Assembly: GCA_050250895.1 (NCBI GenBank)
Contig: JBFWNU010000001.1
Span: forward strand, 64,001-128,000
Origin: Vulcanimicrobiota bacterium
GTDB taxonomy: Bacteria > Vulcanimicrobiota > Xenobia > Xenobiales > JADMJV01
Direction of reading: 5' to 3'
Length of the DNA: 64,000 nt
Shown: piece by piece, positions 1-64,000 of the stretch
Layout of the letters: the number at the start of each line of letters is the position of its first letter
How positions within the stretch are numbered: position 1 is the first letter of the stretch
Made by a program: the position numbers and the translations under genes
Notes under the pieces: generated by a model
The model's input: the letters and a program-made list of their open reading frames with translations, nothing else
Told to the model about the DNA's origin: nothing
The model's database searches: none

Positions 1-750
1 GTGCTCCGGGGTTTTGCGGGAGCACGATCCGGGATTTCGTGGGAGCACAGCCCGAGGCCCGGCTGGAGGCGGCGTGCTCCAGGTTTTCGTGGGAGCGTGA
101 TCCGGGATTTCGTGGGAGCACAGCCCGAGGCCCGGCTGGAGGCGGCGTGCTCCGAGTTTTTGTGGGAGCATGATCCGGGTTTTCGTGGGAGCAACCCGCC
201 AGGCGCGGCCAGCCGCGGCATGATCCGGGATTTCGTGGGAGCATGCTCCGGGATTTCGTGGGAGCACAGCCCGAGGCCCGGCTGGAGGCGGCGTGCTCCG
301 AGTTTTCGTGGGAGCATGATCCGGGATTTCGTGGGAGCAGTCCGCCAGGCCCGGCCAGCGGCGGCGTGCTCCGGGATTTCGTGGGAGCAACCCGCCAGGC
401 CCGGCCAGCCGCGGCGTGCTCCGGGGCTTCGTGGGAGCACAGCCCGAGGCCCGGCTGGAGGCGGCGTGCTCCGAGTTTTCGTGGGAGCGTGATCCGGGAT
501 TTCGTGGGAGCACAGCCCGAGGCCCGGCTGGAGGCGGCGTGCTCCGAGTTTTCGTGGGAGCATGATCCGGGATTTCGTGGGAGCAACCCGCCAGGCCCGG
601 CCAGTCGCGGCGTGCTCCGGGATTTCGTGGGAGCAACCCGCCAGGCCCGGCCAGCCCCGGCGTGCTCCTGGGCTTCGTGGGAGCAACCCGCCAGGCCCGG
701 CCAGCCGCGGCGTGCTCCGGGATTTCGTGGGAGCAACCCGCCAGGCCCGG
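1..750. repeat. Composite tandem repeat array of 23-nt and 50-nt units sharing the core GGGATTTCGTGGGAGCA
   Basis: About 19 copies of the core (e.g. 31, 104, 227, 250, 323, 373, 496, 569, 619, 719) spaced 23 or 50 nt apart. The 50-nt units carry one of two recurring inserts bracketed by GGAGCA...TGCTCC. Truncated by the window start. The ORFs here are repeat artefacts. Confidence 0.93.
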
Positions 751-760
751 CGGACAGGCC

Positions 761-786
761 AGGCGACTTCCGCGCGGAAGTCGCCT
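761..786. terminator. Perfect palindrome AGGCGACTTCCGCGCGGAAGTCGCCT at the glmM stop (terminator or REP-like)
   Basis: 26-nt perfect inverted repeat overlapping the glmM stop codon; no clear U-tract. Confidence 0.45.
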
Positions 787-2122
787 AGCTCAGGCGGTCG
801 CGGAGTAGGCTGGCGAGCTCGTCGAGCACGCTGTCGAGTTCGGACTGGTCTGACCCTTCGACCATCACGCGGACCAGGGGCTCCGTGCCGGAAGGGCGCA
901 CCAGGATGCGGCCGCGTGACTCGAGACGCTTTTCCATGGCCTCGATGCCGGCCTGAATCTCGGCGTCAGAGAAGAGGAGTTCTTTGTTGCGAGCGGGCAC
1001 GTTGACCAGCTTTTGGGGCAGGCGCTGCATGTCTTGAGCCAGGGCCGATAGAGCCAGCCCGCTCTCTACGAGCACACCGGCCAGGGTCAGGCCGGTAAGG
1101 ATGCCGTCGCCGCTGGTGCTGCGGTCTAAGAGCAGGATGTGGCCTGACTGCTCGCCGCCCAGCACGGCTCCGGCCTTCTGCATCTCTTCAAGCACGTAAC
1201 GGTCGCCAACCTGGGCCCGAACGAGTTCGATGCCCAGTTGGCGCAGGGCCAGTTCCAGGCCGAGGTTGCTCATCACCGTGGCCACCACCAGGTTGGCGGC
1301 CAGCTTGTTCTGGCGCTTGAGCCAGCTGGCTAGAATCAGCATGATGTGGTCGCCGTCAATCTCTTGACCCTGCTCATCGACGGCCAGGCAACGGTCGGCG
1401 TCGCCGTCAAAAGCCAGCCCCAGCGCGGCTCCCTGGCGCACCACCGCCTCGGCCATCTGAGTGAGGTCGGTCGAGCCGCACTTGACGTTGATGAGGTTGC
1501 CGTCGGCCTGGCTGCTGAGCAAGACGACCTCGGCGCCCAGGGCCGCGAACACTTCGGCGGCGTGGCCACAGGCGGCCCCATGGGCGCAGTCGAGGACCAG
1601 TTTGAGGCCCTCGAGCCGTTGGCCTTTCTGGCCGAGATAGTCGCGATAGATCTGGGCCACGTTGTCGGAGGGAAGAACCTGGCCGATGTCGGCTCCGGTA
1701 GGTCGCGGCAACTCGGCCGTCCGGGCGATGAGCTTCTCGAACTCGCGGCACTGGGCGTCGTCGAGCTTGTAGCCGTCAGCACGAAAGAGCTTGATACCGT
1801 TGTCGGCGATGGGGTTGTGGCTGGCCGAGAGCACGGCCCCGCCCTGGCACTCTAGCACTTGCACCAGGTGAGCCACGCCGGGGGTAGGGATGATGCCGGC
1901 CAGGATCAAGTCGGCACCTGAGGAGGTGGCGCCGGCCACATAGGCGGCCTCGAGCATGGGTCCGCTCAGGCGCGAGTCGCGGCCCACCACGACGGTGGGT
2001 CGGCGGTCGTGCTGCTGCCGGAGAAAATAACCGTGGGCCCGCCCGATGGCAAAGACCGTCTCGGGGGTCAGTTCCTGGTTGGCTACGCCGCGGACGCCGT
2101 CGGTACCGAAAAGCTTGCTCAT
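785..2122 (-). CDS. glmM: Phosphoglucosamine mutase
   Basis: N-terminal KLFGTDGVRG, active-site SASHNP, metal-binding DGDADR, GGEQSGH and RPSGTEP motifs. Confidence 0.97.
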   Translation of the reverse strand: MSKLFGTDGVRGVANQELTPETVFAIGRAHGYFLRQQHDRRPTVVVGRDSRLSGPMLEAAYVAGATSSGADLILAGIIPTPGVAHLVQVLECQGGAVLSASHNPIADNGIKLFRADGYKLDDAQCREFEKLIARTAELPRPTGADIGQVLPSDNVAQIYRDYLGQKGQRLEGLKLVLDCAHGAACGHAAEVFAALGAEVVLLSSQADGNLINVKCGSTDLTQMAEAVVRQGAALGLAFDGDADRCLAVDEQGQEIDGDHIMLILASWLKRQNKLAANLVVATVMSNLGLELALRQLGIELVRAQVGDRYVLEEMQKAGAVLGGEQSGHILLLDRSTSGDGILTGLTLAGVLVESGLALSALAQDMQRLPQKLVNVPARNKELLFSDAEIQAGIEAMEKRLESRGRILVRPSGTEPLVRVMVEGSDQSELDSVLDELASLLRDRLS

Positions 2123-2149
2123 GGCGGGCCTTTTCGCCTTCGAGGGGCG

Positions 2150-3136
2150 CTACCCTCCGGCCGATGGGCTGGCCTCGGTGCCAACCTCGGACGGCACTTC
2201 CTTCTTCTCGGGGGTAACCCGCACCCGCACCCGGGTGGCGCTCACCAGGGTCACGCCTTTGGGCGGCAGCAGGGCCACCTCTTGCTCGATCACGCTGGTG
2301 GGCGCGCCAAAGTCGACGGCCTCGGTCTTGATCACGGTGGGGGGCGAGAGCCCCTGGGCTACGCGGATGGTCACCACGCTGGGGTCAGCCCGCATACTGT
2401 AACGGTACCCCTCGCGAATGGCTACTCGCGCGTTCTCGAGAGCCACCGGCACTCCCATCAGAGTTCCTTTGGATTCGATGGGCACCGTGGCCGCCACCCG
2501 CTTGGGAGCCACCCTGACCTGGTAGTTGTTGCCGGCTACCGGCGTGCCGTTTTCGCTCACCGGAACCAGCCCGGTGACGTCGGCCGTGAAGGTTCGGCTC
2601 TGGCCGTCGAGCAAGATGCGCCCGCGCACCCGTGCCACCTCGTTGACCAGCGCTTCGGGACCCTGGATCTTGACCCGGTCGGGATCGACCGAGACGTCTC
2701 CGGTGGACATCCCTTCGGCCGGGTTGCCACCCACCTTGACCTCGACGGGCACTTCCTTGGCCAGCAGAGGAGAAATCTTGACATTGACCGAGCGAGGCTC
2801 CTGATCGACCAGGCGCACCTCGGGAGGATAGAGCACCTTCACTTCCGGCCAGTGACTGCCGGCGGTCATACCGTTGAGGTCGACGTAGGCGCGCACCAGA
2901 CCTTCGCGCAACTGCTTGACCACCCGCGACTCACCTTCGAGGGTCACGTCCACCGTCTCGGCCGAATACTCATAGGGAATCAGGTTGGGAGCGTTGCCCT
3001 GGCGCTCGAGGGGCAAAGTGAGCGTGATCTGGGCCAGCACCTCGCGCCCGGCCGGGCTGTTGGTGACGCGGACGTAGGCCCACAGCACGATGGCGATGAC
3101 GAGAGCGAGAACGCGTAGTCCGAGGTTCTCTTTCAT
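2150..3136 (-). CDS. cdaR: YbbR-domain regulator of diadenylate cyclase
   Basis: N-terminal anchor ENLGLRVLALVIAIVLWAYV, YbbR-like beta-rich repeats, and position between cdaA and glmM. Confidence 0.9.
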   Translation of the reverse strand: MKENLGLRVLALVIAIVLWAYVRVTNSPAGREVLAQITLTLPLERQGNAPNLIPYEYSAETVDVTLEGESRVVKQLREGLVRAYVDLNGMTAGSHWPEVKVLYPPEVRLVDQEPRSVNVKISPLLAKEVPVEVKVGGNPAEGMSTGDVSVDPDRVKIQGPEALVNEVARVRGRILLDGQSRTFTADVTGLVPVSENGTPVAGNNYQVRVAPKRVAATVPIESKGTLMGVPVALENARVAIREGYRYSMRADPSVVTIRVAQGLSPPTVIKTEAVDFGAPTSVIEQEVALLPPKGVTLVSATRVRVRVTPEKKEVPSEVGTEASPSAGG

Positions 3137-3921
3137 TTCTTAGGCTCGCTCACCAGATACTTGCCCAACTGCTTCTTGACTTCTCCTTCATCGACCAGCG
3201 GGCGCGAAAAGGCGCCGTCGTGGGCCAGACGCACCTCGCCCGACTCTTCCGAGACCACCACCACTACGCAATCAGACTGCTCGGAAACACCCAGCGCGGC
3301 CCGGTGGCGGGTGCCGAACTTGGCGTCGATGGTCTGGGCCGAAAGAGCCAGATAGCAGCCGCCGGCCACGATGCGGTTACCGCGCACGATGACCGCTCCG
3401 TCGTGGAGAGGGGTCTTGGGATGAAACAGCGAGATCAACAACTTGCCCGAGACTAAACCTTCGATACGCTGACCGGTTTCGATAAAGTCCTCGAGACCGG
3501 CTTCGCGTTCGAGCACGATCAGAGCTCCGTGGCGCAGGCTCGCCAGCGAAGAGGCGGCATAGGCCAGGTCATCGAGCAAAGTCGCCAACTCTTGCCGGTC
3601 CATCTTGCCAAGACCCGCGGCCGGAAGCATGCCTTGCTGTCCCAGACGCATCAGGGCGCGGCGCAACTCGGGCTGGAAGACGATGGGAACGAGCACCGCC
3701 AGGGAAACCAGGAACCAGTTGAGCAGCCAGCTGAGGGTCTGCAGCCGGCCAGCGTGCGCCACCAGCAGCAACAGAAGGATGACGCCGACTCCCTGGATGA
3801 TCTGGACGGCGCGGGTGCGTTGGATGGCCAGGAGCACGAAATACAGACACAGAGCAACCAATAACACGTCGAAGAAATCGGTTAGCTCGACCTGATTCAG
3901 GAATTGCAGCAGAAATTCCAA
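3133..3921 (-). CDS. cdaA: Diadenylate cyclase CdaA/DacA
   Basis: Three N-terminal TM helices, IVFQPELRRAL, LHDGA and GTRHRAA catalytic motifs. Confidence 0.96.
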   Translation of the reverse strand: MEFLLQFLNQVELTDFFDVLLVALCLYFVLLAIQRTRAVQIIQGVGVILLLLLVAHAGRLQTLSWLLNWFLVSLAVLVPIVFQPELRRALMRLGQQGMLPAAGLGKMDRQELATLLDDLAYAASSLASLRHGALIVLEREAGLEDFIETGQRIEGLVSGKLLISLFHPKTPLHDGAVIVRGNRIVAGGCYLALSAQTIDAKFGTRHRAALGVSEQSDCVVVVVSEESGEVRLAHDGAFSRPLVDEGEVKKQLGKYLVSEPKK

Positions 3922-4004
3922 TAAAAATAACGCTCCGGCGCCAGCGTTGCCCGACGGTGCGGGCTACTGGTGGGTTTCCACCCGCTCCAGCTCATCCCTC
4001 CCTC

Positions 4005-4033
4005 TTTACAAAAGGTGCCCAGGTCGTTATCAT
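4005..4033 (+). promoter_or_regulatory. sigma70-type promoter of speD-speE
   Basis: TTTACA (4005-4010), 17-nt spacer, TATCAT (4028-4033). Confidence 0.6.
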
Positions 4034-4108
4034 AGCGGTCTGTAAACGGGTGCCGGGCACCTGAAATTTGGAGGTGGGAAGTTTTCCCAAGGTAGAAAGG
4101 AGCGCGCT

Positions 4109-4528
4109 GTGAAAGCTCTGGGTTGTCATATCGTGGCCGAACTCTCGCATTGTGATGGCGAGTTACTCACCTGTCTCGAGACGGTGCAAAATGCCATGGT
4201 ACGGGCCGCGGAACTAGCCAAGGCCGAGATTAGAGAAGTTGCTTTTCATCGATTTGTGCCCCACGGGGTTAGTGGCGTGGTGGTCATCTCTGAATCTCAT
4301 CTGTCGATTCATACCTGGCCTGAACTCGGTTACGCAGCCATCGACATCTACACTTGCGGGACTTCCGCCGACCCCTGGCTGGCTCTTCAATATCTGGCCG
4401 AGCAGTTTCGCAGCCAGACCCTTACCACTTCGGTGATCGAGCGAGGCTCGCTGACTCCGTCAGGCGCCTTTTCTCATGTGGTGACCGCCCCACGAGAGGA
4501 CGACTCGATTGCCGCAAGAAGCGCCTGA
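4109..4528 (+). CDS. speD: S-adenosylmethionine decarboxylase proenzyme (class 1B)
   Basis: GVSGVVVISESHLSIHTWPE self-cleavage motif and DIYTCG; AAAGGAG RBS before GTG. Confidence 0.94.
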   Translation: MKALGCHIVAELSHCDGELLTCLETVQNAMVRAAELAKAEIREVAFHRFVPHGVSGVVVISESHLSIHTWPELGYAAIDIYTCGTSADPWLALQYLAEQFRSQTLTTSVIERGSLTPSGAFSHVVTAPREDDSIAARSA

Positions 4529-5408
4529 GAAGACACGCCGCAACAAGATCACCTCGTGGCTTTTCGAGCGCATCGGCCGCAGCGTGATGACGGCCTACGG
4601 CACGACCCGCACCCTGTATCGCGGTCGTAGTCGATTTCAAACCATCGAACTGGCGGAAAACCCCGACCTGGGCAAGCTGCTGCTGCTCGACAACGAACTG
4701 CAGTCGGCCTCGAGCGATGAGTTTATCTATCACGAAACCCTGGTCCATCCGGCCATGCTGGCCCATCCAAATCCTCGCCGGGTGGTGATTCTGGGCGGCG
4801 GCGAGGGGGCGACCCTACGCGAGGTGCTCAAACACCCCACCGTCGAGCAGGCCGTCATGATCGACATCGATCGCGAAGTGGTCGAGGCCTGCCGCCGTTT
4901 CCTGCCCGAGCAGTCGGCCGGCGCTTTTGACGACCCGAGAGCCGAACTGATCTTCGGCGATGCCCGCGAATGGGTCGAGCGCACCAACCAACCGATCGAT
5001 GTCATCATCTCGGACCTGACCGAGCCCAAGCTCAGCGAACTCTCGGCCTCGCTGTTCTCCAAGAGGTTCTTCGACCTGCTCAGCCGGCGGCTTGATCCAG
5101 AGGGCATCCTCAGCCTGCAAGCCTCTCACGGCTCTCCTCAGAAGCTCGACCGCCACAAGGCTATCCGCGGCAACCTGCTCACCGCCTTTGAACGCGTCCG
5201 CACGTTGCTGTGCACCATCCCGTCCTTCCATTGCCTGTGGTGCTTTGCCACCGCCTCGCAGCGCTGGGACCCGGGCCTTCTCGACAGCAGGGAGATTGAC
5301 CGCCGCATCCAAGCCCGCCAGGTAGAAGGATTGCGGTTCTACGACGGTCAAACTCACCAGCGGTTAGTGTCATTGCCGCACAATTTTCGCACCGCACTGA
5401 GGTCATGA
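4509..5408 (+). CDS. speE: Polyamine aminopropyltransferase (spermidine synthase)
   Basis: DEFIYHETLVHP, ILGGGEGA, IDID and DVIISD motifs; TTG start with GAGGA RBS overlapping the speD end. Confidence 0.94.
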   Translation: MPQEAPEKTRRNKITSWLFERIGRSVMTAYGTTRTLYRGRSRFQTIELAENPDLGKLLLLDNELQSASSDEFIYHETLVHPAMLAHPNPRRVVILGGGEGATLREVLKHPTVEQAVMIDIDREVVEACRRFLPEQSAGAFDDPRAELIFGDAREWVERTNQPIDVIISDLTEPKLSELSASLFSKRFFDLLSRRLDPEGILSLQASHGSPQKLDRHKAIRGNLLTAFERVRTLLCTIPSFHCLWCFATASQRWDPGLLDSREIDRRIQARQVEGLRFYDGQTHQRLVSLPHNFRTALRS

Positions 5409-6316
5409 TTCGAGTCGGAGTCATATCGGGCCAGGAAATTTTCACCACCACGCTGGTCGAGGCTCTCAACGCACGTCCCGGCGTCCAGGCCGAGTTTGTC
5501 CGTCTCTACGAGACCCATCTCGAGACTCCGGCCGAATATGACGTGCTCATCGATCGTCTGAGCCACTGCCTGGAGTATTACCAGGCCTACCTCAAGCAGG
5601 CGGCCCTCAAAGGCACCTACGTCATCAACAACCCCTTCCGCTTTCTCTCGGACGACAAGTTCTTCAACTACGCCCTGGCCGACAAGATCGGCGTGGCCGT
5701 TCCCAAGACCGTATTGCTGCCCTCGCGCGAGTATGACGAGCGGGTGCTCGAACCCGAAGACCTGCAAAATCTGGGCTATCCGCTCGACTGGGACAAGATC
5801 GTCAGCCGGGTCGGCTTGCCGGCAATCTTCAAACCGTATGACGGCTATGGCTGGCGTGAGGTCCATAAGGTCGAATCGATGGAGCAGTTGCTCGAACTCT
5901 ACAACGAGTCGATGATGGACGTCATGATGCTGCAGGAGTTCATCGAGTTCGAGCACTACGTGCGCTGCTTCGTGGTGGGCAAAAAGCACGTGCTTCCGAC
6001 TCACTACGATCCGGTCGAGCGTCGCTATATCGTCGATCACAGCCATCTCACTCCCGAGTTGGGCCAGCGCATCGTGGGCGACTGCATTAAGATTTGCCGC
6101 TATTTAGGCTATGATATCAACACTGTCGAGTTTGCTATTCGTGACGGTGTGCCGTATGCCATCGACTTCATGAACCCGGTTCCCGAGGCCAAGCCCCAGG
6201 TCATCACTCCCATGTACTTCTCGTGGCTCATCGAGAAGGTGGTCGAGTTCGTGGAAGAGGTCGGCCAGGCGGGTAAAGGCAGCCCCTACTTCCTGGCCGA
6301 GCCTCTGCTCACTTAA
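5405..6316 (+). CDS. RimK-like ATP-grasp protein
   Basis: DDKFFNY...VPKT, KPYDGYGW, LQEFI and IDFMNP ATP-grasp motifs; ATGA overlap with speE. Confidence 0.85.
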   Translation: MIRVGVISGQEIFTTTLVEALNARPGVQAEFVRLYETHLETPAEYDVLIDRLSHCLEYYQAYLKQAALKGTYVINNPFRFLSDDKFFNYALADKIGVAVPKTVLLPSREYDERVLEPEDLQNLGYPLDWDKIVSRVGLPAIFKPYDGYGWREVHKVESMEQLLELYNESMMDVMMLQEFIEFEHYVRCFVVGKKHVLPTHYDPVERRYIVDHSHLTPELGQRIVGDCIKICRYLGYDINTVEFAIRDGVPYAIDFMNPVPEAKPQVITPMYFSWLIEKVVEFVEEVGQAGKGSPYFLAEPLLT

Positions 6317-6317
6317 G

Positions 6318-6351
6318 AAAAAGGGCCGGCACCCGCAGGCACCGGCCCTTC
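6318..6351. terminator. Hairpin between convergent genes (probable terminator)
   Basis: AAAAGGGCCGG...CCGGCCCTT inverted repeat; the A-run gives a U-tract on the minus strand. Confidence 0.6.
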
Positions 6352-6373
6352 CGCGATTAGGCTCCGTTCGTCT

Positions 6374-7510
6374 TTAGAAGGCGAATTGAGCGAAGTCGGG
6401 CAAGCGCGGTGAAGTCAGTTGCGTGCCGGTGGTGGCTCCCGCAGTGAGAGCGCCGTTAGCGTTGACGGTGAAGTTGGTCAGGCTGTTGTTGGCGAAATCG
6501 ACCGCGAACAGCAGGCCGCCGCGGGGGTCGAGAGCCACGAAGTTCGAGAGTTGACCAGCCGCGAAGGGCGAACCGGCCAGAGCGGCCAGAGCACCGTTGG
6601 TGCCGTTGACCGTGAAGGCCGAGACGTTGTTGCTGCTGTCGCTACCGACATAGACCACCCCCTGGCCCGAGAGGGCAGTGCCGCCGCAGTCAAAGCCGAG
6701 GGCCACGGCACTGCCGTTGACCTGAGTCAGGCTGCCGTTGGCGTTGACGGTGAGCGGCAGCAAGCTGGAGCTGTTGGCGCCGGCATCTTCAACCGAAGCC
6801 ACCAAGACCGTTCCGGAGGGGTGCAGCGAGAGGCCGTCGACCGAGGTGCCGCCGGCCACATTGCTGATGCTGTTGGCCGTGAGGTTGCCGTTGGTCTCGT
6901 TGACGGTGAAGGTTTCGATGCTGGCCACGCCGCCGTTGGCGCCAGCCACGTTGAGGAACAGGCCGTTAGCCGTGCGGGTGAACACCGGGGCCACCTGGGT
7001 CGGGTTCGAAACCAGAGCCAGGTTGACCGGGTTGGTCAGGCTGCCGTTAGCCGCGATGGTGAAGGTGCGGATCTGGGCGCCACCGCCACCCGCCGCATAG
7101 AGAAAGCGGCCGGTAGGGTCGACGGCGATGGCCGTTACCCCCAGCGGAGCCGCGAAAGGCGAGCCGGGCACGGCGGTCAGCAGACCGTTGGCCCCAACCG
7201 TGAAAGCCGAGACGTTGTCGCTGCCCTGGTTGGCCACATAGATCAGATTCTGATTAGGGTGGGTGCGCACCATCACCGGGGTGGTGCCGGCACTGGCCTG
7301 AGTGATATCGGCCGTAGCGCCGTTGGCTGTATTGATGTTCTTGACGGCCACGTTGTTGATGCCCGCGCCCGCGCTGGGAACGAAGATATGCTCGATCACG
7401 CCGCTCTGGCTGTTACCGAGGACAATCGCGTCGGTGCTATCGTCACACCCCGCGAAAAACAGAGCACCGGCCATGGCCAGTGCGATGCAAAAATTTCGTG
7501 CTTTCCCCAT
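6374..7510 (-). CDS. Lipoprotein with a lactonase-family (YVTN/6-PGL-like) beta-propeller
   Basis: Lipobox FFAGC; repeated blades such as YVANQGSDNVSAFTV...GSPF and VDPTGRFLY. Confidence 0.82.
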   Translation of the reverse strand: MGKARNFCIALAMAGALFFAGCDDSTDAIVLGNSQSGVIEHIFVPSAGAGINNVAVKNINTANGATADITQASAGTTPVMVRTHPNQNLIYVANQGSDNVSAFTVGANGLLTAVPGSPFAAPLGVTAIAVDPTGRFLYAAGGGGAQIRTFTIAANGSLTNPVNLALVSNPTQVAPVFTRTANGLFLNVAGANGGVASIETFTVNETNGNLTANSISNVAGGTSVDGLSLHPSGTVLVASVEDAGANSSSLLPLTVNANGSLTQVNGSAVALGFDCGGTALSGQGVVYVGSDSSNNVSAFTVNGTNGALAALAGSPFAAGQLSNFVALDPRGGLLFAVDFANNSLTNFTVNANGALTAGATTGTQLTSPRLPDFAQFAF

Positions 7511-7649
7511 GGTCTAATCAAACCATCCTGTAATCATGATTTTCGAGATGCGCCGCAACTCGAGAGCGGGAGGCTTTGCCACCACCGGAAACCCATCCTT
7601 CTGGAGAGGCAAAAATTCGCAAAGTCAGAATCACTATAGGAAAACCTGA

Positions 7650-8582
7650 CTAGCTCTCCTCGAGCACCAATTCACTGAAGAGGCGAGCTAGTTCGGGGTC
7701 GAACTGGGTGCCGGCATGGCGCAAGATCTCTTCGGCCGCTTCTTCGCAACTAACTCGTTCTCGATAGGGCCGGCTGCCGGTCATGGCGTCGAAGGTATCG
7801 ACAATGGACAACATGCGCGCCACCAGTGGAATCTCGTCACCGGCCAGACCGTCGGGATAGCCCTGGCCGTCCCAGCGCTCGTGGTGGCCGCGCACCGAAG
7901 CCAGAATCATCTCGGGCGCCTCTAAAGGCAACAACATCGCCTCGCCAATGACGGGGTGCAGCCGGACCAGTTCGTATTCCTCATCGGTGAGCCGGTCGGG
8001 CTTGTTGATGATCTCGGCGGGCATGGCCAGCTTGCCGATGTCGTGGTACTCTCCGCCCATCAACATGGCCTCCATGAATTCGTCCTGGTCGTAGGCGTCG
8101 AAAGAGGCCAGGGTCAGCGCTAAAAAGCCGCCTTCCTTCAGCTTGGCGCTTTTTTTGAGGTCCTTGCGAAACTTGCGATCCAGTCCCAGCATGCGGGCGA
8201 ATCGCGAAGCCAGCTCGCCCACCCGCACGCAATGTCGATAGCTCTCGGGGCACAGCCGTTGCATGGCCGCGTCGAGGGCCTCGTCGGCGCTCATATTGGG
8301 AAAGGCCTTGGCCAGGAACGAATAGGTGCTCTCGGTGAGCTTCTGAGCGGTGGCCTTGAGCACCAGCGGTGGAGGCGTCTTGTTCTCGCCAAACAGTCTG
8401 ACCATCAGGGTGAGGGTCTGCTGATCGGCCAGAGCCTTGCTGGCATCGAGGCTAAACGAGACCATGGAGGCTCCGTTGCGCGGGCCTCCGTCCGGCAGCG
8501 TGGTGGAGGGTTTCGAGACGGCGACTCCGGTCTGCAAAAAGGGAAGCCGACCCGAATTTCCGGCTTGCCCGGGAACGATCAC
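7650..8582 (-). CDS. HD-GYP domain phosphodiesterase
   Basis: YHDIGK, HHERWDGQGYP and RPYR motifs. Confidence 0.92.
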   Translation of the reverse strand: MIVPGQAGNSGRLPFLQTGVAVSKPSTTLPDGGPRNGASMVSFSLDASKALADQQTLTLMVRLFGENKTPPPLVLKATAQKLTESTYSFLAKAFPNMSADEALDAAMQRLCPESYRHCVRVGELASRFARMLGLDRKFRKDLKKSAKLKEGGFLALTLASFDAYDQDEFMEAMLMGGEYHDIGKLAMPAEIINKPDRLTDEEYELVRLHPVIGEAMLLPLEAPEMILASVRGHHERWDGQGYPDGLAGDEIPLVARMLSIVDTFDAMTGSRPYRERVSCEEAAEEILRHAGTQFDPELARLFSELVLEES

Positions 8583-8601
8583 TGGTTAGGGCCTGGCCGG
8601 G

Positions 8602-8853
8602 TCAATGAGTCAGGGCCGGCAACTCGGCCACCTGGGCCGAAACGGGCTCTTCAAGCGTCACCTGGCAGGTCTCGATGATGCGCCCGTGAGCTTGTGCGGC
8701 CAGGCGAATGCGAGCGTCGAAAACGACTCCGTCAATCAGGATCAGGCCACCTTCGGGGGGACAACCTTCCTGTTCGAGAAGGTCGCTCAACAACAACCCC
8801 GGCGCGATGTCGGGAGAGATTTTCTGGCCGTTGAGAGTCAACTCGATTTGCAT
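8602..8853 (-). CDS. Short CoxS/XdhC-like protein lacking the 2Fe-2S cysteines
   Basis: Start MQIELTLNGQ...PGLLLSDLL and LIDG...AAQAHGRIIET resemble the CoxS N-terminal domain. GAGGAG RBS; lies downstream of a CoxM-like gene. Confidence 0.65.
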   Translation of the reverse strand: MQIELTLNGQKISPDIAPGLLLSDLLEQEGCPPEGGLILIDGVVFDARIRLAAQAHGRIIETCQVTLEEPVSAQVAELPALTH

Positions 8854-8889
8854 GTCGCTCCTCTACCCCCTCCGGTTTACCATGAGAGT

Positions 8890-9738
8890 TTAACTTGCGG
8901 GCGCCAACATGGTCAAGGCGCGCCGCACCAGAACTCCACTCATTCTTCGTCGATAGTCAGCGCTAGCGCGCATGTCGAGGATCGGCTCTACGGCTTCGGT
9001 CAGCACTGTCTCGGCCCGCTGAATCACCCGCCTCTCGAGCGGCTGCGCGCGCAAGACCTCCTCCGCCTCGGGCACGCGCCGGGGCGTTCTGGTGACGGCC
9101 CCGATGGCAATACGGGCCACCCGACAGCAACCGTCTTCAAACTCGATGTAGACGGCCAGGTTGACCAGAGCCTGGTCAACCGGCGTGGGGGCCAGTTTGA
9201 CGAAGACCCCGCGCGCGTTGGCGGGAGTCTTGGGCACGCGCACCTCGGTCAGGATCCCATCGCCGACAGCCGTCGTTCGGTAATCGACGAAGAACTCTTC
9301 GACGGGGATCACTCCCTCGCCGGCCTCGTCAAAAACCACGGCCTGGGCGTCGAGGGCCAACAGGGCCGGCGGCGTGTCGGCAAAGGGACCGGCCCCAGCC
9401 AGGTTGCCCCCGAGCGTGGCGGCGTTGCGGACGGGGGTGGGCCAACCCTCGCAGCTCGACCGGGCCAACAGGCCTCCGCCCAGACTGGTGGCCTGGGGCG
9501 AGGTCGCCAACTGCTGCATGGTGATGGTGGCACCAAGACAGATATGGTCGGTAGTCTCTCGGATGCGATCAAGTCCGAGACGAGTTATGTCGATGAGACA
9601 ACGAATCCCTGGAGGTGGATCGGTCACGATGTCGGTTCCCCCCGCGATTACCGCGGCCGCCCGGGCATATTCTTTCCGTTTCTGAATCGCGTCTGCCAGA
9701 TTCTCAGGGAAGTAGACTTCTTCGAGGTCTTTGAGCAA
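8890..9738 (-). CDS. Xanthine/CO dehydrogenase family FAD-binding subunit (CoxM-like)
   Basis: IAGGTD, VRNAATLGGNL and DMRASADYRR motifs. Confidence 0.92.
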   Translation of the reverse strand: MLKDLEEVYFPENLADAIQKRKEYARAAAVIAGGTDIVTDPPPGIRCLIDITRLGLDRIRETTDHICLGATITMQQLATSPQATSLGGGLLARSSCEGWPTPVRNAATLGGNLAGAGPFADTPPALLALDAQAVVFDEAGEGVIPVEEFFVDYRTTAVGDGILTEVRVPKTPANARGVFVKLAPTPVDQALVNLAVYIEFEDGCCRVARIAIGAVTRTPRRVPEAEEVLRAQPLERRVIQRAETVLTEAVEPILDMRASADYRRRMSGVLVRRALTMLAPAS

Positions 9739-9855
9739 GCGATCTCCTCCTCTCCTAAAAGTTAAATTGAAGAACGCAAGTTCCCTGCCCCCGACGCACG
9801 GGCAGGAGGAAAATATCTACTCCAGAAGAGGCGCTTCAAACCGGGGAGGTGTATT

Positions 9856-10086
9856 GTGGAAACTTTACTCCAGGAATTTGCGCGAACTTTCGGATGGTCC
9901 ATCGTGGCCGCCCTGTGTATGGGGCTCGGCACCGGTCTGGCCATCAAGCTCTTTGACGTCATGACTCCCGGGGTCGACGAGATGCAGGAACTGAAAAACG
10001 GCAACACCGCTGTTGCCACCGTTCTTGCGGCCGTGGTACTGGCCACCGGTTTTGTCATCGGCATGGCCCTTCATCAACCCACTTGA
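9856..10086 (+). CDS. DUF350-like small membrane protein
   Basis: KLFDVMTPGVDEMQELKNGNTAVA signature with two TM helices; GGAGG RBS. Confidence 0.85.
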   Translation: METLLQEFARTFGWSIVAALCMGLGTGLAIKLFDVMTPGVDEMQELKNGNTAVATVLAAVVLATGFVIGMALHQPT

Positions 10087-10823
10087 GCCAGCTCAAGGTC
10101 CATCGGGTAGCGGTTCTTAGCGACAACTACTGCTACATTCTCGAAGACCCGGCCACCCGCCAGGCCGTGCTGGTCGATCCGCCCGTGGTCGAGCCCCTGG
10201 TAGAGGTGCTCGAGCGCCACAACCTGAGACCGGTGGCCATCTGGGTGACCCATCACCATCACGACCACACCGGCGGGGTGACCGAGTTGCGCCGACGCTA
10301 CGACCTGCCCGTCTACGCTTCGGCGGCCGACCGGGGCCGGGTGCCCGACCAGACTCACGAACTCAAAGAAGGCGACCAGCTCGAGTTCGCCGGCCAGTCC
10401 GTCGACATCTTCGAGGTGCCCGGTCACTCGTCGGGCCACATCGCCTACTACACTCCGGGCCACGTCTTCTCGGGCGATGTCGTGTTCGGCGCCAGCTGCG
10501 GCCGCATTTTCGAAGGCACGCCCGCCCAGATGTACGCCTCGGTGCAAAAGATTGCCTCGCTGCCCGAAGACACCAACATCTGGTGCGGCCACGAGTATAC
10601 CCTGGGCAACCTCAAGTTCGCAGCCGGGGTCGACCCCGACAACTCTGCCCTGAAAGAACGCCTGGCTAAAGCGTCGGTGCCCACCGTTCCCCTCCAGGTG
10701 GGCCTCGAGAAGGCCACCAACCCGTTCATGCGCTGCGACCAGCCGGCTATCCAGCAATACGCCGGCCACTCAGACCCCATCGAGGTCTTCGCCGAGGTCC
10801 GCCGTCGCAAAGACGCGGGTTAG
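10083..10823 (+). CDS. gloB: Hydroxyacylglutathione hydrolase (glyoxalase II)
   Basis: DNYCY, THHHHDHTGG, GHEYT and TNPFMR motifs. Confidence 0.94.
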   Translation: MSQLKVHRVAVLSDNYCYILEDPATRQAVLVDPPVVEPLVEVLERHNLRPVAIWVTHHHHDHTGGVTELRRRYDLPVYASAADRGRVPDQTHELKEGDQLEFAGQSVDIFEVPGHSSGHIAYYTPGHVFSGDVVFGASCGRIFEGTPAQMYASVQKIASLPEDTNIWCGHEYTLGNLKFAAGVDPDNSALKERLAKASVPTVPLQVGLEKATNPFMRCDQPAIQQYAGHSDPIEVFAEVRRRKDAG

Positions 10824-12208
10824 ACGACCGCGGCGTCGAGGAAAGAGAAGCCACCCAGCACCAGGCCTTCGTCCATGGACGTGTCTTTGGTGCGCAGCAG
10901 GTAACCGCGGGCCTGGTTGAAGACCGGCTCGCGCTCGACATCGGGGTAATAGGCCAGACCGAAGAAGCCCATCTCGGTGAAGCATTCACAGGGGACCGGT
11001 TCGTGATTGACCAGCCGCACCGAGCGGAACGGGTCTTGCACGATTTTCTCCATCAGGATGAAGGCCTCGGCCTCGCGTTCTGTGATGGAACCGAGCTTGG
11101 CCACCATCTGGTCGCCGAAATAGTTGTTGCCGCCGCCCTCGCGGTGGGGCTTGAGCACCCAGGCGTCGGGGTTGGCCAGGGCCAACTCGCGAGCGGGCGC
11201 TTTCTGGCCGTGCCACTCGATCTCTTGGCCGAGGTTGGCGAAACCCACCATGGACTTGAGCAGGCGATCGGCCACTTCGGGCGAGACGAACTGCTCGAGT
11301 AGCTCGCGGCGGGCCAGCTTGAGCTGAATCATCTTGGTATTGGCCAGCTGGGTGCGGGCGTTGGGCACCGACACGGCCGTGCTAGCCTCGATCAACTGGC
11401 GCGCTTTCCAGGCATACTCGTTGGGATAGTGGTGGGGAGCGTAGCCGCTGCGGAAGTAGGCGATGGCCACCGGCTCGTCGCGAAAATAGAGCACCCCATC
11501 GCGCAACTCCCCCTCGCGACCGAGGGTTTCGAGGTTGGTGCGGGCAGTGGGCACGCCATAAAGGCGATGGAGACGAACCTCCGAGATGCGTTGGCCGAAG
11601 GCGTTGGGCTCGCCGTCGGGCACCAGATAGAGCACCACGCCGGGGTTGCCGATGGCCCGGTAACCCTCGTTGAGAGCCCAGGTCAGGCCTTCTCCGGCCG
11701 AGTTGTCGACCAGGTTGGCGGCCAGCGGATTGTGCCGGTAGAGATAACGATGCATCTCGTAGACCTTGGCCGAGGCTTCGCCCAGGGCCGAGGCCATCAG
11801 GTTCATCTCGACCTGCTTGGGCCAGACACCGGTGGGGGTGCTGGCCGGCATGCAGTCGTTGCGATTGAGGTAAAGCGCAGGCTTGCCAGGCCGCTCTTGC
11901 TCGAGTGCCTGAAAAAGATGGGCGATGAATTCGTCGGCCGAGCGAGCGGTACCAAGGTGCCGGGAGAGAAAGTCGGTGTCCTGGGCGACCCGGTGATAGA
12001 GGTCGTTGTAGAGGACCGTCAGCTCGCGAGTTTCTTCGACGAAGCTCGATTCGGCCTTCCAGGGGACCAGCGAGAGGGGCAGATGGGTGACCCCTCCTCC
12101 GTCGACGTAACGGATGATGCCGTGGGCCAGGGCGAACTCGGCCGCCTCACGGGCCAGATTGGAGGCGTTCTCCAGCAGTTGGATGTGCCTCTCGGCGGTG
12201 ATAGACAT
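10820..12208 (-). CDS. Glutathione synthetase, eukaryotic-type family
   Basis: 462 aa with KQVEMN, YFRSGYAP, QLANTKMIQ, WVLKPHREGGGNN, ILMEKI and GYLLRTK motifs typical of eukaryotic GSS. Confidence 0.88.
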   Translation of the reverse strand: MSITAERHIQLLENASNLAREAAEFALAHGIIRYVDGGGVTHLPLSLVPWKAESSFVEETRELTVLYNDLYHRVAQDTDFLSRHLGTARSADEFIAHLFQALEQERPGKPALYLNRNDCMPASTPTGVWPKQVEMNLMASALGEASAKVYEMHRYLYRHNPLAANLVDNSAGEGLTWALNEGYRAIGNPGVVLYLVPDGEPNAFGQRISEVRLHRLYGVPTARTNLETLGREGELRDGVLYFRDEPVAIAYFRSGYAPHHYPNEYAWKARQLIEASTAVSVPNARTQLANTKMIQLKLARRELLEQFVSPEVADRLLKSMVGFANLGQEIEWHGQKAPARELALANPDAWVLKPHREGGGNNYFGDQMVAKLGSITEREAEAFILMEKIVQDPFRSVRLVNHEPVPCECFTEMGFFGLAYYPDVEREPVFNQARGYLLRTKDTSMDEGLVLGGFSFLDAAVV

Positions 12209-12287
12209 CGATAGTCCTTACCTCCACACTCCCTGGGGAGCGCCATTCCCCTTGGGGGCAAAGACACCTGCCGTGAAAAACAAATGG

Positions 12288-12488
12288 GTCCGGCACTGCG
12301 AGCTCGGTGGCGAGCCAGTACCTGAACCTGCCAAAGCAGGCGGGCGCACCTCTAACCCGGACCCCTTCAGGACTCCCCCGCCGCGAACGACAGGGGCACT
12401 CAACACAGGGGCCGGAGTCATGCTCCCCAGGTAAAAACGTTGGCTCAGTACTAGTGCCCGAGCAACACCAGAGTCGCAGGAACCGGAC
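12288..12488 (-). ncRNA. ssrS: 6S RNA
   Basis: ~200 nt. The ends pair (GUCCGG-UUC-CUGCG with CGCAG-UG-CCGGAC). It has a central bubble (GCCAACGUUUUUACCUGGGGAGC) and the typical 3' segment GCGCCCGCCUGC..GCAGGUUCA, plus its own promoter. Confidence 0.82.
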
Positions 12489-12497
12489 TTAATCCGC

Positions 12498-12540
12498 ATC
12501 ATAGCACTCTCTTGACTCCCTGACAAGAAGTTGCTATGAT
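12498..12540. promoter_or_regulatory. Overlapping divergent sigma70 promoters for 6S RNA (-) and rpsT (+)
   Basis: Plus: TTGACT (12512-17), N17, TATGAT (12535-40). Minus: TTGTCA (12526-21), N17, TATGAT (12503-12498). Both have an extended -10 TG. Confidence 0.8.
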
Positions 12541-12573
12541 GCAACGACTTTCGAGCAATCTGGAGACGATTCC

Positions 12574-12837
12574 GTGGCTAATACCAAGAACGCCAAGAAA
12601 ATGATTAAGGTGAACGAACGGCGGCGCAAGCGCAACCAGTCGATTCGCACCACCATCAAGACCACTTTCAAGAAAGCCACTCAGGCTCTCGAAGCCGGTC
12701 AGGCCGACGAGGCCACCGAAGCCGCCCGCAAAGCCGTTTCGGCCATCGATCGCGCGGTAGCCAAAGGCACCGTGCACAGAAACACCGCCGCGCGCAAGAA
12801 GTCGCGCCTGATGAAAAAGGTCAACGCGCTCGCCTAA
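12574..12837 (+). CDS. rpsT: 30S ribosomal protein S20
   Basis: MANTKNAKK...HRNTAARKKSRL. Confidence 0.97.
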   Translation: MANTKNAKKMIKVNERRRKRNQSIRTTIKTTFKKATQALEAGQADEATEAARKAVSAIDRAVAKGTVHRNTAARKKSRLMKKVNALA

Positions 12838-12865
12838 ACCAGGCAGAGCCGGCTCGAAAGAAGAC

Positions 12866-12890
12866 AGGACCGCACGCAGCGGTCCTTTTT
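12866..12890 (+). terminator. Intrinsic terminator after rpsT
   Basis: AGGACCGC-ACGCA-GCGGTCCT followed by a T-run. Confidence 0.75.
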
Positions 12891-13654
12891 CATTGTCTGC
12901 CGGCCGGCTGGCGGGGGGGAAAGTAAAGCGTAAAGTCGTCATAGTCGTGATAGGCGATGGTGTCCAGCGGCTGCCCCATCGCCACATACCGGTCGAGCAG
13001 GTCCTGGCCCACGGAATTGACCCGATCGGCCCAATTGCCCGACACGTCGTATTGGGCAACCACCCCCCGCTGGTCGGTGATCATGTGAGCTTGCGCGTAG
13101 GCCCCCTCGGGCAGCTCGCCTTCGGTGGGATAGACATAGACCTTTTCCTCCACCGGCTCGGTGCCGACGAAGGAAAACGACACCAGGCCCTGGGGGTGGC
13201 GCGCGGCCGTGGACTTCACCAGCAAGTCGCGCAAACGAGGCAGTGGCAGTTTTTCGATCTCGTCGAGGCGAAAATAGACTTTGAACTGCTCGGCCTCGAA
13301 GTCCCAACCGAGCATATAGAAATGACAGCCCGGTGCCTCCCAGAAAACGGGATCCAGGGGCACCGCTCGGGCTTCGACCAGCGGCCGCGCCAGCTCGGCC
13401 AGTGGCTGGGCGTGAGCCACCGTGCCGTAGGCCAGGCGGGTCGAGTTGCATCGCTCGTCCTTGACCCGATGGCTGTACGTGTAATAGCTGAAATGCGGTC
13501 CGTCGCCCCAATCATGGGCCTCTTCTGATTTGGCCAGTTTGAAGCAGGCCTCGAGATAGGCCCACTCGCCCGGCGTGACAGCCCGACGAAAGTTGAAGAA
13601 ATTGCGGCAATGCCAGGTGAAGAAATAGCGATGGAAGCGCTCGAATCGATCCAT
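12890..13654 (-). CDS. Hypothetical protein
   Basis: 254-aa ORF with natural composition (aromatic-rich) that fills the gap; no confident family. Confidence 0.75.
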   Translation of the reverse strand: MDRFERFHRYFFTWHCRNFFNFRRAVTPGEWAYLEACFKLAKSEEAHDWGDGPHFSYYTYSHRVKDERCNSTRLAYGTVAHAQPLAELARPLVEARAVPLDPVFWEAPGCHFYMLGWDFEAEQFKVYFRLDEIEKLPLPRLRDLLVKSTAARHPQGLVSFSFVGTEPVEEKVYVYPTEGELPEGAYAQAHMITDQRGVVAQYDVSGNWADRVNSVGQDLLDRYVAMGQPLDTIAYHDYDDFTLYFPPRQPAGRQ

Positions 13655-13704
13655 TCTGGCTGTTTGGTAAAAGGTGGTCGGTAATCCTGGTCTAACCAGT
13701 CACG

Positions 13705-14535
13705 ATGAGTTCAGACACGTTTCTCCACTCGTTTTACGCCCAGAGCTATTACCACTCGATCGTGGCCCGGGCCAACCACCGCGACCATGTGGCTGACTTC
13801 GTAGTGAGAGCCTGTCGCAAACTGGGCCAGGGCCAGCCCCGAGTGGGCCTCGAGATGTGCTGTGGCGCCGGGCTGTTGTCGGCCGACCTGTGCGAGCGCG
13901 GGCTTTCGATGACGGCGGTCGACCTCCACCCCGAGGTCATCGAGTGCGCTCGTAAGCACTGCCGCCAGTCCGAGGTGAAGTTCGAGACCGGCAACATGCT
14001 GGACTATAAAACCCCGGAACCGGTGGATTTTATCACCAACATCGGCGAAAATCTGGCCGTCTTGCGCAGCCACGACCAGATGGTCACGCATCTTCAGGCG
14101 ATGGCCGCCAACCTCAAGCCGGGAGGCCTCTACATCCTCGAGATGGCTCGCTCCTGGACCGTTCTGCCTCTCGAGCAACTGCGGGTCGAGCCCCCCTGGA
14201 TCGTGTATCGCTATGCTCCTGACGAGCCCCAGCGCGGCAGCGAAGCCGGCTATGACGTCACCGTCTACTGGCTCGGGCACGAGGAAGTGCGGGTGGATCC
14301 CATGCTCGGTCTCTTTCGCCACAACCTGAAGATGTATGTAAAAAAAGACGGAGTCACTCACGAGTTCGTCACCGAAGAGACGGGCAAGATCTATTATCCT
14401 CAAGAGTTTGCTGCCCTGGTCGAGCTCAGCGGCCAATTCGACATCGCCGGGCGCTACGCCGGTTTTCGGCTCAGCGCCGATTGGCGCAAAAACCCCACCA
14501 CGCCGGAGTACGTGGTCGTCCTGCGTAAGCGGTGA
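13705..14535 (+). CDS. Class I SAM-dependent methyltransferase
   Basis: LEMCCGAG motif I, VDL, NLKPGGLYILE. Confidence 0.88.
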   Translation: MSSDTFLHSFYAQSYYHSIVARANHRDHVADFVVRACRKLGQGQPRVGLEMCCGAGLLSADLCERGLSMTAVDLHPEVIECARKHCRQSEVKFETGNMLDYKTPEPVDFITNIGENLAVLRSHDQMVTHLQAMAANLKPGGLYILEMARSWTVLPLEQLRVEPPWIVYRYAPDEPQRGSEAGYDVTVYWLGHEEVRVDPMLGLFRHNLKMYVKKDGVTHEFVTEETGKIYYPQEFAALVELSGQFDIAGRYAGFRLSADWRKNPTTPEYVVVLRKR

Positions 14536-14559
14536 GGACTTCTAAGCCGGGGCGCGAAA

Positions 14560-16572
14560 GTGGGGCCTATGTTGACCGTCAGTGATTACGTGATCGCCGA
14601 ACGCAGCCTTCTCGACCCGGACCAGGTCGTGCTCAAGAACCTTTATCACAACACCGAGGTCGAGGCGGGACCCGAAGTGTGGACATTGCTCAAGGACCTG
14701 GCCGGCGCCAACGGCCAGCCTCTGCTCGAAGAGTTGCGCCAGGCGCGCATCGTGGTCGAGGCGGGCCAGCCCGAGACCGTCAGCGAACATTTCGAAGAAC
14801 TCGAAGAGGCTCTCGACGCCTTTCTGCGCAAGTATCTGCCCGCCGATTTCGAGCTCGAAAAACACTTTCCCAGCGCGCCCGCTTCGGATTTCAAAGCCTA
14901 TCGAGAGTGCCTGCGACGAAAGCTCGAGGCGGCCTGCCAGATCTGGCTCAAGGGGCTCGAAACCTATTTCGCCGGCCGCGAAATCGCGGGACCGGCGGTA
15001 GAACCCAAAGGCGACCACGTGGGGGAGGGCGCCTGGCTCTATGAGGCGCCCGATCTGTTCGTGCGGGCCATGTTCGACCATTTGTGCATGATTGTCGATG
15101 CCGTCATCGGCGAGCCAATCCGAGGTTTGTGTCCGGAATTTCTGGCCGCCACCACCGACCGCCCGCCGCAGAAGGAGCATCTCCATCAGCAGCCGTGTTC
15201 CCCCCGAACCACCCTCGACCGGGTGGAGCGTATCGTGGCCCAATGCCCTCCCCCCGCCCGGGTGTTGGTGCTAGGAGACGATGACTTGATGAGCCTGGCT
15301 CTTGCCCGGCACGAGGGTTACTCCATCGATGTGCTCGAGCTCGACAAAGAACTGGTCGAGTTTCTCGCTCGCTCGGCTCCCTCGGTGCGGATCCTGCAGA
15401 AAGACCTTTCGATGGGCCTGGACGCCGATTTCAAAGAGAGCTACGACATCGTCATCTCGGACCCGCCCTACAACCGCGACGGCATGCGCTTCTTCTTGCA
15501 TTGCTGCGCCGGTGCACTCAAGCCCGCGGCCTCGAGCCGGCTGTTTCTGTCCACCTGCCTGATCCTGGTGGAGGACGCCGAGGACCTGCACGAGTACGCG
15601 GCCCAGCAAGGTCTCTCTCAGTTGAAGTTCACTCCGGGCTTCAGTTTCTATCCTTTGGCCGAACATCTGCGCATCTGGGGGATGAATTTCTTCGAGGGTC
15701 TGGGGCTACCCAGTCATCTGGGGGCCACCCTGCTCGACCAGCCCTTTCTATGGGCCGATCTGCTAGAATACGCCCCCACCATCGCGGCCGATAATCTCAC
15801 GGCGGCCCAGATGGATCTCGTCGAGTCGCGCTCGACCGAGTTCCAAACCATTTGTCTCTATGAACGGGACGGGGCGGTGTGTCTGACCAACAATGCCGGG
15901 ATTCAGTTTCACTCAGAAGACGAGGCCATCCACCATGAACGGATGATGACCCTGCCGATGTGTCTGTCCGAGCAAGCCGAATCGGTGTTGATCCTGGGTG
16001 GGGGGGACGGATTGGCGGCCCGCGAGGCTTTGAAGTTTCCCAGCCTCAAGCGCCTGGTGGTGGTCGATATCGATGCCGAGATGCTGGCTTTGACCAAAGA
16101 CCATCCGCTGATGCAGAAGGTCACCGGCAACGCCTTCAACGACCCTCGGGTCGAATTGGTGGCCGCCGACGCCCTGCGCTGGCTCGAGCAACAGAGCGAC
16201 CGATTCGACGTGATTCTCAACGACTGGGACTATCTGCGAACCCACCAGGACAGCACCGTCGGGCCCCAGCGGGTGCGAGACTTTCTGGCCGCTCAGCGAG
16301 AACATCTGCGCGAGGGCGGGGCGGTCTCGATGTACCATCCTCACGATCCCTTTGGCGCCGACTTTCTGGGTTGCCCCCTCGAAAAGGTGCCAGAAGCGCT
16401 GGAACAGCTGGTTGGCGACCTCTTCAAACATCGCCTCGTGACCCATCTCGACAGCGAGCGAATCGGTCCCCACGTGTTCGTGATCGGGCTCTCGAACCCA
16501 CCCCTGGCGCGCCGCTCGCCGCCCGAGGGCAGCTTGTATGTCGACTTGGAGGAACTCACAACCGCACCATAA
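14560..16572 (+). CDS. Fusion of a BpsA/DUF43-like domain and a SpeE-like aminopropyltransferase domain
   Basis: Middle domain VLVLGDDDLMSLALA...SDPPY (BpsA-like). C-terminal domain FQTI...QFHSEDEAIHHE...ILGGGDGLAAREALK...VDID (SpeE-like). Confidence 0.8.
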   Translation: MGPMLTVSDYVIAERSLLDPDQVVLKNLYHNTEVEAGPEVWTLLKDLAGANGQPLLEELRQARIVVEAGQPETVSEHFEELEEALDAFLRKYLPADFELEKHFPSAPASDFKAYRECLRRKLEAACQIWLKGLETYFAGREIAGPAVEPKGDHVGEGAWLYEAPDLFVRAMFDHLCMIVDAVIGEPIRGLCPEFLAATTDRPPQKEHLHQQPCSPRTTLDRVERIVAQCPPPARVLVLGDDDLMSLALARHEGYSIDVLELDKELVEFLARSAPSVRILQKDLSMGLDADFKESYDIVISDPPYNRDGMRFFLHCCAGALKPAASSRLFLSTCLILVEDAEDLHEYAAQQGLSQLKFTPGFSFYPLAEHLRIWGMNFFEGLGLPSHLGATLLDQPFLWADLLEYAPTIAADNLTAAQMDLVESRSTEFQTICLYERDGAVCLTNNAGIQFHSEDEAIHHERMMTLPMCLSEQAESVLILGGGDGLAAREALKFPSLKRLVVVDIDAEMLALTKDHPLMQKVTGNAFNDPRVELVAADALRWLEQQSDRFDVILNDWDYLRTHQDSTVGPQRVRDFLAAQREHLREGGAVSMYHPHDPFGADFLGCPLEKVPEALEQLVGDLFKHRLVTHLDSERIGPHVFVIGLSNPPLARRSPPEGSLYVDLEELTTAP

Positions 16573-16575
16573 AAC

Positions 16576-16593
16576 TGTAACAACCCGGTTACA
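16576..16593. promoter_or_regulatory. Palindromic operator-like site TGTAAC-N6-GTTACA
   Basis: Perfect inverted repeat in an AT-rich intergenic segment upstream of the Gly-rich gene. Confidence 0.45.
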
Positions 16594-16669
16594 TTGTTTA
16601 CTTAGTTTTCACACTAATTCTCAGCCAGGGCACGACCGAGTCCGCTAAGGTTAGGGCAAGAAAGGTGGT

Positions 16670-17206
16670 GTGCAAATGGGCATCGGAGGCATCGGAAGAG
16701 GCGGCGGATTTAGAGGAATGCGCGGCGCGCGTGGCGGACGCGGCGGCGGCGGTCTGGGTAAAGGACGCGGCGGCCAGGGCGTTGGCGGTGGCCAGGGTCC
16801 CGGAGGCCGGGGCAGCGGCGCTGACAGCGTAGGTTCGCCGGCTCGTGGCGGCCAGCAGTCCGGCGGACCGAAGGGCGCGGGCCAGGGCGGCGGATGCGCC
16901 AACGGTCAGTGCGGCGGCGGACAGGGTGCCGGCGGCGCTCAGGGCGGCGGTGGCGGCGGCGGCGGCCTGCCGATGGACGGCAGCCTGCTTCAGGCCGGTG
17001 GCGACCTGGCCGGCCAGATCGCTGGCATGGCTCAGGGCGGTGGCGGCGGCGAAGAAGGTGGGGGCGCAGCCGCGGGTGGAGATCAGTTCCTGCCCAGCCC
17101 AGAGTTAGCCAACGTCGGCATTAATCCAGGCAGCATGCCCAACCCGGCCACCGACAACGCATCGACCCTGGCGGCAATCCAGAATACCTTCACCCCGATG
17201 GTGTGA
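16670..17206 (+). CDS. Glycine-rich low-complexity protein
   Basis: Strong GGC codon bias, AAAGGTGG RBS, and stop overlapping the next start. Confidence 0.75.
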   Translation: MQMGIGGIGRGGGFRGMRGARGGRGGGGLGKGRGGQGVGGGQGPGGRGSGADSVGSPARGGQQSGGPKGAGQGGGCANGQCGGGQGAGGAQGGGGGGGGLPMDGSLLQAGGDLAGQIAGMAQGGGGGEEGGGAAAGGDQFLPSPELANVGINPGSMPNPATDNASTLAAIQNTFTPMV

Positions 17207-18336
17207 GTTCGAAGTTTTCCATCTGGCTAGACAAAGCAGTCGAGTTTTACCAGAAACTCGGCTTCTTTGCGTCTCAGGAAGAAAACCTCAAGGCACGCCT
17301 GACGACTTATCTGACCGAAGACAAGCCGCTGGCTGACTTTGACGACAACAATCCCGCCTACGACCTGTTCTTACTCGGCTGCGACCCCACTCGGGCCATG
17401 CTCGAGAGTCCCAAGGTCGAAGCGCTGGCCCCTGACAAGAAGGTCTATATCCAGATCTTGCAGCAACTCGAGAAGATCTCGAGAGGGGCTTTTCGTCCGC
17501 GCCAGATCGTAGAGGCCTGGAAGGGCCCACAGGGTCCGGTCGAGATCCGCTATCAGCAAGACGGCAAAACCTATACCCTCGAAGCCCACGATCGGGACAA
17601 CCGCATTGACCCCAGCCTGCTCTTGCAGCTCAACCTGGCCATCCTCGCCAGCGGTTTGCAGTTCGAACTGTCGATCTTCATGCACCCTCAAGAGGGTGAG
17701 CACTTTTTGATCACGGTCCTCAATCGCGAAGAGCGCTTCGAGATCGAGCGCCATCGCCGCTTACCCTTCATCATCTTTAGCCTGCCCCGCCTGTTCGTGC
17801 CCCTGGGCAATCTGGGTCCGGCCCTGGGCGACCCCGAGGTGATGACCCATCTGGGCACGGTGAACGAGTTCCTCGACCGCTCGTTGGGCCGCCTGGAGCT
17901 CGACTTCGAAGAGGGCTCGATCACGGGTCTTTTGCGCTATGAGGGGCTCGACCACGAAGAAGATCTGGAATGGTTGGGCAGCTATCAGGACGACCGTTTG
18001 CGGGGCACCATTCGTGGCAGGGTCCAGACGCGGGGCGGCGAGAGCGAAGACTATGTGGGTAGCTTCGAAGGCACCCTCCATCACGGCGGCAAGACCGCCT
18101 CGGGCACCTGGCGCGGCTGGGTAGGCACCGATGGAGACAACCCGCCCGACGACCCGACTTTAATCAACGAAGGCGAATGGGCCACCGTTGAAGAGACTTG
18201 CCTCGAGCAGGACGACGCCCACATGCGACGCTTCAAAACCTGGTCGGAAGAGGTCTGGAAGGCCAGGCAGCCGCAAGACTACTGTTGGACCTTACTCGAG
18301 GCCGAGCTGCGCCGCCTGGAGCCCGCCAATGGGTAG
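17203..18336 (+). CDS. Hypothetical protein
   Basis: 377-aa ORF overlapping its neighbours at both ends. Confidence 0.78.
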   Translation: MSSKFSIWLDKAVEFYQKLGFFASQEENLKARLTTYLTEDKPLADFDDNNPAYDLFLLGCDPTRAMLESPKVEALAPDKKVYIQILQQLEKISRGAFRPRQIVEAWKGPQGPVEIRYQQDGKTYTLEAHDRDNRIDPSLLLQLNLAILASGLQFELSIFMHPQEGEHFLITVLNREERFEIERHRRLPFIIFSLPRLFVPLGNLGPALGDPEVMTHLGTVNEFLDRSLGRLELDFEEGSITGLLRYEGLDHEEDLEWLGSYQDDRLRGTIRGRVQTRGGESEDYVGSFEGTLHHGGKTASGTWRGWVGTDGDNPPDDPTLINEGEWATVEETCLEQDDAHMRRFKTWSEEVWKARQPQDYCWTLLEAELRRLEPANG

Positions 18337-19201
18337 CCTCTTTTCCAAGAAACACCGCGGCCGGGTGGGGGTGGACTTTGGCCCCGGCGAGGTGCGGCTG
18401 AGCTGGCTCGAAGACGGTCAGATCCTGGCGACCGAACGGCGGGCTTGCGATGATTCCACGCAGGCCGAGGCGCTTCAAGCAGCCGTGGCAGCCGCCGCAG
18501 TCCCCCGAGGTACGCCCGCCACCACCTTCTTCTCGGCCTACTACAACGAGATTCTCGACAAGCGCCGGCCGGTCGAGCTCGCCGGCCTCTCACCGCCCCA
18601 GCAATTGCAGGCGGTGCGTTATGATGCCGAGCGCTACGTCCCTTACAACCTTGATGAGGCTCACATCAGCTTTCGAGTGCTGTCCCAGCAAGACCATGAG
18701 ACCCTGGTGGCCGTGGACGCGGTGGCCCACGAGCAACGCCAACAGGCTGCCCGCCTCTTGAGGGCGGCGGGGTTGGGGGCCCAGAGTTACGAGACGCGCT
18801 TGCGCGAGGCCCTGACCAACCTGGTGCGACTGCTCTATCCCGCCTGCCCTTCCGGCTTTTGCATCTTTCATGTCGACGGGCCGTGGGTGCGCTGCTTCGG
18901 TTGCCCGCAAGGCTATCACCTGGCCGGCCAGATCTCGGGCTTCGAGCAGCGCGACGACTATCTGGCCACCATCGACCGCAACGTGCTCTATCAGCAAAGC
19001 AAGAAGATTCCCATCGAGGCCGTCTATCTCACCGGTTCGGCCGCCCGGGACGAGATCGCCGAGGCGGCTCAGTCCAAACTCGAAGTCCCCTGCTCGGCCC
19101 TGAGGTTACGCCTGGGCGAGCAGAGCCACAACGCCGCCTTCACTCTGGCCATCGCCATCGCTCTCTTGCCGCCCGACCCCGGGTTGTCACTTGCCGACTA
19201 A
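18329..19201 (+). CDS. PilM-like (actin-fold) protein
   Basis: ATG 18329 gives MGSLFSKK..VGVDFG, AVRYDAERYVPYNLDEAHISF and VYLTGSAA, resembling type IV pilus PilM. Confidence 0.7.
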   Translation: MGSLFSKKHRGRVGVDFGPGEVRLSWLEDGQILATERRACDDSTQAEALQAAVAAAAVPRGTPATTFFSAYYNEILDKRRPVELAGLSPPQQLQAVRYDAERYVPYNLDEAHISFRVLSQQDHETLVAVDAVAHEQRQQAARLLRAAGLGAQSYETRLREALTNLVRLLYPACPSGFCIFHVDGPWVRCFGCPQGYHLAGQISGFEQRDDYLATIDRNVLYQQSKKIPIEAVYLTGSAARDEIAEAAQSKLEVPCSALRLRLGEQSHNAAFTLAIAIALLPPDPGLSLAD

Positions 19202-19263
19202 ACTCTGACGGAGGTCCAGGGCGAGTAGGCCCCCTACCACCCCCTAGAGAATCGTAGGCTTAG

Positions 19264-19971
19264 ATGGAACTGCTCTCTTGCCCCAGAGATACCTTGCCCG
19301 AAGCCTGGTCCATGTTGATCGCGGCCAATCGCGGCCTGTCGGGCGCGGAGCGACTGGCGCGTTTGCTGGGCTCCTCCACCGCCATTGCTCGATTCAGAAA
19401 GGACAACGATGTGGACGATCTGGCCATCTTCTTCGCCCGAGTCATCGAGGGTCTGCAGCAAGCCCGAATCGAGTACATGGTGGTGGGCTCGTTCGCCAGC
19501 ACCTATCACGGCATGCCCCGCACCACCCGCGACCTGGACATCGTTTGCCAACTCGACGGTGCCACTCTGCCCGACCTGCTGGCACGCTTTCCGGCCGAGG
19601 ACGGATTCTATGTTAGCAACGAGGCGGCCAAAGAGGCCGTGCGCCGACGCGGCATGTTCAACATCGTGCACGCCGCCAGTGGCTGGAAGGTCGACATTAT
19701 TGTCAAGAAGAACCGGCCCTTTAGCCGAACCGAATTCGAACGCCGCCTGGCCGTGAGGCTACTCGACCAGAACGTCTTCGTGGCCAGCGCTGAAGACACC
19801 ATCCTGACCAAGCTGGAATGGGCCAAAGACTCGCTGTCCGAGCGTCAGTTGCGGGATGTCTCAGAAATCCTCGATGTCCAGGGCCAGGCCCTGGATCAGG
19901 AATACCTCGCCCGGGGTCTGGCTGAGCTAGGCCTGGAAGAGGTGATGGCTCGAGCCCGCGGGCCCTGGTAG
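19264..19971 (+). CDS. Nucleotidyltransferase (DNA pol beta superfamily) with a short N-terminal extension
   Basis: YMVVGSFAS..HGMPRTTRDLD (GS...DxD) and SAEDTILTKL. Alternative GTG start at 19411 with AAGGA RBS. Confidence 0.8.
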   Translation: MELLSCPRDTLPEAWSMLIAANRGLSGAERLARLLGSSTAIARFRKDNDVDDLAIFFARVIEGLQQARIEYMVVGSFASTYHGMPRTTRDLDIVCQLDGATLPDLLARFPAEDGFYVSNEAAKEAVRRRGMFNIVHAASGWKVDIIVKKNRPFSRTEFERRLAVRLLDQNVFVASAEDTILTKLEWAKDSLSERQLRDVSEILDVQGQALDQEYLARGLAELGLEEVMARARGPW

Positions 19972-22900
19972 CTACCAGCCTCCGCTAGAGCCGCCGCTCG
20001 AACCGCCGCCGCTCCAGCCTCCGCTGGAGCCGCCGCTCGACGACGAGCTTTCGCGGCGGCGCCGTTCTTCGTCTTCGCGGCGCTGGACTTCGGCCCGGGC
20101 TGACGAGACGTCGCTGCTATGGCGGCTGCGGGCCCGCGAGATGGCCGACTCGGCCTCGCTGGTGGCCATCACCGCCGCGGTTGCGGCCGAATTAGCGTGG
20201 CTTTCAGCGTCTTCGAACTCTTTTTGGCCCATCTCGATGCCGGCCGTGACCATCAGGGCCTCGGCGGTGGCCAGGCTGGAACGGGCTCCCGAGAGGTCGC
20301 TCGAGCTCACCGAGGTGGACACGGTGCCGTGGCCCGAAACGTAGTCGCTGTCACTCCAGCTGGCCGCTCGCGAGATAGCCGCGTGGGCGGCCAGGATGGC
20401 GGCCGACGCGCCGGCGATGGCCGACTGGGCCTCTTGATAGGCCTGGTGGTCGGCCTCGATGGCCGATTCGGCCGACTGGCGGCTGCCTTCGGTCTTCGAG
20501 AGCGAGGATTCGGCGTCATAAGGGCTTTTAGGCGAGCGATTGACCGCCTCGCGGGCCCCTCCCAGGTGACTGACCGTCTCGTTCACCAGGCGTTTGGCCT
20601 GATCGCGCACATAGTGCTCGTTGGAGCGGGCCTGAGTGCCCGAGACGCGGCCTTCCAGCTGACCCAGCTCGGCTTCGGCCTTTTGCTGCTTTTCGGCCAG
20701 CAAGGCCTCGGCTTTGGTCACCGAGTCGAGATTGGTCTGAGCGCCTTTGAGCACGTTGTCGGTGTCGTTGAGCAGGTCGCGGGCGGTCAGTAAATAGGCT
20801 TTGTCGTGGTTGTCGCGGGCTCCCTCGGTGAGGTTGTGGGCGTTGTCTAGCTTCTCGTTGGCCTCCTTGATGTTGTCGGCCAGGGTGTCGCCGGCCCCCA
20901 CATCCGCGGCAACCTGCCCCATGACCTTGTCTTCGTAAGTTGCCTTGATGCGGTCAAACGAAGGCTGGTAGGTGGCCGGAATGCTGTCGGTGATGGAGAC
21001 GTGGCGCTGCTGGCGCTCAAACAAGGTGTCGGGGTATTCGGCCAGAGCCAGGCGGGTCTCCGAGACCAGCCGGTGAGCGTCCTGGGTGAGGTCGTGGATG
21101 TCGACCAGATGTTGGCCCGCCGTCTCGATGTCGCCCACGTCCAGCCGCGGCTTGATGGCGTCAAGATGCTGGTGGGCATCGGTGGTGCGGTCGGTGGGAT
21201 CGCGATCGGGCTCGCGCAGGACCTGATCGGGCGTGCCTTGCTTGAAGGCTCCGACCTCTTGCAAGAGGTGATGGATGTCGGTGCGGGCCTGAGCCACGTC
21301 GAGTTCGGCCTGGCTGATCTGCACCGGAGACACTTCGCGCCGCTGGGTGTCTTGCTCGACCACGGTGTTGACCCGGGCACCCAGCCGGTCGACCTCTTTG
21401 CGAATTCCACTGACGTCGTCACCCACACCTTTGCGCATGGCGGTGTTGGCGGTCAGGTCGAGTTGGTCCGAGAGCTTCTCTTTGGCCTGGTGGGCCCAGT
21501 CGGTTTTGACCTCATGAGGATGCAGAGCCTCGTCACCCTTGGCCAGGGTGGGCAGCAGGTCGTCGCGGCCATGGTTGCCCAGGGCCACGATGGCGTCGGC
21601 GTCACCGGTCATGCGCTTGGCCACCGTGCCGTAGTCGTCCCAGGCCCGGACCGGGTCGCTGACCTTGAGTTCGCGGCCCTTGGCGATCAGCCCGCCTTCG
21701 TCCGCCGAGCCCAGCACCGAGGCCAACAGGTTCGAGTTGACCGACGGGGCCGTAAACAGCCCGTCGGGCTTGCCTTTCTCTTCGAGGTCGGCGGCCTTCT
21801 GGCTGGCGGCCTGGGCGTCGGTCTCGATGCCGTTGAGATACTGGTCGATCTCTGAATTCTTGTGGTCGATCTCGCGGATGATCGACTCGGCCGTGTCACG
21901 GCTGTCGGCCATGGCCAGTAAGACTTCCTTCAGGGACTTCTCGAACTGGCGGGTCTTGCCGGTGCTGAGAATCTCTTGACGCCAGGTCGAAGCGCGACTG
22001 TTCTCTTCCATCACCGCCCGGGCCGAGTCGCCGGTGTCGAACTGCAGGCGGGCTTCGGGGTCGGTCAACAGAGCGACAGCCTTGTCGAAATTACCGCTGA
22101 GGAACATGTTTTGCAGCTTGCCGCCCAGGCCCTTACCGTCGATGAGGGTCTCGGCTTCGGCCAGAAACTTCTCGCAACCACCCACCAGAGTGAGCGCGTT
22201 GGCGGTGTTCTCGACCAGCTCATCGGCCAGCTTCTTGGTCTTGCCCGTGTAGCCGGCCACGGTGTGGTAGTCGGCCTTGTTCATCAGCGCCACCAGTTCT
22301 TGGGTGCGCTCAGAAATCTCGTTGACGGCCTCATCGAGCTCGCGCTTGGCATTGCCTTTGCTCTTGCGGGCCTTGTGGTTCATCACCGCGCCGGTAGCCA
22401 TGACCGCCACCACCACAGCGGCGGTGCCGTAGAGCTTGACCTTCTTGCCCAGCTCGGTGGCGTCGCGCGAGGTTTTGACATCGCCAGCGGCCTGGCTGGT
22501 GTGGCTCTCGGCTGACTTGAGGTGGTCGACGAAAGAGGGATCCTTGGCTTCGTAGGCCTGGCGATAGGCGGCCAGCGCGCTGGTGGCCTGACCGTGGTGG
22601 TTGCGAGCCGACTGGGCCTGAGAATTGTCGGCCAGGGTAGCGATATCGCCGTTGACCTGCTCGAGGGTCGACTGCAGACCGCGGGCGGTATCAGGGGCGG
22701 TGCGATAGGCGGCCATGGCCTGCTCTTGCGTGCGCACGCTCGAAACGACTTCGCCGGCCAGGCTGGTGGCCCGCTCGAAGTCATGCTGAGCAAAGGCTTC
22801 GCGGCCCTGACGCAGCTTGGCCTCCCAGCCGGGGATGTCGGGCGAGCCGAGCTTGCCGCCCTGGCCAAATTCTCGCTGAAACTCACGCACGGCCGGCTTG

Positions 22901-23835
22901 ACGCCATCCACGGCCGATTCGGCCGCAGTGAGAGCCGATTCGGCGCTGCCCACGCGCTGGGCCACGTGCTGGGCGATGGTGTTGTCGACCCGCTCCATGA
23001 CCTTCTCGATAGCGGCGCCCGGCGAGAGCCCCTCGTTCTTGACGCCATCCACGAAAATCCGGCCCAACGAACCGGGGTTGCCGCCGGGAAAGAACTGATC
23101 GTCGCCGACTCCGAGCTTGTCGGGCAGACTGCCGGGTTCGGTGCGCATGAAGATACTGCGACCCTGCGAGGTGTTGGCTTTGAAGGCGATCATGATGATG
23201 GCCCCCTGATGCTCGCCGGTGGCGGGGTTACGAAGGTTGAGGTACTCCTGGTTGTTGCCGATGCCAGGGCCGAGAATGCGCTCGTCGCCGAGATGATCGC
23301 GGGTCTCTTCCACCAGCACGATGGTGAAGTTGGGATGCTTGCGAACGGCGTCTTGAAAGACTTGCATGTCCTGAGCCGAGAGCGGCTTGCCCTGGTACTG
23401 GGGGTTGCCGATGACATACAGCGGTCGATTGGCCGTCCAGCGGTTGACCACATCCTGAATCGAGGTGGCGTGGACGGGAGTGGTGTCGACATTGGCCACC
23501 ATCTGCACCTCGGCCGCCTGGGCGGGTGAAGCTAGACCCGCCAGGGCTCCGAATCCGGCCAGGGCCAGGCCGACACCGGCCGCCACCTTACCGCCCCAGT
23601 CGCCGTGAGAATCGGGTGCATCCGCCTGGGCGGCGACGCCCGGTTCGGGCGGCGAGGCGGCTTCGATGACCTTGTGCTCGGCTCCGGGAGGGGCCACACG
23701 CCCGGGGGGCTCCCAGCCTCCGCTACTGCCGCGAGCCTGGAAGAACTCTTTGGGCTCGACGTCCTTGGGTTCGGACTGTTTGGACTGGGCGCGGGCAGAA
23801 CCCGCCTTGGGCGTGCTGTAGTTTACTCGGATCAT
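19972..23835 (-). CDS. Large membrane-anchored coiled-coil protein with a TPM-like periplasmic region and Gly/Ser tail
   Basis: Two hydrophobic segments, long helical regions, and a C-terminus SSGGSSGGWSGGGSSGGSSGGW as in TPM-domain proteins. Likely ATG at 23835. Confidence 0.75.
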   Translation of the reverse strand: MIRVNYSTPKAGSARAQSKQSEPKDVEPKEFFQARGSSGGWEPPGRVAPPGAEHKVIEAASPPEPGVAAQADAPDSHGDWGGKVAAGVGLALAGFGALAGLASPAQAAEVQMVANVDTTPVHATSIQDVVNRWTANRPLYVIGNPQYQGKPLSAQDMQVFQDAVRKHPNFTIVLVEETRDHLGDERILGPGIGNNQEYLNLRNPATGEHQGAIIMIAFKANTSQGRSIFMRTEPGSLPDKLGVGDDQFFPGGNPGSLGRIFVDGVKNEGLSPGAAIEKVMERVDNTIAQHVAQRVGSAESALTAAESAVDGVKPAVREFQREFGQGGKLGSPDIPGWEAKLRQGREAFAQHDFERATSLAGEVVSSVRTQEQAMAAYRTAPDTARGLQSTLEQVNGDIATLADNSQAQSARNHHGQATSALAAYRQAYEAKDPSFVDHLKSAESHTSQAAGDVKTSRDATELGKKVKLYGTAAVVVAVMATGAVMNHKARKSKGNAKRELDEAVNEISERTQELVALMNKADYHTVAGYTGKTKKLADELVENTANALTLVGGCEKFLAEAETLIDGKGLGGKLQNMFLSGNFDKAVALLTDPEARLQFDTGDSARAVMEENSRASTWRQEILSTGKTRQFEKSLKEVLLAMADSRDTAESIIREIDHKNSEIDQYLNGIETDAQAASQKAADLEEKGKPDGLFTAPSVNSNLLASVLGSADEGGLIAKGRELKVSDPVRAWDDYGTVAKRMTGDADAIVALGNHGRDDLLPTLAKGDEALHPHEVKTDWAHQAKEKLSDQLDLTANTAMRKGVGDDVSGIRKEVDRLGARVNTVVEQDTQRREVSPVQISQAELDVAQARTDIHHLLQEVGAFKQGTPDQVLREPDRDPTDRTTDAHQHLDAIKPRLDVGDIETAGQHLVDIHDLTQDAHRLVSETRLALAEYPDTLFERQQRHVSITDSIPATYQPSFDRIKATYEDKVMGQVAADVGAGDTLADNIKEANEKLDNAHNLTEGARDNHDKAYLLTARDLLNDTDNVLKGAQTNLDSVTKAEALLAEKQQKAEAELGQLEGRVSGTQARSNEHYVRDQAKRLVNETVSHLGGAREAVNRSPKSPYDAESSLSKTEGSRQSAESAIEADHQAYQEAQSAIAGASAAILAAHAAISRAASWSDSDYVSGHGTVSTSVSSSDLSGARSSLATAEALMVTAGIEMGQKEFEDAESHANSAATAAVMATSEAESAISRARSRHSSDVSSARAEVQRREDEERRRRESSSSSGGSSGGWSGGGSSGGSSGGW

Positions 23836-23980
23836 GAAGCCAGAATAGGCTAGCGGGTACAAAAAAGTCTGAAAGAGCCGGCTCTGGCGTTAAAGGGACG
23901 TCAAAACGGCGCCCAAAAGTTCACAACCTGCTTACCATCTCGCGCCCAGGAACGGTCCCGGCCAGACCGAAGGGCGCGCC

Positions 23981-24307
23981 ATGATCGATTGGTATTATCA
24001 CCGCAAGGGGTGAAAATCTTGTCAACGTGCGCAAGAGTCTCTTGCCGCTCAACAGTTACAACCCGCCGAGCAGGTCGACTGCAAGAAGCAGCCCCTGGAT
24101 CGGCCGGCCGTGGCCGAAATGCTGGCCAAACTCGACCGGGTCGTGGTCATCAACGGAAAGAAGATCCTCGAACTGGATCCCCAGCGTGAGTCTGAGCAGA
24201 TCCTCGAGACGGCCATCGGGCGGTCGGGCAACCTCAGGGCTCCCTCCCTGGTCCAGGACAAAACCCTGGTAGTGGGTTACAGCGCCGAAATCTACGCGGG
24301 CCTCTAA
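23981..24307 (+). CDS. ArsC/Spx-like thioredoxin-fold selenoprotein (UxxC); TGA 24011-24013 read as Sec
   Basis: ATG 23981 reads MIDWYYHRKG-TGA-KSCQRAQE... in frame with the ORF ending GRSGNLRAPSL..LVVGYS. Hairpin GCAAGA-GUC-UCUUGC at 24031-24045. Confidence 0.85.
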
Positions 24308-25041
24308 AAGCCGGTAGGCACATCGACGAAGCGAGTGGTCACACCGAAGCGCTGCTGCAACACCGGCATCAGGGCCTTCACGCCCCAGGTCTCGGTGGCG
24401 TAGTGACCGCCCAGCAAGACGTTGAGGCCGGCCTCTTTGGCGGCGTGGTAGATGGGGTGGCTGGCCTCGCCGGTCAAAAATAGCTGCGCTCCGGCCTCGA
24501 GGGCTTGATAAACCATGCCCAAGGAGGCCCCGCCTGAACTGACCGCGATGCGGCTGACCCGGTCTGGTCCGAAGGCCAGCAGCCGGGCCTCGACCCCCAG
24601 GAGTTGGGAAACCTGCGCCTGCAGCGCCTCGGCCGTCGTCTCGGGGCCGGTGGCGAACCAGCCGACGGGGGCGAACAGCTCAGCCCGCGAGAAGCCCAGC
24701 TTCTCGATGAGCTGGGCGTTGTTGCCCGCTTCGGCATGCAGGTCGAGCGGCAGATGCGAGCAGTAGAGGCCGATGTCGCGCTCGAGCAGATAGCCAAAAG
24801 AGCGGCGGTTGGGTCCGGTCAGGCTAGAAATCGATGGCCAGAACAGGCCGTGGTGCACCACCAGCAGCTGGCAGTCTTGCAGGAGTTCAAAGGTCTCGAG
24901 GCAGGCATCGACACAAAAACCGACCCGCTGAACCTCGTCAGCCCCTTCGACCTGCAGGCCATTGCTGCTGTAGCGGTCCACGACCCCGGCCGTGTCGAGG
25001 TAATCGTCGAGAAAGGCTACGATGTCGGCCGAGCGGGCCAC
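24304..25041 (-). CDS. Nif3-like dinuclear metal centre hexameric protein (YbgI family)
   Basis: NGLQVEG, VHHGLFW, HLPLDLH, FLTGE and GHYATE motifs. GTG start at 25041 overlaps the psuG stop. Confidence 0.92.
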   Translation of the reverse strand: MARSADIVAFLDDYLDTAGVVDRYSSNGLQVEGADEVQRVGFCVDACLETFELLQDCQLLVVHHGLFWPSISSLTGPNRRSFGYLLERDIGLYCSHLPLDLHAEAGNNAQLIEKLGFSRAELFAPVGWFATGPETTAEALQAQVSQLLGVEARLLAFGPDRVSRIAVSSGGASLGMVYQALEAGAQLFLTGEASHPIYHAAKEAGLNVLLGGHYATETWGVKALMPVLQQRFGVTTRFVDVPTGF

Positions 25042-25958
25042 TAATCGTCTCCCAGGGCGACCGCGATCTGAGCGGCCAGAAAGGCGTTCTGCAACAGCAA
25101 GGCGCGGTTGGCTTCGAGGGTTCGGCCGCCGCTGGCCCGGGCCAGATAGTCGAGCAGAAAGGGAGTCAGGATCTTGCCGGTCTGACCCTCGGCCTCGGCC
25201 CGGGCCAGGCCCTCCTTGAGCCACTGGTCCACCTGTTTGATCGGAATGGCGAACTCGTGGGGCACGGGCTGGGTCACCATCACGCCGCGGCCCAGCGCCT
25301 GTAGCGAGAGCTGCTGAGCCCGAGCGGCCTCCTTAGGCGAGTCGACCCGAAAGCCGATGTGAATTTTGCGCCCTTCGGTGTAGAACTGGGGAAAGGCGTC
25401 GGTAGCGTACATGGCTACCGGGATGCCCAGGGTTTCGAGCATCTCGACGGTGGCCGGAATGTCGAGCACCGACTTGACTCCGGAGCAGACGGTCAGACAG
25501 CGGGTGCGGGCCAACTGCCCCAGGTCGGCCGAGTAGTCGGGGCGCTGGTTCCAGTTGAGGTGGATCCCACCCACTCCGCCCGTGGCCATGACCCCGATGG
25601 CGGCGTGTTCGGCCGCGCAGAGCGTGGCGGACACGGTGGTGGCTCCGCTCGATTTTTTGGCCAACACTCCGGGCAGGTCGCCGACTCCGACCTTGAGCAG
25701 GTCGCGGCGTCCACACAGCTCTTGCAACTGCGTCTGATCAAAGCCGAACCGCATCCGGCCCTGGTCGAGCCAGACCACGGCCGGCACCGCGCCACCGCGG
25801 CGGACCTGGGCGCCCATTTCCAGGGCTACCTCATAGTTGATAGGACGCGGCAAGCCCTGCGCCCAGACCGAAGACTCGAGGGCGACCACCGGCTTGCCAT
25901 CAGCGAGCGCGTCGGCCACCTCTTCAGAAAGTTCAACCCAAAGTGGAAGTGATGTCAT
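25041..25958 (-). CDS. psuG: Pseudouridine-5'-phosphate glycosidase
   Basis: PVVALESS, GATTVSAT, ATGGVGG, SADL, KSVLDIPATVEMLET and TPFLL motifs. Confidence 0.92.
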   Translation of the reverse strand: MTSLPLWVELSEEVADALADGKPVVALESSVWAQGLPRPINYEVALEMGAQVRRGGAVPAVVWLDQGRMRFGFDQTQLQELCGRRDLLKVGVGDLPGVLAKKSSGATTVSATLCAAEHAAIGVMATGGVGGIHLNWNQRPDYSADLGQLARTRCLTVCSGVKSVLDIPATVEMLETLGIPVAMYATDAFPQFYTEGRKIHIGFRVDSPKEAARAQQLSLQALGRGVMVTQPVPHEFAIPIKQVDQWLKEGLARAEAEGQTGKILTPFLLDYLARASGGRTLEANRALLLQNAFLAAQIAVALGDD

Positions 25959-25995
25959 GGCAGCCTAACCTGCGCTCGCCCGAAGCCAAAATCCT

Positions 25996-27270
25996 CTAAA
26001 CCGGAGCGCCGCAGGGCGAGGTGAGAATGGTGTTGACGGTGACCCCGTTCTTGATGATCACCCGCACCAGGTTGACGCCGAAGCGATAGACCAGATGACG
26101 CCAATCCGGGGCGTCGAGTACCAGCAGGTCGGCCTGCTTGCCGACTTCGAGGCTGCCCACCCGCTGGCCACGGCCTAGACTGTGGGCGGCGTTGACGGTG
26201 GCTGCCAGCAGGGCCTCTTCGGGAGTCATCTTCATCTTGATGACGGCCAGGGCCATCGACATCGGCATCGACTCGGTCATACACGAGCCGGCGTTGAAAT
26301 CGGTGCCCAGCGCCACCGGCAGGTCGGCCTCGAGCAGCGGGCGGGCCGGAGCGTAGAGATCCATGTCGAGAAAGAACGAGGTGCCGGGAATCATCACCGG
26401 GATCGTTCCTCCCGCTCGCAAGGCCTCGAAGTCGTCGCTGCGCAGGCACTGCAGGTGGTCGGCGGTGGCCGCCCCCAACTCGGCCGCCATACGAGCCCCG
26501 CCCAGATAGTTGAACTCTTCGGCGTGGATGCGAAGGCCAAAACCCAGATCGCGACTGGCCTCGAGCACCTGGCGCGACTCTTCGAGAGTGAAAGCGCCCA
26601 CCTCGCAGAAGACATCGGAATACTCGGCCAGTCCCTGCTCGCACACGGCCGGAAGCAGCTCGTCGGTGACGGTGCGTAAGAAGTCCTGGCGTCGGTCGGC
26701 GTATTCGGGGGGCAGCGCGTGGGCCCCCAGACAGGTGGTCACGACCTCGACCGGCACCTGTTCAGCCGCTTGCCGCAAGATGCGCAGATGGCGCAACTCT
26801 TGCTCGACAGCCAGGCCGTAGCCGCTCTTGGCCTCGAGGGTGGTGGTGCCATGGGCCAGCATGCGCTCCATGACCTGGCAGGTCGACCGTAGCAACTCTT
26901 CGTCGCTGGCCCCACAGGTAGCCTTGACGGTGCTGGCGATGCCGCCGCCGGCGGCGTGGATCTCTTGATAGCTCGCCCCCCGGGCCCGCATGATGAACTC
27001 GCCGATGCGCGAGCCGGCAAAGAGGGGGTGGGAGTGGGCGTCGACCAGGCCGGGAATGACCGAGGAATCGGGCAACTCCAGATGATCGCCCGACCAGTGG
27101 CGTCGAACTTGCGCGGTGGGACCGACGGCCACGATGCGGTCTTTGACCATCGCCACCGAGCCGTTCTCGATCACCCCGACCTCTTGCATCCGGTGGCCCG
27201 AGCGCGCACTCCCCCCGGGCGCGCAGGTCACCACCTGGCGGGCCGAGACGATCAGATCAGCTGTTTGCAT
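25996..27270 (-). CDS. hutI: Imidazolonepropionase
   Basis: PGLVDAHSH, GTTTLEAKSGYGL, DVFCE and ALGTDFNAG motifs. Confidence 0.95.
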   Translation of the reverse strand: MQTADLIVSARQVVTCAPGGSARSGHRMQEVGVIENGSVAMVKDRIVAVGPTAQVRRHWSGDHLELPDSSVIPGLVDAHSHPLFAGSRIGEFIMRARGASYQEIHAAGGGIASTVKATCGASDEELLRSTCQVMERMLAHGTTTLEAKSGYGLAVEQELRHLRILRQAAEQVPVEVVTTCLGAHALPPEYADRRQDFLRTVTDELLPAVCEQGLAEYSDVFCEVGAFTLEESRQVLEASRDLGFGLRIHAEEFNYLGGARMAAELGAATADHLQCLRSDDFEALRAGGTIPVMIPGTSFFLDMDLYAPARPLLEADLPVALGTDFNAGSCMTESMPMSMALAVIKMKMTPEEALLAATVNAAHSLGRGQRVGSLEVGKQADLLVLDAPDWRHLVYRFGVNLVRVIIKNGVTVNTILTSPCGAPV

Positions 27271-28174
27271 AGTTCCCCCTCAGCAGCAGCTGATGCTCGA
27301 GCACCTGCTCGGCCCGAAAACCGTTTAGCTGCAAATAATATCTTCCCACTTCGGCCAGGGCCTCGAGCGGGCAAAGTCCGATCAACTCGCTCGACTCGAT
27401 CGTGACACCGTGGCGGCGCGCCTCGACCTTGACCATTTCGAAAGCCTGATAAAAGCCGGTGGTCAGGGGCCGGGTCAGATTCATCGACACCTGCACCCGA
27501 CCCTGGTGCTCGAGTGACACCCCCAGAGCCCGCACCGACACTAACCCCCCGCCGCCCTCGCGAATGCGCCGGGCGATGGCCTGGGCAATCTCGAGCTTGT
27601 CGGTCCCGAGCACGATGTTGTAGGCCAGCAAAGGCCCGCGCGCACCGATGACGGTGGCGCCCAGACGCGGGTGCAGTTGGGCCGGCCCAAGGTCGGGAGT
27701 CAACTCCTGGTGGGCCAGCCTCAGGCGAAGCCCCTCGAGCCCGCCCCGGCGCAACTCGGGCAAGAGTCGATGCTCGGGCTTGCGAGCCGCCTCTTCATAG
27801 AGAAAAACCGGCACCTGGTGACGCTCGGCCACGGCCTCGGCCAGGCTCACGGCCAGCTCGCGAGCCTGCTCCATGGTAGCTTGCCAGACCGGCACGAACG
27901 GCACCACGTCGATCGCACCCACCCGCGGGTGCTCGCCCTGATGCCCCTCCAGGTCGAGGTGTTGGCTGGCCCAGTCAAAGATCTCGAGCATGGCCGCACG
28001 CAGCGGGTCGGCCGACCCCAGCAGAGTGTAAACGGCCCGATGATGATCGCGGTCCCAGGAATGATCGGCGAGATGGACCCCCTCAACGCCCGTCAGGCGC
28101 TCGGCGAGCTCGAGCAACAGCTCGGGACGCCGACCCTCGGAGAGGTTGGGTATACATTGGAATACGGGTTCCAC
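27257..28174 (-). CDS. ftcD: Glutamate formimidoyltransferase
   Basis: CIPNLSEGR, DHHR, GEHPRVGAIDVVPFVP and QVSMNL motifs. Confidence 0.93.
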   Translation of the reverse strand: MEPVFQCIPNLSEGRRPELLLELAERLTGVEGVHLADHSWDRDHHRAVYTLLGSADPLRAAMLEIFDWASQHLDLEGHQGEHPRVGAIDVVPFVPVWQATMEQARELAVSLAEAVAERHQVPVFLYEEAARKPEHRLLPELRRGGLEGLRLRLAHQELTPDLGPAQLHPRLGATVIGARGPLLAYNIVLGTDKLEIAQAIARRIREGGGGLVSVRALGVSLEHQGRVQVSMNLTRPLTTGFYQAFEMVKVEARRHGVTIESSELIGLCPLEALAEVGRYYLQLNGFRAEQVLEHQLLLRGNYANS

Positions 28175-28246
28175 CCCCGCCTATTCTGGCCGTTAAATGT
28201 GGTTCCTTTGCGGGAAACGCCAGCCCTCATTTCGAACACGCCGCCC

Positions 28247-28585
28247 ATGCAATTGCTGGAACAGCACAAGCTCGACGAGATGGTGAAATCGTTCGGAAGT
28301 GAACTGGTGCTAGAACTGCTGGACCGCATGCTGGGGATGGACATCGCCAAGATCCGCCTTACTGTCGAGCAGGATGATCTGGCCTCGGCCGAGCTGATGT
28401 TGCACCGTCTCAACTCGGATTCAGGCTGGCTGGGGGCCGACCGGTTACACGAACAGGCCGAGCGCCTCGAACAACAGGCCGCCGAGCGTCAAGCCGAGGC
28501 CTTGCGAGCGGGCCTCGACGGACTCGAGGAACTGTTTGCCCTGACCCTGCCGCTGCTGAGCCAGGCCCGTGGACGGCTGGCGTGA
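28247..28585 (+). CDS. Hpt (histidine phosphotransfer) domain protein
   Basis: ATG 28247; LHRLNSDSGWLGADRL resembles the Hpt HxLKGSS..LGA motif; stop overlaps thrB start. Confidence 0.72.
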   Translation: MQLLEQHKLDEMVKSFGSELVLELLDRMLGMDIAKIRLTVEQDDLASAELMLHRLNSDSGWLGADRLHEQAERLEQQAAERQAEALRAGLDGLEELFALTLPLLSQARGRLA

Positions 28586-29484
28586 AAATTCTGGCTCCGG
28601 CCACCACCGCCAATCTAGGGCCCGGCTTTGACACCCTCGGCCTGGCCCTGGCCCTTTACAACGAACTCGAGGTGACCACCACCGACGAGCCCGGCATTCA
28701 CATCGAGGTGCTGGGGGAAGGGGCCGCCGAACTGCCGGCCGACGCCTCGCACCTGGCTGTGAAAGCGCTCGGCCGCGTGCTCGAGCGAGCCGGAGAGAAG
28801 CTGGCCTCGGGGCTGAGGTTGCGCCAGCTCAACCGGCTGCCCCTGGCCCGCGGCCTGGGCTCGAGCGCCGCCGCCATCGTGGCCGGCGTGGTGGCGGGGG
28901 TGTGTCTGTTGCGGCTGGAGGGCGTCGACGTCGTGGCCGAGGCCACCGCCCTGGAAGGTCATCCTGACAACGTAGCTCCCTGCTATCTGGGTGGTCTGGT
29001 GGCCAGTTGTCAAAGCGGAGAGCGGACTTTTGCCTGCGGCCTGCCCATTCACGAGTGCTGGCGAGTGGCCGTGGCCGTGCCCGAGTTTCAGCTGACCACG
29101 GCCCGGGCCCGAGCGGCCCTGCCCGACCGCTATACCCGCCAGCAGGCCGTCTTCAACCTGGCCCGCCTGCCGCTCTTGACGGCCGGACTGGCCCAGGGCC
29201 GGGGTGACCTGGTTCGCGAGGGGACCCGCGACGCCATCCACCAGCCCTATCGCCTGGAGCTGATCCCGGGGGCCGCCCAGGTCATCGAGGCGGCCTGCGA
29301 GGCCGGCGCCGAGGGCGCCTTCATCTCCGGCGCCGGGCCCACCATGGCCGCCCTGGTCGACGCCCGTCGCCACCAGGCCGAAGCGGTGGGGCAGGCCATG
29401 GTCGAGGCCTTCGCCGCGGCCGGAGTGAAGGCTGCCTGGCAGACTCTCGAGGTGGATCGCCAGGGATGTCGGATCTTGACCTAG
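28582..29484 (+). CDS. thrB: Homoserine kinase
   Basis: PATTANLGPGFD, PLARGLGSSAA, EGHPDN and ISGAGPT motifs. Confidence 0.96.
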   Translation: MKILAPATTANLGPGFDTLGLALALYNELEVTTTDEPGIHIEVLGEGAAELPADASHLAVKALGRVLERAGEKLASGLRLRQLNRLPLARGLGSSAAAIVAGVVAGVCLLRLEGVDVVAEATALEGHPDNVAPCYLGGLVASCQSGERTFACGLPIHECWRVAVAVPEFQLTTARARAALPDRYTRQQAVFNLARLPLLTAGLAQGRGDLVREGTRDAIHQPYRLELIPGAAQVIEAACEAGAEGAFISGAGPTMAALVDARRHQAEAVGQAMVEAFAAAGVKAAWQTLEVDRQGCRILT

Positions 29485-30764
29485 AGCGCCGGTTCTCGGC
29501 CGAGCTTCTGCCCTCCGGGCCCTGGATGGTGGCCCTCTCGGGGGGCGGCGACTCGGTCGCCTTGCTGCATGTGGTGGTCCGACTGGGCTATCCGGTCGAG
29601 GCCGCGCATCTCGACCACGCTCTGCGCGCCGAGTCCGAGGCCGACCGAATCTTCTGTCAGGAACTTTGCGCCCGCCTGGCTGTGCCATTCCACTGGAAGC
29701 GGGTCGAAGTGGCCAGCCTGGGACAATCCTCCGAGGCGGCCGGCCGCGAGGCCCGTTACCGGTTCTTGGCCGAACTGGGATTGCCGGTGCTGACCGCTCA
29801 CACCCTCGACGACCAGGCCGAGACGGTACTGATGCGCTGTATCGAGGGCACCGGTCTGGCCGGCCTGAGCGGCATCGAGCCGCAGCGCCAGGACGGCGTC
29901 CACCGCCCTCTGCTGGGTTTTCGCCGCGAGCAGTTGCGAGCCTACCTCAGGGCCCTGGGGGAAAGCTGGCGGGAAGACCCCACCAACCAGTCCGACCAAC
30001 CCCGCAGCCGCATTCGGCACCAACTGCTGCCCCGGCTCGAGGAGTGGAATCCCAGAGTCTGCAAAGCCCTCGTCGGTCTGGCCGACGAAGCCCGGCTGAC
30101 CAACGATATGCTCACGGAGATGGCCCGCCGAGAACTCGACCGCCAACCCGATCCTCAGCGCTTGTCGATCGCTCGCCTCAAGGCTTTGCATCCGGCCCTG
30201 CAGCGCCAGGTCCTGCGGCTGGCCTGCCGCGAGCGGTTGGGACGCGTCCACCTGGAGGCCCTGGTCGAATTGCTCGACAAAGAATCAGGCAAGCGGATCC
30301 TCTTGCCCGGACGTCGCCAGGTGCGTCGCCAGCAAGGCGAACTGATTCTCGAGGAGCTGCGCAGCCAGCGGCCGCCCCCCTCCCCGACCCCCTTCGAGTT
30401 AAGGCCGGGAGTCCAGGATTTTGCCGGGTTCGGCCTGCGTCTACGAGTGGAGCGCTCGGCCGCAGCGGCCCGCTCGTCGTGGGAGGTCGTCCTCGATGCG
30501 GACCGGCTAACCGGCAACCTGGTGGTCCGGTCGCGCCGCCCCGGCGACAAAATGCGCCTGACCCGAGCAGAGGGCAGCCAGAGTTTGAAGAAGTTCTTCC
30601 AGCAACAGGCAATACCCGATCACGAGCGAGACTTCATTCCTATCCTGGCTCATCGCGGCGCTCCGGTATGGGTCATCGGCCATTGCGTCGATGTTCGCTA
30701 CCTGGCCGGCGAGTCTACGAGCCGGGCTTATCGGCTGCAAGCCGAAACCCTTACGCAGGAGTGA
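29466..30764 (+). CDS. tilS: tRNA(Ile)-lysidine synthetase
   Basis: SGGGDS PP-loop, TAHTLDDQAET, and a TilS C-terminal domain; upstream of ftsH. Confidence 0.95.
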   Translation: MSDLDLERRFSAELLPSGPWMVALSGGGDSVALLHVVVRLGYPVEAAHLDHALRAESEADRIFCQELCARLAVPFHWKRVEVASLGQSSEAAGREARYRFLAELGLPVLTAHTLDDQAETVLMRCIEGTGLAGLSGIEPQRQDGVHRPLLGFRREQLRAYLRALGESWREDPTNQSDQPRSRIRHQLLPRLEEWNPRVCKALVGLADEARLTNDMLTEMARRELDRQPDPQRLSIARLKALHPALQRQVLRLACRERLGRVHLEALVELLDKESGKRILLPGRRQVRRQQGELILEELRSQRPPPSPTPFELRPGVQDFAGFGLRLRVERSAAAARSSWEVVLDADRLTGNLVVRSRRPGDKMRLTRAEGSQSLKKFFQQQAIPDHERDFIPILAHRGAPVWVIGHCVDVRYLAGESTSRAYRLQAETLTQE

Positions 30765-30854
30765 GGTCTCACCCATCGAAGGCCGCCGACTCGCAACTGT
30801 CGAAGACTCTGGGGGCCCTTCTTCAGGTGTAAGCGGATAGGAGAGAACATTTCA

Positions 30855-32798
30855 TTGTCCAGAATGGTGCGACATGTGATCATACTGTCGGTGGCCTGCC
30901 TACTGGTGCTGCTGTATTTCTACAGCGTCCAGCAAGCTACCGCCCCCAAGGCGATCAAATACAGCGAGTTCCTGCAAGAACTGCAGAAGGACAACATCGC
31001 CGAGGTGACCATCGAGGGCTCGGGCACCCGCCTTACCGGAACCTACAAAAACGTCAAAGACGACCAGGCCCCCAAAAAGTTCTTTACCAACTTCCGCGCC
31101 GAGATGAACCCTTCGCCCGAGCAAGAGATCGTCGATCGAGGCGTGCCCCTTACCGTCAAACAGGCCGAGGGCGACCAGTGGTGGAGTTACCTGTTGCAAC
31201 TGTTACCGCTGGTGCTGGTCTTCGGATTTCTCTTCTTTATCGTGCGCCAGGCTCAATCGTCCGGCGGCCAGGCCTTCTCCTTCGGGCGCTCCAAGCACAA
31301 ACTGGTTTCAGAGAACCGGGTCAAGGTCACTTTCGATGATGTGGCTGGCGTGGGCGAAGCCAAGGAAGAGTTGACCGAGGTGGTCGACTATCTCAAGTAT
31401 CCCAAGAAGTATCAGAAGGTCGGCGCGCGCATCCCCAAAGGCGTGCTGCTGGTCGGTGCCCCGGGAACGGGTAAGACCTTGCTGGGTCGCGCCGTGGCCG
31501 GCGAGGCGGGCGTGCCCTTCTACTACATCAGCGGTTCTGACTTTGTCGAGATGTTCGTGGGCGTGGGCGCCTCGCGTGTGCGCGACCTGTTCGAGCAAGC
31601 CAAGAAAACTTCACCCTGCATCGTATTTGTCGACGAGATCGACGCCGTCGGCCGCCAGCGTGGCGCCGGCCTGGGCGGGGGCCACGACGAGCGCGAGCAG
31701 ACCCTCAACCAGTTGCTGGTCGAAATGGACGGCTTCGAGGCCAACCAGAACGTGATCGTGCTGGCCGCCACCAACCGCCCTGACGTGCTCGACCCGGCCC
31801 TGCTTCGGCCGGGCCGCTTCGACCGCCGAGTGGTGGTCGACAAGCCCGACATCGCCGGGCGCCTGGCCATTCTCAAGGTCCATAGCCGCGGCAAGCCACT
31901 GGCCAGCGAGGTCGAACTGCAGCTGCTGGCCCGCCGCACCCCCGGGTTCTCGGGGGCCGACCTCGAAAACCTGCTCAACGAAGCGGCCCTGCAAGCAGCC
32001 CGCGCCGGTCGCGATCGCATCAACATGGCTGACTGCGAAGAGGCCATCGACCGCGTGCTGATGGGTCCCGAGCGCAAGAGCCGCATCATTCCCGAGCGCG
32101 AGCGCGAACACACCGCCTACCACGAGGCCGGCCACGCTCTGGTGGCGCGAGCTCTGCCCGAATGCGACCCGGTCCGCAAGGTGACGATTCTGCCTCGTGG
32201 CATGACCATGGGCGTGACCCACTCTACCCCCGAAGAAGATCGCTACAACTTCCGCAAAGACGACCTCGTCGCCCGCATCTGTATGCTGATGGGCGGCCGG
32301 GCCGCCGAAGAGATCGCGTTTGGCGAGATCTTCACGGGCGCCCAGAGCGATATCGAAAGAGCTACCGACCTGGCCCGCGATATGGTCTGCCGCTACGGCA
32401 TGAGCAACATCCTGGGACCGGTCAATCTAGGGGCCAAGAATTCCCAGGTATTTCTAGGCCGCGACCTGCACGAGACCCGCAACTTCTCGGAAGAGGTGGC
32501 CCGCCAGATCGACGAGGAGGTTCGCCAGATCATCCAGGGCCAGTACGAACGGGCCAAGATGGTGCTCGAGGAGCAGCGCGACAAACTCGATCTGCTGGCG
32601 TCTGAGCTGATCGTCTCCGAGGTTCTCGACGAAGAGGATCTCGACCGTGTGCTCGGCCCCTCGGGACGCCAGCTCAAGAGGCAAAGAGAGCAGCAGGAGC
32701 CGGCCGCGCCTGCCGCTGCCCCCCAACGGGACGAAGAGACCTCTAAGCGCAGCAATCCTCTGTTGGGGGGACCGGCCCCCAAGCCAAACCCTGCGTGA
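30855..32798 (+). CDS. ftsH: ATP-dependent zinc metalloprotease FtsH
   Basis: Two TMs, Walker [18 protein letters not shown] and HEAGH. Confidence 0.98.
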
Positions 32799-33982
32799 GC
32801 CGTCCCATCGTTCTCTGCCTGGCTAGCTTTTTCAAAGGCCAACGGTTGCTGGAAGCCTATCATCAGCATGGGGCAAGTTTGGTACTGGTAGCCGAGGCAC
32901 AACTCAAGGACCAGCCCTGGCCCGACTTTCTGGAAGAGAAGTTCTTTGTTTATGACATGCGCAACCTGGGCGACCTGAAGCGCGCCATCGCCTACCTGGC
33001 ACGGACCCGCCGCTTCGAACTCGTCGTGCCTCTGGAAGAGTATGTCATGGAAACGGCCGCCTTCTTGCGCGAGCAGTTCCAGTTGCCGGGGATCGGTGAA
33101 ACCCAAACCCGGCTGGTGCGCGACAAGCTGGCCATGCGCCATCGGGCCCGCCAACGAGGGGTGGCCGTGCCGGGGTTTGTTCATCTTTGTCACCACCCCG
33201 AGGTGGACGATTTTACCCATTCGGTGCCCCCGCCCTGGATGGTCAAGCCGCGCTGCGAAGGCGGGGCTGTTCAGATCGAAAAGCTGCACACCCCTCCGGA
33301 AGTGTGGAAGACCATCGAGCGACTGGGGGACCGTCAGGCCGACCACCTGCTCGAGCAGTTTATCCCCGGCGAGGTCTATCACGTCGACTCGTTGCTCTAT
33401 GATGGCGAAATTCTGCTCTCGGTGGCCAGCCGCTATGGCCGCCCCCCTTTCAACGTGTGGCACGAAGGGGGCGTCTTCAGCTCGCGCACCCTGCCGGACC
33501 ACGACCCGGTGGCCCGCGGGCTGGCAGACATCAATCGCCAGACCCTGCAGGCCCTCGAGGTCGAGCGCGGGGTGACCCATGCCGAATTCATTCGAACCCA
33601 GGACGGAAAGCTCTATTTCCTCGAAGTAGGAGCTCGGGTAGCCGGAGCCAACCTCGATCGCCTGGTCGAGGCAGCCACGGGAGTCAACCTTTTCGACGAA
33701 CTGGCCCGTCAAGAACTTTCCCGCCTGGCGGGTTCGTATCATTTCGAGGGCGCCAGAAATCGCTGCGCCGGGCTGGTGGTCTGCCTGTCGAAGATCTGTG
33801 ATCCCGACCTGCGCGAATTCGACGACCCCGAAATCGTCTGGCGTTTGCAGAAAGGCAACCACGCCGGCCTGGTGGTGGCCGCCGAGACGGCCCATCGAGT
33901 GGAAGTCCTCGTCAATGACTATGTCGAACGCTTCACCGCCCACTATCTGGCCGTGCTGCCTCCAGCGGACCGGCCGGCTTGA
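32795..33982 (+). CDS. ATP-grasp domain protein
   Basis: RDKLAMR, VKPR, LEQFIPG and HAEF...FLEVGARVAG motifs. Confidence 0.87.
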   Translation: MSRPIVLCLASFFKGQRLLEAYHQHGASLVLVAEAQLKDQPWPDFLEEKFFVYDMRNLGDLKRAIAYLARTRRFELVVPLEEYVMETAAFLREQFQLPGIGETQTRLVRDKLAMRHRARQRGVAVPGFVHLCHHPEVDDFTHSVPPPWMVKPRCEGGAVQIEKLHTPPEVWKTIERLGDRQADHLLEQFIPGEVYHVDSLLYDGEILLSVASRYGRPPFNVWHEGGVFSSRTLPDHDPVARGLADINRQTLQALEVERGVTHAEFIRTQDGKLYFLEVGARVAGANLDRLVEAATGVNLFDELARQELSRLAGSYHFEGARNRCAGLVVCLSKICDPDLREFDDPEIVWRLQKGNHAGLVVAAETAHRVEVLVNDYVERFTAHYLAVLPPADRPA

Positions 33983-34554
33983 TCCACCAGGGGCTGGAGG
34001 TCTGCCTCTTCGAGCAATACCAGGGTTGGCTCGACTGGCTCGACCAGAACCACACTCAGACCGAGAGCATCTGGCTGCAGTTCGCCAAGAAGGCCAGCTC
34101 GAAGCGTTCGCTCAGCTACGAGGAGGCACGCGAGGGGGCCCTGCGCTACGGGTGGATCGACGGCCTCAAGAATCGCCTCGACGACGACTATCACCTGATC
34201 AAGTTCTCGCCCCGCCGGCCCCGCAGCCGTTGGTCGAAAATCAATCGCGAACTGTGTGAGCAACTTCTGGCCGAGGGCAAGATGTTTCCCTCGGGACGCG
34301 CTCAGGTCGAGGCGGCCCAAGCCGACGGACGCTGGGAGGCTGCTTATCCTTCCCAGGCGACCATCGAGGTTCCCGACGATCTAAAGGCAGCGCTCACGGC
34401 CAATCCCAAAGCGCTCGAAACCTTCCAACGGTTGACCAGTTCGCAACGCTTCAGCATTCTCTATCGGCTCCACGACGCCAGGCGACCCGAGACCCGCCAG
34501 CGCCGTCTGGATCAGTTTCTGGCCCTGCTGCTGGAGGGCAAGCCTCCGCGTTAG
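33979..34554 (+). CDS. YdeI/OmpD-associated family protein
   Basis: YGWIDG, FSPRRPRSRWSKIN, VPDDL and ETRQRR motifs. Confidence 0.9.
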   Translation: MIHQGLEVCLFEQYQGWLDWLDQNHTQTESIWLQFAKKASSKRSLSYEEAREGALRYGWIDGLKNRLDDDYHLIKFSPRRPRSRWSKINRELCEQLLAEGKMFPSGRAQVEAAQADGRWEAAYPSQATIEVPDDLKAALTANPKALETFQRLTSSQRFSILYRLHDARRPETRQRRLDQFLALLLEGKPPR

Positions 34555-34592
34555 AAGCAGGTCTTTTCAGCCCGGCTCTCCAACCTCCGACC

Positions 34593-35066
34593 ATGCGTCG
34601 AGTCTTGTTTTTCCTCTTGCTCTGCCCCCTGTTGGCCTTCGGGCAAGACCAGGTCAGCCAGGTCAGCTCGTTTCACGACTCCTTTGGCAACCTCGGCAGC
34701 TTTTGGCTGGTGCGCTATCAAGGCAAGGACTATGCCCTCTTCAAACTCAAGAGCAACGACGAAGAGGGCGACGCCGACATCGTACTCGACGCTGATAGCT
34801 TTGCGAAGTTCGAAGAGCTGGTGGAGGGCCTGCACCGCTCCAAGAACTCGCTCAAAGACGATGGCTTCACTGTGCTCGATACGCTCAAATCCGACCAGGC
34901 CACCCTGGCGGCCATTCACGGCCGCCTCAACGGAGTGCGCTTCAAACTGTTGCAGATCACGGTGGAAAAACCGGGGGAGCCCAAACGCGAGCACCGCATC
35001 ACCATCGATGACTACAGCGGCCTGCGCTCGGCTCTAGCCAAGTTCAAACGCAAGCTCCCCTGGTGA
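34593..35066 (+). CDS. Hypothetical secreted protein
   Basis: Sec-type signal peptide MRRVLFFLLLCPLLAFG. Confidence 0.75.
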   Translation: MRRVLFFLLLCPLLAFGQDQVSQVSSFHDSFGNLGSFWLVRYQGKDYALFKLKSNDEEGDADIVLDADSFAKFEELVEGLHRSKNSLKDDGFTVLDTLKSDQATLAAIHGRLNGVRFKLLQITVEKPGEPKREHRITIDDYSGLRSALAKFKRKLPW

Positions 35067-35103
35067 GGAAGGCTCCTGGAGCCGCGCCGTAGAATGATTC
35101 CCT

Positions 35104-35640
35104 ATGGATCTGACCGCCCCCTCACTGCCGGTTCCCGACTTCGTGCTCTTGCCGGGCTGCACCGTGACCCTCCAGATTGGTCACCCCGAGCTGCTGCGTC
35201 AGGTCCGACTCGCTGCCGAACATCGCAACTTTCTCTGGGTGCGCCGCGATCACCCCGGCGCTCAGATGGGCTGCCTATCCGAGGTTCGTTCGGTGACCCG
35301 CAACGCCACCGGCTACGCCGTGCACCTGGTCGGCCTGCAGAGATTTCGTTCTCTCATCGAGATGCACACCGCCAAGGGAGTCCTGGCTGTCGGCCAGATC
35401 CCTCAGCAGATAGCGTTGCAAGGCGAACTGCCCGAACTGCCCGGGCTGCCGAAAATGGTGGCCGAGCTGCGCGGTCAAGTGGCTCCCGAGCTGTGGCTCG
35501 ACATGGCGGCCTTTCACTTGCGCCTTAGTCCCGACGACAAGCAGGCTCTGCTAGCCCAGGCCGATGCCAACCTGCGGGCCCAGTATCTGCAAGAGTGTCG
35601 GCCCCAGCCCAAGCCCAAGCTGGCCTACTGCGCCAACTAA
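35104..35640 (+). CDS. Lon peptidase N-terminal (substrate-binding) domain-like protein
   Basis: VLLPG..TLQI, MGCLSEV, GLQRFR and KQALL pattern. Confidence 0.65.
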   Translation: MDLTAPSLPVPDFVLLPGCTVTLQIGHPELLRQVRLAAEHRNFLWVRRDHPGAQMGCLSEVRSVTRNATGYAVHLVGLQRFRSLIEMHTAKGVLAVGQIPQQIALQGELPELPGLPKMVAELRGQVAPELWLDMAAFHLRLSPDDKQALLAQADANLRAQYLQECRPQPKPKLAYCAN

Positions 35641-35701
35641 TTTCCCTTTCACTGGAGGGATGATAAGCCGCCCAGGCAATTGCCCAAGTGGGGAGATTTG
35701 C

Positions 35702-36433
35702 ATGGTTTATCAAGCTCTAGGTGTAAAGTTCCACCCTGTGACCCGGGCCCAGGCCGTCGACCGGGTGCGAGAAATGCTAACTCAGGATCGTTTTCACCAG
35801 GTCGTCACCCTGGGCACCGAGATGGTGATGCGAGCCCAAGAAAATGGCGAGTTTCGCGAGGTAGTCAATCAGGCCGATCTGGTGACCGCCGATGGGGTCG
35901 GGTTGGTGCTGGCCTCGAAGCTCTGCAACCTCCATACGCCCGAACGGGTGGCCGGTATCGAACTGTTGGTGCAGCTGATGGAGCACCTGCCGCGGGAGGT
36001 CAAGTATTTCTTGCTGGGAGCCGCCCCCGGAGTGGCCGAACAAGCGGCCCAGAACCTGCGCGCCCAATACCCGGGTCTGGCCATCGTGGGTGTCCAGGAC
36101 GGCTACTTCCAAGACGACGAGGCGGTCTTGCAAGCCATTGAAGAGTCAGGAGCCCACGTACTGCTAGTGGGTCTCGGCTCGCCTCGCCAGGAGGACTGGC
36201 TCTATCGCCATCGCCATCGCCTGACCGCCCGCGTCGGCATCGGCGTCGGTGGCAGCTTCGATGTCATCAGCGGTCGATTGTCACGCGCTCCCCGGTGGAT
36301 GATCGCTCTCCACCTCGAGTGGCTCTATCGCCTGCTGCGCGAACCACGGCGCATCCTGCGCATGATGGCCCTGCCGCGCTTTGCCTGGCGAGTGCTCGTT
36401 TCGGGCGGACGGGCCGTCCAACAGCTGCTCTAG
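35702..36433 (+). CDS. WecB/TagA/CpsF family glycosyltransferase
   Basis: ADGVG, ERVAGIEL, GLGSPRQE, GVGGSFDV and LEWLYRL motifs; ATG at 35702. Confidence 0.93.
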   Translation: MVYQALGVKFHPVTRAQAVDRVREMLTQDRFHQVVTLGTEMVMRAQENGEFREVVNQADLVTADGVGLVLASKLCNLHTPERVAGIELLVQLMEHLPREVKYFLLGAAPGVAEQAAQNLRAQYPGLAIVGVQDGYFQDDEAVLQAIEESGAHVLLVGLGSPRQEDWLYRHRHRLTARVGIGVGGSFDVISGRLSRAPRWMIALHLEWLYRLLREPRRILRMMALPRFAWRVLVSGGRAVQQLL

Positions 36434-36439
36434 CCGCCT

Positions 36440-37162
36440 CTACCTACCTGGAGTTTTCGCGCCGCGAAAACCGACATCGTGTCAGGTCACCCCGACTTGC
36501 TCGATGGCAAAGGCATAGACTCTGTTATCCCGGGCGGGGTAGCCGTAGGCGCCGCCGCGAATCAGGTGGCGGACCGGCCTGCCGGGGTAGTCGTCGGCCA
36601 CCCATTCCCAGGCGTTGCCCACCATGTCGAGACACCCGTACGGGCTGGCTCCGCCGGGAAAGCTGCCGACCGCGGCCAGCCTCGAGGTGAGCGAGCAGAC
36701 GTTGGGTCGATGCTCGGCCCGGCCCACGTTGGCCAGCTTCTGGTCGTAGCGGTTGCCCCAGGGATAGGTTCGTCCGTCGGTGCCGCGGGCGGCTTTCTCC
36801 CACTCGAGTGCGGTGGGTAGTCGCTTGCCCATCAAAGCCAGGAGCTCGGCTGCCTGCGGTCGGGTGAAACCGGTGGCTGGATGGTCGTCTTCGCCAGCCG
36901 CAAAACGATGCTCCGGCTTGACGGCCTTGACCTGGGCGTTGGTGACTTCGGTAAGGTCGATGTAGAAACTGGCCACCCGGACCGGCCGCAAGGCACCGAC
37001 CTCGCTGTCGGCATCGGCGTCGTTGCTGCCGGTCAGGAACTCGCCGGCGGGCACCAGCACCATGCCTTCCGGAGTGGCCTGCTGCAATTGCTCGAGGCTC
37101 GGCGGTTGGGCACAGGCCAGAGCCAACACCAACAGAAGCGGCAACCAGTGGGAGCGAGTCAT
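36440..37162 (-). CDS. FGE/SUMF1 (FGE-sulfatase) domain lipoprotein, probable selenoprotein (TGA 36484-36482 read through to TAG 36442-36440)
   Basis: Lipobox ALAC; EVTN, RLPTALEWEKAARG and DMVGNAWEW motifs. Read-through adds U-HDVGFRGAKTPGR. Hairpin at 36453-36471. Confidence 0.8.
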
Positions 37163-37239
37163 GCTAGTGCAAACCTTCGAGGCAGCCGCAACGTTCCCAT
37201 TTCCAGGACATTTTGCCGACCGTGGGGTATTTCTATCAT

Positions 37240-38415
37240 GTGGGAGCTGGGCTGGCGTTATATCTTCATTTTCCTTACTGTCGCAGCCGGTGCACTTATT
37301 GTGACTTCAACGCCCACGCCGCCCCCGAGACGCCCGAGCCGCAAGCCCGCTACATCGCCGCCCTGCTGACCGACATTGCCAACCAGCCCGATCATGCCAT
37401 CGAGACCATCTTCCTGGGGGGCGGTACCCCCAGCCTCAATCGCGCGCAAGATCTGGTGGCCGTGCTCGAGGCCTGCCGGCGCCAGTTTCGCCTGAGTCCC
37501 CAGGCCGAGGTCACCATGGAGGCCAACCCCGGAACCGTGGACGAGGCCAAACTCGCAGCCGTGCGCGCGGCCGGTATCAATCGCCTGTCGCTGGGTGTCC
37601 AGAGTTTCGAGCCCCACCTTCTCAAGCTGCTCAATCGCATTCACGACGTGGGAGAGGTCGAAGAGGCGGTGGCGGCCGCCCGCCGGGTGGGCTTTGACAA
37701 CCTGAGTCTCGACCTGATCTATGGGCTTCCGCAGCAGACCGTGGCGGGCTGGGAGCACACTTTGACCAAAGCCATCGAGTGCCAGCCCGAGCACCTCTCG
37801 GTCTATCAGCTGACGGTCGAGCCCTCGACCCGGCTCGAAGCCCAGATCGCCAACGGCGAACTGAGTCTTCCCGAGGAAGAGGTGATGCTGGCCATGGACG
37901 CCCTCACCCAAACGCGTCTGGCCACAGCCGGCTACCGGCGCTACGAAATCTCGAACTGGTCCAGACCCGGCCGCGACTGCCGCCACAACCTGATCTACTG
38001 GCGCGACGAGCAGTACCTGGGGCTGGGCTGTGGGGCCGTTTCGTACCTGGACGGCTGGCGCAGCAAGCGCATCATGCATCCCCACTATTACTGCGCTGCC
38101 ATCGAGTCGGGTCGCAACCCCCTCAGCGAGGGCGAGCGACTGGGCACCGAAAAAGCCCTAAAGGACACCGTCATGCTGGGGCTGCGAACCCTCGAAGGCC
38201 TGCCCCTGGAGCGGCTACGCCGCCGCTACCCCGAGCTAGACCTGACCCCGTTGCTTGATTTCTTCGCCTCGCTTCCTCCCGAGTGGGTGACCCAGAACGG
38301 CGAAGTGGTGCGCTTGACTCGAGCCGGCGCCGACCTTTCCAACGAGGTCTTCTTTCGCCTGATGGACACGGCTCTGACCCTTTCATGCATATTTCAGCCG
38401 CAGGAGGTAGCCTAG
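37240..38415 (+). CDS. hemW: Radical SAM heme chaperone HemW (HemN-like)
   Basis: YLHFPYCRSRCTYCDF, GGGTPS, YEISN and HNLIYW motifs. Start uncertain. Confidence 0.92.
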   Translation: MGAGLALYLHFPYCRSRCTYCDFNAHAAPETPEPQARYIAALLTDIANQPDHAIETIFLGGGTPSLNRAQDLVAVLEACRRQFRLSPQAEVTMEANPGTVDEAKLAAVRAAGINRLSLGVQSFEPHLLKLLNRIHDVGEVEEAVAAARRVGFDNLSLDLIYGLPQQTVAGWEHTLTKAIECQPEHLSVYQLTVEPSTRLEAQIANGELSLPEEEVMLAMDALTQTRLATAGYRRYEISNWSRPGRDCRHNLIYWRDEQYLGLGCGAVSYLDGWRSKRIMHPHYYCAAIESGRNPLSEGERLGTEKALKDTVMLGLRTLEGLPLERLRRRYPELDLTPLLDFFASLPPEWVTQNGEVVRLTRAGADLSNEVFFRLMDTALTLSCIFQPQEVA

Positions 38416-38424
38416 AGGGTACCA

Positions 38425-41400
38425 ATGCGGGTCAATCCATCAAATATCAAGCCAACATCCCCCCCGGTGCAACGGGCTGAAACCAGCCCCACGCCCCCCG
38501 AGTCAGAGAAAGTCGACTCGGTCGACATCTCTAAAGACGGCCCTCTCAAGAAGGCCGGGCAGATTGCGCGGCGGGTGGGCCGCTGGCTGGCGGGCGCCTA
38601 TGACGCTACCAAGACCGCCATGGCGATCGCTCCCACCCTGGGACACCTGGTGATCGCCCGCGAGCTGGCCCGCCTCGAAGGTTTCGTGACCGGCAAAGAG
38701 CCGATGACTGCCATCGACTACCTACGCGCCCGAGCCCCCGGACTCTACTCCCGCAATATCAGTGGGCTGCTCGACGTGGCGTCGGGTCCTAGTGAATCGA
38801 TGGGTCTTTCCCTGGATAGCCTGCTCGAGGTCGAGCGCCATTTCTATCAAGTGCTGGCTCCGGTCAAGAACGCCACCGGCATCAAACAGGTGCCCCCTTT
38901 CATCCGCGAACTCGCCGAAGCCCCGTTTCGTCCACCGGGCACCCCTTACAGCGCCTTCGTTTTTCTGGGTGACCAGCGCAAAGCCGACGCCGCCCACATC
39001 ATGACTCTGTGGAACAGCCCTGACCGCCCCCCGGTCAATCCCTTTGACGAGACCGACGATCGCCACCGCATCTGGCAGGCGCTGGGCGAGATGTCCCAGG
39101 AGAACACCCTGCCCGTTTTCGTCGACCTTGACAACAACGCTTTCACCTATACCGGCACCGAGTTCATGGCCAAGCGCACGCTGGCCTCGATGGTCGAGCG
39201 CAACAACAACTTCGGGGATGGCTTCCTCGATGCCGGGCTCTACTACAGCTGGCTGACCACCCGCCTTGACTCGTATTATAAGGTGCTCGAGCCCTGGCTG
39301 CGCGAGCGCAATCCCGAGCTGGTCGGCCAGACCGATCAGATCAAGACGGCCCTCACCCCACCCTGGCTCGGCGGTAGCAAGAGCGGCCTGGGCCCCTGGC
39401 CCTCGACCGGCGCCGTCGGGAAGGCCCTCGACATCTTTCGAGAGCTCGGCAAGAAAGTCGACTACGACAAGGAGACGGCCGAGGGATTGTGCGCCTTCGC
39501 CGATGCCGCCGTCACCCTGGACCGCGATCTGCTGACCGGGGTCCAGACCCACTGGATCAAGTTGCTGCGAGAGGTCGGTCACGAAGGCCGTCATGACATT
39601 CTCAAGCCGCTGCAACGCGCCTGGATTCACCTCAACATCATCGACCCCAGCCACCCCGATTTCGATCTCGTTTCTCCCGCGCAGGCTCCCTTGCTGGAGG
39701 TGCTCGAGGGTCCGCCGCCCGTCATCCATCGGCGTCCCTATGACCGCTCGCTAGCCATTGGCGAGGTGGTCGACCACAGTCTCGACGGGTTGGGCATCAG
39801 CGAGCGCCGGGCTTATGTCACCGAAACCAAAGCCGGCATTGCCGCCCACAAAGGCAACCTCGAGCGCCGCGAACTGCGCGTGCGCGAGGCCGTTCCCAAC
39901 TATGGGGGGCTCGACATCGGCCGGGTGCTGCGCGGCGAGTATGAATTGAGCGAAGTCAACGAGCGGCTCAAAGAGCTCAAGGCCTCGCTCAACGGCGAAG
40001 AACTACCTCGCGACCAGAACCTCGAGGTACATCGCCATTACGCCATTCTCGACTGGTATGCCAACGCCGACCGCCGCTACGGCGACGTGGATATCGGATT
40101 GCTGGCCGACGCGCCGCTATTTCGCGAGAGTCCGCTGGCGGTGAGCGAGTATTATCAGCCCGGCCAGACCGGCTACGTCAGCATGTTCCCGCCCGAAAAG
40201 CCGGCCGAGGTCAAGCTGGCCGAAGGCCAGCAAGAGCCCAAAGTCATGAACGTTTCGCAGGTGTTCGAGGGCGGCGGCGGCCGCGGTTTTGCCTATGTCG
40301 AGTGTCTCAAACAGTTGCACGAGAGCCTTGAGAAGAACGAAGGCCTCTTCCGCATCGACGAGTTCGTGGGAACTTCGGCCGGGTCGATCACGGCCATGTT
40401 CCGGGCTGCAGGCTTTCAACCCAACGAGATGCGGGGCGTGCTCGAGCGCGTCGACTTCAAGGAATTCAACTCCGACGCCATCTGGTTGATGGGCGGGGTG
40501 GACCCGAAGGTGCGTGGGGTGAACCGCACCGGCATCTTCTCGATGCAGAAGATGTACAAGACCGTCTATCAGCTGCTTTCAGAGAAGTTGGGCATCGAAG
40601 GGCGACCGATTCTGTTCCGCGATCTGCCCAACAAGCTCAAGCTGGTCACCATCGTGCTCAACACCGACCTGCCCGAAGACGATCCGCTGCGCCAACTCAT
40701 CGCCGACGACGGCCGGTTCGTCATGAGCAGCGAAACCACACCCAATTTCGACGTGGTGGGCGCAGTGCTGGCCTCTTCAGCCGTCCCCGGCTACTTTCAC
40801 TCTCCCCAGATGGAGGTGGCCCGAGCCGGCACCGATGACGAGGGAAATCAAGAGATTCGTCGCTATCGCATGCAATTTAGCGACGGAGGCGTGGTCGACA
40901 ACCTGTCCATTTCTTCGGCCACCAAGGACTCCGACAAGCGCGCCCTGCTGGTACTCCCCGCCCACTACCAGACCGTCGACCCCGAAACCGGCGAAGTCAT
41001 CAGTCTCGACACCCTCAACTTCGACACCTCGAATCTCGACAAGATCGACGAGCACAACAAGATGCTCTATCGTCGTTTCACCCCGCAGCTGAGCGAACTG
41101 CTTCATCAGGCCAACCAGCTGGGCACCGAGCGCACAGTCATGGCCTTCAATCTCGGCACCGACAGCCAGCAGAAGCTTCCGGCCCTGCTGGGCTCGAACT
41201 ATGACCAGACCGAAGAATTACACCAACTGGCCGAGCTGCAAGGCTTTGCTCGCCTTTCGATGGAGGATAGCCGGGCCGTGGTCGACAGCGCCACCTCGAA
41301 GCCGGGCACGTTCAACAAGGTTCTGGGTTTCCTCTTCGATCGCTACGTCGACGGGGTCAGCGGCGAAGACAACGGATTCGAGCCGACCCACGACGGCGGC

Positions 41401-41613
41401 AAGTTCCATCCCGGCACCACCGAAGAAGAAGATATTCTCGACATCGGCCGTTCAGCCGGAGCCTGCGCCCTGGCCAACACCACCGAAGAGTTCCACCAGC
41501 GACGCTTCGAGACGCCGCCGAACGCAGACGGAAGTCGAGCAGACGGTAGTCGAGCAGACGGTAGTGGTCAGACGGTAGACGGTAGAAGTTCTGGGTGGAA
41601 ACTGACATCCTAG
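38425..41613 (+). CDS. Large patatin-like phospholipase
   Basis: C-terminal GGGGRG oxyanion loop, GTSAG nucleophile and DGG motif, after a ~600-aa N-terminal region of unknown function. Confidence 0.88.
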   Translation: MRVNPSNIKPTSPPVQRAETSPTPPESEKVDSVDISKDGPLKKAGQIARRVGRWLAGAYDATKTAMAIAPTLGHLVIARELARLEGFVTGKEPMTAIDYLRARAPGLYSRNISGLLDVASGPSESMGLSLDSLLEVERHFYQVLAPVKNATGIKQVPPFIRELAEAPFRPPGTPYSAFVFLGDQRKADAAHIMTLWNSPDRPPVNPFDETDDRHRIWQALGEMSQENTLPVFVDLDNNAFTYTGTEFMAKRTLASMVERNNNFGDGFLDAGLYYSWLTTRLDSYYKVLEPWLRERNPELVGQTDQIKTALTPPWLGGSKSGLGPWPSTGAVGKALDIFRELGKKVDYDKETAEGLCAFADAAVTLDRDLLTGVQTHWIKLLREVGHEGRHDILKPLQRAWIHLNIIDPSHPDFDLVSPAQAPLLEVLEGPPPVIHRRPYDRSLAIGEVVDHSLDGLGISERRAYVTETKAGIAAHKGNLERRELRVREAVPNYGGLDIGRVLRGEYELSEVNERLKELKASLNGEELPRDQNLEVHRHYAILDWYANADRRYGDVDIGLLADAPLFRESPLAVSEYYQPGQTGYVSMFPPEKPAEVKLAEGQQEPKVMNVSQVFEGGGGRGFAYVECLKQLHESLEKNEGLFRIDEFVGTSAGSITAMFRAAGFQPNEMRGVLERVDFKEFNSDAIWLMGGVDPKVRGVNRTGIFSMQKMYKTVYQLLSEKLGIEGRPILFRDLPNKLKLVTIVLNTDLPEDDPLRQLIADDGRFVMSSETTPNFDVVGAVLASSAVPGYFHSPQMEVARAGTDDEGNQEIRRYRMQFSDGGVVDNLSISSATKDSDKRALLVLPAHYQTVDPETGEVISLDTLNFDTSNLDKIDEHNKMLYRRFTPQLSELLHQANQLGTERTVMAFNLGTDSQQKLPALLGSNYDQTEELHQLAELQGFARLSMEDSRAVVDSATSKPGTFNKVLGFLFDRYVDGVSGEDNGFEPTHDGGKFHPGTTEEEDILDIGRSAGACALANTTEEFHQRRFETPPNADGSRADGSRADGSGQTVDGRSSGWKLTS
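41526..41586 (+). repeat. Short degenerate 15-nt tandem repeats (AGACGGTAGTCGAGC) within the patatin 3' end
   Basis: Encodes ADGSR-ADGSR-ADGSG. Confidence 0.7.
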
Positions 41614-41905
41614 TCAGCCCAGCGGCGCGGCGCGCAGCGCCGATAGGGAGTGACGAGAACGCCACCCACGTTCCCGAGTCGCCCCCTGATCATACGTTCT
41701 CGTCAATCCCGTCAAGCCGCGGCCGGGCTGACGAGCATTTGGTAGTCAGCCCAGCGGCGCGGCGCGCAGCGCCGATAGGGAGTGACGAGAACGCCACCCA
41801 CGTTCCCGAGTCGCCCCCTGATCATACGTTCTCGTCAATCCCGTCAAGCCGCGGCCGGGCTGACGCTCACATCGTAGTCAGCCCAGCGGCGCGGCGCGCA
41901 GCGCC
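41611..41905. repeat. 132-nt tandem repeat (2 full copies plus a partial one) with nested inverted repeats
   Basis: Copies start at 41611, 41743 and 41875. Each full copy has GTCAGCCC...GGGCTGAC termini and an inner GACGAGAACG...CGTTCTCGTC stem. Confidence 0.92.
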
Positions 41906-41939
41906 AGGAGGGTGGCTACTGGGGCTGGTATTGGTGCTC

Positions 41940-42788
41940 ATGCTGATCAATCCAATTCAGGCTGATCCCTATCGCGACCAGATTGACGAATGGCACCGGA
42001 CCCGCCTCGAGAGCCTGCACCGGCCCGACGGCTGGTTGAGCCTGGTCGCCCTGCACTGGCTCGACGATGGCCGCGCCTACACCCTCGGCTCGCAGGCCGA
42101 CCTCGACCTGCCCGATTCGGCTCCGCCCGTGTTGGCCCGCGTGAGTCGCCAGGGCAAACAGGTTCGCTTCGAGTTCACCCAGCCGGTGCAGTGGGGCGAA
42201 GAGCAAGTCTCCCAGGCCGAGGTGTCGACCGGCGATCCCGAAGGAGCCAAGCCCTTCCGCTTCGGCAGCCTGTTGTGGTATGCGATCGAACGCGACGGCC
42301 AGGTGGGTCTGCGGATCAAGGATAGCCAGAGCCCAGTCAGAACGAATTTCACCGGCATCGAACGCTTTCCCGTGGATGCCCAATGGCGAGTCGCCGCCCG
42401 GTTGGTGGCCCATCCGGGAAAAGTCGAAGTGCCGTCGGTGCTGGGCGGTCAGACCAGCGAAGACTCTCCCGGAGAGGTCGTCTTCACCCATCAGGGACGG
42501 GAATATCGTCTCAAAGCCCTGGCCGAGCCAGGCGAGACGGGGTTGTTCATCATTTTCGCCGATAAGACCAACGGAAAGTCGACCTATGGGGCAGGGCGAT
42601 TTCTCTACACCGAGGCGCCCGAGGCCGATGGCAGCGTCTGGCTCGACTTCAACAAAGCCTACAACCCCCCGTGCACATTTACACATTTTGCTACATGTCC
42701 GCTCCCCCCAGGCCAAAATCGACTCGATTTTGAAGTCCTGGCGGGAGAAAAGCAGTACACTTCTGATACATTTCCCCACAAAGATTGA
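41940..42788 (+). CDS. DUF1684 domain protein
   Basis: DGWLSLVALHWL, FADKTNGKSTYGAGRFL and DFNKAYNPPC..FATCPLPP motifs. Start uncertain: the frame is open from 41595 through the repeats. Confidence 0.88.
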   Translation: MLINPIQADPYRDQIDEWHRTRLESLHRPDGWLSLVALHWLDDGRAYTLGSQADLDLPDSAPPVLARVSRQGKQVRFEFTQPVQWGEEQVSQAEVSTGDPEGAKPFRFGSLLWYAIERDGQVGLRIKDSQSPVRTNFTGIERFPVDAQWRVAARLVAHPGKVEVPSVLGGQTSEDSPGEVVFTHQGREYRLKALAEPGETGLFIIFADKTNGKSTYGAGRFLYTEAPEADGSVWLDFNKAYNPPCTFTHFATCPLPPGQNRLDFEVLAGEKQYTSDTFPHKD

Positions 42789-42843
42789 CTACAACTTCAG
42801 GTAGAGTGGCCTGGATAGGAGGTCGAGCTTGAAATATTCTTCG

Positions 42844-43533
42844 ATGCCCCCCAGTGAAACCGGCCATCGCGGACGCGTGCTGGTGGTTGAGGACGAAACC
42901 GAGATCCGTGAATTCATCCGTCGCTACCTCGAAGACGACGGCTTTGAAGTCCTGACCGCCTCGAGCGGACACCAGGCATTGGACCTGGTCCACCAGCAGG
43001 TAGAGTTGCTGGTGCTCGACCTTGGCATTCCCGGTCCAGACGGCTTGGATATCATCCGCCGCCTGCGCGAATTTAGTCCAATTCCGATCCTCATCGTGTC
43101 AGCCCGAGGGGAAGGGGCCGACCGGGTCACCGGACTCGAACTCGGAGCCGACGACTACCTGACCAAGCCGTTTCTACCCCGCGAGCTGGTGGCTCGCGTC
43201 AAAGCCCTGCTGCGACGCTCGCGGCTGCCTTCGCTGGGCAGCCAGTCGAGCGGACCACTGGTGGTCGATCCCAATGCCCGTCGGGTGTTGCTCGAGGGCG
43301 AGCCGGTCGACCTGACCCCCCGCGAGTATGACCTGCTCAAGACGCTGGCCCTGGCTCCGGGCAAGAACTTCACCCGAGAAGAGCTACTCGATCGCGTCTG
43401 GGGGCCGGAGTACCTCGGCGACGCCCGCCGGGTCGACCTCTATATCAGCAAGATCCGGGCCAAACTCAGCCGACCCGGAAAGCCCGCTCCCATCCGCTCG
43501 ATCTGGGGAGTAGGCTACCGCTTCGAAAGTTGA
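42844..43533 (+). CDS. OmpR/PhoB family response regulator
   Basis: Receiver domain (VEDE, LDL, GADDYLTKPF) plus winged helix (LTPREYDLL, WGVGYRF). Confidence 0.95.
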   Translation: MPPSETGHRGRVLVVEDETEIREFIRRYLEDDGFEVLTASSGHQALDLVHQQVELLVLDLGIPGPDGLDIIRRLREFSPIPILIVSARGEGADRVTGLELGADDYLTKPFLPRELVARVKALLRRSRLPSLGSQSSGPLVVDPNARRVLLEGEPVDLTPREYDLLKTLALAPGKNFTREELLDRVWGPEYLGDARRVDLYISKIRAKLSRPGKPAPIRSIWGVGYRFES

Positions 43534-43600
43534 CCTTCCCTCAAAGGCAGGAGACCCCTGGTGCTGCTGGAATTTTTCTCAACACAAGGGGATTTAGCGC

Positions 43601-43888
43601 TTGCGACATTGGAAAACAGCCTCACTCTGGCTCAATTTGACCGCTTTCGCCCTGTTTTTGGTGGGTTCGGTCATGGTCTATCTGCTTCCGTCGCAACTGG
43701 CTCAACTGGGCCTGACGCCGGTGATGGGCAAGATCGTCTTGCTGCAACTGGTCAGCTTCATCCTCTTGCTCGGTGCATTTCAGACCTGGCTGGGTGACGG
43801 TTGGCGGCGGGCCTCTTTGGCCGCCTCCTTCCTAGTCCTGGGCGAGAGCCTGATGATCGCCGTGCTCTTTCCCACTATCCCGAGCTGA
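43601..43888 (+). CDS. Small membrane protein (3 TM)
   Basis: Hydrophobic 95-aa ORF with an AGGGG RBS-like sequence. Confidence 0.6.
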   Translation: MRHWKTASLWLNLTAFALFLVGSVMVYLLPSQLAQLGLTPVMGKIVLLQLVSFILLLGAFQTWLGDGWRRASLAASFLVLGESLMIAVLFPTIPS

Positions 43889-43921
43889 AGGATCCCATCT
43901 CTAACTGGCAAAGGTGAGCCG

Positions 43922-44470
43922 ATGACCAGGGCCCTACCGCCAGAACTCACCCGTGTTCTCCTCGCTGAGGAGCTGATCCAGCAACGCATCCGCGAACTGG
44001 CCGAGACCATTTCACGCGACTATCAGAATGAAGAACTCATTCTGCTTTGCGTACTCAAGGGCTCGCTGATGTTCACCTCAGACCTGATGCGCCATCTTGA
44101 CCTGCGCGTGATGGTCGACTTTATCGGCATCTCGTCGTATGGCGAGTCGACCCGCTCGTCAGGCGTAGTGCGCATCGTCAAGGACATGGAAGAGAACATC
44201 AGCGGACGCCACGTGCTGGTGATCGAAGACATCGTCGACACCGGCCTGACGCTCAACTATCTGCGTGGCGTGCTCAAGCTGCGCAATCCGGCCAGCGTGA
44301 AAATCGCGACCCTTCTCAGTAAGCCGTCGCGCCGCAAGGTCGATGTGCCCATCGACTATCTGGGCTTCGAGATCGACGATCATTTCGTGGTGGGTTACGG
44401 CCTCGACTACAAGAGTTTCTACCGCAACCTGCCCTACATCGGCATTCTCGACCCCTCGCGCGAAGGCTAG
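43922..44470 (+). CDS. hpt: Hypoxanthine phosphoribosyltransferase
   Basis: VLKGS, VLVIEDIVDTGLTL and FVVGYGLDY motifs. Confidence 0.96.
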   Translation: MTRALPPELTRVLLAEELIQQRIRELAETISRDYQNEELILLCVLKGSLMFTSDLMRHLDLRVMVDFIGISSYGESTRSSGVVRIVKDMEENISGRHVLVIEDIVDTGLTLNYLRGVLKLRNPASVKIATLLSKPSRRKVDVPIDYLGFEIDDHFVVGYGLDYKSFYRNLPYIGILDPSREG

Positions 44471-45597
44471 CGCCGGCGCAGGGCCAGGATGGTCACGTTG
44501 TCGCGGCCACCGGCTTCGAGGGCTTCATTGAGCAGCGCCTGAACGCAGGTCTTGAGGTTGTCGCCCTGCTCGGCCACGATCCGCTCGAGCACCCCCGGGT
44601 CGACCTCTCCGTTGAGACCGTCGCTGCACAGCAACAGCACGTCACCCGGTTGAAAATCCAGCACCGCGGCCTGAGTCCTGGATTTTTTCTTCCAGGCCGG
44701 CTCGACCAGCACTTTGCGTTCGGGAGGCGAGCCGCCCAGGCTCGAGGTCAGCCGGCTGCGCATCGGATGGGTGCGAGCCTCTTCCTCGCTGACCAGGCCC
44801 TCTTCTTGCAGATAGCGCACCACCGAGTGGTCCTGCGTCCGATAGATCACCTCGCCGTCGCGGAAGTGATACAGGCGAGAGTCGCCGGTATAAGCATGAA
44901 CCGCGAAGTCTTTGGTGATCACCGCAGCCACGGCGGTGGTCCCCATCCCCTGAAGCTTGAGTTCCTTAGAAGCCCGGTGTCGAATCGCTTCATCGGCCCG
45001 TTCGAAACTATCATGCATGGCTCGATGGACCGCTTTGGCCTCGTAAGAATCGAGCTTGCCGAGCATCCCTCCGATGGTTTTGACGGCCACGCTACTGGCC
45101 ACCGACCCACCCGAATGTCCGCCCATCCCGTCAGCCACCAAGGCCAAAACCCCCTCGCGACCCACATCGAGCAAGAAGCGGTCCTGATTCTCGCTGCGGA
45201 CCAGACCCTGGTGGGTAGTGGCGTAGCCCTCGAGCCAATCGAAGCCGAACAGTTCGACCGTGTCGTCAGAGGCGCTAGCCCCCTCCTCGGCGGCCGGCTC
45301 ATCAGCCGCCCCCGCGCTCTCTTCGGGCTGCTCATCCTCGTCTTCGCGACGCGGCTCGCCACTGACTAAAAGCGTCGACCAGCTACCGCTACGGGCTACC
45401 ATCAGCAGCAAGAAGGCAGCCATCCCACCCAGAACGACGCCAAAGAACATCTTCAAGAGGGAACGCAGGTCAGGCCCGTCGTTACCCTCGAACTCTATTT
45501 CCTTAAACACCCGCGTCTGTTCTACCCGGGCGCCCCCGGATCCCCCCCGAACGCGATTGGGCCACTCGACATCCCTGTAACAGATTGGTAACAGCAA
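44467..45597 (-). CDS. PP2C-family Ser/Thr phosphatase with an N-terminal TM anchor
   Basis: VADGMGGH, GMGTT, GDSRLY, LCSDGL and GGRDNVT motifs. Start uncertain. Confidence 0.92.
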   Translation of the reverse strand: MLLPICYRDVEWPNRVRGGSGGARVEQTRVFKEIEFEGNDGPDLRSLLKMFFGVVLGGMAAFLLLMVARSGSWSTLLVSGEPRREDEDEQPEESAGAADEPAAEEGASASDDTVELFGFDWLEGYATTHQGLVRSENQDRFLLDVGREGVLALVADGMGGHSGGSVASSVAVKTIGGMLGKLDSYEAKAVHRAMHDSFERADEAIRHRASKELKLQGMGTTAVAAVITKDFAVHAYTGDSRLYHFRDGEVIYRTQDHSVVRYLQEEGLVSEEEARTHPMRSRLTSSLGGSPPERKVLVEPAWKKKSRTQAAVLDFQPGDVLLLCSDGLNGEVDPGVLERIVAEQGDNLKTCVQALLNEALEAGGRDNVTILALRRR

Positions 45598-45671
45598 GGG
45601 CGAATTTCCGGCTTATGATGACGTCGTCCCGGGGGGGAAAAAACCCGGAAGCAAGTCGAGAGGACCAGGCA

Positions 45672-45839
45672 ATGCAGTCATATTCTTACCAACCGGAGCC
45701 TCGCGCAGAAAGCAGTGCCAAGCCTGCCGTTGGCCCTAGCGCTCACTGGTCGCACCTTCGCCGCCACGGTCAGGCGGACGTGCTCGCCAGCAAGGCTCGA
45801 GACTACATCCAGGCGATGCTTCGCCAAGATGGAAAGTAA
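45672..45839 (+). CDS. Small hypothetical protein
   Basis: GAGGA RBS before ATG (MQSYSYQPEP...); followed by a terminator. Confidence 0.5.
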   Translation: MQSYSYQPEPRAESSAKPAVGPSAHWSHLRRHGQADVLASKARDYIQAMLRQDGK

Positions 45840-45880
45840 CAAAGTTTCTTACCGATAGCGTCGTTCATTAGCTCCTGTTT

Positions 45881-45912
45881 GCCACCGCCTAAAAACGGTG
45901 GCCTTTTTTTTT
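45881..45912 (+). terminator. Intrinsic terminator
   Basis: GCCACCG...CGGTGGC hairpin followed by a long T-run. Confidence 0.75.
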
Positions 45913-45926
45913 GCGCAGCGGGAGAA

Positions 45927-46382
45927 CTAGTTGAGCAGACGGCGCTTGAGCAGGCGAATCTCGGTGGACTGAGCGTTGTAGGAAAAGCCCAACTCGTCGA
46001 CCAGGTGGCGCAACAGCGTCAGTCCGAGACGTCGTTCGCCGGGGCCAAGACCAGGCAGGCGACCCAGCCCATCTTCGCCGACTCGCGAGAGGGTCACCTC
46101 GACCTCGACTCCGTCGCCATTGAGAAAAGAACGAATATTGAGCCGCGATGTGCTCGAGAGCCCGGAATCGAAAGCCTGGTAACAGGCCTCTCCAACCGCC
46201 AGCTTCAAGTCCTCGATCTCTTCGATGTTGAAGCAGAGGGCGTTGCCCAGTCCCGCCATGATCAAGCGGGCGATGCGAATGAATTCGGGCCGGGCGGGAA
46301 TTTCCAGAGCAAACTGTCGCAGTTCCTGAGTCACGACCAGAGTATACCCTCGGGCCTTTGACTCTAAAACGCACGAAAGCAA
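45927..46382 (-). CDS. RsbW-like anti-sigma factor / HATPase_c protein
   Basis: IPARPEFIRIARL, EEIEDLKLAVGEAC and LGLTLLRHLVDE motifs. Start uncertain. Confidence 0.85.
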   Translation of the reverse strand: MLSCVLESKARGYTLVVTQELRQFALEIPARPEFIRIARLIMAGLGNALCFNIEEIEDLKLAVGEACYQAFDSGLSSTSRLNIRSFLNGDGVEVEVTLSRVGEDGLGRLPGLGPGERRLGLTLLRHLVDELGFSYNAQSTEIRLLKRRLLN

Positions 46383-46395
46383 GCAGAATCAGGGT

Positions 46396-47451
46396 TTAGA
46401 GAGGAGGTCCGGGGGGAAGGACCACCCTTTTCGGCCGGGCCTCTTCGCCCTCTTCGGACTGAGCCGGGCGACCCGGAACATCCGCGAACACGACCACGAT
46501 GCGACCGTTCTCTACACCAAATTGGGACACCTTGCACTCGACCTGGCAGGGAACCTTGGGCCAGGGATTGATCATCACCGACTCGTTAGTCACCTCGATG
46601 AGGCCGCGGGCCTTCTTCTCGAAGGTGCGGATCAGGCCAAGCAACAGATTGCGCGAAAATCCAGGCAGCCCGATGTTGGTCCCCGGCACGTAGAACCGGT
46701 CGAAGTAGATGCCGAACAGGTTGTGCTTGGTCTCGAGGCGCAAGTCGACGCGAAAGGAAAGCGATAGACCCATCTTGACGCTGCCGCCGACAACCATCTT
46801 CTGCCCCGGCAACTCGATATGGAGATCATGGACCACATCGGGAGCCTTGCTCTTGCCCACGGCCAGGGCCCGGCCCAGGAACTTCTCGGCCACTTCGACC
46901 CGCAGCCCGTGAATGACCACCATGGTATTGGCCAGAGCCGCCTTCTTGTTAGGATTGTTGAGGTCGAAGTCGTAAAGGCGCACCAGCACGTCCTTGACCA
47001 CCACGCACTCCTCGTCGCCCAGCAGCAGCCTGACCTTGTCCAGCTTGACCTCGAGTTCTAGCACTTTCTTGGCGGTCAGCTTGACACTCAGTTTGAGGTT
47101 GTCGAGGATCACCGTGTCGAACAGTTCGTGGGCCCGCGCGGCCAGCGGTTCTTTGATGACCTCCGCCAGACGGGCGAAAAAGGGTGGCGCCATCTTCAAC
47201 ACCATGTGCCCCACCACTGGCTTGAGCCGAATGGAGGGGTCGGTGGGGGTAGGCGGGATCACGTCTTCGAGGCCGAATTTGAGGTGCTGGAAGCTCAGAC
47301 CCTCGAGCTTGCCGTCGCCAGCGCTGAGATCGACAGAGTCGATCCCCGCAGCCACCGCCAGCGCTCCTCCGGGAGCTGTGTTGACCGAGGCCGTGGCCTG
47401 ATTCACGGCGACCGTATTGATTAGATTTAGATATTTACCGATCTGATCCAT
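46396..47451 (-). CDS. Hypothetical protein
   Basis: GAGGT RBS before ATG 47451 (MDQIGKY...); beta-rich C-terminal region. Confidence 0.75.
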   Translation of the reverse strand: MDQIGKYLNLINTVAVNQATASVNTAPGGALAVAAGIDSVDLSAGDGKLEGLSFQHLKFGLEDVIPPTPTDPSIRLKPVVGHMVLKMAPPFFARLAEVIKEPLAARAHELFDTVILDNLKLSVKLTAKKVLELEVKLDKVRLLLGDEECVVVKDVLVRLYDFDLNNPNKKAALANTMVVIHGLRVEVAEKFLGRALAVGKSKAPDVVHDLHIELPGQKMVVGGSVKMGLSLSFRVDLRLETKHNLFGIYFDRFYVPGTNIGLPGFSRNLLLGLIRTFEKKARGLIEVTNESVMINPWPKVPCQVECKVSQFGVENGRIVVVFADVPGRPAQSEEGEEARPKRVVLPPGPPL

Positions 47452-47479
47452 GCTTACCTCGAGCCGCGCTATTCTTGGC

Positions 47480-47746
47480 TCAGTAGATCCCTTCCTGGAA
47501 CGCCGACTTGGAAACGACCAGATCGATGGCGTGCTTATTGACGGTGACGAAGTCAGCACGGTAGAGCAAGCTGTCGCCCGAGATGGAATAGACCTCGGCG
47601 TTAGTGATGGGCAGAAAATCTCGAATCCGGTTGTTGAGCTCGTCAGAAAGGCGGGCGTCCATCAGCAGGTACAGTTCGCCCTCGACCCGATGATTGCGGG
47701 TGAAGATGATCACCTCGCGTCGCTCTTTGGGAATCTTCAGAGACAC
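47480..47746 (-). CDS. Small conserved hypothetical protein (DUF6812-like)
   Basis: HRVEGELYL..ARLSDELN...DFLPITNA...FVTVNK pattern. GTG 47746 with GAAGG RBS. Confidence 0.65.
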   Translation of the reverse strand: MSLKIPKERREVIIFTRNHRVEGELYLLMDARLSDELNNRIRDFLPITNAEVYSISGDSLLYRADFVTVNKHAIDLVVSKSAFQEGIY

Positions 47747-47808
47747 TCGGTAGCCTTCTTGAAGTCGGGCCCCAAGCCTGCTGCGCATCCTCCTGATGGT
47801 CATCTACC

Positions 47809-47837
47809 TTGACACAATCCGCGCCTCACCCTATAAT
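47809..47837 (+). promoter_or_regulatory. Perfect consensus sigma70 promoter of rplJL
   Basis: TTGACA (47809-14), 17 nt, TATAAT (47832-37). Confidence 0.9.
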
Positions 47838-47927
47838 GTCGCACTGAGAACAGAGGAAGGAAGAGCCTTTTCGACTCTTTCCGAGCGACCCGGGCGCGGG
47901 CCGCTCGACGGAAAAGCCAGGCCGCGG

Positions 47928-48036
47928 CCGCAGACAGCAGGTTTTGCATAAATCGCCCTCCGGGTGAGCCTGCCGAGGCAGCAAAGTCAGAGACCCCTCT
48001 GGCTTTCTACCTCCTGTCGGCGCGGGAGGTTTTTTC
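47928..48036 (+). promoter_or_regulatory. Ribosomal protein L10 leader with attenuator hairpin
   Basis: CCGCAGACAGCAGG...TAAA...CCTGCCGAGG core upstream of rplJ, followed by the terminator-like ACCTCCTG..CGGGAGGTTTTTT. Confidence 0.85.
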
Positions 48037-48076
48037 GTATCCCCCGGTCTCCGACAAGAGAGAGAGGAGGAACGCG

Positions 48077-48640
48077 ATGAAATCTCATGCAGAGCAAATG
48101 CAACGCCGACAAGAGTCGGTGGCCACTCTCAAAGATTGCTTCGAGCGAGCCAGTATCGCCATTCTGGCGGACTATCGCGGTGACGGGTCCGGTCTGACCG
48201 TTAAGGAAATTACCGAACTTCGTGGCAAGCTCAGGGAGAACGGCGGCGAGTTTCGCGTCGTCAAGAACACCCTGGCCAAGCGCGCCGCCGCCGAAGCGGG
48301 AGTCAAGGGGCTCGACGATCACTTCAAAGGTCCTATGGCCATCGCTTTCGGCTATCAAGACCCGGCCGCCGTGGCCAAGGCCATTTTGGACTTCGCCAAG
48401 GACAAGAAGGATCGTTCACTTCCTGAGGTCCGCAGCGGCTACATGGAAGGTGAGGTTCTCAGCGACGAAAAGCTGAAGGCCATCGCCGACCTGCCGAGCC
48501 TGCCGCAAATCCAGCAGCAGCTCCTCGGCCTGATGCTCGCCCCGCATCGCAACATCATGGGCGTGATGAACGCACCCGGACGCCAGATGGCAACCGTCAT
48601 CGACGCCTGGAAGAAGAAACAAGAGGAGGGCGGGGCCTAG
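48077..48640 (+). CDS. rplJ: 50S ribosomal protein L10
   Basis: DYRG..LTVKEITELR, VVKNTL and IADLPS motifs; GGAGG RBS. Confidence 0.96.
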   Translation: MKSHAEQMQRRQESVATLKDCFERASIAILADYRGDGSGLTVKEITELRGKLRENGGEFRVVKNTLAKRAAAEAGVKGLDDHFKGPMAIAFGYQDPAAVAKAILDFAKDKKDRSLPEVRSGYMEGEVLSDEKLKAIADLPSLPQIQQQLLGLMLAPHRNIMGVMNAPGRQMATVIDAWKKKQEEGGA

Positions 48641-48674
48641 CTCCCCGACCGCAAGAAATTAGGAGGAAATACCA

Positions 48675-49058
48675 ATGGCTAAAGTAGACAAAGCTGACCT
48701 CGTTGAGGCTATCTGCAACCTGACCCTGCTCGAGGCTGCCGATATCGTGAAAGAACTCGAAGAAAAGCTCGGCGTATCGGCCGCGGCTCCCATGGCGATG
48801 GCGATGCCCGTCGGCGGCGGCGGCGCTGCCGCTGTTGAAGAAGAAAAAACCGAATTCAACGTCGAACTCACCTCGGCCGGCGCCAGCAAGATCCCCGTGA
48901 TCAAAGTCGTTCGCGCCGTCACCAACCTTGGCCTCAAAGAAGCCAAGGAGCTCGTCGAGAGCGCACCCACCAACGTCAAAGAAGCCGTGCCGAAGGAAGA
49001 GGCCGAGAAGATCAAGGCCCAGTTCGAAGAGGTCGGCGCCACCATTACTATCAAGTAA
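48675..49058 (+). CDS. rplL: 50S ribosomal protein L7/L12
   Basis: [19 protein letters not shown] and [11 protein letters not shown] motifs. Confidence 0.98.
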
Positions 49059-49072
49059 CTCTCTCTTTCTCG

Positions 49073-49104
49073 AAAAGACCCCGGTTTTGCCGGGGTCTTT
49101 TTTT
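49073..49104 (+). terminator. Intrinsic terminator after rplL
   Basis: AAAAGACCCCGG-TTTTG-CCGGGGTCTTTTTTT. Confidence 0.9.
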
Positions 49105-49176
49105 GTTCCAGCTCAGGATTCTTTGCTCGCAAGCAGGCCGCTTCGAGGGCTGGTTAGAATTGCCGGTGTTAGGTCC

Positions 49177-49638
49177 ATGGACTCCATCGAAACCACTCCC
49201 AACCCCCGCGTGCGCGCCGCCGTGGCGATTTGCCACGACGAGTCGATCTTACTCGTCTGTCACGAGAAAGCGGGTCGTCGCTACTGGCTCTTACCCGGGG
49301 GCGGCATCGACTTCGGCGAGCCGGCTCATCAGGCCGCCCGGCGCGAAGTGCTGGAGGAGACCGGGCTGGAAATCGAGATGGGACAGCTGTTGTTGGTCAA
49401 CGAGACCCTGGCTCCCGACGGCTCGAGGCACCTGCTGCACCTGACCTTTGCCGGAACCTTGACCGGCGGACACTTGCGACCCTCGCTCGACCCCCGCGTC
49501 TGCGGAGCTCGCTGGGTGCCCCTCGACGAACTGGCCGGCGTAACCCTCCATCCTCCCCTGGCTCCGCAATTGCTGGAAGCCCTCGACGGCGGCTACGGCC
49601 ACCGCGACCGCTTCCTCGGTAACCTCTGGGTCGACTGA
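49177..49638 (+). CDS. NUDIX hydrolase
   Basis: Nudix box PGGGIDFGEPAHQAARREVLEETG; ATG 49177. Confidence 0.92.
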   Translation: MDSIETTPNPRVRAAVAICHDESILLVCHEKAGRRYWLLPGGGIDFGEPAHQAARREVLEETGLEIEMGQLLLVNETLAPDGSRHLLHLTFAGTLTGGHLRPSLDPRVCGARWVPLDELAGVTLHPPLAPQLLEALDGGYGHRDRFLGNLWVD

Positions 49639-49744
49639 GGGAGCCGCTGCCCGGAGAAGGGAGCCGCTGCGCGGAGAAGGGAGCCGCTGCGCGGAGGAGG
49701 GAGCCGCTGCCCGGAGAGCGGAGCCGCTGCGCGGAGAAGGGAGC
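49639..49744. repeat. 20-nt tandem repeat x5 (GGGAGCCGCTGCSCGGAGAA)
   Basis: Copies at 49639, 49659, 49679, 49699 and 49719. Confidence 0.9.
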
Positions 49745-50019
49745 GAAACTCGCTGTCGCTCGTTTCGAGGTTCTGGTTAGGCGGCCTGCGGCCGCAATCC
49801 TTCGGGCGCGTAGCCGCGCCGAATTCGGAATTCGGTAGTGGGGGCTGCCCGAATCTAGCTCGCTGGTTAGCAGCCGGTCTTCCGCGCGGAAGTGGCCCCC
49901 GCCGCGACTTCCTCGGCGAGAATGGCCCGCCCGCGGGATGCCGAGCGGCTCGTACTTCCATACTTCCAGCTGGAAGACATGCCAGTTGCCAGTTCTCGGC
50001 CGGCGCGAGGCCAGCACGG

Positions 50020-50627
50020 CTAGCCCAAGCTGCAAGGTCCGCGACTCGGCCGGACTTCCGTGCGGAAGTGGCCCGGCGGAGGCCAGTCCACGGCTTGCCG
50101 TGCCAGAGTTACGACGCGTAGCGTCGAGTAACTCAAAGTCTCACTGGCGAGCGCAAGCGAAGCCAGTGCTCCCATCTCCGGGCGCAGCCCGGCTCCCTTC
50201 TCGACGACGAAGTCGTCGCCCCGCTAGGCCAAGCTGCAAGGTCCGCGACTCGGCCGGACTTCCGTGCGGAAGTGGCCCGGCGGAGGCCAGTCCACGGCTT
50301 GCCGTGCCAGAGTTACGACGCGTAGCGTCGAGTAACTCAAAGTCTCACTGGCGAGCGCAAGCGAAGCCAGTGCTCCCATCTCCGGGCGCAGCCCGGCTCC
50401 CTTCTCGACGACGAAGTCGTCGCCCCGCTAGGCCAAGCTGCAAGGTCCGCGACTCGGCCGGACTTCCGTGCGGAAGTGGCCCGGCGGAGGCCAGTCCACG
50501 GCTTGCCGTGCCAGAGTTACGACGCGTAGCGTCGAGTAACTCAAAGTCTCACTGGCGAGCGCAAGCGAAGCCAGTGCTCCCATCTCCGGGCGCAGCCCGG
50601 CTCCCTTCTCGACGACGAAGTCGTCGC
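50020..50627. repeat. 204-nt near-perfect tandem repeat x3 with internal hairpins
   Basis: Copies start at 50020, 50224 and 50428. Internal inverted repeats: ACTTCCG-TG-CGGAAGT, GAGTTAC..GACGC-GTA-GCGTC..GTAACTC and CGACGAC-GAA-GTCGTCG. Confidence 0.94.
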
Positions 50628-50818
50628 TCCTTTCTCACGAGCAAAGCGAGTTGCTCCTCTCTCACGAGCAAAGCGAGACGCTCCTCGCGAGCAACGCGAG
50701 CGCCCCTTGCCAGTTTGTGAACTTCGTTCCACAGCTCTGTGGGTAACCCGGTGGACAAACAGGCAAAAGCCCGAAGGCACGCCGCATGAAAGCAAAAAAC
50801 CTCCATAAAATCAGGGTC

Positions 50819-50847
50819 TTGACATCATAGCCGAGGTGCGGTATCTT
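50819..50847 (+). promoter_or_regulatory. sigma70 promoter upstream of the long non-coding unit
   Basis: TTGACA (50819-24), 17 nt, TATCTT (50842-47), with A-tracts upstream (UP-element-like). Confidence 0.8.
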
Positions 50848-50853
50848 GCATTC

Positions 50854-52007
50854 ACTCCAGTCACGGAGTCGCCCCGCCAAGCGAGAGAGGCGGAGGGGTC
50901 TGGCACCCCCGACGGGTATCGGTCGAAGGGTCAGAGGTTAGACGCAAACCTTCGTGGTCACCGTCCTAGACGGAGCACCATCAAGCGTCTCCAGCGTCTC
51001 GACTGGAAAAATCGAGACAGGGCTCGACAGCCAGGTCTGGAACCCGCGAGGGGAAAGGGCGCCCGGGGCAACTCGGGAGATCCGCCAGATGAAGGTGAGC
51101 GAGGAGTTCGGTTGGTGACCGAACAGCGGAACACTCAAACGCCGCGCCACTCCACGGTGGCCAAAGAGAGTGGGGAGCACCTTCCCTGAGGTGTCCGGCC
51201 CACGCGGGATGTGGGAAGTGCCCTGACAAGCACAGAGCGGAGCTGCGACGGTTCTCTCGAGAACTCAAGCCGTGACGGTCGGCAGACCGTTGAAAAAGAG
51301 CGCAGGGGTGCATCTCTCCAGAAAGATGCTGAAGTCATCCATCAAATGGGGTGACAGGGCCCGCAGCCCAGGTTGGAACCGCGAGGATCAAGACTACTGC
51401 GAGGAACACTCGGAGTAGAGCCGACCCAGGGTAGAAGCGGGGTGCTCGAGAGCAGGACGGTGCTCGAGCAGCGGAGCGAAGGCTGCCGCACGAGGGTGAG
51501 AATCCTCGTCAAAGACTTCGGGGTTGCGAACAGACCTCAGACTCGCCCAGAGCCGCACTGGTAGAAAACGGGAGACGAGGCATCGTCTGAAACCCACGGC
51601 GGTGGAGCCGATGGGGGGTAACTCGGACCAGACGCAAAGGCGTCAAACGCGGGGGCGGAACTGCTAGGAACCGCGACGCGAGAGCGTGAAAAATGGAGCA
51701 GGGGTAGCATGCAGACCAGAGATATGCGCAGCGCTTCGTCTGAAGGCATTCGAAGCGAGGCCCGGCGCCTTAAACGGACCCGCGAGGGATAAAATCTTGG
51801 AGACAAGATGCCGGCTTAGGCGGACTCCCGGGAGCCTGGTGCAGGTGGGAAGGCGGCCAGGCAACGGTAGCATCCGATCTACCGTGACGTGCCAGCGTCC
51901 AAGGCGGATGATAGAGTATCGCCTCGATAAAAGCGAAATGCGTCTGTCGGACTGGTGAAGATGGCAGACCACAAAGACGCGTGCCGAGGAACGCGTCTTT
52001 TTTTTTT
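50854..52007 (+). ncRNA. Candidate giant (~1150 nt) structured non-coding RNA of unassigned class
   Basis: Bounded by promoter and terminator, no credible ORF, purine-rich strand, more than 20 local hairpins including several GNRA tetraloops. Confidence 0.72.
51973..52007 (+). terminator. Strong intrinsic terminator
   Basis: AAAGACGCGT-N8-ACGCGTC followed by T10. Confidence 0.9.
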
Positions 52008-52027
52008 GCCCGGCGACCGAAGTGAAC

Positions 52028-52210
52028 TTACTGCCTTTCGCGACTCTCTTCAAGAGCCTGGCGGCTGTAACACGCCATCGCCTCGTCGAGGGTGGCGTGC
52101 CTTTCACACCACCAAACCTCCCGCGGATGCTGATGGGAGAACGTGCCCCCACAATCCTCGTAGATGAATTTGCCGTTGGGTAACTCCTTGACCGGGATCG
52201 ACTGGTGCAT
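52028..52210 (-). CDS. Small Cys/His-containing hypothetical protein
   Basis: 60-aa ORF with an AAAGGCGGAG RBS-like sequence and natural composition. Confidence 0.55.
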   Translation of the reverse strand: MHQSIPVKELPNGKFIYEDCGGTFSHQHPREVWWCERHATLDEAMACYSRQALEESRERQ

Positions 52211-52411
52211 TGGCTCCGCCTTTCACCGAGAACGCGTCCCTGACCGGTGAGACCTGACCGCGTCCTCATCACTCCCTACCGCCCTTTGCGCTGGGAACGA
52301 CTAACTCTTAACATTCGACGACGGCCCGAATCGGCCTTCGCTCGGGGAAGCTATTTGATCGAAGCGGGGCCGCTCGGGTTTGAGACCCGAGGCCTGGCTG
52401 TATAAGAAACT

Positions 52412-52786
52412 ATGGTTGAAGCGTTCGGCCCTCAAGGCATAGGTTATCCCAACGAAGAGGTGGAAATCACCCGCTTGATCCGGGACCGACTTGGACGCGA
52501 AAAGTGTCTCGAGCCCAGTGAGCGCGAGACCGTCGCCTACCGTATCGCCGAGATCATGGTCGCCGCCAAGCGGATGTACTCGACCTCGCTTCCCCGTTTA
52601 ACCAACGCCAACGGAGAATCCAGCGCCACCATGGAAGAGGACCTCAGCGGCATGTCGATGACCTTCTTGCACCTGTGTGACCTCCTACAAGACTTTCGAA
52701 GCGCCTTTGCCCTCGCCCACGACCAGGAACCGGCCCCAGCCTACGATTCTGATGGCGAAGATGAAGACGAGTCTTGGGAGCCTTAA
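52412..52786 (+). CDS. Hypothetical protein with an acidic C-terminus
   Basis: 124-aa ORF with typical codon usage upstream of thioredoxin. Confidence 0.7.
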   Translation: MVEAFGPQGIGYPNEEVEITRLIRDRLGREKCLEPSERETVAYRIAEIMVAAKRMYSTSLPRLTNANGESSATMEEDLSGMSMTFLHLCDLLQDFRSAFALAHDQEPAPAYDSDGEDEDESWEP

Positions 52787-52837
52787 AGCGGTCGATTGTT
52801 CGAAAGGTGGTCGACCGAGCGAAGCGAACGGCCCGGT

Positions 52838-53152
52838 ATGAAGCAAGTAACAAAAGATGACTTCGAAGCTGAGGTCATCCACTCCAACACCACGGTATTC
52901 GTGGAATTCGGAGCCGACTGGTGCGCTCCTTGCAAGCGCCTGGAGCCCCTGCTCGACAAGCTGGCCACCGACAACGCCGGCCGCCTGAAGGTGGTCAAGG
53001 TCAACGCCGAAGACGACCAGCCCCTGGCCGTGAAATACCAGGTCCGGGGTCTTCCCACCATCGTAGTCTTCAAGAACGGCGAACCGGTCGACCGCAAGAA
53101 CGGCTTCCAGTCCGAGGCCAACCTCAAGAAGCTTCTCGACGACCACGCCTAA
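52838..53152 (+). CDS. trxA: Thioredoxin
   Basis: EFGADWCAPCK and VRGLPT motifs; ATG 52838. Confidence 0.93.
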   Translation: MKQVTKDDFEAEVIHSNTTVFVEFGADWCAPCKRLEPLLDKLATDNAGRLKVVKVNAEDDQPLAVKYQVRGLPTIVVFKNGEPVDRKNGFQSEANLKKLLDDHA

Positions 53153-53192
53153 CTAGAGAACGTCACCCGGGTGGCCTTCTCGGGGAGAATTG

Positions 53193-54242
53193 CTAGTCTT
53201 CGCAGACGGCCCGATTCTTGCCGGAGCGCTTGGCCTGATAGAGGGCTCGGTCGGCTCGCTCGAGGAGGCTGGCCATGGTGTCCTCTTCACGGCTGAGGGC
53301 GACCCCCATGCTAACCGTGACTTGTAGCCGAGTAACCCGACCGGCCACGGTGAGCAAGAGGTCGATGCTGGCGATCGAGCGGACCACCTGTTTGGCCCGG
53401 CGAAAAGCCTGGCTCAGGTTGACGTTTTCGAGAATGATGACGAACTCTTCGCCGCCGTAGCGAGCGATGAGATCGCTGGTCCGAGTCATTTTGTAGCTCT
53501 GCTTCACCAGCGCCTTCAAGACGCTGTCGCCGGCCGGATGCCCATAGGTGTCGTTGATCTGTTTGAAGTTGTCGATATCCCAGATCAAGATGGCAAACGG
53601 CGATCCGCCCAACACGTGGCGCTCGAGTCGCTCGCGCACCCGAGTTTCGAGAGCCTGCCGGTTGGCGCACCCGGTCAGAGGGTCGGTCAAGCTGGCGTCC
53701 ACGGCCCGTGAGAGATCGCAGTTGAGGCGCCGGATCTCCTGGTTCATTTCCCGCAGCATCTTCTCTTCGCGCTGTTGCCGCTCTTCTAGTTCCTGGCGGA
53801 TCACGGTGGCCTGTTGGCTAAGAATTTCGCGCATCTTGCGCAGGTCATCGAGGCGGGCGGCTTCATCGAGATAATGGACGCTGCGCTCCATTCGGTGATG
53901 GAAGTCTTTGTTCTCGCCGGTCAGACCGCTCAGGTTCTCGGCCATCACGCTGACGATGCTGCGGAACTCCTCTTCCCGCTCGCGGATGTAGGTCTTTTCG
54001 CGTTTGCTCTGGTCGAGGGCCGCATTGCGGCAAGTCTCGAGGGCTTGCCCCCACTGGCGGGGTTGGTCGAGGGCCAATGTGCTCAGGAGTTCGTCGATGG
54101 AGGCCAGGAAGGAATGGTTGTCCACCTCCTCGAGATCGAGGCTGAATCTCTTGAGACAATAGAGGGCCACCCGAAGGGAGTCCAGATAGAACTTGCGGTC
54201 GCACGGTTCCGCAACTGTTAAGGTTCGCCTCAGGTTGAGCAT
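53193..54242 (-). CDS. Diguanylate cyclase (coiled coil + GGDEF)
   Basis: TDPLTG, DIDNFKQINDTYGH, RxxD I-site (RTSD) and RYGGEEF. Confidence 0.95.
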   Translation of the reverse strand: MLNLRRTLTVAEPCDRKFYLDSLRVALYCLKRFSLDLEEVDNHSFLASIDELLSTLALDQPRQWGQALETCRNAALDQSKREKTYIREREEEFRSIVSVMAENLSGLTGENKDFHHRMERSVHYLDEAARLDDLRKMREILSQQATVIRQELEERQQREEKMLREMNQEIRRLNCDLSRAVDASLTDPLTGCANRQALETRVRERLERHVLGGSPFAILIWDIDNFKQINDTYGHPAGDSVLKALVKQSYKMTRTSDLIARYGGEEFVIILENVNLSQAFRRAKQVVRSIASIDLLLTVAGRVTRLQVTVSMGVALSREEDTMASLLERADRALYQAKRSGKNRAVCED

Positions 54243-54253
54243 CGTCTATCCTT

Positions 54254-57200
54254 TCATGCACTCAGCCGGGCCCCGCGCAGAGCGCGCGAGACAACATCGG
54301 CAATCTGGTTGAACTCGTAGGGCTTGTTAATGACGCCCAGCAAGCCTTCGTCAAGAATCTCCTGGACCGTCTGATTGAGACTATAGCCAGTCGAGAGGAT
54401 GGCCTGGACTTCGGGGTTGACTCGCTTGAGGGCACGGAAGCAATCTCGCCCGTCCAGGTTTGGCATGATCATATCGAGGATCACCAGGTCGATGTCCCGG
54501 TAGTGTTCTTTATAATAGTCCAGTCCCTCGAGTCCGTCGGATTTGGTGACGACCTCATAGCCGAGTCTTCGCAGCATCTTGTTGGCCATGTTACGAATAA
54601 TCTCTTCATCATCGACCACCAGGATGCGGCCGCGACCGGGGACGGGGGCGGCTTTGGGAGTGGGCACCGGCACGCTGCGGACACCCTCGTAGACCGGGAA
54701 GAACAGTTTGAAAGTGGTGCCGTGTCCGACCCGGCTCTCGACTTCGATGTGTCCCTCGTGGTTCTGGACGATGCCGTAGACCATGGCCAGACCTAGACCG
54801 CTGCCATTCTCTTTGGTCGTGAAGAACGGCTCGAAAATGCGCTTGAGATTCTCGCGAGGAATGCCCTGACCTTCGTCGATCACCTCGACCAGCAGGATGG
54901 GCCCCGAGGCCGACGGTTTGGGGTCGGTCATCGAGTCCACATTCGAGGTCCTGAGGCTGAGTCGCCCACCCTGGTCGGCCATGGCGTGACCGGCATTGAT
55001 GGCGAGATTGAGCAGCACCTGACTCATCTGGCTGGCATCGCCTCGCACCCAGGCCTTTTCGGCGTGCAGCAGACCCTCGGCCAGGATTCTCTTGTCCGTG
55101 GTGCGGCTGAGCAGCGTCAGTACCTCGGCGATGGTCTCATGCATCGAGAAGGCTTCGTGCTTGTTCTTGCCGCGACGAGCAAAGCCTAGCAGTTTCTGGG
55201 TCAAGTCGGCGGCCCGTTGGGCGGCCTTGTGGATCACGTCGGCCGCCTGATAGGTTTCCTCCCAATCTTCATGGGAGCATTTCAGCAGACTCGAGTAACC
55301 CAGGATGCCGCTCAAGAGGTTGTTAAAATCGTGGGCTACTCCGCCGGCCAGCGTGCCGATGGCTTCCATCCGTTGAGCCCGATGGAGGCGCTCTTGCATG
55401 GCCACTTCCTGGGTCACGTCCTTCTCCACCCAGACCATTTCTCGGACCCTACCCTCGGGGTCTCGGATGGGAGACACGGTGAGTTCGACCTCGAGCTTGT
55501 CGCCCTCGGGGCCGTGCCGACGGCGTCGACCGGACCAGACCATCTGGCGGTCGATGGCCGCGCGAATCTCGGGATCGTCGGCCAACTGGTGGCGACCCGA
55601 ACCGGCAATAGCCTGAAAGGCCGAGTTCGAGTATTGCACCAGGCCATCCAGGTCGGTAATGGCGATCGCTTCGGCACACTGCTCGATGGCCGCCACCAGG
55701 CGCCCGCGCTCATTCTCGATGGTCTTGTGTTGGGTCAGGTCACGGAGGGTTCCGCGCGAGCCGAGCAGATTGCCCATCTCGTCATAAACGGGCCGACTGA
55801 CGTAGTCCACCCAGCGGGTGGTCCCGTTGCGGTCCACGATACGAAACTCGCACTCGACCTCCTCGGAAGGCACACAGTCATCAGGGTCGGGCACCAGATG
55901 CCGGTCCTGAGGATGAGCGATGCGGAACAGAAAGTTCGTGTCCATCTCGAACTCGAAAGGCTCATAGCCCGAGATCCGCTTGCAGGCCGGCGAGGAGTAG
56001 AGAAAGTGGCCCTGAGGGCTGCGCCAGAACTCCCAGTCGTAGGTGTTCTCGGCGATAATGCGGCACTTGGTCTCGGAGATGCGCACGGCCTCGCGGGCGG
56101 CCATCCGGTCGGTGACGTCCTTGACCACGGCCAGAGTAGCTCGCTCGCCTCTGAACTTCATCGGGCGCTGGTGCACTTCCACCTTGAAGGTGAGGCCATC
56201 CTCGCTCGAACAGGTGGCCTGGTAAGAACAAGAGTCGCCATCGACCCAGGCAGACCCAAAGGAACGAGCCAGGTGTTCGGCAGCCAAAAGGTCCCAGATC
56301 TTGCGGCCCACCAGGGCGCAAGCCGGGGCTCCCAGGCGCATCGAGCAGTTCTCGTTGACGCTGAGCACCTGACCCTGCCGGTCGAACACCAGCACCATGT
56401 CGGGGATTCCCTCATACAGGAACTGGAAGGTCTCTTGAGAGGCCCGTAATTCGTCGTCCTTTTGCTCGAGCAGGTCGTGGATGCGCATGAGAGCTCGGGC
56501 CCGACCGACCTTGTCGGCCAGGTTGACCACATAGTCCGGTTCGACCGGGGCCCGCACGCAGGCATCGGCGCCTTCGCGAATCCAATCCACTTGAGACGAG
56601 GAGGTACCGGGTTCGAGCACGACGATGGAGACGCAGGCCGAGGTCTGGTCCCAGGTGCGATGGAGAATCTGGCGCGTCCAGCCCTGAGCGTGACCCTCGG
56701 CCAGAATGGCCACCTCGGGTCGCAAACTCTCTAGCCGACCCACGGCCTCCTCGACCGAGTCAGCGATGGTGACATTGTACCCACACCGCCGAAAGCTCGA
56801 TGCCAGTCCCGCCAATCCGGTGGTCCGAGAAGGGACCAGCAGGGCCCGCGGCCGGATACGCGGGAGAGCCCCTTTGAGCAGCTCGCGCACGCAATCGAGC
56901 AACTCGGCGGCGGTAAAAGGAGCAGCCAAAAAGGCGTTAGCACCGAGGCCCGCGGCGATGTTCTGAGCGTCCTCGCCACAGAAGATGGCCGACATGGCCA
57001 GCACGGGGACGTCGTTGTAGACTTCGAATTCCGGAGAACGAAGCAGCCGACAAAGCTTCCAGCCGTCGATCTCGGGCATGTGCAGGTCGGTGACGACGAG
57101 CCGAACCGAAATTCCGCGCTCGAGGTTGGCCACCGCCTCCACCCCGCTCGCGCAAGCCTCGACTTCATAGCCCTGATTTTGCAGGATCCGGGCCGTTTTG

Positions 57201-57265
57201 CGCAGCTGGGTCAGATTGTCGTTGACGACCAGAATCAGGCCTTTGTCCTCCCCGAGATCGTTCAC
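54254..57265 (-). CDS. Hybrid sensor histidine kinase (REC-REC-like-PAS x3-HisKA-HATPase-REC)
   Basis: AHDFNNLL H-box, FEPFFTTK, GLGL and terminal receiver domains. GTG 57265 overlaps the Hpt stop. Confidence 0.93.
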   Translation of the reverse strand: MNDLGEDKGLILVVNDNLTQLRKTARILQNQGYEVEACASGVEAVANLERGISVRLVVTDLHMPEIDGWKLCRLLRSPEFEVYNDVPVLAMSAIFCGEDAQNIAAGLGANAFLAAPFTAAELLDCVRELLKGALPRIRPRALLVPSRTTGLAGLASSFRRCGYNVTIADSVEEAVGRLESLRPEVAILAEGHAQGWTRQILHRTWDQTSACVSIVVLEPGTSSSQVDWIREGADACVRAPVEPDYVVNLADKVGRARALMRIHDLLEQKDDELRASQETFQFLYEGIPDMVLVFDRQGQVLSVNENCSMRLGAPACALVGRKIWDLLAAEHLARSFGSAWVDGDSCSYQATCSSEDGLTFKVEVHQRPMKFRGERATLAVVKDVTDRMAAREAVRISETKCRIIAENTYDWEFWRSPQGHFLYSSPACKRISGYEPFEFEMDTNFLFRIAHPQDRHLVPDPDDCVPSEEVECEFRIVDRNGTTRWVDYVSRPVYDEMGNLLGSRGTLRDLTQHKTIENERGRLVAAIEQCAEAIAITDLDGLVQYSNSAFQAIAGSGRHQLADDPEIRAAIDRQMVWSGRRRRHGPEGDKLEVELTVSPIRDPEGRVREMVWVEKDVTQEVAMQERLHRAQRMEAIGTLAGGVAHDFNNLLSGILGYSSLLKCSHEDWEETYQAADVIHKAAQRAADLTQKLLGFARRGKNKHEAFSMHETIAEVLTLLSRTTDKRILAEGLLHAEKAWVRGDASQMSQVLLNLAINAGHAMADQGGRLSLRTSNVDSMTDPKPSASGPILLVEVIDEGQGIPRENLKRIFEPFFTTKENGSGLGLAMVYGIVQNHEGHIEVESRVGHGTTFKLFFPVYEGVRSVPVPTPKAAPVPGRGRILVVDDEEIIRNMANKMLRRLGYEVVTKSDGLEGLDYYKEHYRDIDLVILDMIMPNLDGRDCFRALKRVNPEVQAILSTGYSLNQTVQEILDEGLLGVINKPYEFNQIADVVSRALRGARLSA

Positions 57266-57612
57266 GCTGCCACACTTCCTCGATAGCGGCGCAGCTCGTC
57301 CAACAGCGAGTAGGTCTCGTAGCGTAGTCGGGGCATGATGTCCAGGGCCCGGTCGATGGCCCCGCGGCGAGCCAGTTGCTCGACCTCGTGGGCCAGACGC
57401 ACCACATCCGGGGCACAAAAGATGGCCAGCGAGCCTTTGAGCGAGTGTGCCTCAAGCCGAGAACGCGCGCTGTCCCGACTGTTGAGGGCTCGCTCGACCT
57501 CTACCAATTGCTCCGGTGCGTTCTCGAGGAAGCAGTCGATAAGATCATAGAAGAGAGCACGATCCTGGTCGAGCGAATCCAGTATCTCCTGCTCAGGTAT
57601 CCTGTATGCCAT
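57262..57612 (-). CDS. Hpt domain protein
   Basis: AHSLKGS motif; AAAGGAG RBS. Confidence 0.9.
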   Translation of the reverse strand: MAYRIPEQEILDSLDQDRALFYDLIDCFLENAPEQLVEVERALNSRDSARSRLEAHSLKGSLAIFCAPDVVRLAHEVEQLARRGAIDRALDIMPRLRYETYSLLDELRRYRGSVAA

Positions 57613-57650
57613 GGTGTCTCCTTTGAATATATGTCACTCTGCCTTTGCCA

Positions 57651-57677
57651 ATATCGGCCAGCCAGACGGGCGTTTAA
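57651..57677 (-). promoter_or_regulatory. sigma28 (FliA/SigD)-like promoter of the Hpt-kinase-GGDEF operon
   Basis: Minus strand TTAAA-N14-GCCGATAT versus consensus TAAA-N15-GCCGATAA. Confidence 0.55.
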
Positions 57678-57717
57678 TACCCCTTTAGAAAAGTAGGGAT
57701 CGCCCGATACTCACCGC

Positions 57718-59043
57718 GTGAATATCGCCATGAAGCATGAACCGGCCCGGCGCGCACGCCAACTGGCTGCCGAGCTGAACAATCTGGAATTCTTGGAAGC
57801 GAGCGGACGCGTCTGCCGGGTCACCGGAATGCTGATCGAATCCCAGGGCCCTCCTGCCGGCCTGGGCGCTCTCTGTCGGATCGACACCGGTCCCGGTCAG
57901 TCGCTGCCGGCCGAGGTCGTCGGTTTTACCGAAACTCGGGTGCTCTTGATGCCCATCGAATCTATGGGCAACATCCGTCCGGGCAGTCCGGTCACGGTCG
58001 TCTCGGAGGGCTTTCGGTTCGGCTACACGCCGGATCTGCGCGGCCGGGTTCTGGACGGGTTGGGACGACCCATCGACGGCCGGCCCCTGCCGGTCCATAC
58101 TCGCAAGGTTCCTCTCGACCGCAATCCGCCCTCGCCCCTGGAACGTCCCCCGGTCGACCAGCCGCTGACCACCGGTGTGCGGGCCATCGACGGCCTGTTG
58201 ACCCTGGGTCGCGGCCAGAGGGTCGGGCTGTTCGCCGGGAGCGGCGTGGGCAAAAGTACCTTGATGGGCATGCTGGCTCGAGGCAGCGAGGCGGACATCA
58301 ACGTCATCGCTCTTATCGGAGAACGCGGTCGCGAAGTCGGCGAGTTCGTGCATCAACACCTCGGTCCCGAGGGATTGGCCCGCTCGGTGGTGGTGGCCGC
58401 TACCTCGGATCGCTCGCCGCTGGAGCGCATCAAAGGAGCCATGCTGGCTACCGCCATCGCCGAGGCCTATCGCGACGACGGGCTCAACGTGTGCTTGATG
58501 ATGGACTCGGTCACCCGCGTGGCCATGGCTCAGCGAGAAGTCGGCCTCACCGTGGGCGAGCCTCCCACCTCGCGCGGTTACACCCCTTCGGTCTTCGCCG
58601 TCCTGCCCCGCCTGCTCGAACGGGCCGGCAACAACACCCAGGGCTCGATCACCGGAATCTATACCGTGCTGGTCGAGGGCGACGATATGAACGAGCCGGT
58701 GGCCGACACGGTGCGCGGAATCCTCGACGGCCACATCATTCTATCGCGAAGACTGGCCCACCAGAATCACTACCCGGCCATCGACATCCTCGGCAGTGTG
58801 AGCCGGGTAATGAATCAGATGGTCGTACCCGAGCACCGTCAGGCGGCCGGCCAGCTGCGGGTGCTTCTGGCGGATCTGGCCGAGGCCCGCGAGCTGTTGG
58901 CTCTGGGGGGTTATGAACGGGGCAACTCGGTCGAATTCGATCGTGCGCTGGCGGCCGAGCCGGCGCTCAACGACTTCTTGCGTCAAGACGACCCTAACCC
59001 CACAGCCTTTCCCCAGCTCGTGGCCAGGATGAGTGAGGTATAA
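57718..59043 (+). CDS. fliI: Flagellar export ATPase
   Basis: AGSGVGKST, IGERGREV, DSVTR and LDGHIILSR motifs, in a flagellar context. Confidence 0.94.
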   Translation: MNIAMKHEPARRARQLAAELNNLEFLEASGRVCRVTGMLIESQGPPAGLGALCRIDTGPGQSLPAEVVGFTETRVLLMPIESMGNIRPGSPVTVVSEGFRFGYTPDLRGRVLDGLGRPIDGRPLPVHTRKVPLDRNPPSPLERPPVDQPLTTGVRAIDGLLTLGRGQRVGLFAGSGVGKSTLMGMLARGSEADINVIALIGERGREVGEFVHQHLGPEGLARSVVVAATSDRSPLERIKGAMLATAIAEAYRDDGLNVCLMMDSVTRVAMAQREVGLTVGEPPTSRGYTPSVFAVLPRLLERAGNNTQGSITGIYTVLVEGDDMNEPVADTVRGILDGHIILSRRLAHQNHYPAIDILGSVSRVMNQMVVPEHRQAAGQLRVLLADLAEARELLALGGYERGNSVEFDRALAAEPALNDFLRQDDPNPTAFPQLVARMSEV

Positions 59044-59045
59044 CG

Positions 59046-61745
59046 ATGTTAGATTTCTCTCTTAGCGCCGGCTTTCCGGCCAGTTTCCGTCCGACCGAGG
59101 TCCAACTCCAAGCGACCCCGGGGGTGCCTTTCTCGGAGCAGCTTCTAGCCTTGTGGCAGCAATCTCAGCCCGCAACCATGCCCACTCCCGAACAAGTCGT
59201 GGCCAGTTGGGGCGTGCCGCACCCGCAGCCGTTCATTTGCCCGGCCGAGCCGGCTCTTCCGGCGCCCGCTGGCCAGCCGGTCGCTCAGGCCCACCTTCTC
59301 GCTCCCTCGCTCGAGGTCAAGCCGGCAGAGACCACCCTCGAACCGATCGAGAGCGCTCGGATCCCCGTCTTTCAAGCTGCACCCAAGCCCGTTCCCCAGC
59401 CCGCGGCGGGCCCGGTCGTGGCCCCCCCCACCCGGGCCGTGGCTTCAGACCCGATGGGCTACCAGAGGCAGCCTTCCGAGCGGCCAGCCGGAGTTCAACC
59501 CTCGTGCTCCAGCCTTCCGGTCGTAGCCCAGAGACCCACGATGACACCACCCGTTGCAACCCGGGTCGGCGCTGTCGAGACCGTGCTCGAACCGATAGCC
59601 ACCTTGCCTGTCGTGCCCAAGGAGCCACCGACCCTGGTTGGGGCCGGGCTTTCCGCGTTCGAGCCGACTCCGCCGGAGAGCCTGACCCTGGTGGCCGTCG
59701 AACACCAGCCGAGCTGGGCGCCCCGTGTTCTGAGCCCCGAGGTTCCCACCGCCTCACCCAACGAGCCCGCGCCAGACGTGCCAAGCGAGGAGCAGCCAGA
59801 ACCGGAGGAGGAGCCGGTGGCTCATCAGGTGGACCACTCTTGGGAGCCCGAGCTACCTCGGTTGGAGCAGGAGCCTGAGCAGGATGAAGGGCTCGACCCA
59901 AAACTCGCAGCCGGTTTGCCCCTTTCCCAGCCCAGCTCCGAGCTCGAGCCCGTCACGCCAGGCCCCCAGCCGACCGAAGGCCGGCCTCAGAACCTGGACG
60001 CCCAGGAGTCAACGCCGGACCACGCCCCGGCCAAGGTGCCCGGTCATGTCCCGGTGGAACGACCCGAGCCGCTCCCTCAGCCTTCCCCCCCCGAAGCGAG
60101 CGTCACCCAGACTGCTCCCAGACCTGCTCCCGAGCAAGCCCGGACCAACCCCGGCCCTGAGCGAGTGGTCCCCCTACCGGTCTTTGCTTGCGCGCCGCGG
60201 CCGCAGCCGTCCCCTGTCGACGAACTCGTGCCTGTCTATGGCGCGCGCCCGAAAATCTCGCCGACGGTGGCAGTCCCCCAGCCGGCCCCGGCGCTAAAAC
60301 CGTCGGTGGCCCCGGTGCCGGCCCAACCGACCCCCCGGGCCGGGGTCGCCAGCGAGCCTCAGCCGACCGCCAGACCGCAGCCTCAGTTGCCTGACAGCAA
60401 GCCTCGAGCCACCGTCCCTCAGCTCCCGGCGGCCGCCTTTCTCACCCCCAGGGTCGTGCCCATCCAGGTCCAGGCGATGCCACCGAGCAGCCACGAACCG
60501 ACCGCCCTGGCTATCGAACCGGTCGCACCAGCCCAGCCTTCCGCCGGGATGGTTCCGCTTGCCGACCCGGGACCGGTGCCCGTTTTCCAGCCGGCTCTAC
60601 GCCTCCAACTGGCCGCCATGACCCCTATCGGAAAGCCATCCGGCCGTCAGGCCCAGAGCCTGTCGACCTCGCAGCTTCCGGCCTCGGCCTTTCTGACCCC
60701 TCGGCCGTTTCCGATGGAGCCGCAGCCCGTCCAGCCCAGCCAGCCGTTCTCGCCGCTCCTCCTTCCTGACCAGGAGTTCTCCAAACCAGAAGTCAGCCGG
60801 GGCGAGGTCGCGATGAGCGAGCCCGGTGGCCCCACCACGAGGGTGCAGCCGGTACCGGGAAACGCTGCTCCCCCGGAGCCGCCACGACAGGGTTCCCCCC
60901 GCCCCCAAACGCCGGCCGCGGGGCCCCAAGAGCAACCGGCCTCGCAGCCGGCCTCCCAGACCCTACCGGCGCCGACCCCAGCGCTTTTGCCCCGGGAGGC
61001 GCCGACGGTCGTGATTCCACCCCGGGCTCAAACGGACCCCCAGCCCAAACAACCGGCTCCGGTCAGCCAGGACCCCGACCGATCCCCGGCCCCGGCCGCC
61101 CCCCGGCCGAGGCTGGTGATGATGGAGCAACCCGCAACGGGCGCCGCCCCGGCCCCCGCGCCGAACACCACCGAAGCCACGCCCTCTCGCCTGCCGCAAG
61201 TGTTTGAACCGGCCCTGCCGGTGAAGACCGCGCCCAGGGTCGTTCCCAAAGAAGACAAGCCAGAGCCGGCACCCGAACTCGAACTGGCTGCCGCCAGCCC
61301 CCACCGAAACGAGGGTCCCGAGTTGCCTCGCCACACCGTCCCGGTGGGCTCGGTTGGACGCTTTTTGGCCCGCGAGATCCCCCAGCACCAGCACGGTCAT
61401 ATCGAGATCGAGTTAGACCCTGATCGCCTGGGGCGTTTGCGCATCGAACTCAGGGCCTCGGATGACGGCAAGAAAATCGAAGGCGTTTTGCACGTGAGTG
61501 CCGACCACGCCCGCGACGCCCTCGAGAGCCAGATGCCCGAACTGCGCAAGGCCCTCGCCTCGCAAGGGATCGAGTTGCGCACCCAGGTGGTGGCCGACCC
61601 TTACGGACCCGGCGTGGCTGCCGATAGTAAGGGGGAAGGTCGTCAACCGCGACAGCAGTCGCAACCCGCCTCGGCGGGCCCCGACCTCGCCACCGACGAG
61701 ACGCCGGTCGCCAGCGACCAGGCGCGACGCGGACTCTATGCCTAA
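59046..61745 (+). CDS. fliK: Flagellar hook-length control protein, long Pro-rich form
   Basis: C-terminal IELDPDRLGRLRIEL...ALESQMPELRKALASQG (T3S4 domain); directly upstream of flgD. Confidence 0.85.
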   Translation: MLDFSLSAGFPASFRPTEVQLQATPGVPFSEQLLALWQQSQPATMPTPEQVVASWGVPHPQPFICPAEPALPAPAGQPVAQAHLLAPSLEVKPAETTLEPIESARIPVFQAAPKPVPQPAAGPVVAPPTRAVASDPMGYQRQPSERPAGVQPSCSSLPVVAQRPTMTPPVATRVGAVETVLEPIATLPVVPKEPPTLVGAGLSAFEPTPPESLTLVAVEHQPSWAPRVLSPEVPTASPNEPAPDVPSEEQPEPEEEPVAHQVDHSWEPELPRLEQEPEQDEGLDPKLAAGLPLSQPSSELEPVTPGPQPTEGRPQNLDAQESTPDHAPAKVPGHVPVERPEPLPQPSPPEASVTQTAPRPAPEQARTNPGPERVVPLPVFACAPRPQPSPVDELVPVYGARPKISPTVAVPQPAPALKPSVAPVPAQPTPRAGVASEPQPTARPQPQLPDSKPRATVPQLPAAAFLTPRVVPIQVQAMPPSSHEPTALAIEPVAPAQPSAGMVPLADPGPVPVFQPALRLQLAAMTPIGKPSGRQAQSLSTSQLPASAFLTPRPFPMEPQPVQPSQPFSPLLLPDQEFSKPEVSRGEVAMSEPGGPTTRVQPVPGNAAPPEPPRQGSPRPQTPAAGPQEQPASQPASQTLPAPTPALLPREAPTVVIPPRAQTDPQPKQPAPVSQDPDRSPAPAAPRPRLVMMEQPATGAAPAPAPNTTEATPSRLPQVFEPALPVKTAPRVVPKEDKPEPAPELELAAASPHRNEGPELPRHTVPVGSVGRFLAREIPQHQHGHIEIELDPDRLGRLRIELRASDDGKKIEGVLHVSADHARDALESQMPELRKALASQGIELRTQVVADPYGPGVAADSKGEGRQPRQQSQPASAGPDLATDETPVASDQARRGLYA

Positions 61746-61754
61746 GGAGGCAAC

Positions 61755-62159
61755 GTGCTCACAATCCAAAACGGGGGGGCTTCCGCCAACACCTCGGCGG
61801 CGTCGTCCTCATCCGGACTGACCAACGCCAGCCAGCGCCAGGACTTTCTCAACCTGCTGCTGGCCCAGCTGACTCAACAAGACCCGCTCGAGCCGATGGA
61901 CAACGAAAAACTGATGAGCCAGATCATCGGCATCGAGACCCTGGACCGACTGGAAGGCCTCAAACAAAGCATGGACGGCCTTACCAAGTCGAGCGCCGTA
62001 GACACCTTCGGTCTGCTCAACAAGCAAGTCGAGCTAACCGTCGATGGCAACGCCATCAAAGGAACCGTCGAGAGTATTCGCCTGAACGGCTCCGAGCCGC
62101 AGGTCGTCATTCACGGGGTGGCCCACCCCATAAGCCAAATTACCGCTGTCAAGAGCTGA
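61755..62159 (+). CDS. flgD: Flagellar hook capping protein
   Basis: DFLNLLLAQLTQQDPLEPMDN. Confidence 0.93.
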   Translation: MLTIQNGGASANTSAASSSSGLTNASQRQDFLNLLLAQLTQQDPLEPMDNEKLMSQIIGIETLDRLEGLKQSMDGLTKSSAVDTFGLLNKQVELTVDGNAIKGTVESIRLNGSEPQVVIHGVAHPISQITAVKS

Positions 62160-62170
62160 AAGGAACATCG

Positions 62171-63430
62171 ATGAGCATTGCGCTTTTTACCGCCGTGTCG
62201 GGACTGAACAACTTCCAGGGAATGCTGGATGTGGTGGCCGACAACATCTCCAACATGAACACCACCGGCTTCAAAGCCAGCCGGGTCAACTTTCAATCGC
62301 TGATGAGCGAGACCCATCTGCCGGCAGCCGCCCCGCGCGGCGAGATGGGGGGACGCAACCCCATCCAGACGGGTCTGGGTAGCACCGTCGGCTCCATCGA
62401 CCGCGTCTTTCGCCAGGGCGCTCTCGAGCAAACCGGTAGCAACACCGACCTGGCCATCACCGGCGACGGCTTTTTCATCGTCCAGGACGGTAGCATCAAC
62501 ACCTACACCCGCAACGGCCACTTTACCGTCGATACGGCGGGCGACCTGGTCGATTCGCAGGGCCACTACGTGCAGGGTTGGCAGGCGACCGACGGTCTGG
62601 TCGACCCCAATGGCCAGCTCGGCAAGGTCAACATTCCCCTGGGTGAACAGATGATTGCCAAGGTCACCGAGAACGTCAGAATGGCCGGCAACCTGGATGC
62701 CTCCTCGGGCGTCTACAGCCCCGGCCCCCCGGCTACGGGCGGCCAGTACACCACCGAGATGACCGTCTATGACGACATCGGCGGCGCCTACAAGGTCCCG
62801 GTCACCTTTACCCGGGTGACTCCGGGTGCGGGCGTGGCCGCCGCCTGGGATTGGACCGCCGACTTCGGTGGCACCAACGTCGGCTCGGGAACGGTGGCCT
62901 TCGACGCCAACGGCCTCTATGACCCCGCCAACTCGACCGGCACCTCCGTCAGCCTCACCCCCACCAACAGCGCCAACCCCTTTACGGTCGACCTGGACTT
63001 TGGCGGGATGACCCAGTTTGTCACCAACGGCGAATATAGCGTGCTGCCAGCCAGCCAGGACGGCTTTCCGGCTGGCACTCTGCTGTCGTTTGACATCGAC
63101 CAGCAGGGGATCATCACAGGCCGCTTCACCAACGGCCAGCTGCGGTCTATCGGCCAGGTGGGCATGGCCTTCTTCGCTAATCCCAAGGGCCTGCAGGGCT
63201 CCGACGGGGGTCGATTCCTCGAGTCGGCCAACAGCGGCGTGGCTCAGGTCGGAGTGCCCGGTTCGGGTCCGCGCGGCTCGCTCAACCCCGGCTCGCTCGA
63301 GATGTCCAACGTCGATCTGACCGGCGAGTTCTCGAAGATGATTCTGGCCCAGCGCGCCTTCCAGGCGAACTCCAAAGTCATCACGACGATGGACGAGATT
63401 TTGAACGAAGTGAACAATCTTAAGAGATAG
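62171..63430 (+). CDS. flgE: Flagellar hook protein
   Basis: NISNMNTTGFK, DLAITGDGFF, YTRNG and LEMSNVDL..AQRAFQANSK motifs. Confidence 0.95.
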   Translation: MSIALFTAVSGLNNFQGMLDVVADNISNMNTTGFKASRVNFQSLMSETHLPAAAPRGEMGGRNPIQTGLGSTVGSIDRVFRQGALEQTGSNTDLAITGDGFFIVQDGSINTYTRNGHFTVDTAGDLVDSQGHYVQGWQATDGLVDPNGQLGKVNIPLGEQMIAKVTENVRMAGNLDASSGVYSPGPPATGGQYTTEMTVYDDIGGAYKVPVTFTRVTPGAGVAAAWDWTADFGGTNVGSGTVAFDANGLYDPANSTGTSVSLTPTNSANPFTVDLDFGGMTQFVTNGEYSVLPASQDGFPAGTLLSFDIDQQGIITGRFTNGQLRSIGQVGMAFFANPKGLQGSDGGRFLESANSGVAQVGVPGSGPRGSLNPGSLEMSNVDLTGEFSKMILAQRAFQANSKVITTMDEILNEVNNLKR

Positions 63431-64000
63431 ATGAACTTCTTAAGTCTCTGGAAAAGGCTCGACATTGCTCCCCTGGTGGGTTTTGCCCTGGGGGGGCTTT
63501 GTATTGCCTGGACCCTGATGGGCGAAGGGGGGAAGCTATCGGCCTTCGTCTCGACTCACGCCTTTCTGGTCGTGGTGGGAGGCAGCTTCGGCGCCTCTCT
63601 GGTGGCCATCCGCTCCCAGGACGTGGCCTCGCTGTTGAGGGTTCTGCCTGCCCTTTTGGGCACCGACAGCGAGGCTCGTCAGCGGCTGGCCACCTATCTC
63701 ATCGGCTGCGCGCGCGTAGCCCGCAACGAGAGCCACCTGCGCCTCGAGGCGTCGGTCGACAAAGCCGAAGAACCGGCCCTCGGCCGCGGCCTGCAACTTC
63801 TGGTCGACGGCCTGGGCGGGGACTTCATCAGCCAGGTCTTCGAACTCGAGAAAGAGCGGGAGCGCAAGATCTATCAGGCAGCCGAGAAATTCTTCGACAG
63901 CCTGGGAGGCTTCTGCCCGACCTTCGGCATCGTGGGCACGGTGATGAGCCTGGTGGGCGTGCTGGGTCACCTCAACCGACCAGAAATGCTGGCCCAGGGA
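63431..64000 (+). CDS. motA: Flagellar stator protein MotA (5' partial; runs off the window)
   Basis: ATG 63431: MNFLSLWKRLDIAPLVGFALGG...AFLVVVGGSFGA...GLQLLVDG...GGFCPTFGIVGTVMSLV. Absent from the ORF track because there is no stop. Confidence 0.88.
   Translation, partial: MNFLSLWKRLDIAPLVGFALGGLCIAWTLMGEGGKLSAFVSTHAFLVVVGGSFGASLVAIRSQDVASLLRVLPALLGTDSEARQRLATYLIGCARVARNESHLRLEASVDKAEEPALGRGLQLLVDGLGGDFISQVFELEKERERKIYQAAEKFFDSLGGFCPTFGIVGTVMSLVGVLGHLNRPEMLAQG

What the first reader, a model, noticed from the sequence alone, without database searches (positions are those of the whole stretch)
50854..52007. Candidate giant (~1.15 kb) structured non-coding RNA with its own promoter and terminator
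Seen: a TTGACA-N17-TATCTT promoter, ~1150 nt with no credible ORF in an otherwise gene-dense region, then a 10-bp hairpin plus T10. The strand is purine-rich and packed with hairpins. GNRA-capped examples: CCCGGG-GCAA-CTCGGG (51062-77), GACGGTC-GGCA-GACCGTT (51274-91), AGACGA-GGCA-TCGTCT (51573-88), ACGC-GAGA-GCGT (51676-87), ATCTTG-GAGA-CAAGAT (51794-809). Others include GTCTCGA/TCGAGAC (50996-51018), GTTCGGT/ACCGAAC, CGCTTCG/CGAAGCG and ACGGTAG/CTACCGT. Known: I see no signature of rRNA, RNase P, tmRNA or group II intron domain V, and it is longer than typical OLE, ROOL or GOLLD RNAs. Inference: a stand-alone large ncRNA, either a new class or a very divergent GOLLD-like RNA.
Basis: partly seen in the sequence, partly recalled or inferred. 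Interest (0 to 1): 0.92.

Follow-up and report, generated by a model that had tools for sequence, protein, structure and literature searches.

The report
Giant modular non-coding RNA family
This stretch is a real gene for a very large (about 1.15 kb), intricately folded, highly expressed RNA that makes no protein, belongs to no described RNA family, and is built from repeated folded units, so it adds a new and unusually big member to the short list of mysterious giant bacterial RNAs.

Summary
Window 50819-52007 is a promoter-to-terminator RNA gene. It is not coding: indels show no excess of multiples of three and substitutions show no codon periodicity. The genome holds six copies but only one rRNA operon.

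- Homologues of 0.99-1.64 kb, each with its own TTGACA promoter and terminator, occur in related genomes titled Vulcanimicrobiota / Ca. Xenobia.
- They also occur in 119 metagenome contigs, 71 of which begin at the RNA's 5' end without any flank.
- Contigs 90-96% identical cover only the gene, at word depths up to thousands, in metatranscriptomes from three studies.
- Covariation is strong. Of 232 pairs in 51 helices, 88.5% are canonical, against 37-40% with slid partners. 143 pairs show compensatory changes.
- All 4227 Rfam families, including GOLLD, ROOL, OLE, HEARO and introns, gave no credible hit. Phage, plasmid and viral collections gave none.

New here: the RNA descends from tandem ~250-nt structured units around a conserved three-way junction. 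A sister family carries plain 2-, 3- and 5-unit versions.

Function is unknown. My best guess is a multivalent scaffold or decoy (about 0.4). I found nothing in print. The scan had noted this only on this same stretch, not on other DNA.

The parts
50789..50813 (+). A/T-rich tract just upstream of the -35 box. It looks like an UP element; this is inferred.
   Evidence: Read from the sequence. A similar A/T run sits upstream of the -35 box in most of the 17 homologues printed. No statistical test was run.
50819..50847 (+). Sigma-70-type promoter: TTGACA, 17 nt, TATCTT.
   Evidence: The -35 box is TTGACA in 16 and TTGACG in 2 of 18 homologues. A TAnnnT box follows at 16-18 nt while the spacer sequence varies. 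Paralogue similarity begins at the -35 box.
50854..52007 (+). The RNA itself, about 1.15 kb. The +1 site is predicted at about 50853-50855. The 3' end lies in the T-run.
   Evidence: RNA-library contigs cover 50865-51934 and not the flanks. A few transcript-like contigs start at model position 6-10, but most start at 15-21.
50854..50869 (+). 5' hairpin P1 (ACUCC-AGUCAC-GGAGU).
   Evidence: CUCC/GGAG changes to UUCC/GGAA or CUCGG/CCGAG in homologues. It appears in the RNAalifold consensus.
50870..50897 (+). Hairpin with an AAGCGAGAGA loop inside the CGCCCC...GGGG helix. This motif opens each unit in the sister family.
   Evidence: Helix 23-31/42-50: 7 pairs, 100% paired, 3 with compensatory changes (helix 1). 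The same motif heads each tandem unit in L194.
51151..51155 (+). 5' arm of a long-range helix (RNA 304-308) that encloses the central ~450 nt.
   Evidence: Pairs with 51602-51606. Pair types are CG:8 UA:8 UG:1 and CG:7 UA:4 (helix 14). Mutual information for 305/758 is z = 6.7. Local hairpins at both sites are an alternative (300/313, z = 9.9).
51602..51606 (+). 3' arm of the long-range helix (RNA 755-759).
   Evidence: (helix 14).
51303..51364 (+). Diverged copy of the three-way-junction module (M2): CAGGGG, hairpin with a CCAnA loop, second hairpin, then GGGCCCG.
   Evidence: Motif layout read. Helices 463-469/476-482 and 487-493/502-508 each have 6-7 covarying pairs. nhmmer did not detect it in this copy. 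In class II paralogues the second copy is significant (E = 9e-12 and 5e-9).
51520..51562 (+). Third hairpin of the H1 type (GGGGUUGCGAA-CAGACCUCAGA-CUCGC).
   Evidence: Weak unit-HMM match at RNA 673-707 (E = 0.31). Helix 679-682/696-699 has 3 covarying pairs. Homology to the module is inferred from the motif.
51641..51847 (+). The one canonical ~200-nt unit kept by this RNA, homologous to the tandem units of the sister family.
   Evidence: Unit HMM built from 36 units: E = 1e-16 at C1:115641-115847. An earlier unit HMM gave E = 4.8e-10.
51697..51768 (+). Core three-way-junction module (M3), the most conserved 72 nt of the family.
   Evidence: Covariance model R1 scores 99.0 bits, E = 1.4e-19. 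In the 18-member alignment 176 of 1156 positions of this copy are invariant, 46 of them among the module's 72.
51868..51972 (+). Variable 3' tail, extended by 100-450 nt in genus g3.
   Evidence: Helices 1023-1028/1059-1064 and 1038-1042/1048-1053 covary.
51973..52007 (+). Intrinsic terminator: GC hairpin followed by a run of 10 T.
   Evidence: Compensatory changes occur in the stem among paralogues. A terminator is present in 18 of 18 homologues.

Best explanation
**What it is (shown; my odds about 0.95).** This is a chromosomal gene for a ~1.15-kb, highly structured, abundant non-coding RNA. It is transcribed from its own strong sigma-70 promoter and ended by an intrinsic terminator. It is one of six paralogues in this genome. 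It belongs to an undescribed family of 1.0-1.6-kb RNAs in a clade of large-genome Vulcanimicrobiota (class Ca. Xenobia).

**How it is built (shown).** The RNA descends from tandem ~250-nt folded units.
- Each unit holds an opening hairpin with an AGCGAGAGA loop.
- It then holds a three-way junction: CAGGGG, a hairpin with a CAGACCnnAG loop, a second hairpin, and GGCCCG.
- It then holds a GCGA-capped hairpin and a closing hairpin.
- Sister lineages keep plain arrays of 2, 3 or 5 near-equal units in one transcript.
- In this lineage only the last unit stays canonical. The others have diverged into specialised domains tied together by at least one long-range helix.

**How it most likely works (inferred; about 0.4).** It acts as a multivalent scaffold or decoy. 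The repeated units present the same conserved loops several times per molecule. An abundant RNA of this kind could bind and organise, or titrate, several copies of a still unidentified partner, most likely a protein. Dosage would be set by many gene copies and strong promoters.

The confidence figure below refers to the whole statement, mechanism included.
For: **Gene and family**
- The promoter and terminator are conserved in 18 of 18 full-length members while the spacer and flanks vary.
- The own genome has 6 copies.
- By DNA search, 11 of 61 relatives match, counting the window's own genome.
- 119 of 119 metagenome contigs carrying the motif are homologues. These and the 18 genome-derived members (137 sequences) form 106 clusters at 97% identity.

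**Not coding:**

**Structure**
- On a plain MAFFT alignment of 18 members there are 232 pairs in 51 helices. 88.5% of cells are paired, against 37.0-40.4% with slid partners.
- 143 pairs carry compensatory changes, against 56-68 with slid partners. None of 500 shuffles reached the observed value.
- The highest mutual-information pairs, computed without any structure model, include about 30 antiparallel helices, besides scattered non-helical pairs.
- A structure derived from 69 class I sequences holds in 37 held-out class II sequences: 78.0% paired against 35-41%.
- Between the class consensus sequences there are 52 compensatory differences and 15 one-sided ones.

**Expression**
- Contigs from three metatranscriptome studies cover window 50865-51934 only. 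Word depth is about 940-3800 (X1), 260-2800 (X7) and 4-20 (X3). Flanks 50685-50838 and 51994-52378 read 0.
- 71 of 119 metagenome contigs begin within the first 35 nt of the RNA with little or no upstream flank. They are 1.0-1.7 kb long, and many end in or just before the predicted terminator stem.

**Units**
- L194 holds 5 tandem units between one promoter and one terminator.
- Covariance model R1 hits 21 of 151 phylum genomes, in arrays with a period of about 250 nt.
- Module structure: 89.7% paired against 32-48% with slid partners; 12 of 17 pairs compensatory.
- Unit structure: 55 pairs, 91.1% against 30-41%.
- Unit homology inside this RNA.

**Pointers to multivalency**
- Unit number varies (arrays of about 440, 640 and 1200 nt).
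- Every unit of the 5-unit RNAs keeps the same invariant loops.
- There are several paralogues per genome and no fixed neighbouring gene.
- From my own knowledge, these traits are shared with Csr/Rsm-type sponge RNAs.
Against: - No partner is identified. Clustering of neighbouring genes found only synteny between orthologous loci.
- The only recurring neighbour is a 124-aa acidic protein. It sits beside the RNA in 3 of 9 genomes checked, and its family is phylum-wide.
- A 250-nt unit with about 55 base pairs is far more elaborate than a simple protein-binding hairpin.
- In this lineage the units have diverged and are linked by a long-range helix. That fits one large integrated fold better than a string of equal binding sites.
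- The conserved loops carry no invariant GGA, so CsrA-type binding is not indicated.
- Conserved runs show no meaningful complementarity to the genome's 16S or 23S rRNA; there is one 8-mer.
- The expression evidence rests on assembled contigs of close relatives (90-96% identical), not on reads of this strain. It cannot give exact ends.
Confidence: 0.45

Rival explanations
1. The RNA works as one integrated RNA machine or RNA-only architecture. The units pack against each other, in cis and perhaps between molecules or paralogues, into a large defined particle or ribozyme, as GOLLD, ROOL and OLE form RNA-only assemblies.
For: - There are 51 or more helices, with many GNRA-type loops (GCAA, GAGA, GCGA) and invariant junction sequences.
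- A long-range helix carries covariation (helix 14).
- Units in this lineage have diverged yet each is conserved among orthologues.
- Two ancient paralogue classes coexist in the own genome and in at least one related genome (G015).
- No partner gene is found in cis.
- Homo-oligomeric RNA-only assemblies of GOLLD, ROOL and OLE are stated in the abstract of PMC12286853 (listing).
Against: - Unit number varies freely (2, 3 or 5) in sister lineages. A single precise fold tolerates that poorly.
- No catalytic motif or known ribozyme model matches.
- No tool here predicts RNA 3D structure or oligomers.
Confidence: 0.28
2. The RNA is a precursor. The long transcript is cut into unit-sized (~250-nt) stable RNAs that are the working molecules, as tRNA, CRISPR or ToxI arrays are processed.
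For: - Sister-lineage genes are plain tandem arrays under one promoter and one terminator.
- The 5' ends of 39 of 71 transcript-like contigs fall at model position 17, about 10 nt beyond the predicted +1, which could be a processing site.
Against: - Dozens of independent transcript-like contigs are full length, 1.0-1.7 kb.
- RNA-run contigs of 863 and 1007 nt span several units.
- In this lineage a covarying long-range helix joins distant units.
- No nuclease gene is conserved beside the arrays.
Confidence: 0.1
3. The element is a non-autonomous mobile element, satellite or ORF-less intron-like element whose many copies reflect transposition rather than cellular function.
For: - There are six dispersed copies in one genome, two of them 96-98% identical and 5 kb apart.
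- Head-to-head pairs occur in a relative.
- The copy is flanked upstream by a repeat field.
Against: - Paralogue similarity starts at the -35 box and ends at the terminator. No terminal repeats were noticed by eye in the paralogue alignment; target-site duplications were not searched for.
- Paralogues are old (81-83% identity) and fall into classes shared across genera.
- No transposase, reverse transcriptase or intron model is associated.
- Phage, plasmid and viral collections gave no hit.
- The upstream repeats belong to a genome-wide family unrelated to the RNA.
Confidence: 0.04
4. The region is a protein-coding gene or pseudogene, or a long cis-regulatory leader of the downstream 124-aa gene.
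For: - Stop-free frames of 100-340 codons exist on both strands, as expected at 60% G+C.
- A conserved small gene lies 400 nt downstream on the same strand in 3 genomes.
Against: - Indels are mostly not multiples of three, and there is no codon periodicity.
- A strong terminator separates the RNA from the next gene.
- The downstream gene is adjacent in only 3 of 9 genomes.
- The five other copies in this genome have unrelated neighbours.
Confidence: 0.02

Closest known systems
GOLLD, ROOL and OLE RNAs (large 'ornate' bacterial ncRNAs of unknown biochemical function)
   Same: - A very large, intricately folded stand-alone ncRNA.
- Highly conserved junctions with variable hairpin tips.
- No known biochemical function and a narrow taxonomic range.
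- Seen abundantly in environmental RNA data.
   Different: - There is no match to their Rfam models, even at E up to 10.
- It is longer, at 1.0-1.6 kb. OLE is about 600 nt (abstracts listed); I recall ROOL at about 580 nt and GOLLD at about 800 nt.
- It is built from tandem internal units.
- There are six diverged chromosomal paralogues per genome.
- It is not in phages or beside tRNAs. I recall that GOLLD and ROOL often are.
- There is no dedicated partner gene next door, unlike OLE with oapA (recalled).
Csr/Rsm-type sponge RNAs (CsrB, RsmX/Y/Z); by analogy also eukaryotic NORAD
   Same: - Repeated structural modules within one abundant transcript.
- A variable number of modules.
- Several paralogues per genome.
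- Its own strong promoter and terminator.
- No fixed gene neighbourhood.

The traits of the known RNAs are recalled from memory, not taken from a call.
   Different: - Modules are about 250 nt with about 55 pairs, not short GGA hairpins.
- The conserved loops have no invariant GGA.
- No binding protein is known.
- In this lineage the modules have diverged and are joined by long-range pairing.
Ribosomal RNA genes (as a gene type, not as relatives)
   Same: - Kilobase size and dozens of covarying helices.
- Length-variable expansion hairpins.
- A near-consensus promoter with an A/T-rich upstream tract.
- Very high RNA abundance.
   Different: - It does not match the SSU or LSU models.
- The true 16S and 23S genes lie elsewhere, in one copy each.
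- The family is confined to one clade of one phylum.
Tandem-array RNAs that are processed (CRISPR arrays, ToxI of type III toxin-antitoxin systems)
   Same: Sister-lineage genes are head-to-tail repeats under one promoter.
   Different: - Units are about 250 nt and only 61-78% alike, with no unique spacers.
- No cas gene and no toxin gene is adjacent.
- Full-length RNA is what assembles from RNA libraries.

Membership tests
GOLLD / ROOL / OLE / HEARO (Rfam families) | A match to the family's covariance model, which scores sequence and secondary structure together. | tested here: not met
   - Gathering-threshold scan of the whole window gave 0 hits.
- Permissive scan of 49500-52600 at E up to 10 gave 7 chance-level hits, none to these families.
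- Sister-lineage loci L194, L049, L196 and L195 gave 1 unrelated hit at E = 0.5.
GOLLD / ROOL | Frequent location in prophages or phages and beside tRNA genes. This feature is recalled from memory. | tested here: not met
   - There is no tRNA in window 40000-62000.
- The phage collection gave no match.
- The motif is absent from 2.9 million viral contigs.
Group I / group II introns, RNase P, tmRNA, SRP, 6S, rRNA | A match to the Rfam models. For housekeeping RNAs, also absence of another copy that fills the role. | tested here: not met
   No hit falls in the region. The genome has its own copies elsewhere:
- RNase P at C1:1125467;
- tmRNA at C3:741155;
- SRP at C1:1302198;
- 16S and 23S at C1:2631049-2635844;
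- 6S only as a sub-threshold candidate elsewhere.

Csr/Rsm sponge RNAs | Many hairpin loops carrying an invariant GGA (A(N)GGA) that binds CsrA/RsmA. | tested here: not met
   The conserved loops read AAGCGAGAGA, CAGACCnnAG, GCGA and GA(A/G/C)G(A/G)CA. GGA is not invariant in any of them. Whether the genome encodes CsrA was not tested.
Csr/Rsm sponge RNAs | A repeated-module, abundant, stand-alone transcript with several paralogues. | tested here: met
   This shows likeness of design, not membership.
CRISPR array / type III toxin-antitoxin ToxI array | Short near-identical repeats (28-37 nt), with unique spacers in CRISPR, and an adjacent cas or toxin gene. | tested here: not met
   Units are 205-258 nt and 61-78% identical, with no spacers. 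No neighbour is conserved beyond synteny.
Insertion sequence / MITE / other mobile element | Terminal repeats, target-site duplication, near-identical copies, and an associated transposase or reverse transcriptase. | tested here: not met
   - Similarity is bounded by the -35 box and the terminator. I noticed no terminal repeats in the alignment; target-site duplications were not searched for.
- Copies are 74-83% alike, apart from one recent pair.
- Pfam found no transposase next to the copies examined.
Proposed new family (giant modular Xenobia RNA) | The 72-nt three-way-junction module (CAGGGG, H1, H2, GGCCCG) inside a promoter-to-terminator transcript of two or more units. | tested here: met
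   - R1 scores 99.0 bits at window 51697-51768.
- The unit HMM gives E = 1e-16 at 51641-51847.
- Promoter and terminator.

The most novel reading that the evidence does not exclude
The family may be a single-chain counterpart of the RNA nanocages. Tandem units would fold side by side into a closed, pseudo-symmetric RNA megastructure: five-fold in the plain arrays, and broken symmetry with specialised domains in this 1.15-kb form. The two ancient paralogue classes would co-assemble. That would make it the largest protein-free structural RNA outside the ribosome and one of the most abundant RNAs in these uncultured bacteria.
Probability: 0.2. Interest if true: 0.95.

Novelty: categorically new. 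Interest (0 to 1): 0.88.

Why it matters
Large bacterial ncRNAs with complex folds and no known function are very few: OLE, GOLLD, ROOL, raiA and HEARO. Each has opened a line of work on RNA catalysis, RNA-protein machines or RNA-only assemblies.

This family is larger than any of those. It has more than 50 covariation-supported helices, it is abundant in environmental RNA, and it comes in several paralogues per genome.

It also shows its own evolutionary path. Plain arrays of 2, 3 and 5 tandem units exist beside a fused, diversified kilobase RNA. That is a rare natural example of how a big RNA grows by internal duplication, a question usually argued only for rRNA.

The family marks an uncultured, poorly known class (Ca. 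Xenobia). It could serve as a handle for that class's biology.

Promoter, terminator, unit boundaries and a covariance model are now defined. The RNA can therefore be transcribed in vitro for cryo-EM and pull-downs straight away.

Tried and rejected
**Searches and tests that led nowhere**
- Known families: Rfam at gathering and permissive thresholds on the window and on sister loci gave nothing.
- Thermodynamic stability: the 3' core has z = 0.13 against shuffles, so it was dropped as evidence.
- Stop-free-frame coverage was uninformative at this G+C content. I used indel lengths and periodicity instead.
- Partner genes by neighbourhood: Pfam on 20 flanking ORFs of three copies showed unrelated functions.
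  - These were L10, NUDIX, GGDEF, a hybrid kinase, an S1-P1 nuclease, WD40 and a YhgA-like protein.
- Clustering of 203 and then 233 neighbouring ORFs found only synteny.
- The 124-aa downstream protein has no Pfam or NCBIfam family and no usable Atlas feature hit.
  - Its family occurs in 50 of 61 phylum genomes.
  - It sits beside the RNA in only 3 of 9 genomes, so I rejected it as a dedicated partner and keep it as a weak lead.
- Complementarity of conserved runs to the genome's 16S and 23S gave one 8-mer. That is no more than chance would be expected to give; no shuffle control was run.
- The upstream 204-nt repeats are not part of the RNA. They belong to a dispersed repeat family with 188 BLAST hits in the genome.
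- Mobile or viral origin: viral contigs, phages and plasmids gave no hit.
- Three of the 19 genome contigs pattern matches (two Mucilaginibacter, one Leptolyngbyales) had no further similarity and were dropped as chance.

**Limits of what the data can say**
- Read laying returned assembled contigs only, so it gives no exact 5' or 3' ends, strand or level. Parts without cover in run X2 are not used as evidence.
- Predicted long-range helices 23-27/806-810, 89-92/976-980 and 235-239/807-811 rest on invariant or nearly invariant columns. I do not claim them.
- Supplementary files of papers were closed, so a mention of this RNA in a supplement could have been missed.

**Literature**
- Four full-text searches (listings and abstracts only) found no description of this RNA.
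- Term look-ups in two preprints (passages only) also found none.
Full report
**1. The observation**

A sigma-70-type promoter (TTGACA, 17 nt, TATCTT; 50819-50847) is the only such site in 3.5 kb; shuffles gave 0.2. A 10-pair hairpin at 51973-52000 is followed by ten T. The + strand between them is purine-rich: GC skew is up to +0.18 and AT skew up to +0.39.

The longest + strand ORF is 117 aa. A 202-aa - strand frame overlaps the 3' end. Terminator-like sites are not enriched in the region as a whole (4 found, 4.0 expected). The 178-nt 3' core folds no better than shuffled sequence (z = 0.13). The single sequence alone therefore proves little. The case rests on comparison with homologues.

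**2. A multi-copy gene with conserved signals**

The window's genome is 9.5 Mb in 17 contigs. It holds four full-length copies at 81-83% identity and two diverged ones. Two of the four copies are a recent pair, 96-98% alike and 5 kb apart.

In the paralogue alignment, similarity starts at the -35 box and stops at the terminator. I noticed no terminal repeats there; target-site duplications were not searched for.

A DNA search hit 11 of 61 related genomes, counting the window's own. That is 9 of 15 in the same family and 7 of 8 in genus g3, usually at several places per genome.

I delimited 18 full-length members, 994 to 1643 nt long.
- All 18 have TTGACA (16) or TTGACG (2).
- All have a TAnnnT box at 16-18 nt and a variable spacer.
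- Most have an A/T-rich tract upstream.
- All end in a GC hairpin plus T-run.

The same genome has one 16S and one 23S gene. It also has RNase P, tmRNA and SRP RNA elsewhere. The element therefore does not stand in for a housekeeping RNA.

**3. Not coding**

Among the 18 members, pairwise indel lengths mod 3 are 3161 (1), 1421 (2) and 1113 (0). Variable sites among the four close paralogues fall 97/94/82 over the three codon positions. Long stop-free frames exist on both strands, but that is expected at 60% G+C.

**4. Distribution**

A degenerate pattern from the most conserved stretch was scanned over one genome for each of 185,579 species. It found 19 stretches.
- 15 hold full or partial homologues.
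- One holds only the core module.
- Three are chance matches.

Most records are titled Vulcanimicrobiota bacterium, Candidatus Xenobia bacterium or plain 'bacterium'. Three are titled Burkholderiales (two records) or Selenomonadaceae (one contig with two stretches). These three carry the same loci as genomes G001, G014 and G005 of the window's own family (identical scores). I therefore take them as labelling problems. Ca. Xenobia is a class of the phylum Vulcanimicrobiota.

The same pattern found 0 viral contigs. BLAST found nothing in phages or plasmids.

In metagenome contigs the pattern found 119 stretches, and all are homologues by nhmmer. With the 18 genome-derived members that makes 137 sequences in 106 clusters at 97% identity.

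**5. Expression**

Of the 119 metagenome contigs, 71 begin within the first 35 positions of the RNA model with little or no upstream flank (0-5 nt). Thirty-nine begin exactly at model position 17 (window 50864). They are 1.0-1.7 kb long, and many end in or just before the predicted terminator stem. That is the pattern expected of assembled transcripts. I did not look into what kind of samples they come from.

Independently, the look-up of sequencing runs listed 16 runs from 6 studies that hold part of the sequence. Nine are on record as RNA.

I laid contigs of three metatranscriptomes from three studies on window 50300-52600. Pieces 90-96% identical cover 50865-51934.
- Word depths are about 940-3800 (X1), 260-2800 (X7) and 4-20 (X3).
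- Flanks 50685-50838 and 51994-52378 read 0.
- Single contigs of 863 nt (X1) and 1007 nt (X3) carry 32 and 37 differences.

These are contigs of close relatives, not reads of this strain. They show presence at high level in RNA libraries. They cannot give exact ends.

The clustering of 5' ends about 10 nt downstream of the expected +1 could reflect processing or an assembly effect. I leave that open.

**6. Structure**

Three lines of evidence agree.

(a) With no structure assumed, I computed mutual information with average-product correction on a profile alignment of the 106 cluster representatives. Many of the 140 highest-scoring column pairs fall into about 30 antiparallel runs, that is, helices; the rest are scattered.

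(b) RNAalifold on that alignment gives 240 pairs in 55 helices. In 137 of the pairs, three or more sequences carry a compensatory double change.

I projected that structure onto an ordinary MAFFT alignment of the 18 genome-derived members. The counting tool reported:

| Measure | Observed | Slid partners | Shuffles |
|---|---|---|---|
| Pairs / helices | 232 / 51 | - | - |
| Cells paired | 88.5% | 37.0-40.4% | 77.1 +/- 0.3% |
| Pairs with changes on both sides | 143 | 56-68 | 86.4 +/- 4.4 |

None of 500 shuffles reached the observed value on any measure.

(c) Cross-validation. A tree splits the family into two deep classes. Both occur in the own genome (copies c1-c4 against c5 and c6), and both occur in the g3 genome G015. 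A structure derived from 69 class I sequences alone (262 pairs) was tested on 37 held-out class II sequences.
- 78.0% of cells pair, against 35-41% with slid partners.
- Between the class consensus sequences, 144 pairs are the same, 52 differ on both sides and 15 on one side.
- 51 are not canonical in class II. These may be class-specific regions or misalignment.
- The column-shuffle null was close (75.1%), because most columns are conserved. The slid control is the more telling one.

One long-range helix has covariation: RNA 304-308 with 755-759, showing CG:8 UA:8 (helix 14). Local hairpins at both sites are an alternative. Other predicted long-range helices involve invariant columns and are not claimed.

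**7. Modular build**

The most conserved part of the RNA is a 72-nt three-way junction at window 51697-51768. It reads CAGGGG-U, then hairpin H1 with loop CAGACCnnAG, then GCAGCG, then hairpin H2, then A-GGCCCG.

The same layout recurs upstream in diverged form at RNA 456-517. An H1-type hairpin also recurs at 673-715. In class II paralogues a second copy of the whole 180-nt core is statistically clear, at E = 9e-12 and 5e-9. In the window copy nhmmer did not detect it.

A covariance model of the junction (R1) was searched over 151 genomes of the phylum. It hit 21:
- 13 of 15 in family f1;
- 5 of 5 in f2;
- 1 of 1 in f5;
- 0 of 19 in the small-genome family f3;
- 1 borderline hit (E = 0.008) among 71 in f15.

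In f2 the hits, 9-17 per genome, lie in same-strand arrays with a period of about 250 nt.

One such array (L194) sits between a TTGACA-17-TATATT promoter and a terminator. It consists of five tandem units of 205-258 nt that are 61-78% alike. Other loci carry arrays of about 440, 640 and 1200 nt, that is, 2, 3 and 5 units.

*Structure of the module and of the unit*
- The junction, counted on 71 instances (65 distinct), is 89.7% paired against 32-48% with slid partners. Twelve of 17 pairs are compensatory and none of 500 shuffles reached this. The alignment was model-fitted, which favours the structure.
- The whole unit, counted on 36 instances from 13 loci, has 55 pairs. 91.1% are paired, against 30-41% with slid partners.

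*Matches inside this RNA*
- A unit profile matches the window RNA strongly only at 51641-51847 (E = 1e-16).
- It matches weakly at four other places.
- In the own genome it hits nothing outside the six RNA genes.

My reading is that an ancestral tandem-unit RNA gave rise in genera g1 and g3 to a fused RNA. In that RNA the earlier units diverged, grew extra hairpins and became linked, while the last unit stayed canonical. The order of events is inferred, not tested on a rooted tree.

**8. What it does**

Nothing in cis helps. The neighbours of the six own copies are unrelated. Clustering ORFs within 3-4 kb of 30-40 RNA loci finds only synteny between orthologous loci.

A 124-aa acidic protein lies downstream in the window and in two g3 genomes. 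Its family is phylum-wide, in 50 of 61 genomes. The g1 genomes and seven of the eight g3 genomes have two copies and most others one. It is adjacent to the RNA in only 3 of 9 genomes. I treat it as a weak lead.

Conserved runs are not complementary to rRNA beyond one 8-mer.

I therefore argue from design.
- The design combines repeated units that keep the same loops, variable unit number, several paralogues, strong promoters and very high abundance.
- This resembles multivalent decoy or scaffold RNAs. I put about 0.4 on that.
- The size and intricacy of each unit, the diverged units and the long-range helix fit an integrated RNA architecture or ribozyme nearly as well. I put about 0.28 on that.
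- Processing into unit RNAs is possible but disfavoured by the full-length assemblies. I put about 0.1 on that.

**9. Comparison and novelty**

No Rfam 15 family matches.

Four full-text searches and look-ups in two recent preprints found no description of the RNA (passages). Supplements were closed.

Earlier notes of this scan concern only this same stretch. Two first-stage notes had already spotted the recurring GGAACC-GCGA-GG motif, which my unit analysis explains.

In spirit the family is closest to GOLLD, ROOL and OLE, and in design closest to sponge RNAs. It is a member of none of them.

**10. Verdict**

This is a real, expressed, highly structured RNA of a new class. It is notable for its size, its copy number and its visible origin from tandem units. 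Its function is open.

Noticed in passing
window 49638-50707: A repeat field lies directly upstream of the promoter: 5 x 20 nt, 3 x 204 nt at 98-100% identity, and about 3 x 27 nt. Pieces of the 204-nt unit occur all over the genome, often in short tandem arrays. The three repeat queries (204-nt unit, 20-nt array, 27-nt array) together gave 188 BLAST hits. It is a dispersed REP-like family, unrelated to the RNA.
   Followed up: partly
window 12298-12466 (- strand): This is the genome's only 6S RNA candidate. It scores 30.7 bits, below Rfam's cut-off of 46.4, with E = 7e-4.
   Followed up: no
window 52412-52786 (+): A 124-aa acidic helical protein with no Pfam or NCBIfam family. Its family occurs in 50 of 61 phylum genomes. 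The genera that carry the kilobase RNA have two copies (both g1 genomes, 7 of 8 g3 genomes) and most others one. The extra copy lies just downstream of an RNA gene in 3 of 9 genomes.
   Followed up: partly
G000:C1:2631049-2635844 (L212, L213): The 9.5-Mb genome has a single 16S and a single 23S gene but six genes for the large RNA.
   Followed up: yes
L021 / L045 (genome G013), about 1210-3080 of L021: Two RNA genes lie head to head with their starts about 90 nt apart. The second matches the family model only in two pieces covering about the first two thirds of it (L045, model 2-172 and 260-802). L050 and L095 show the same arrangement.
   Followed up: no
window 51172 joined to 51696 in RNA run X1 (also 51169 to 51667 in X7): Abundant RNA-library contigs (depth about 1083 in X1) skip about 500-520 nt of the middle of the RNA. 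This most likely reflects shorter relatives that lack the central units (table 5).
   Followed up: no
window 50864 (model position 17): Thirty-nine of 71 transcript-like metagenome contigs start at exactly this base, inside the 3' half of hairpin P1 and about 10 nt beyond the expected +1. This may be a processing site or an assembly effect.
   Followed up: partly
L031, L044, L046, L048 (genome contigs records): Records titled Burkholderiales or Selenomonadaceae MAGs carry the same RNA loci as genomes of the window's own family (identical scores). The titles probably mislabel the bins.
   Followed up: partly
L027 9600-9760 and 15900-16000 (own genome, contig C2): A gene between the two C2 copies of the RNA holds 24-nt tandem repeats. 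It is a YhgA/Rpn-like putative transposase-family protein with weak Pfam hits. A related segment lies 6.2 kb away.
   Followed up: no
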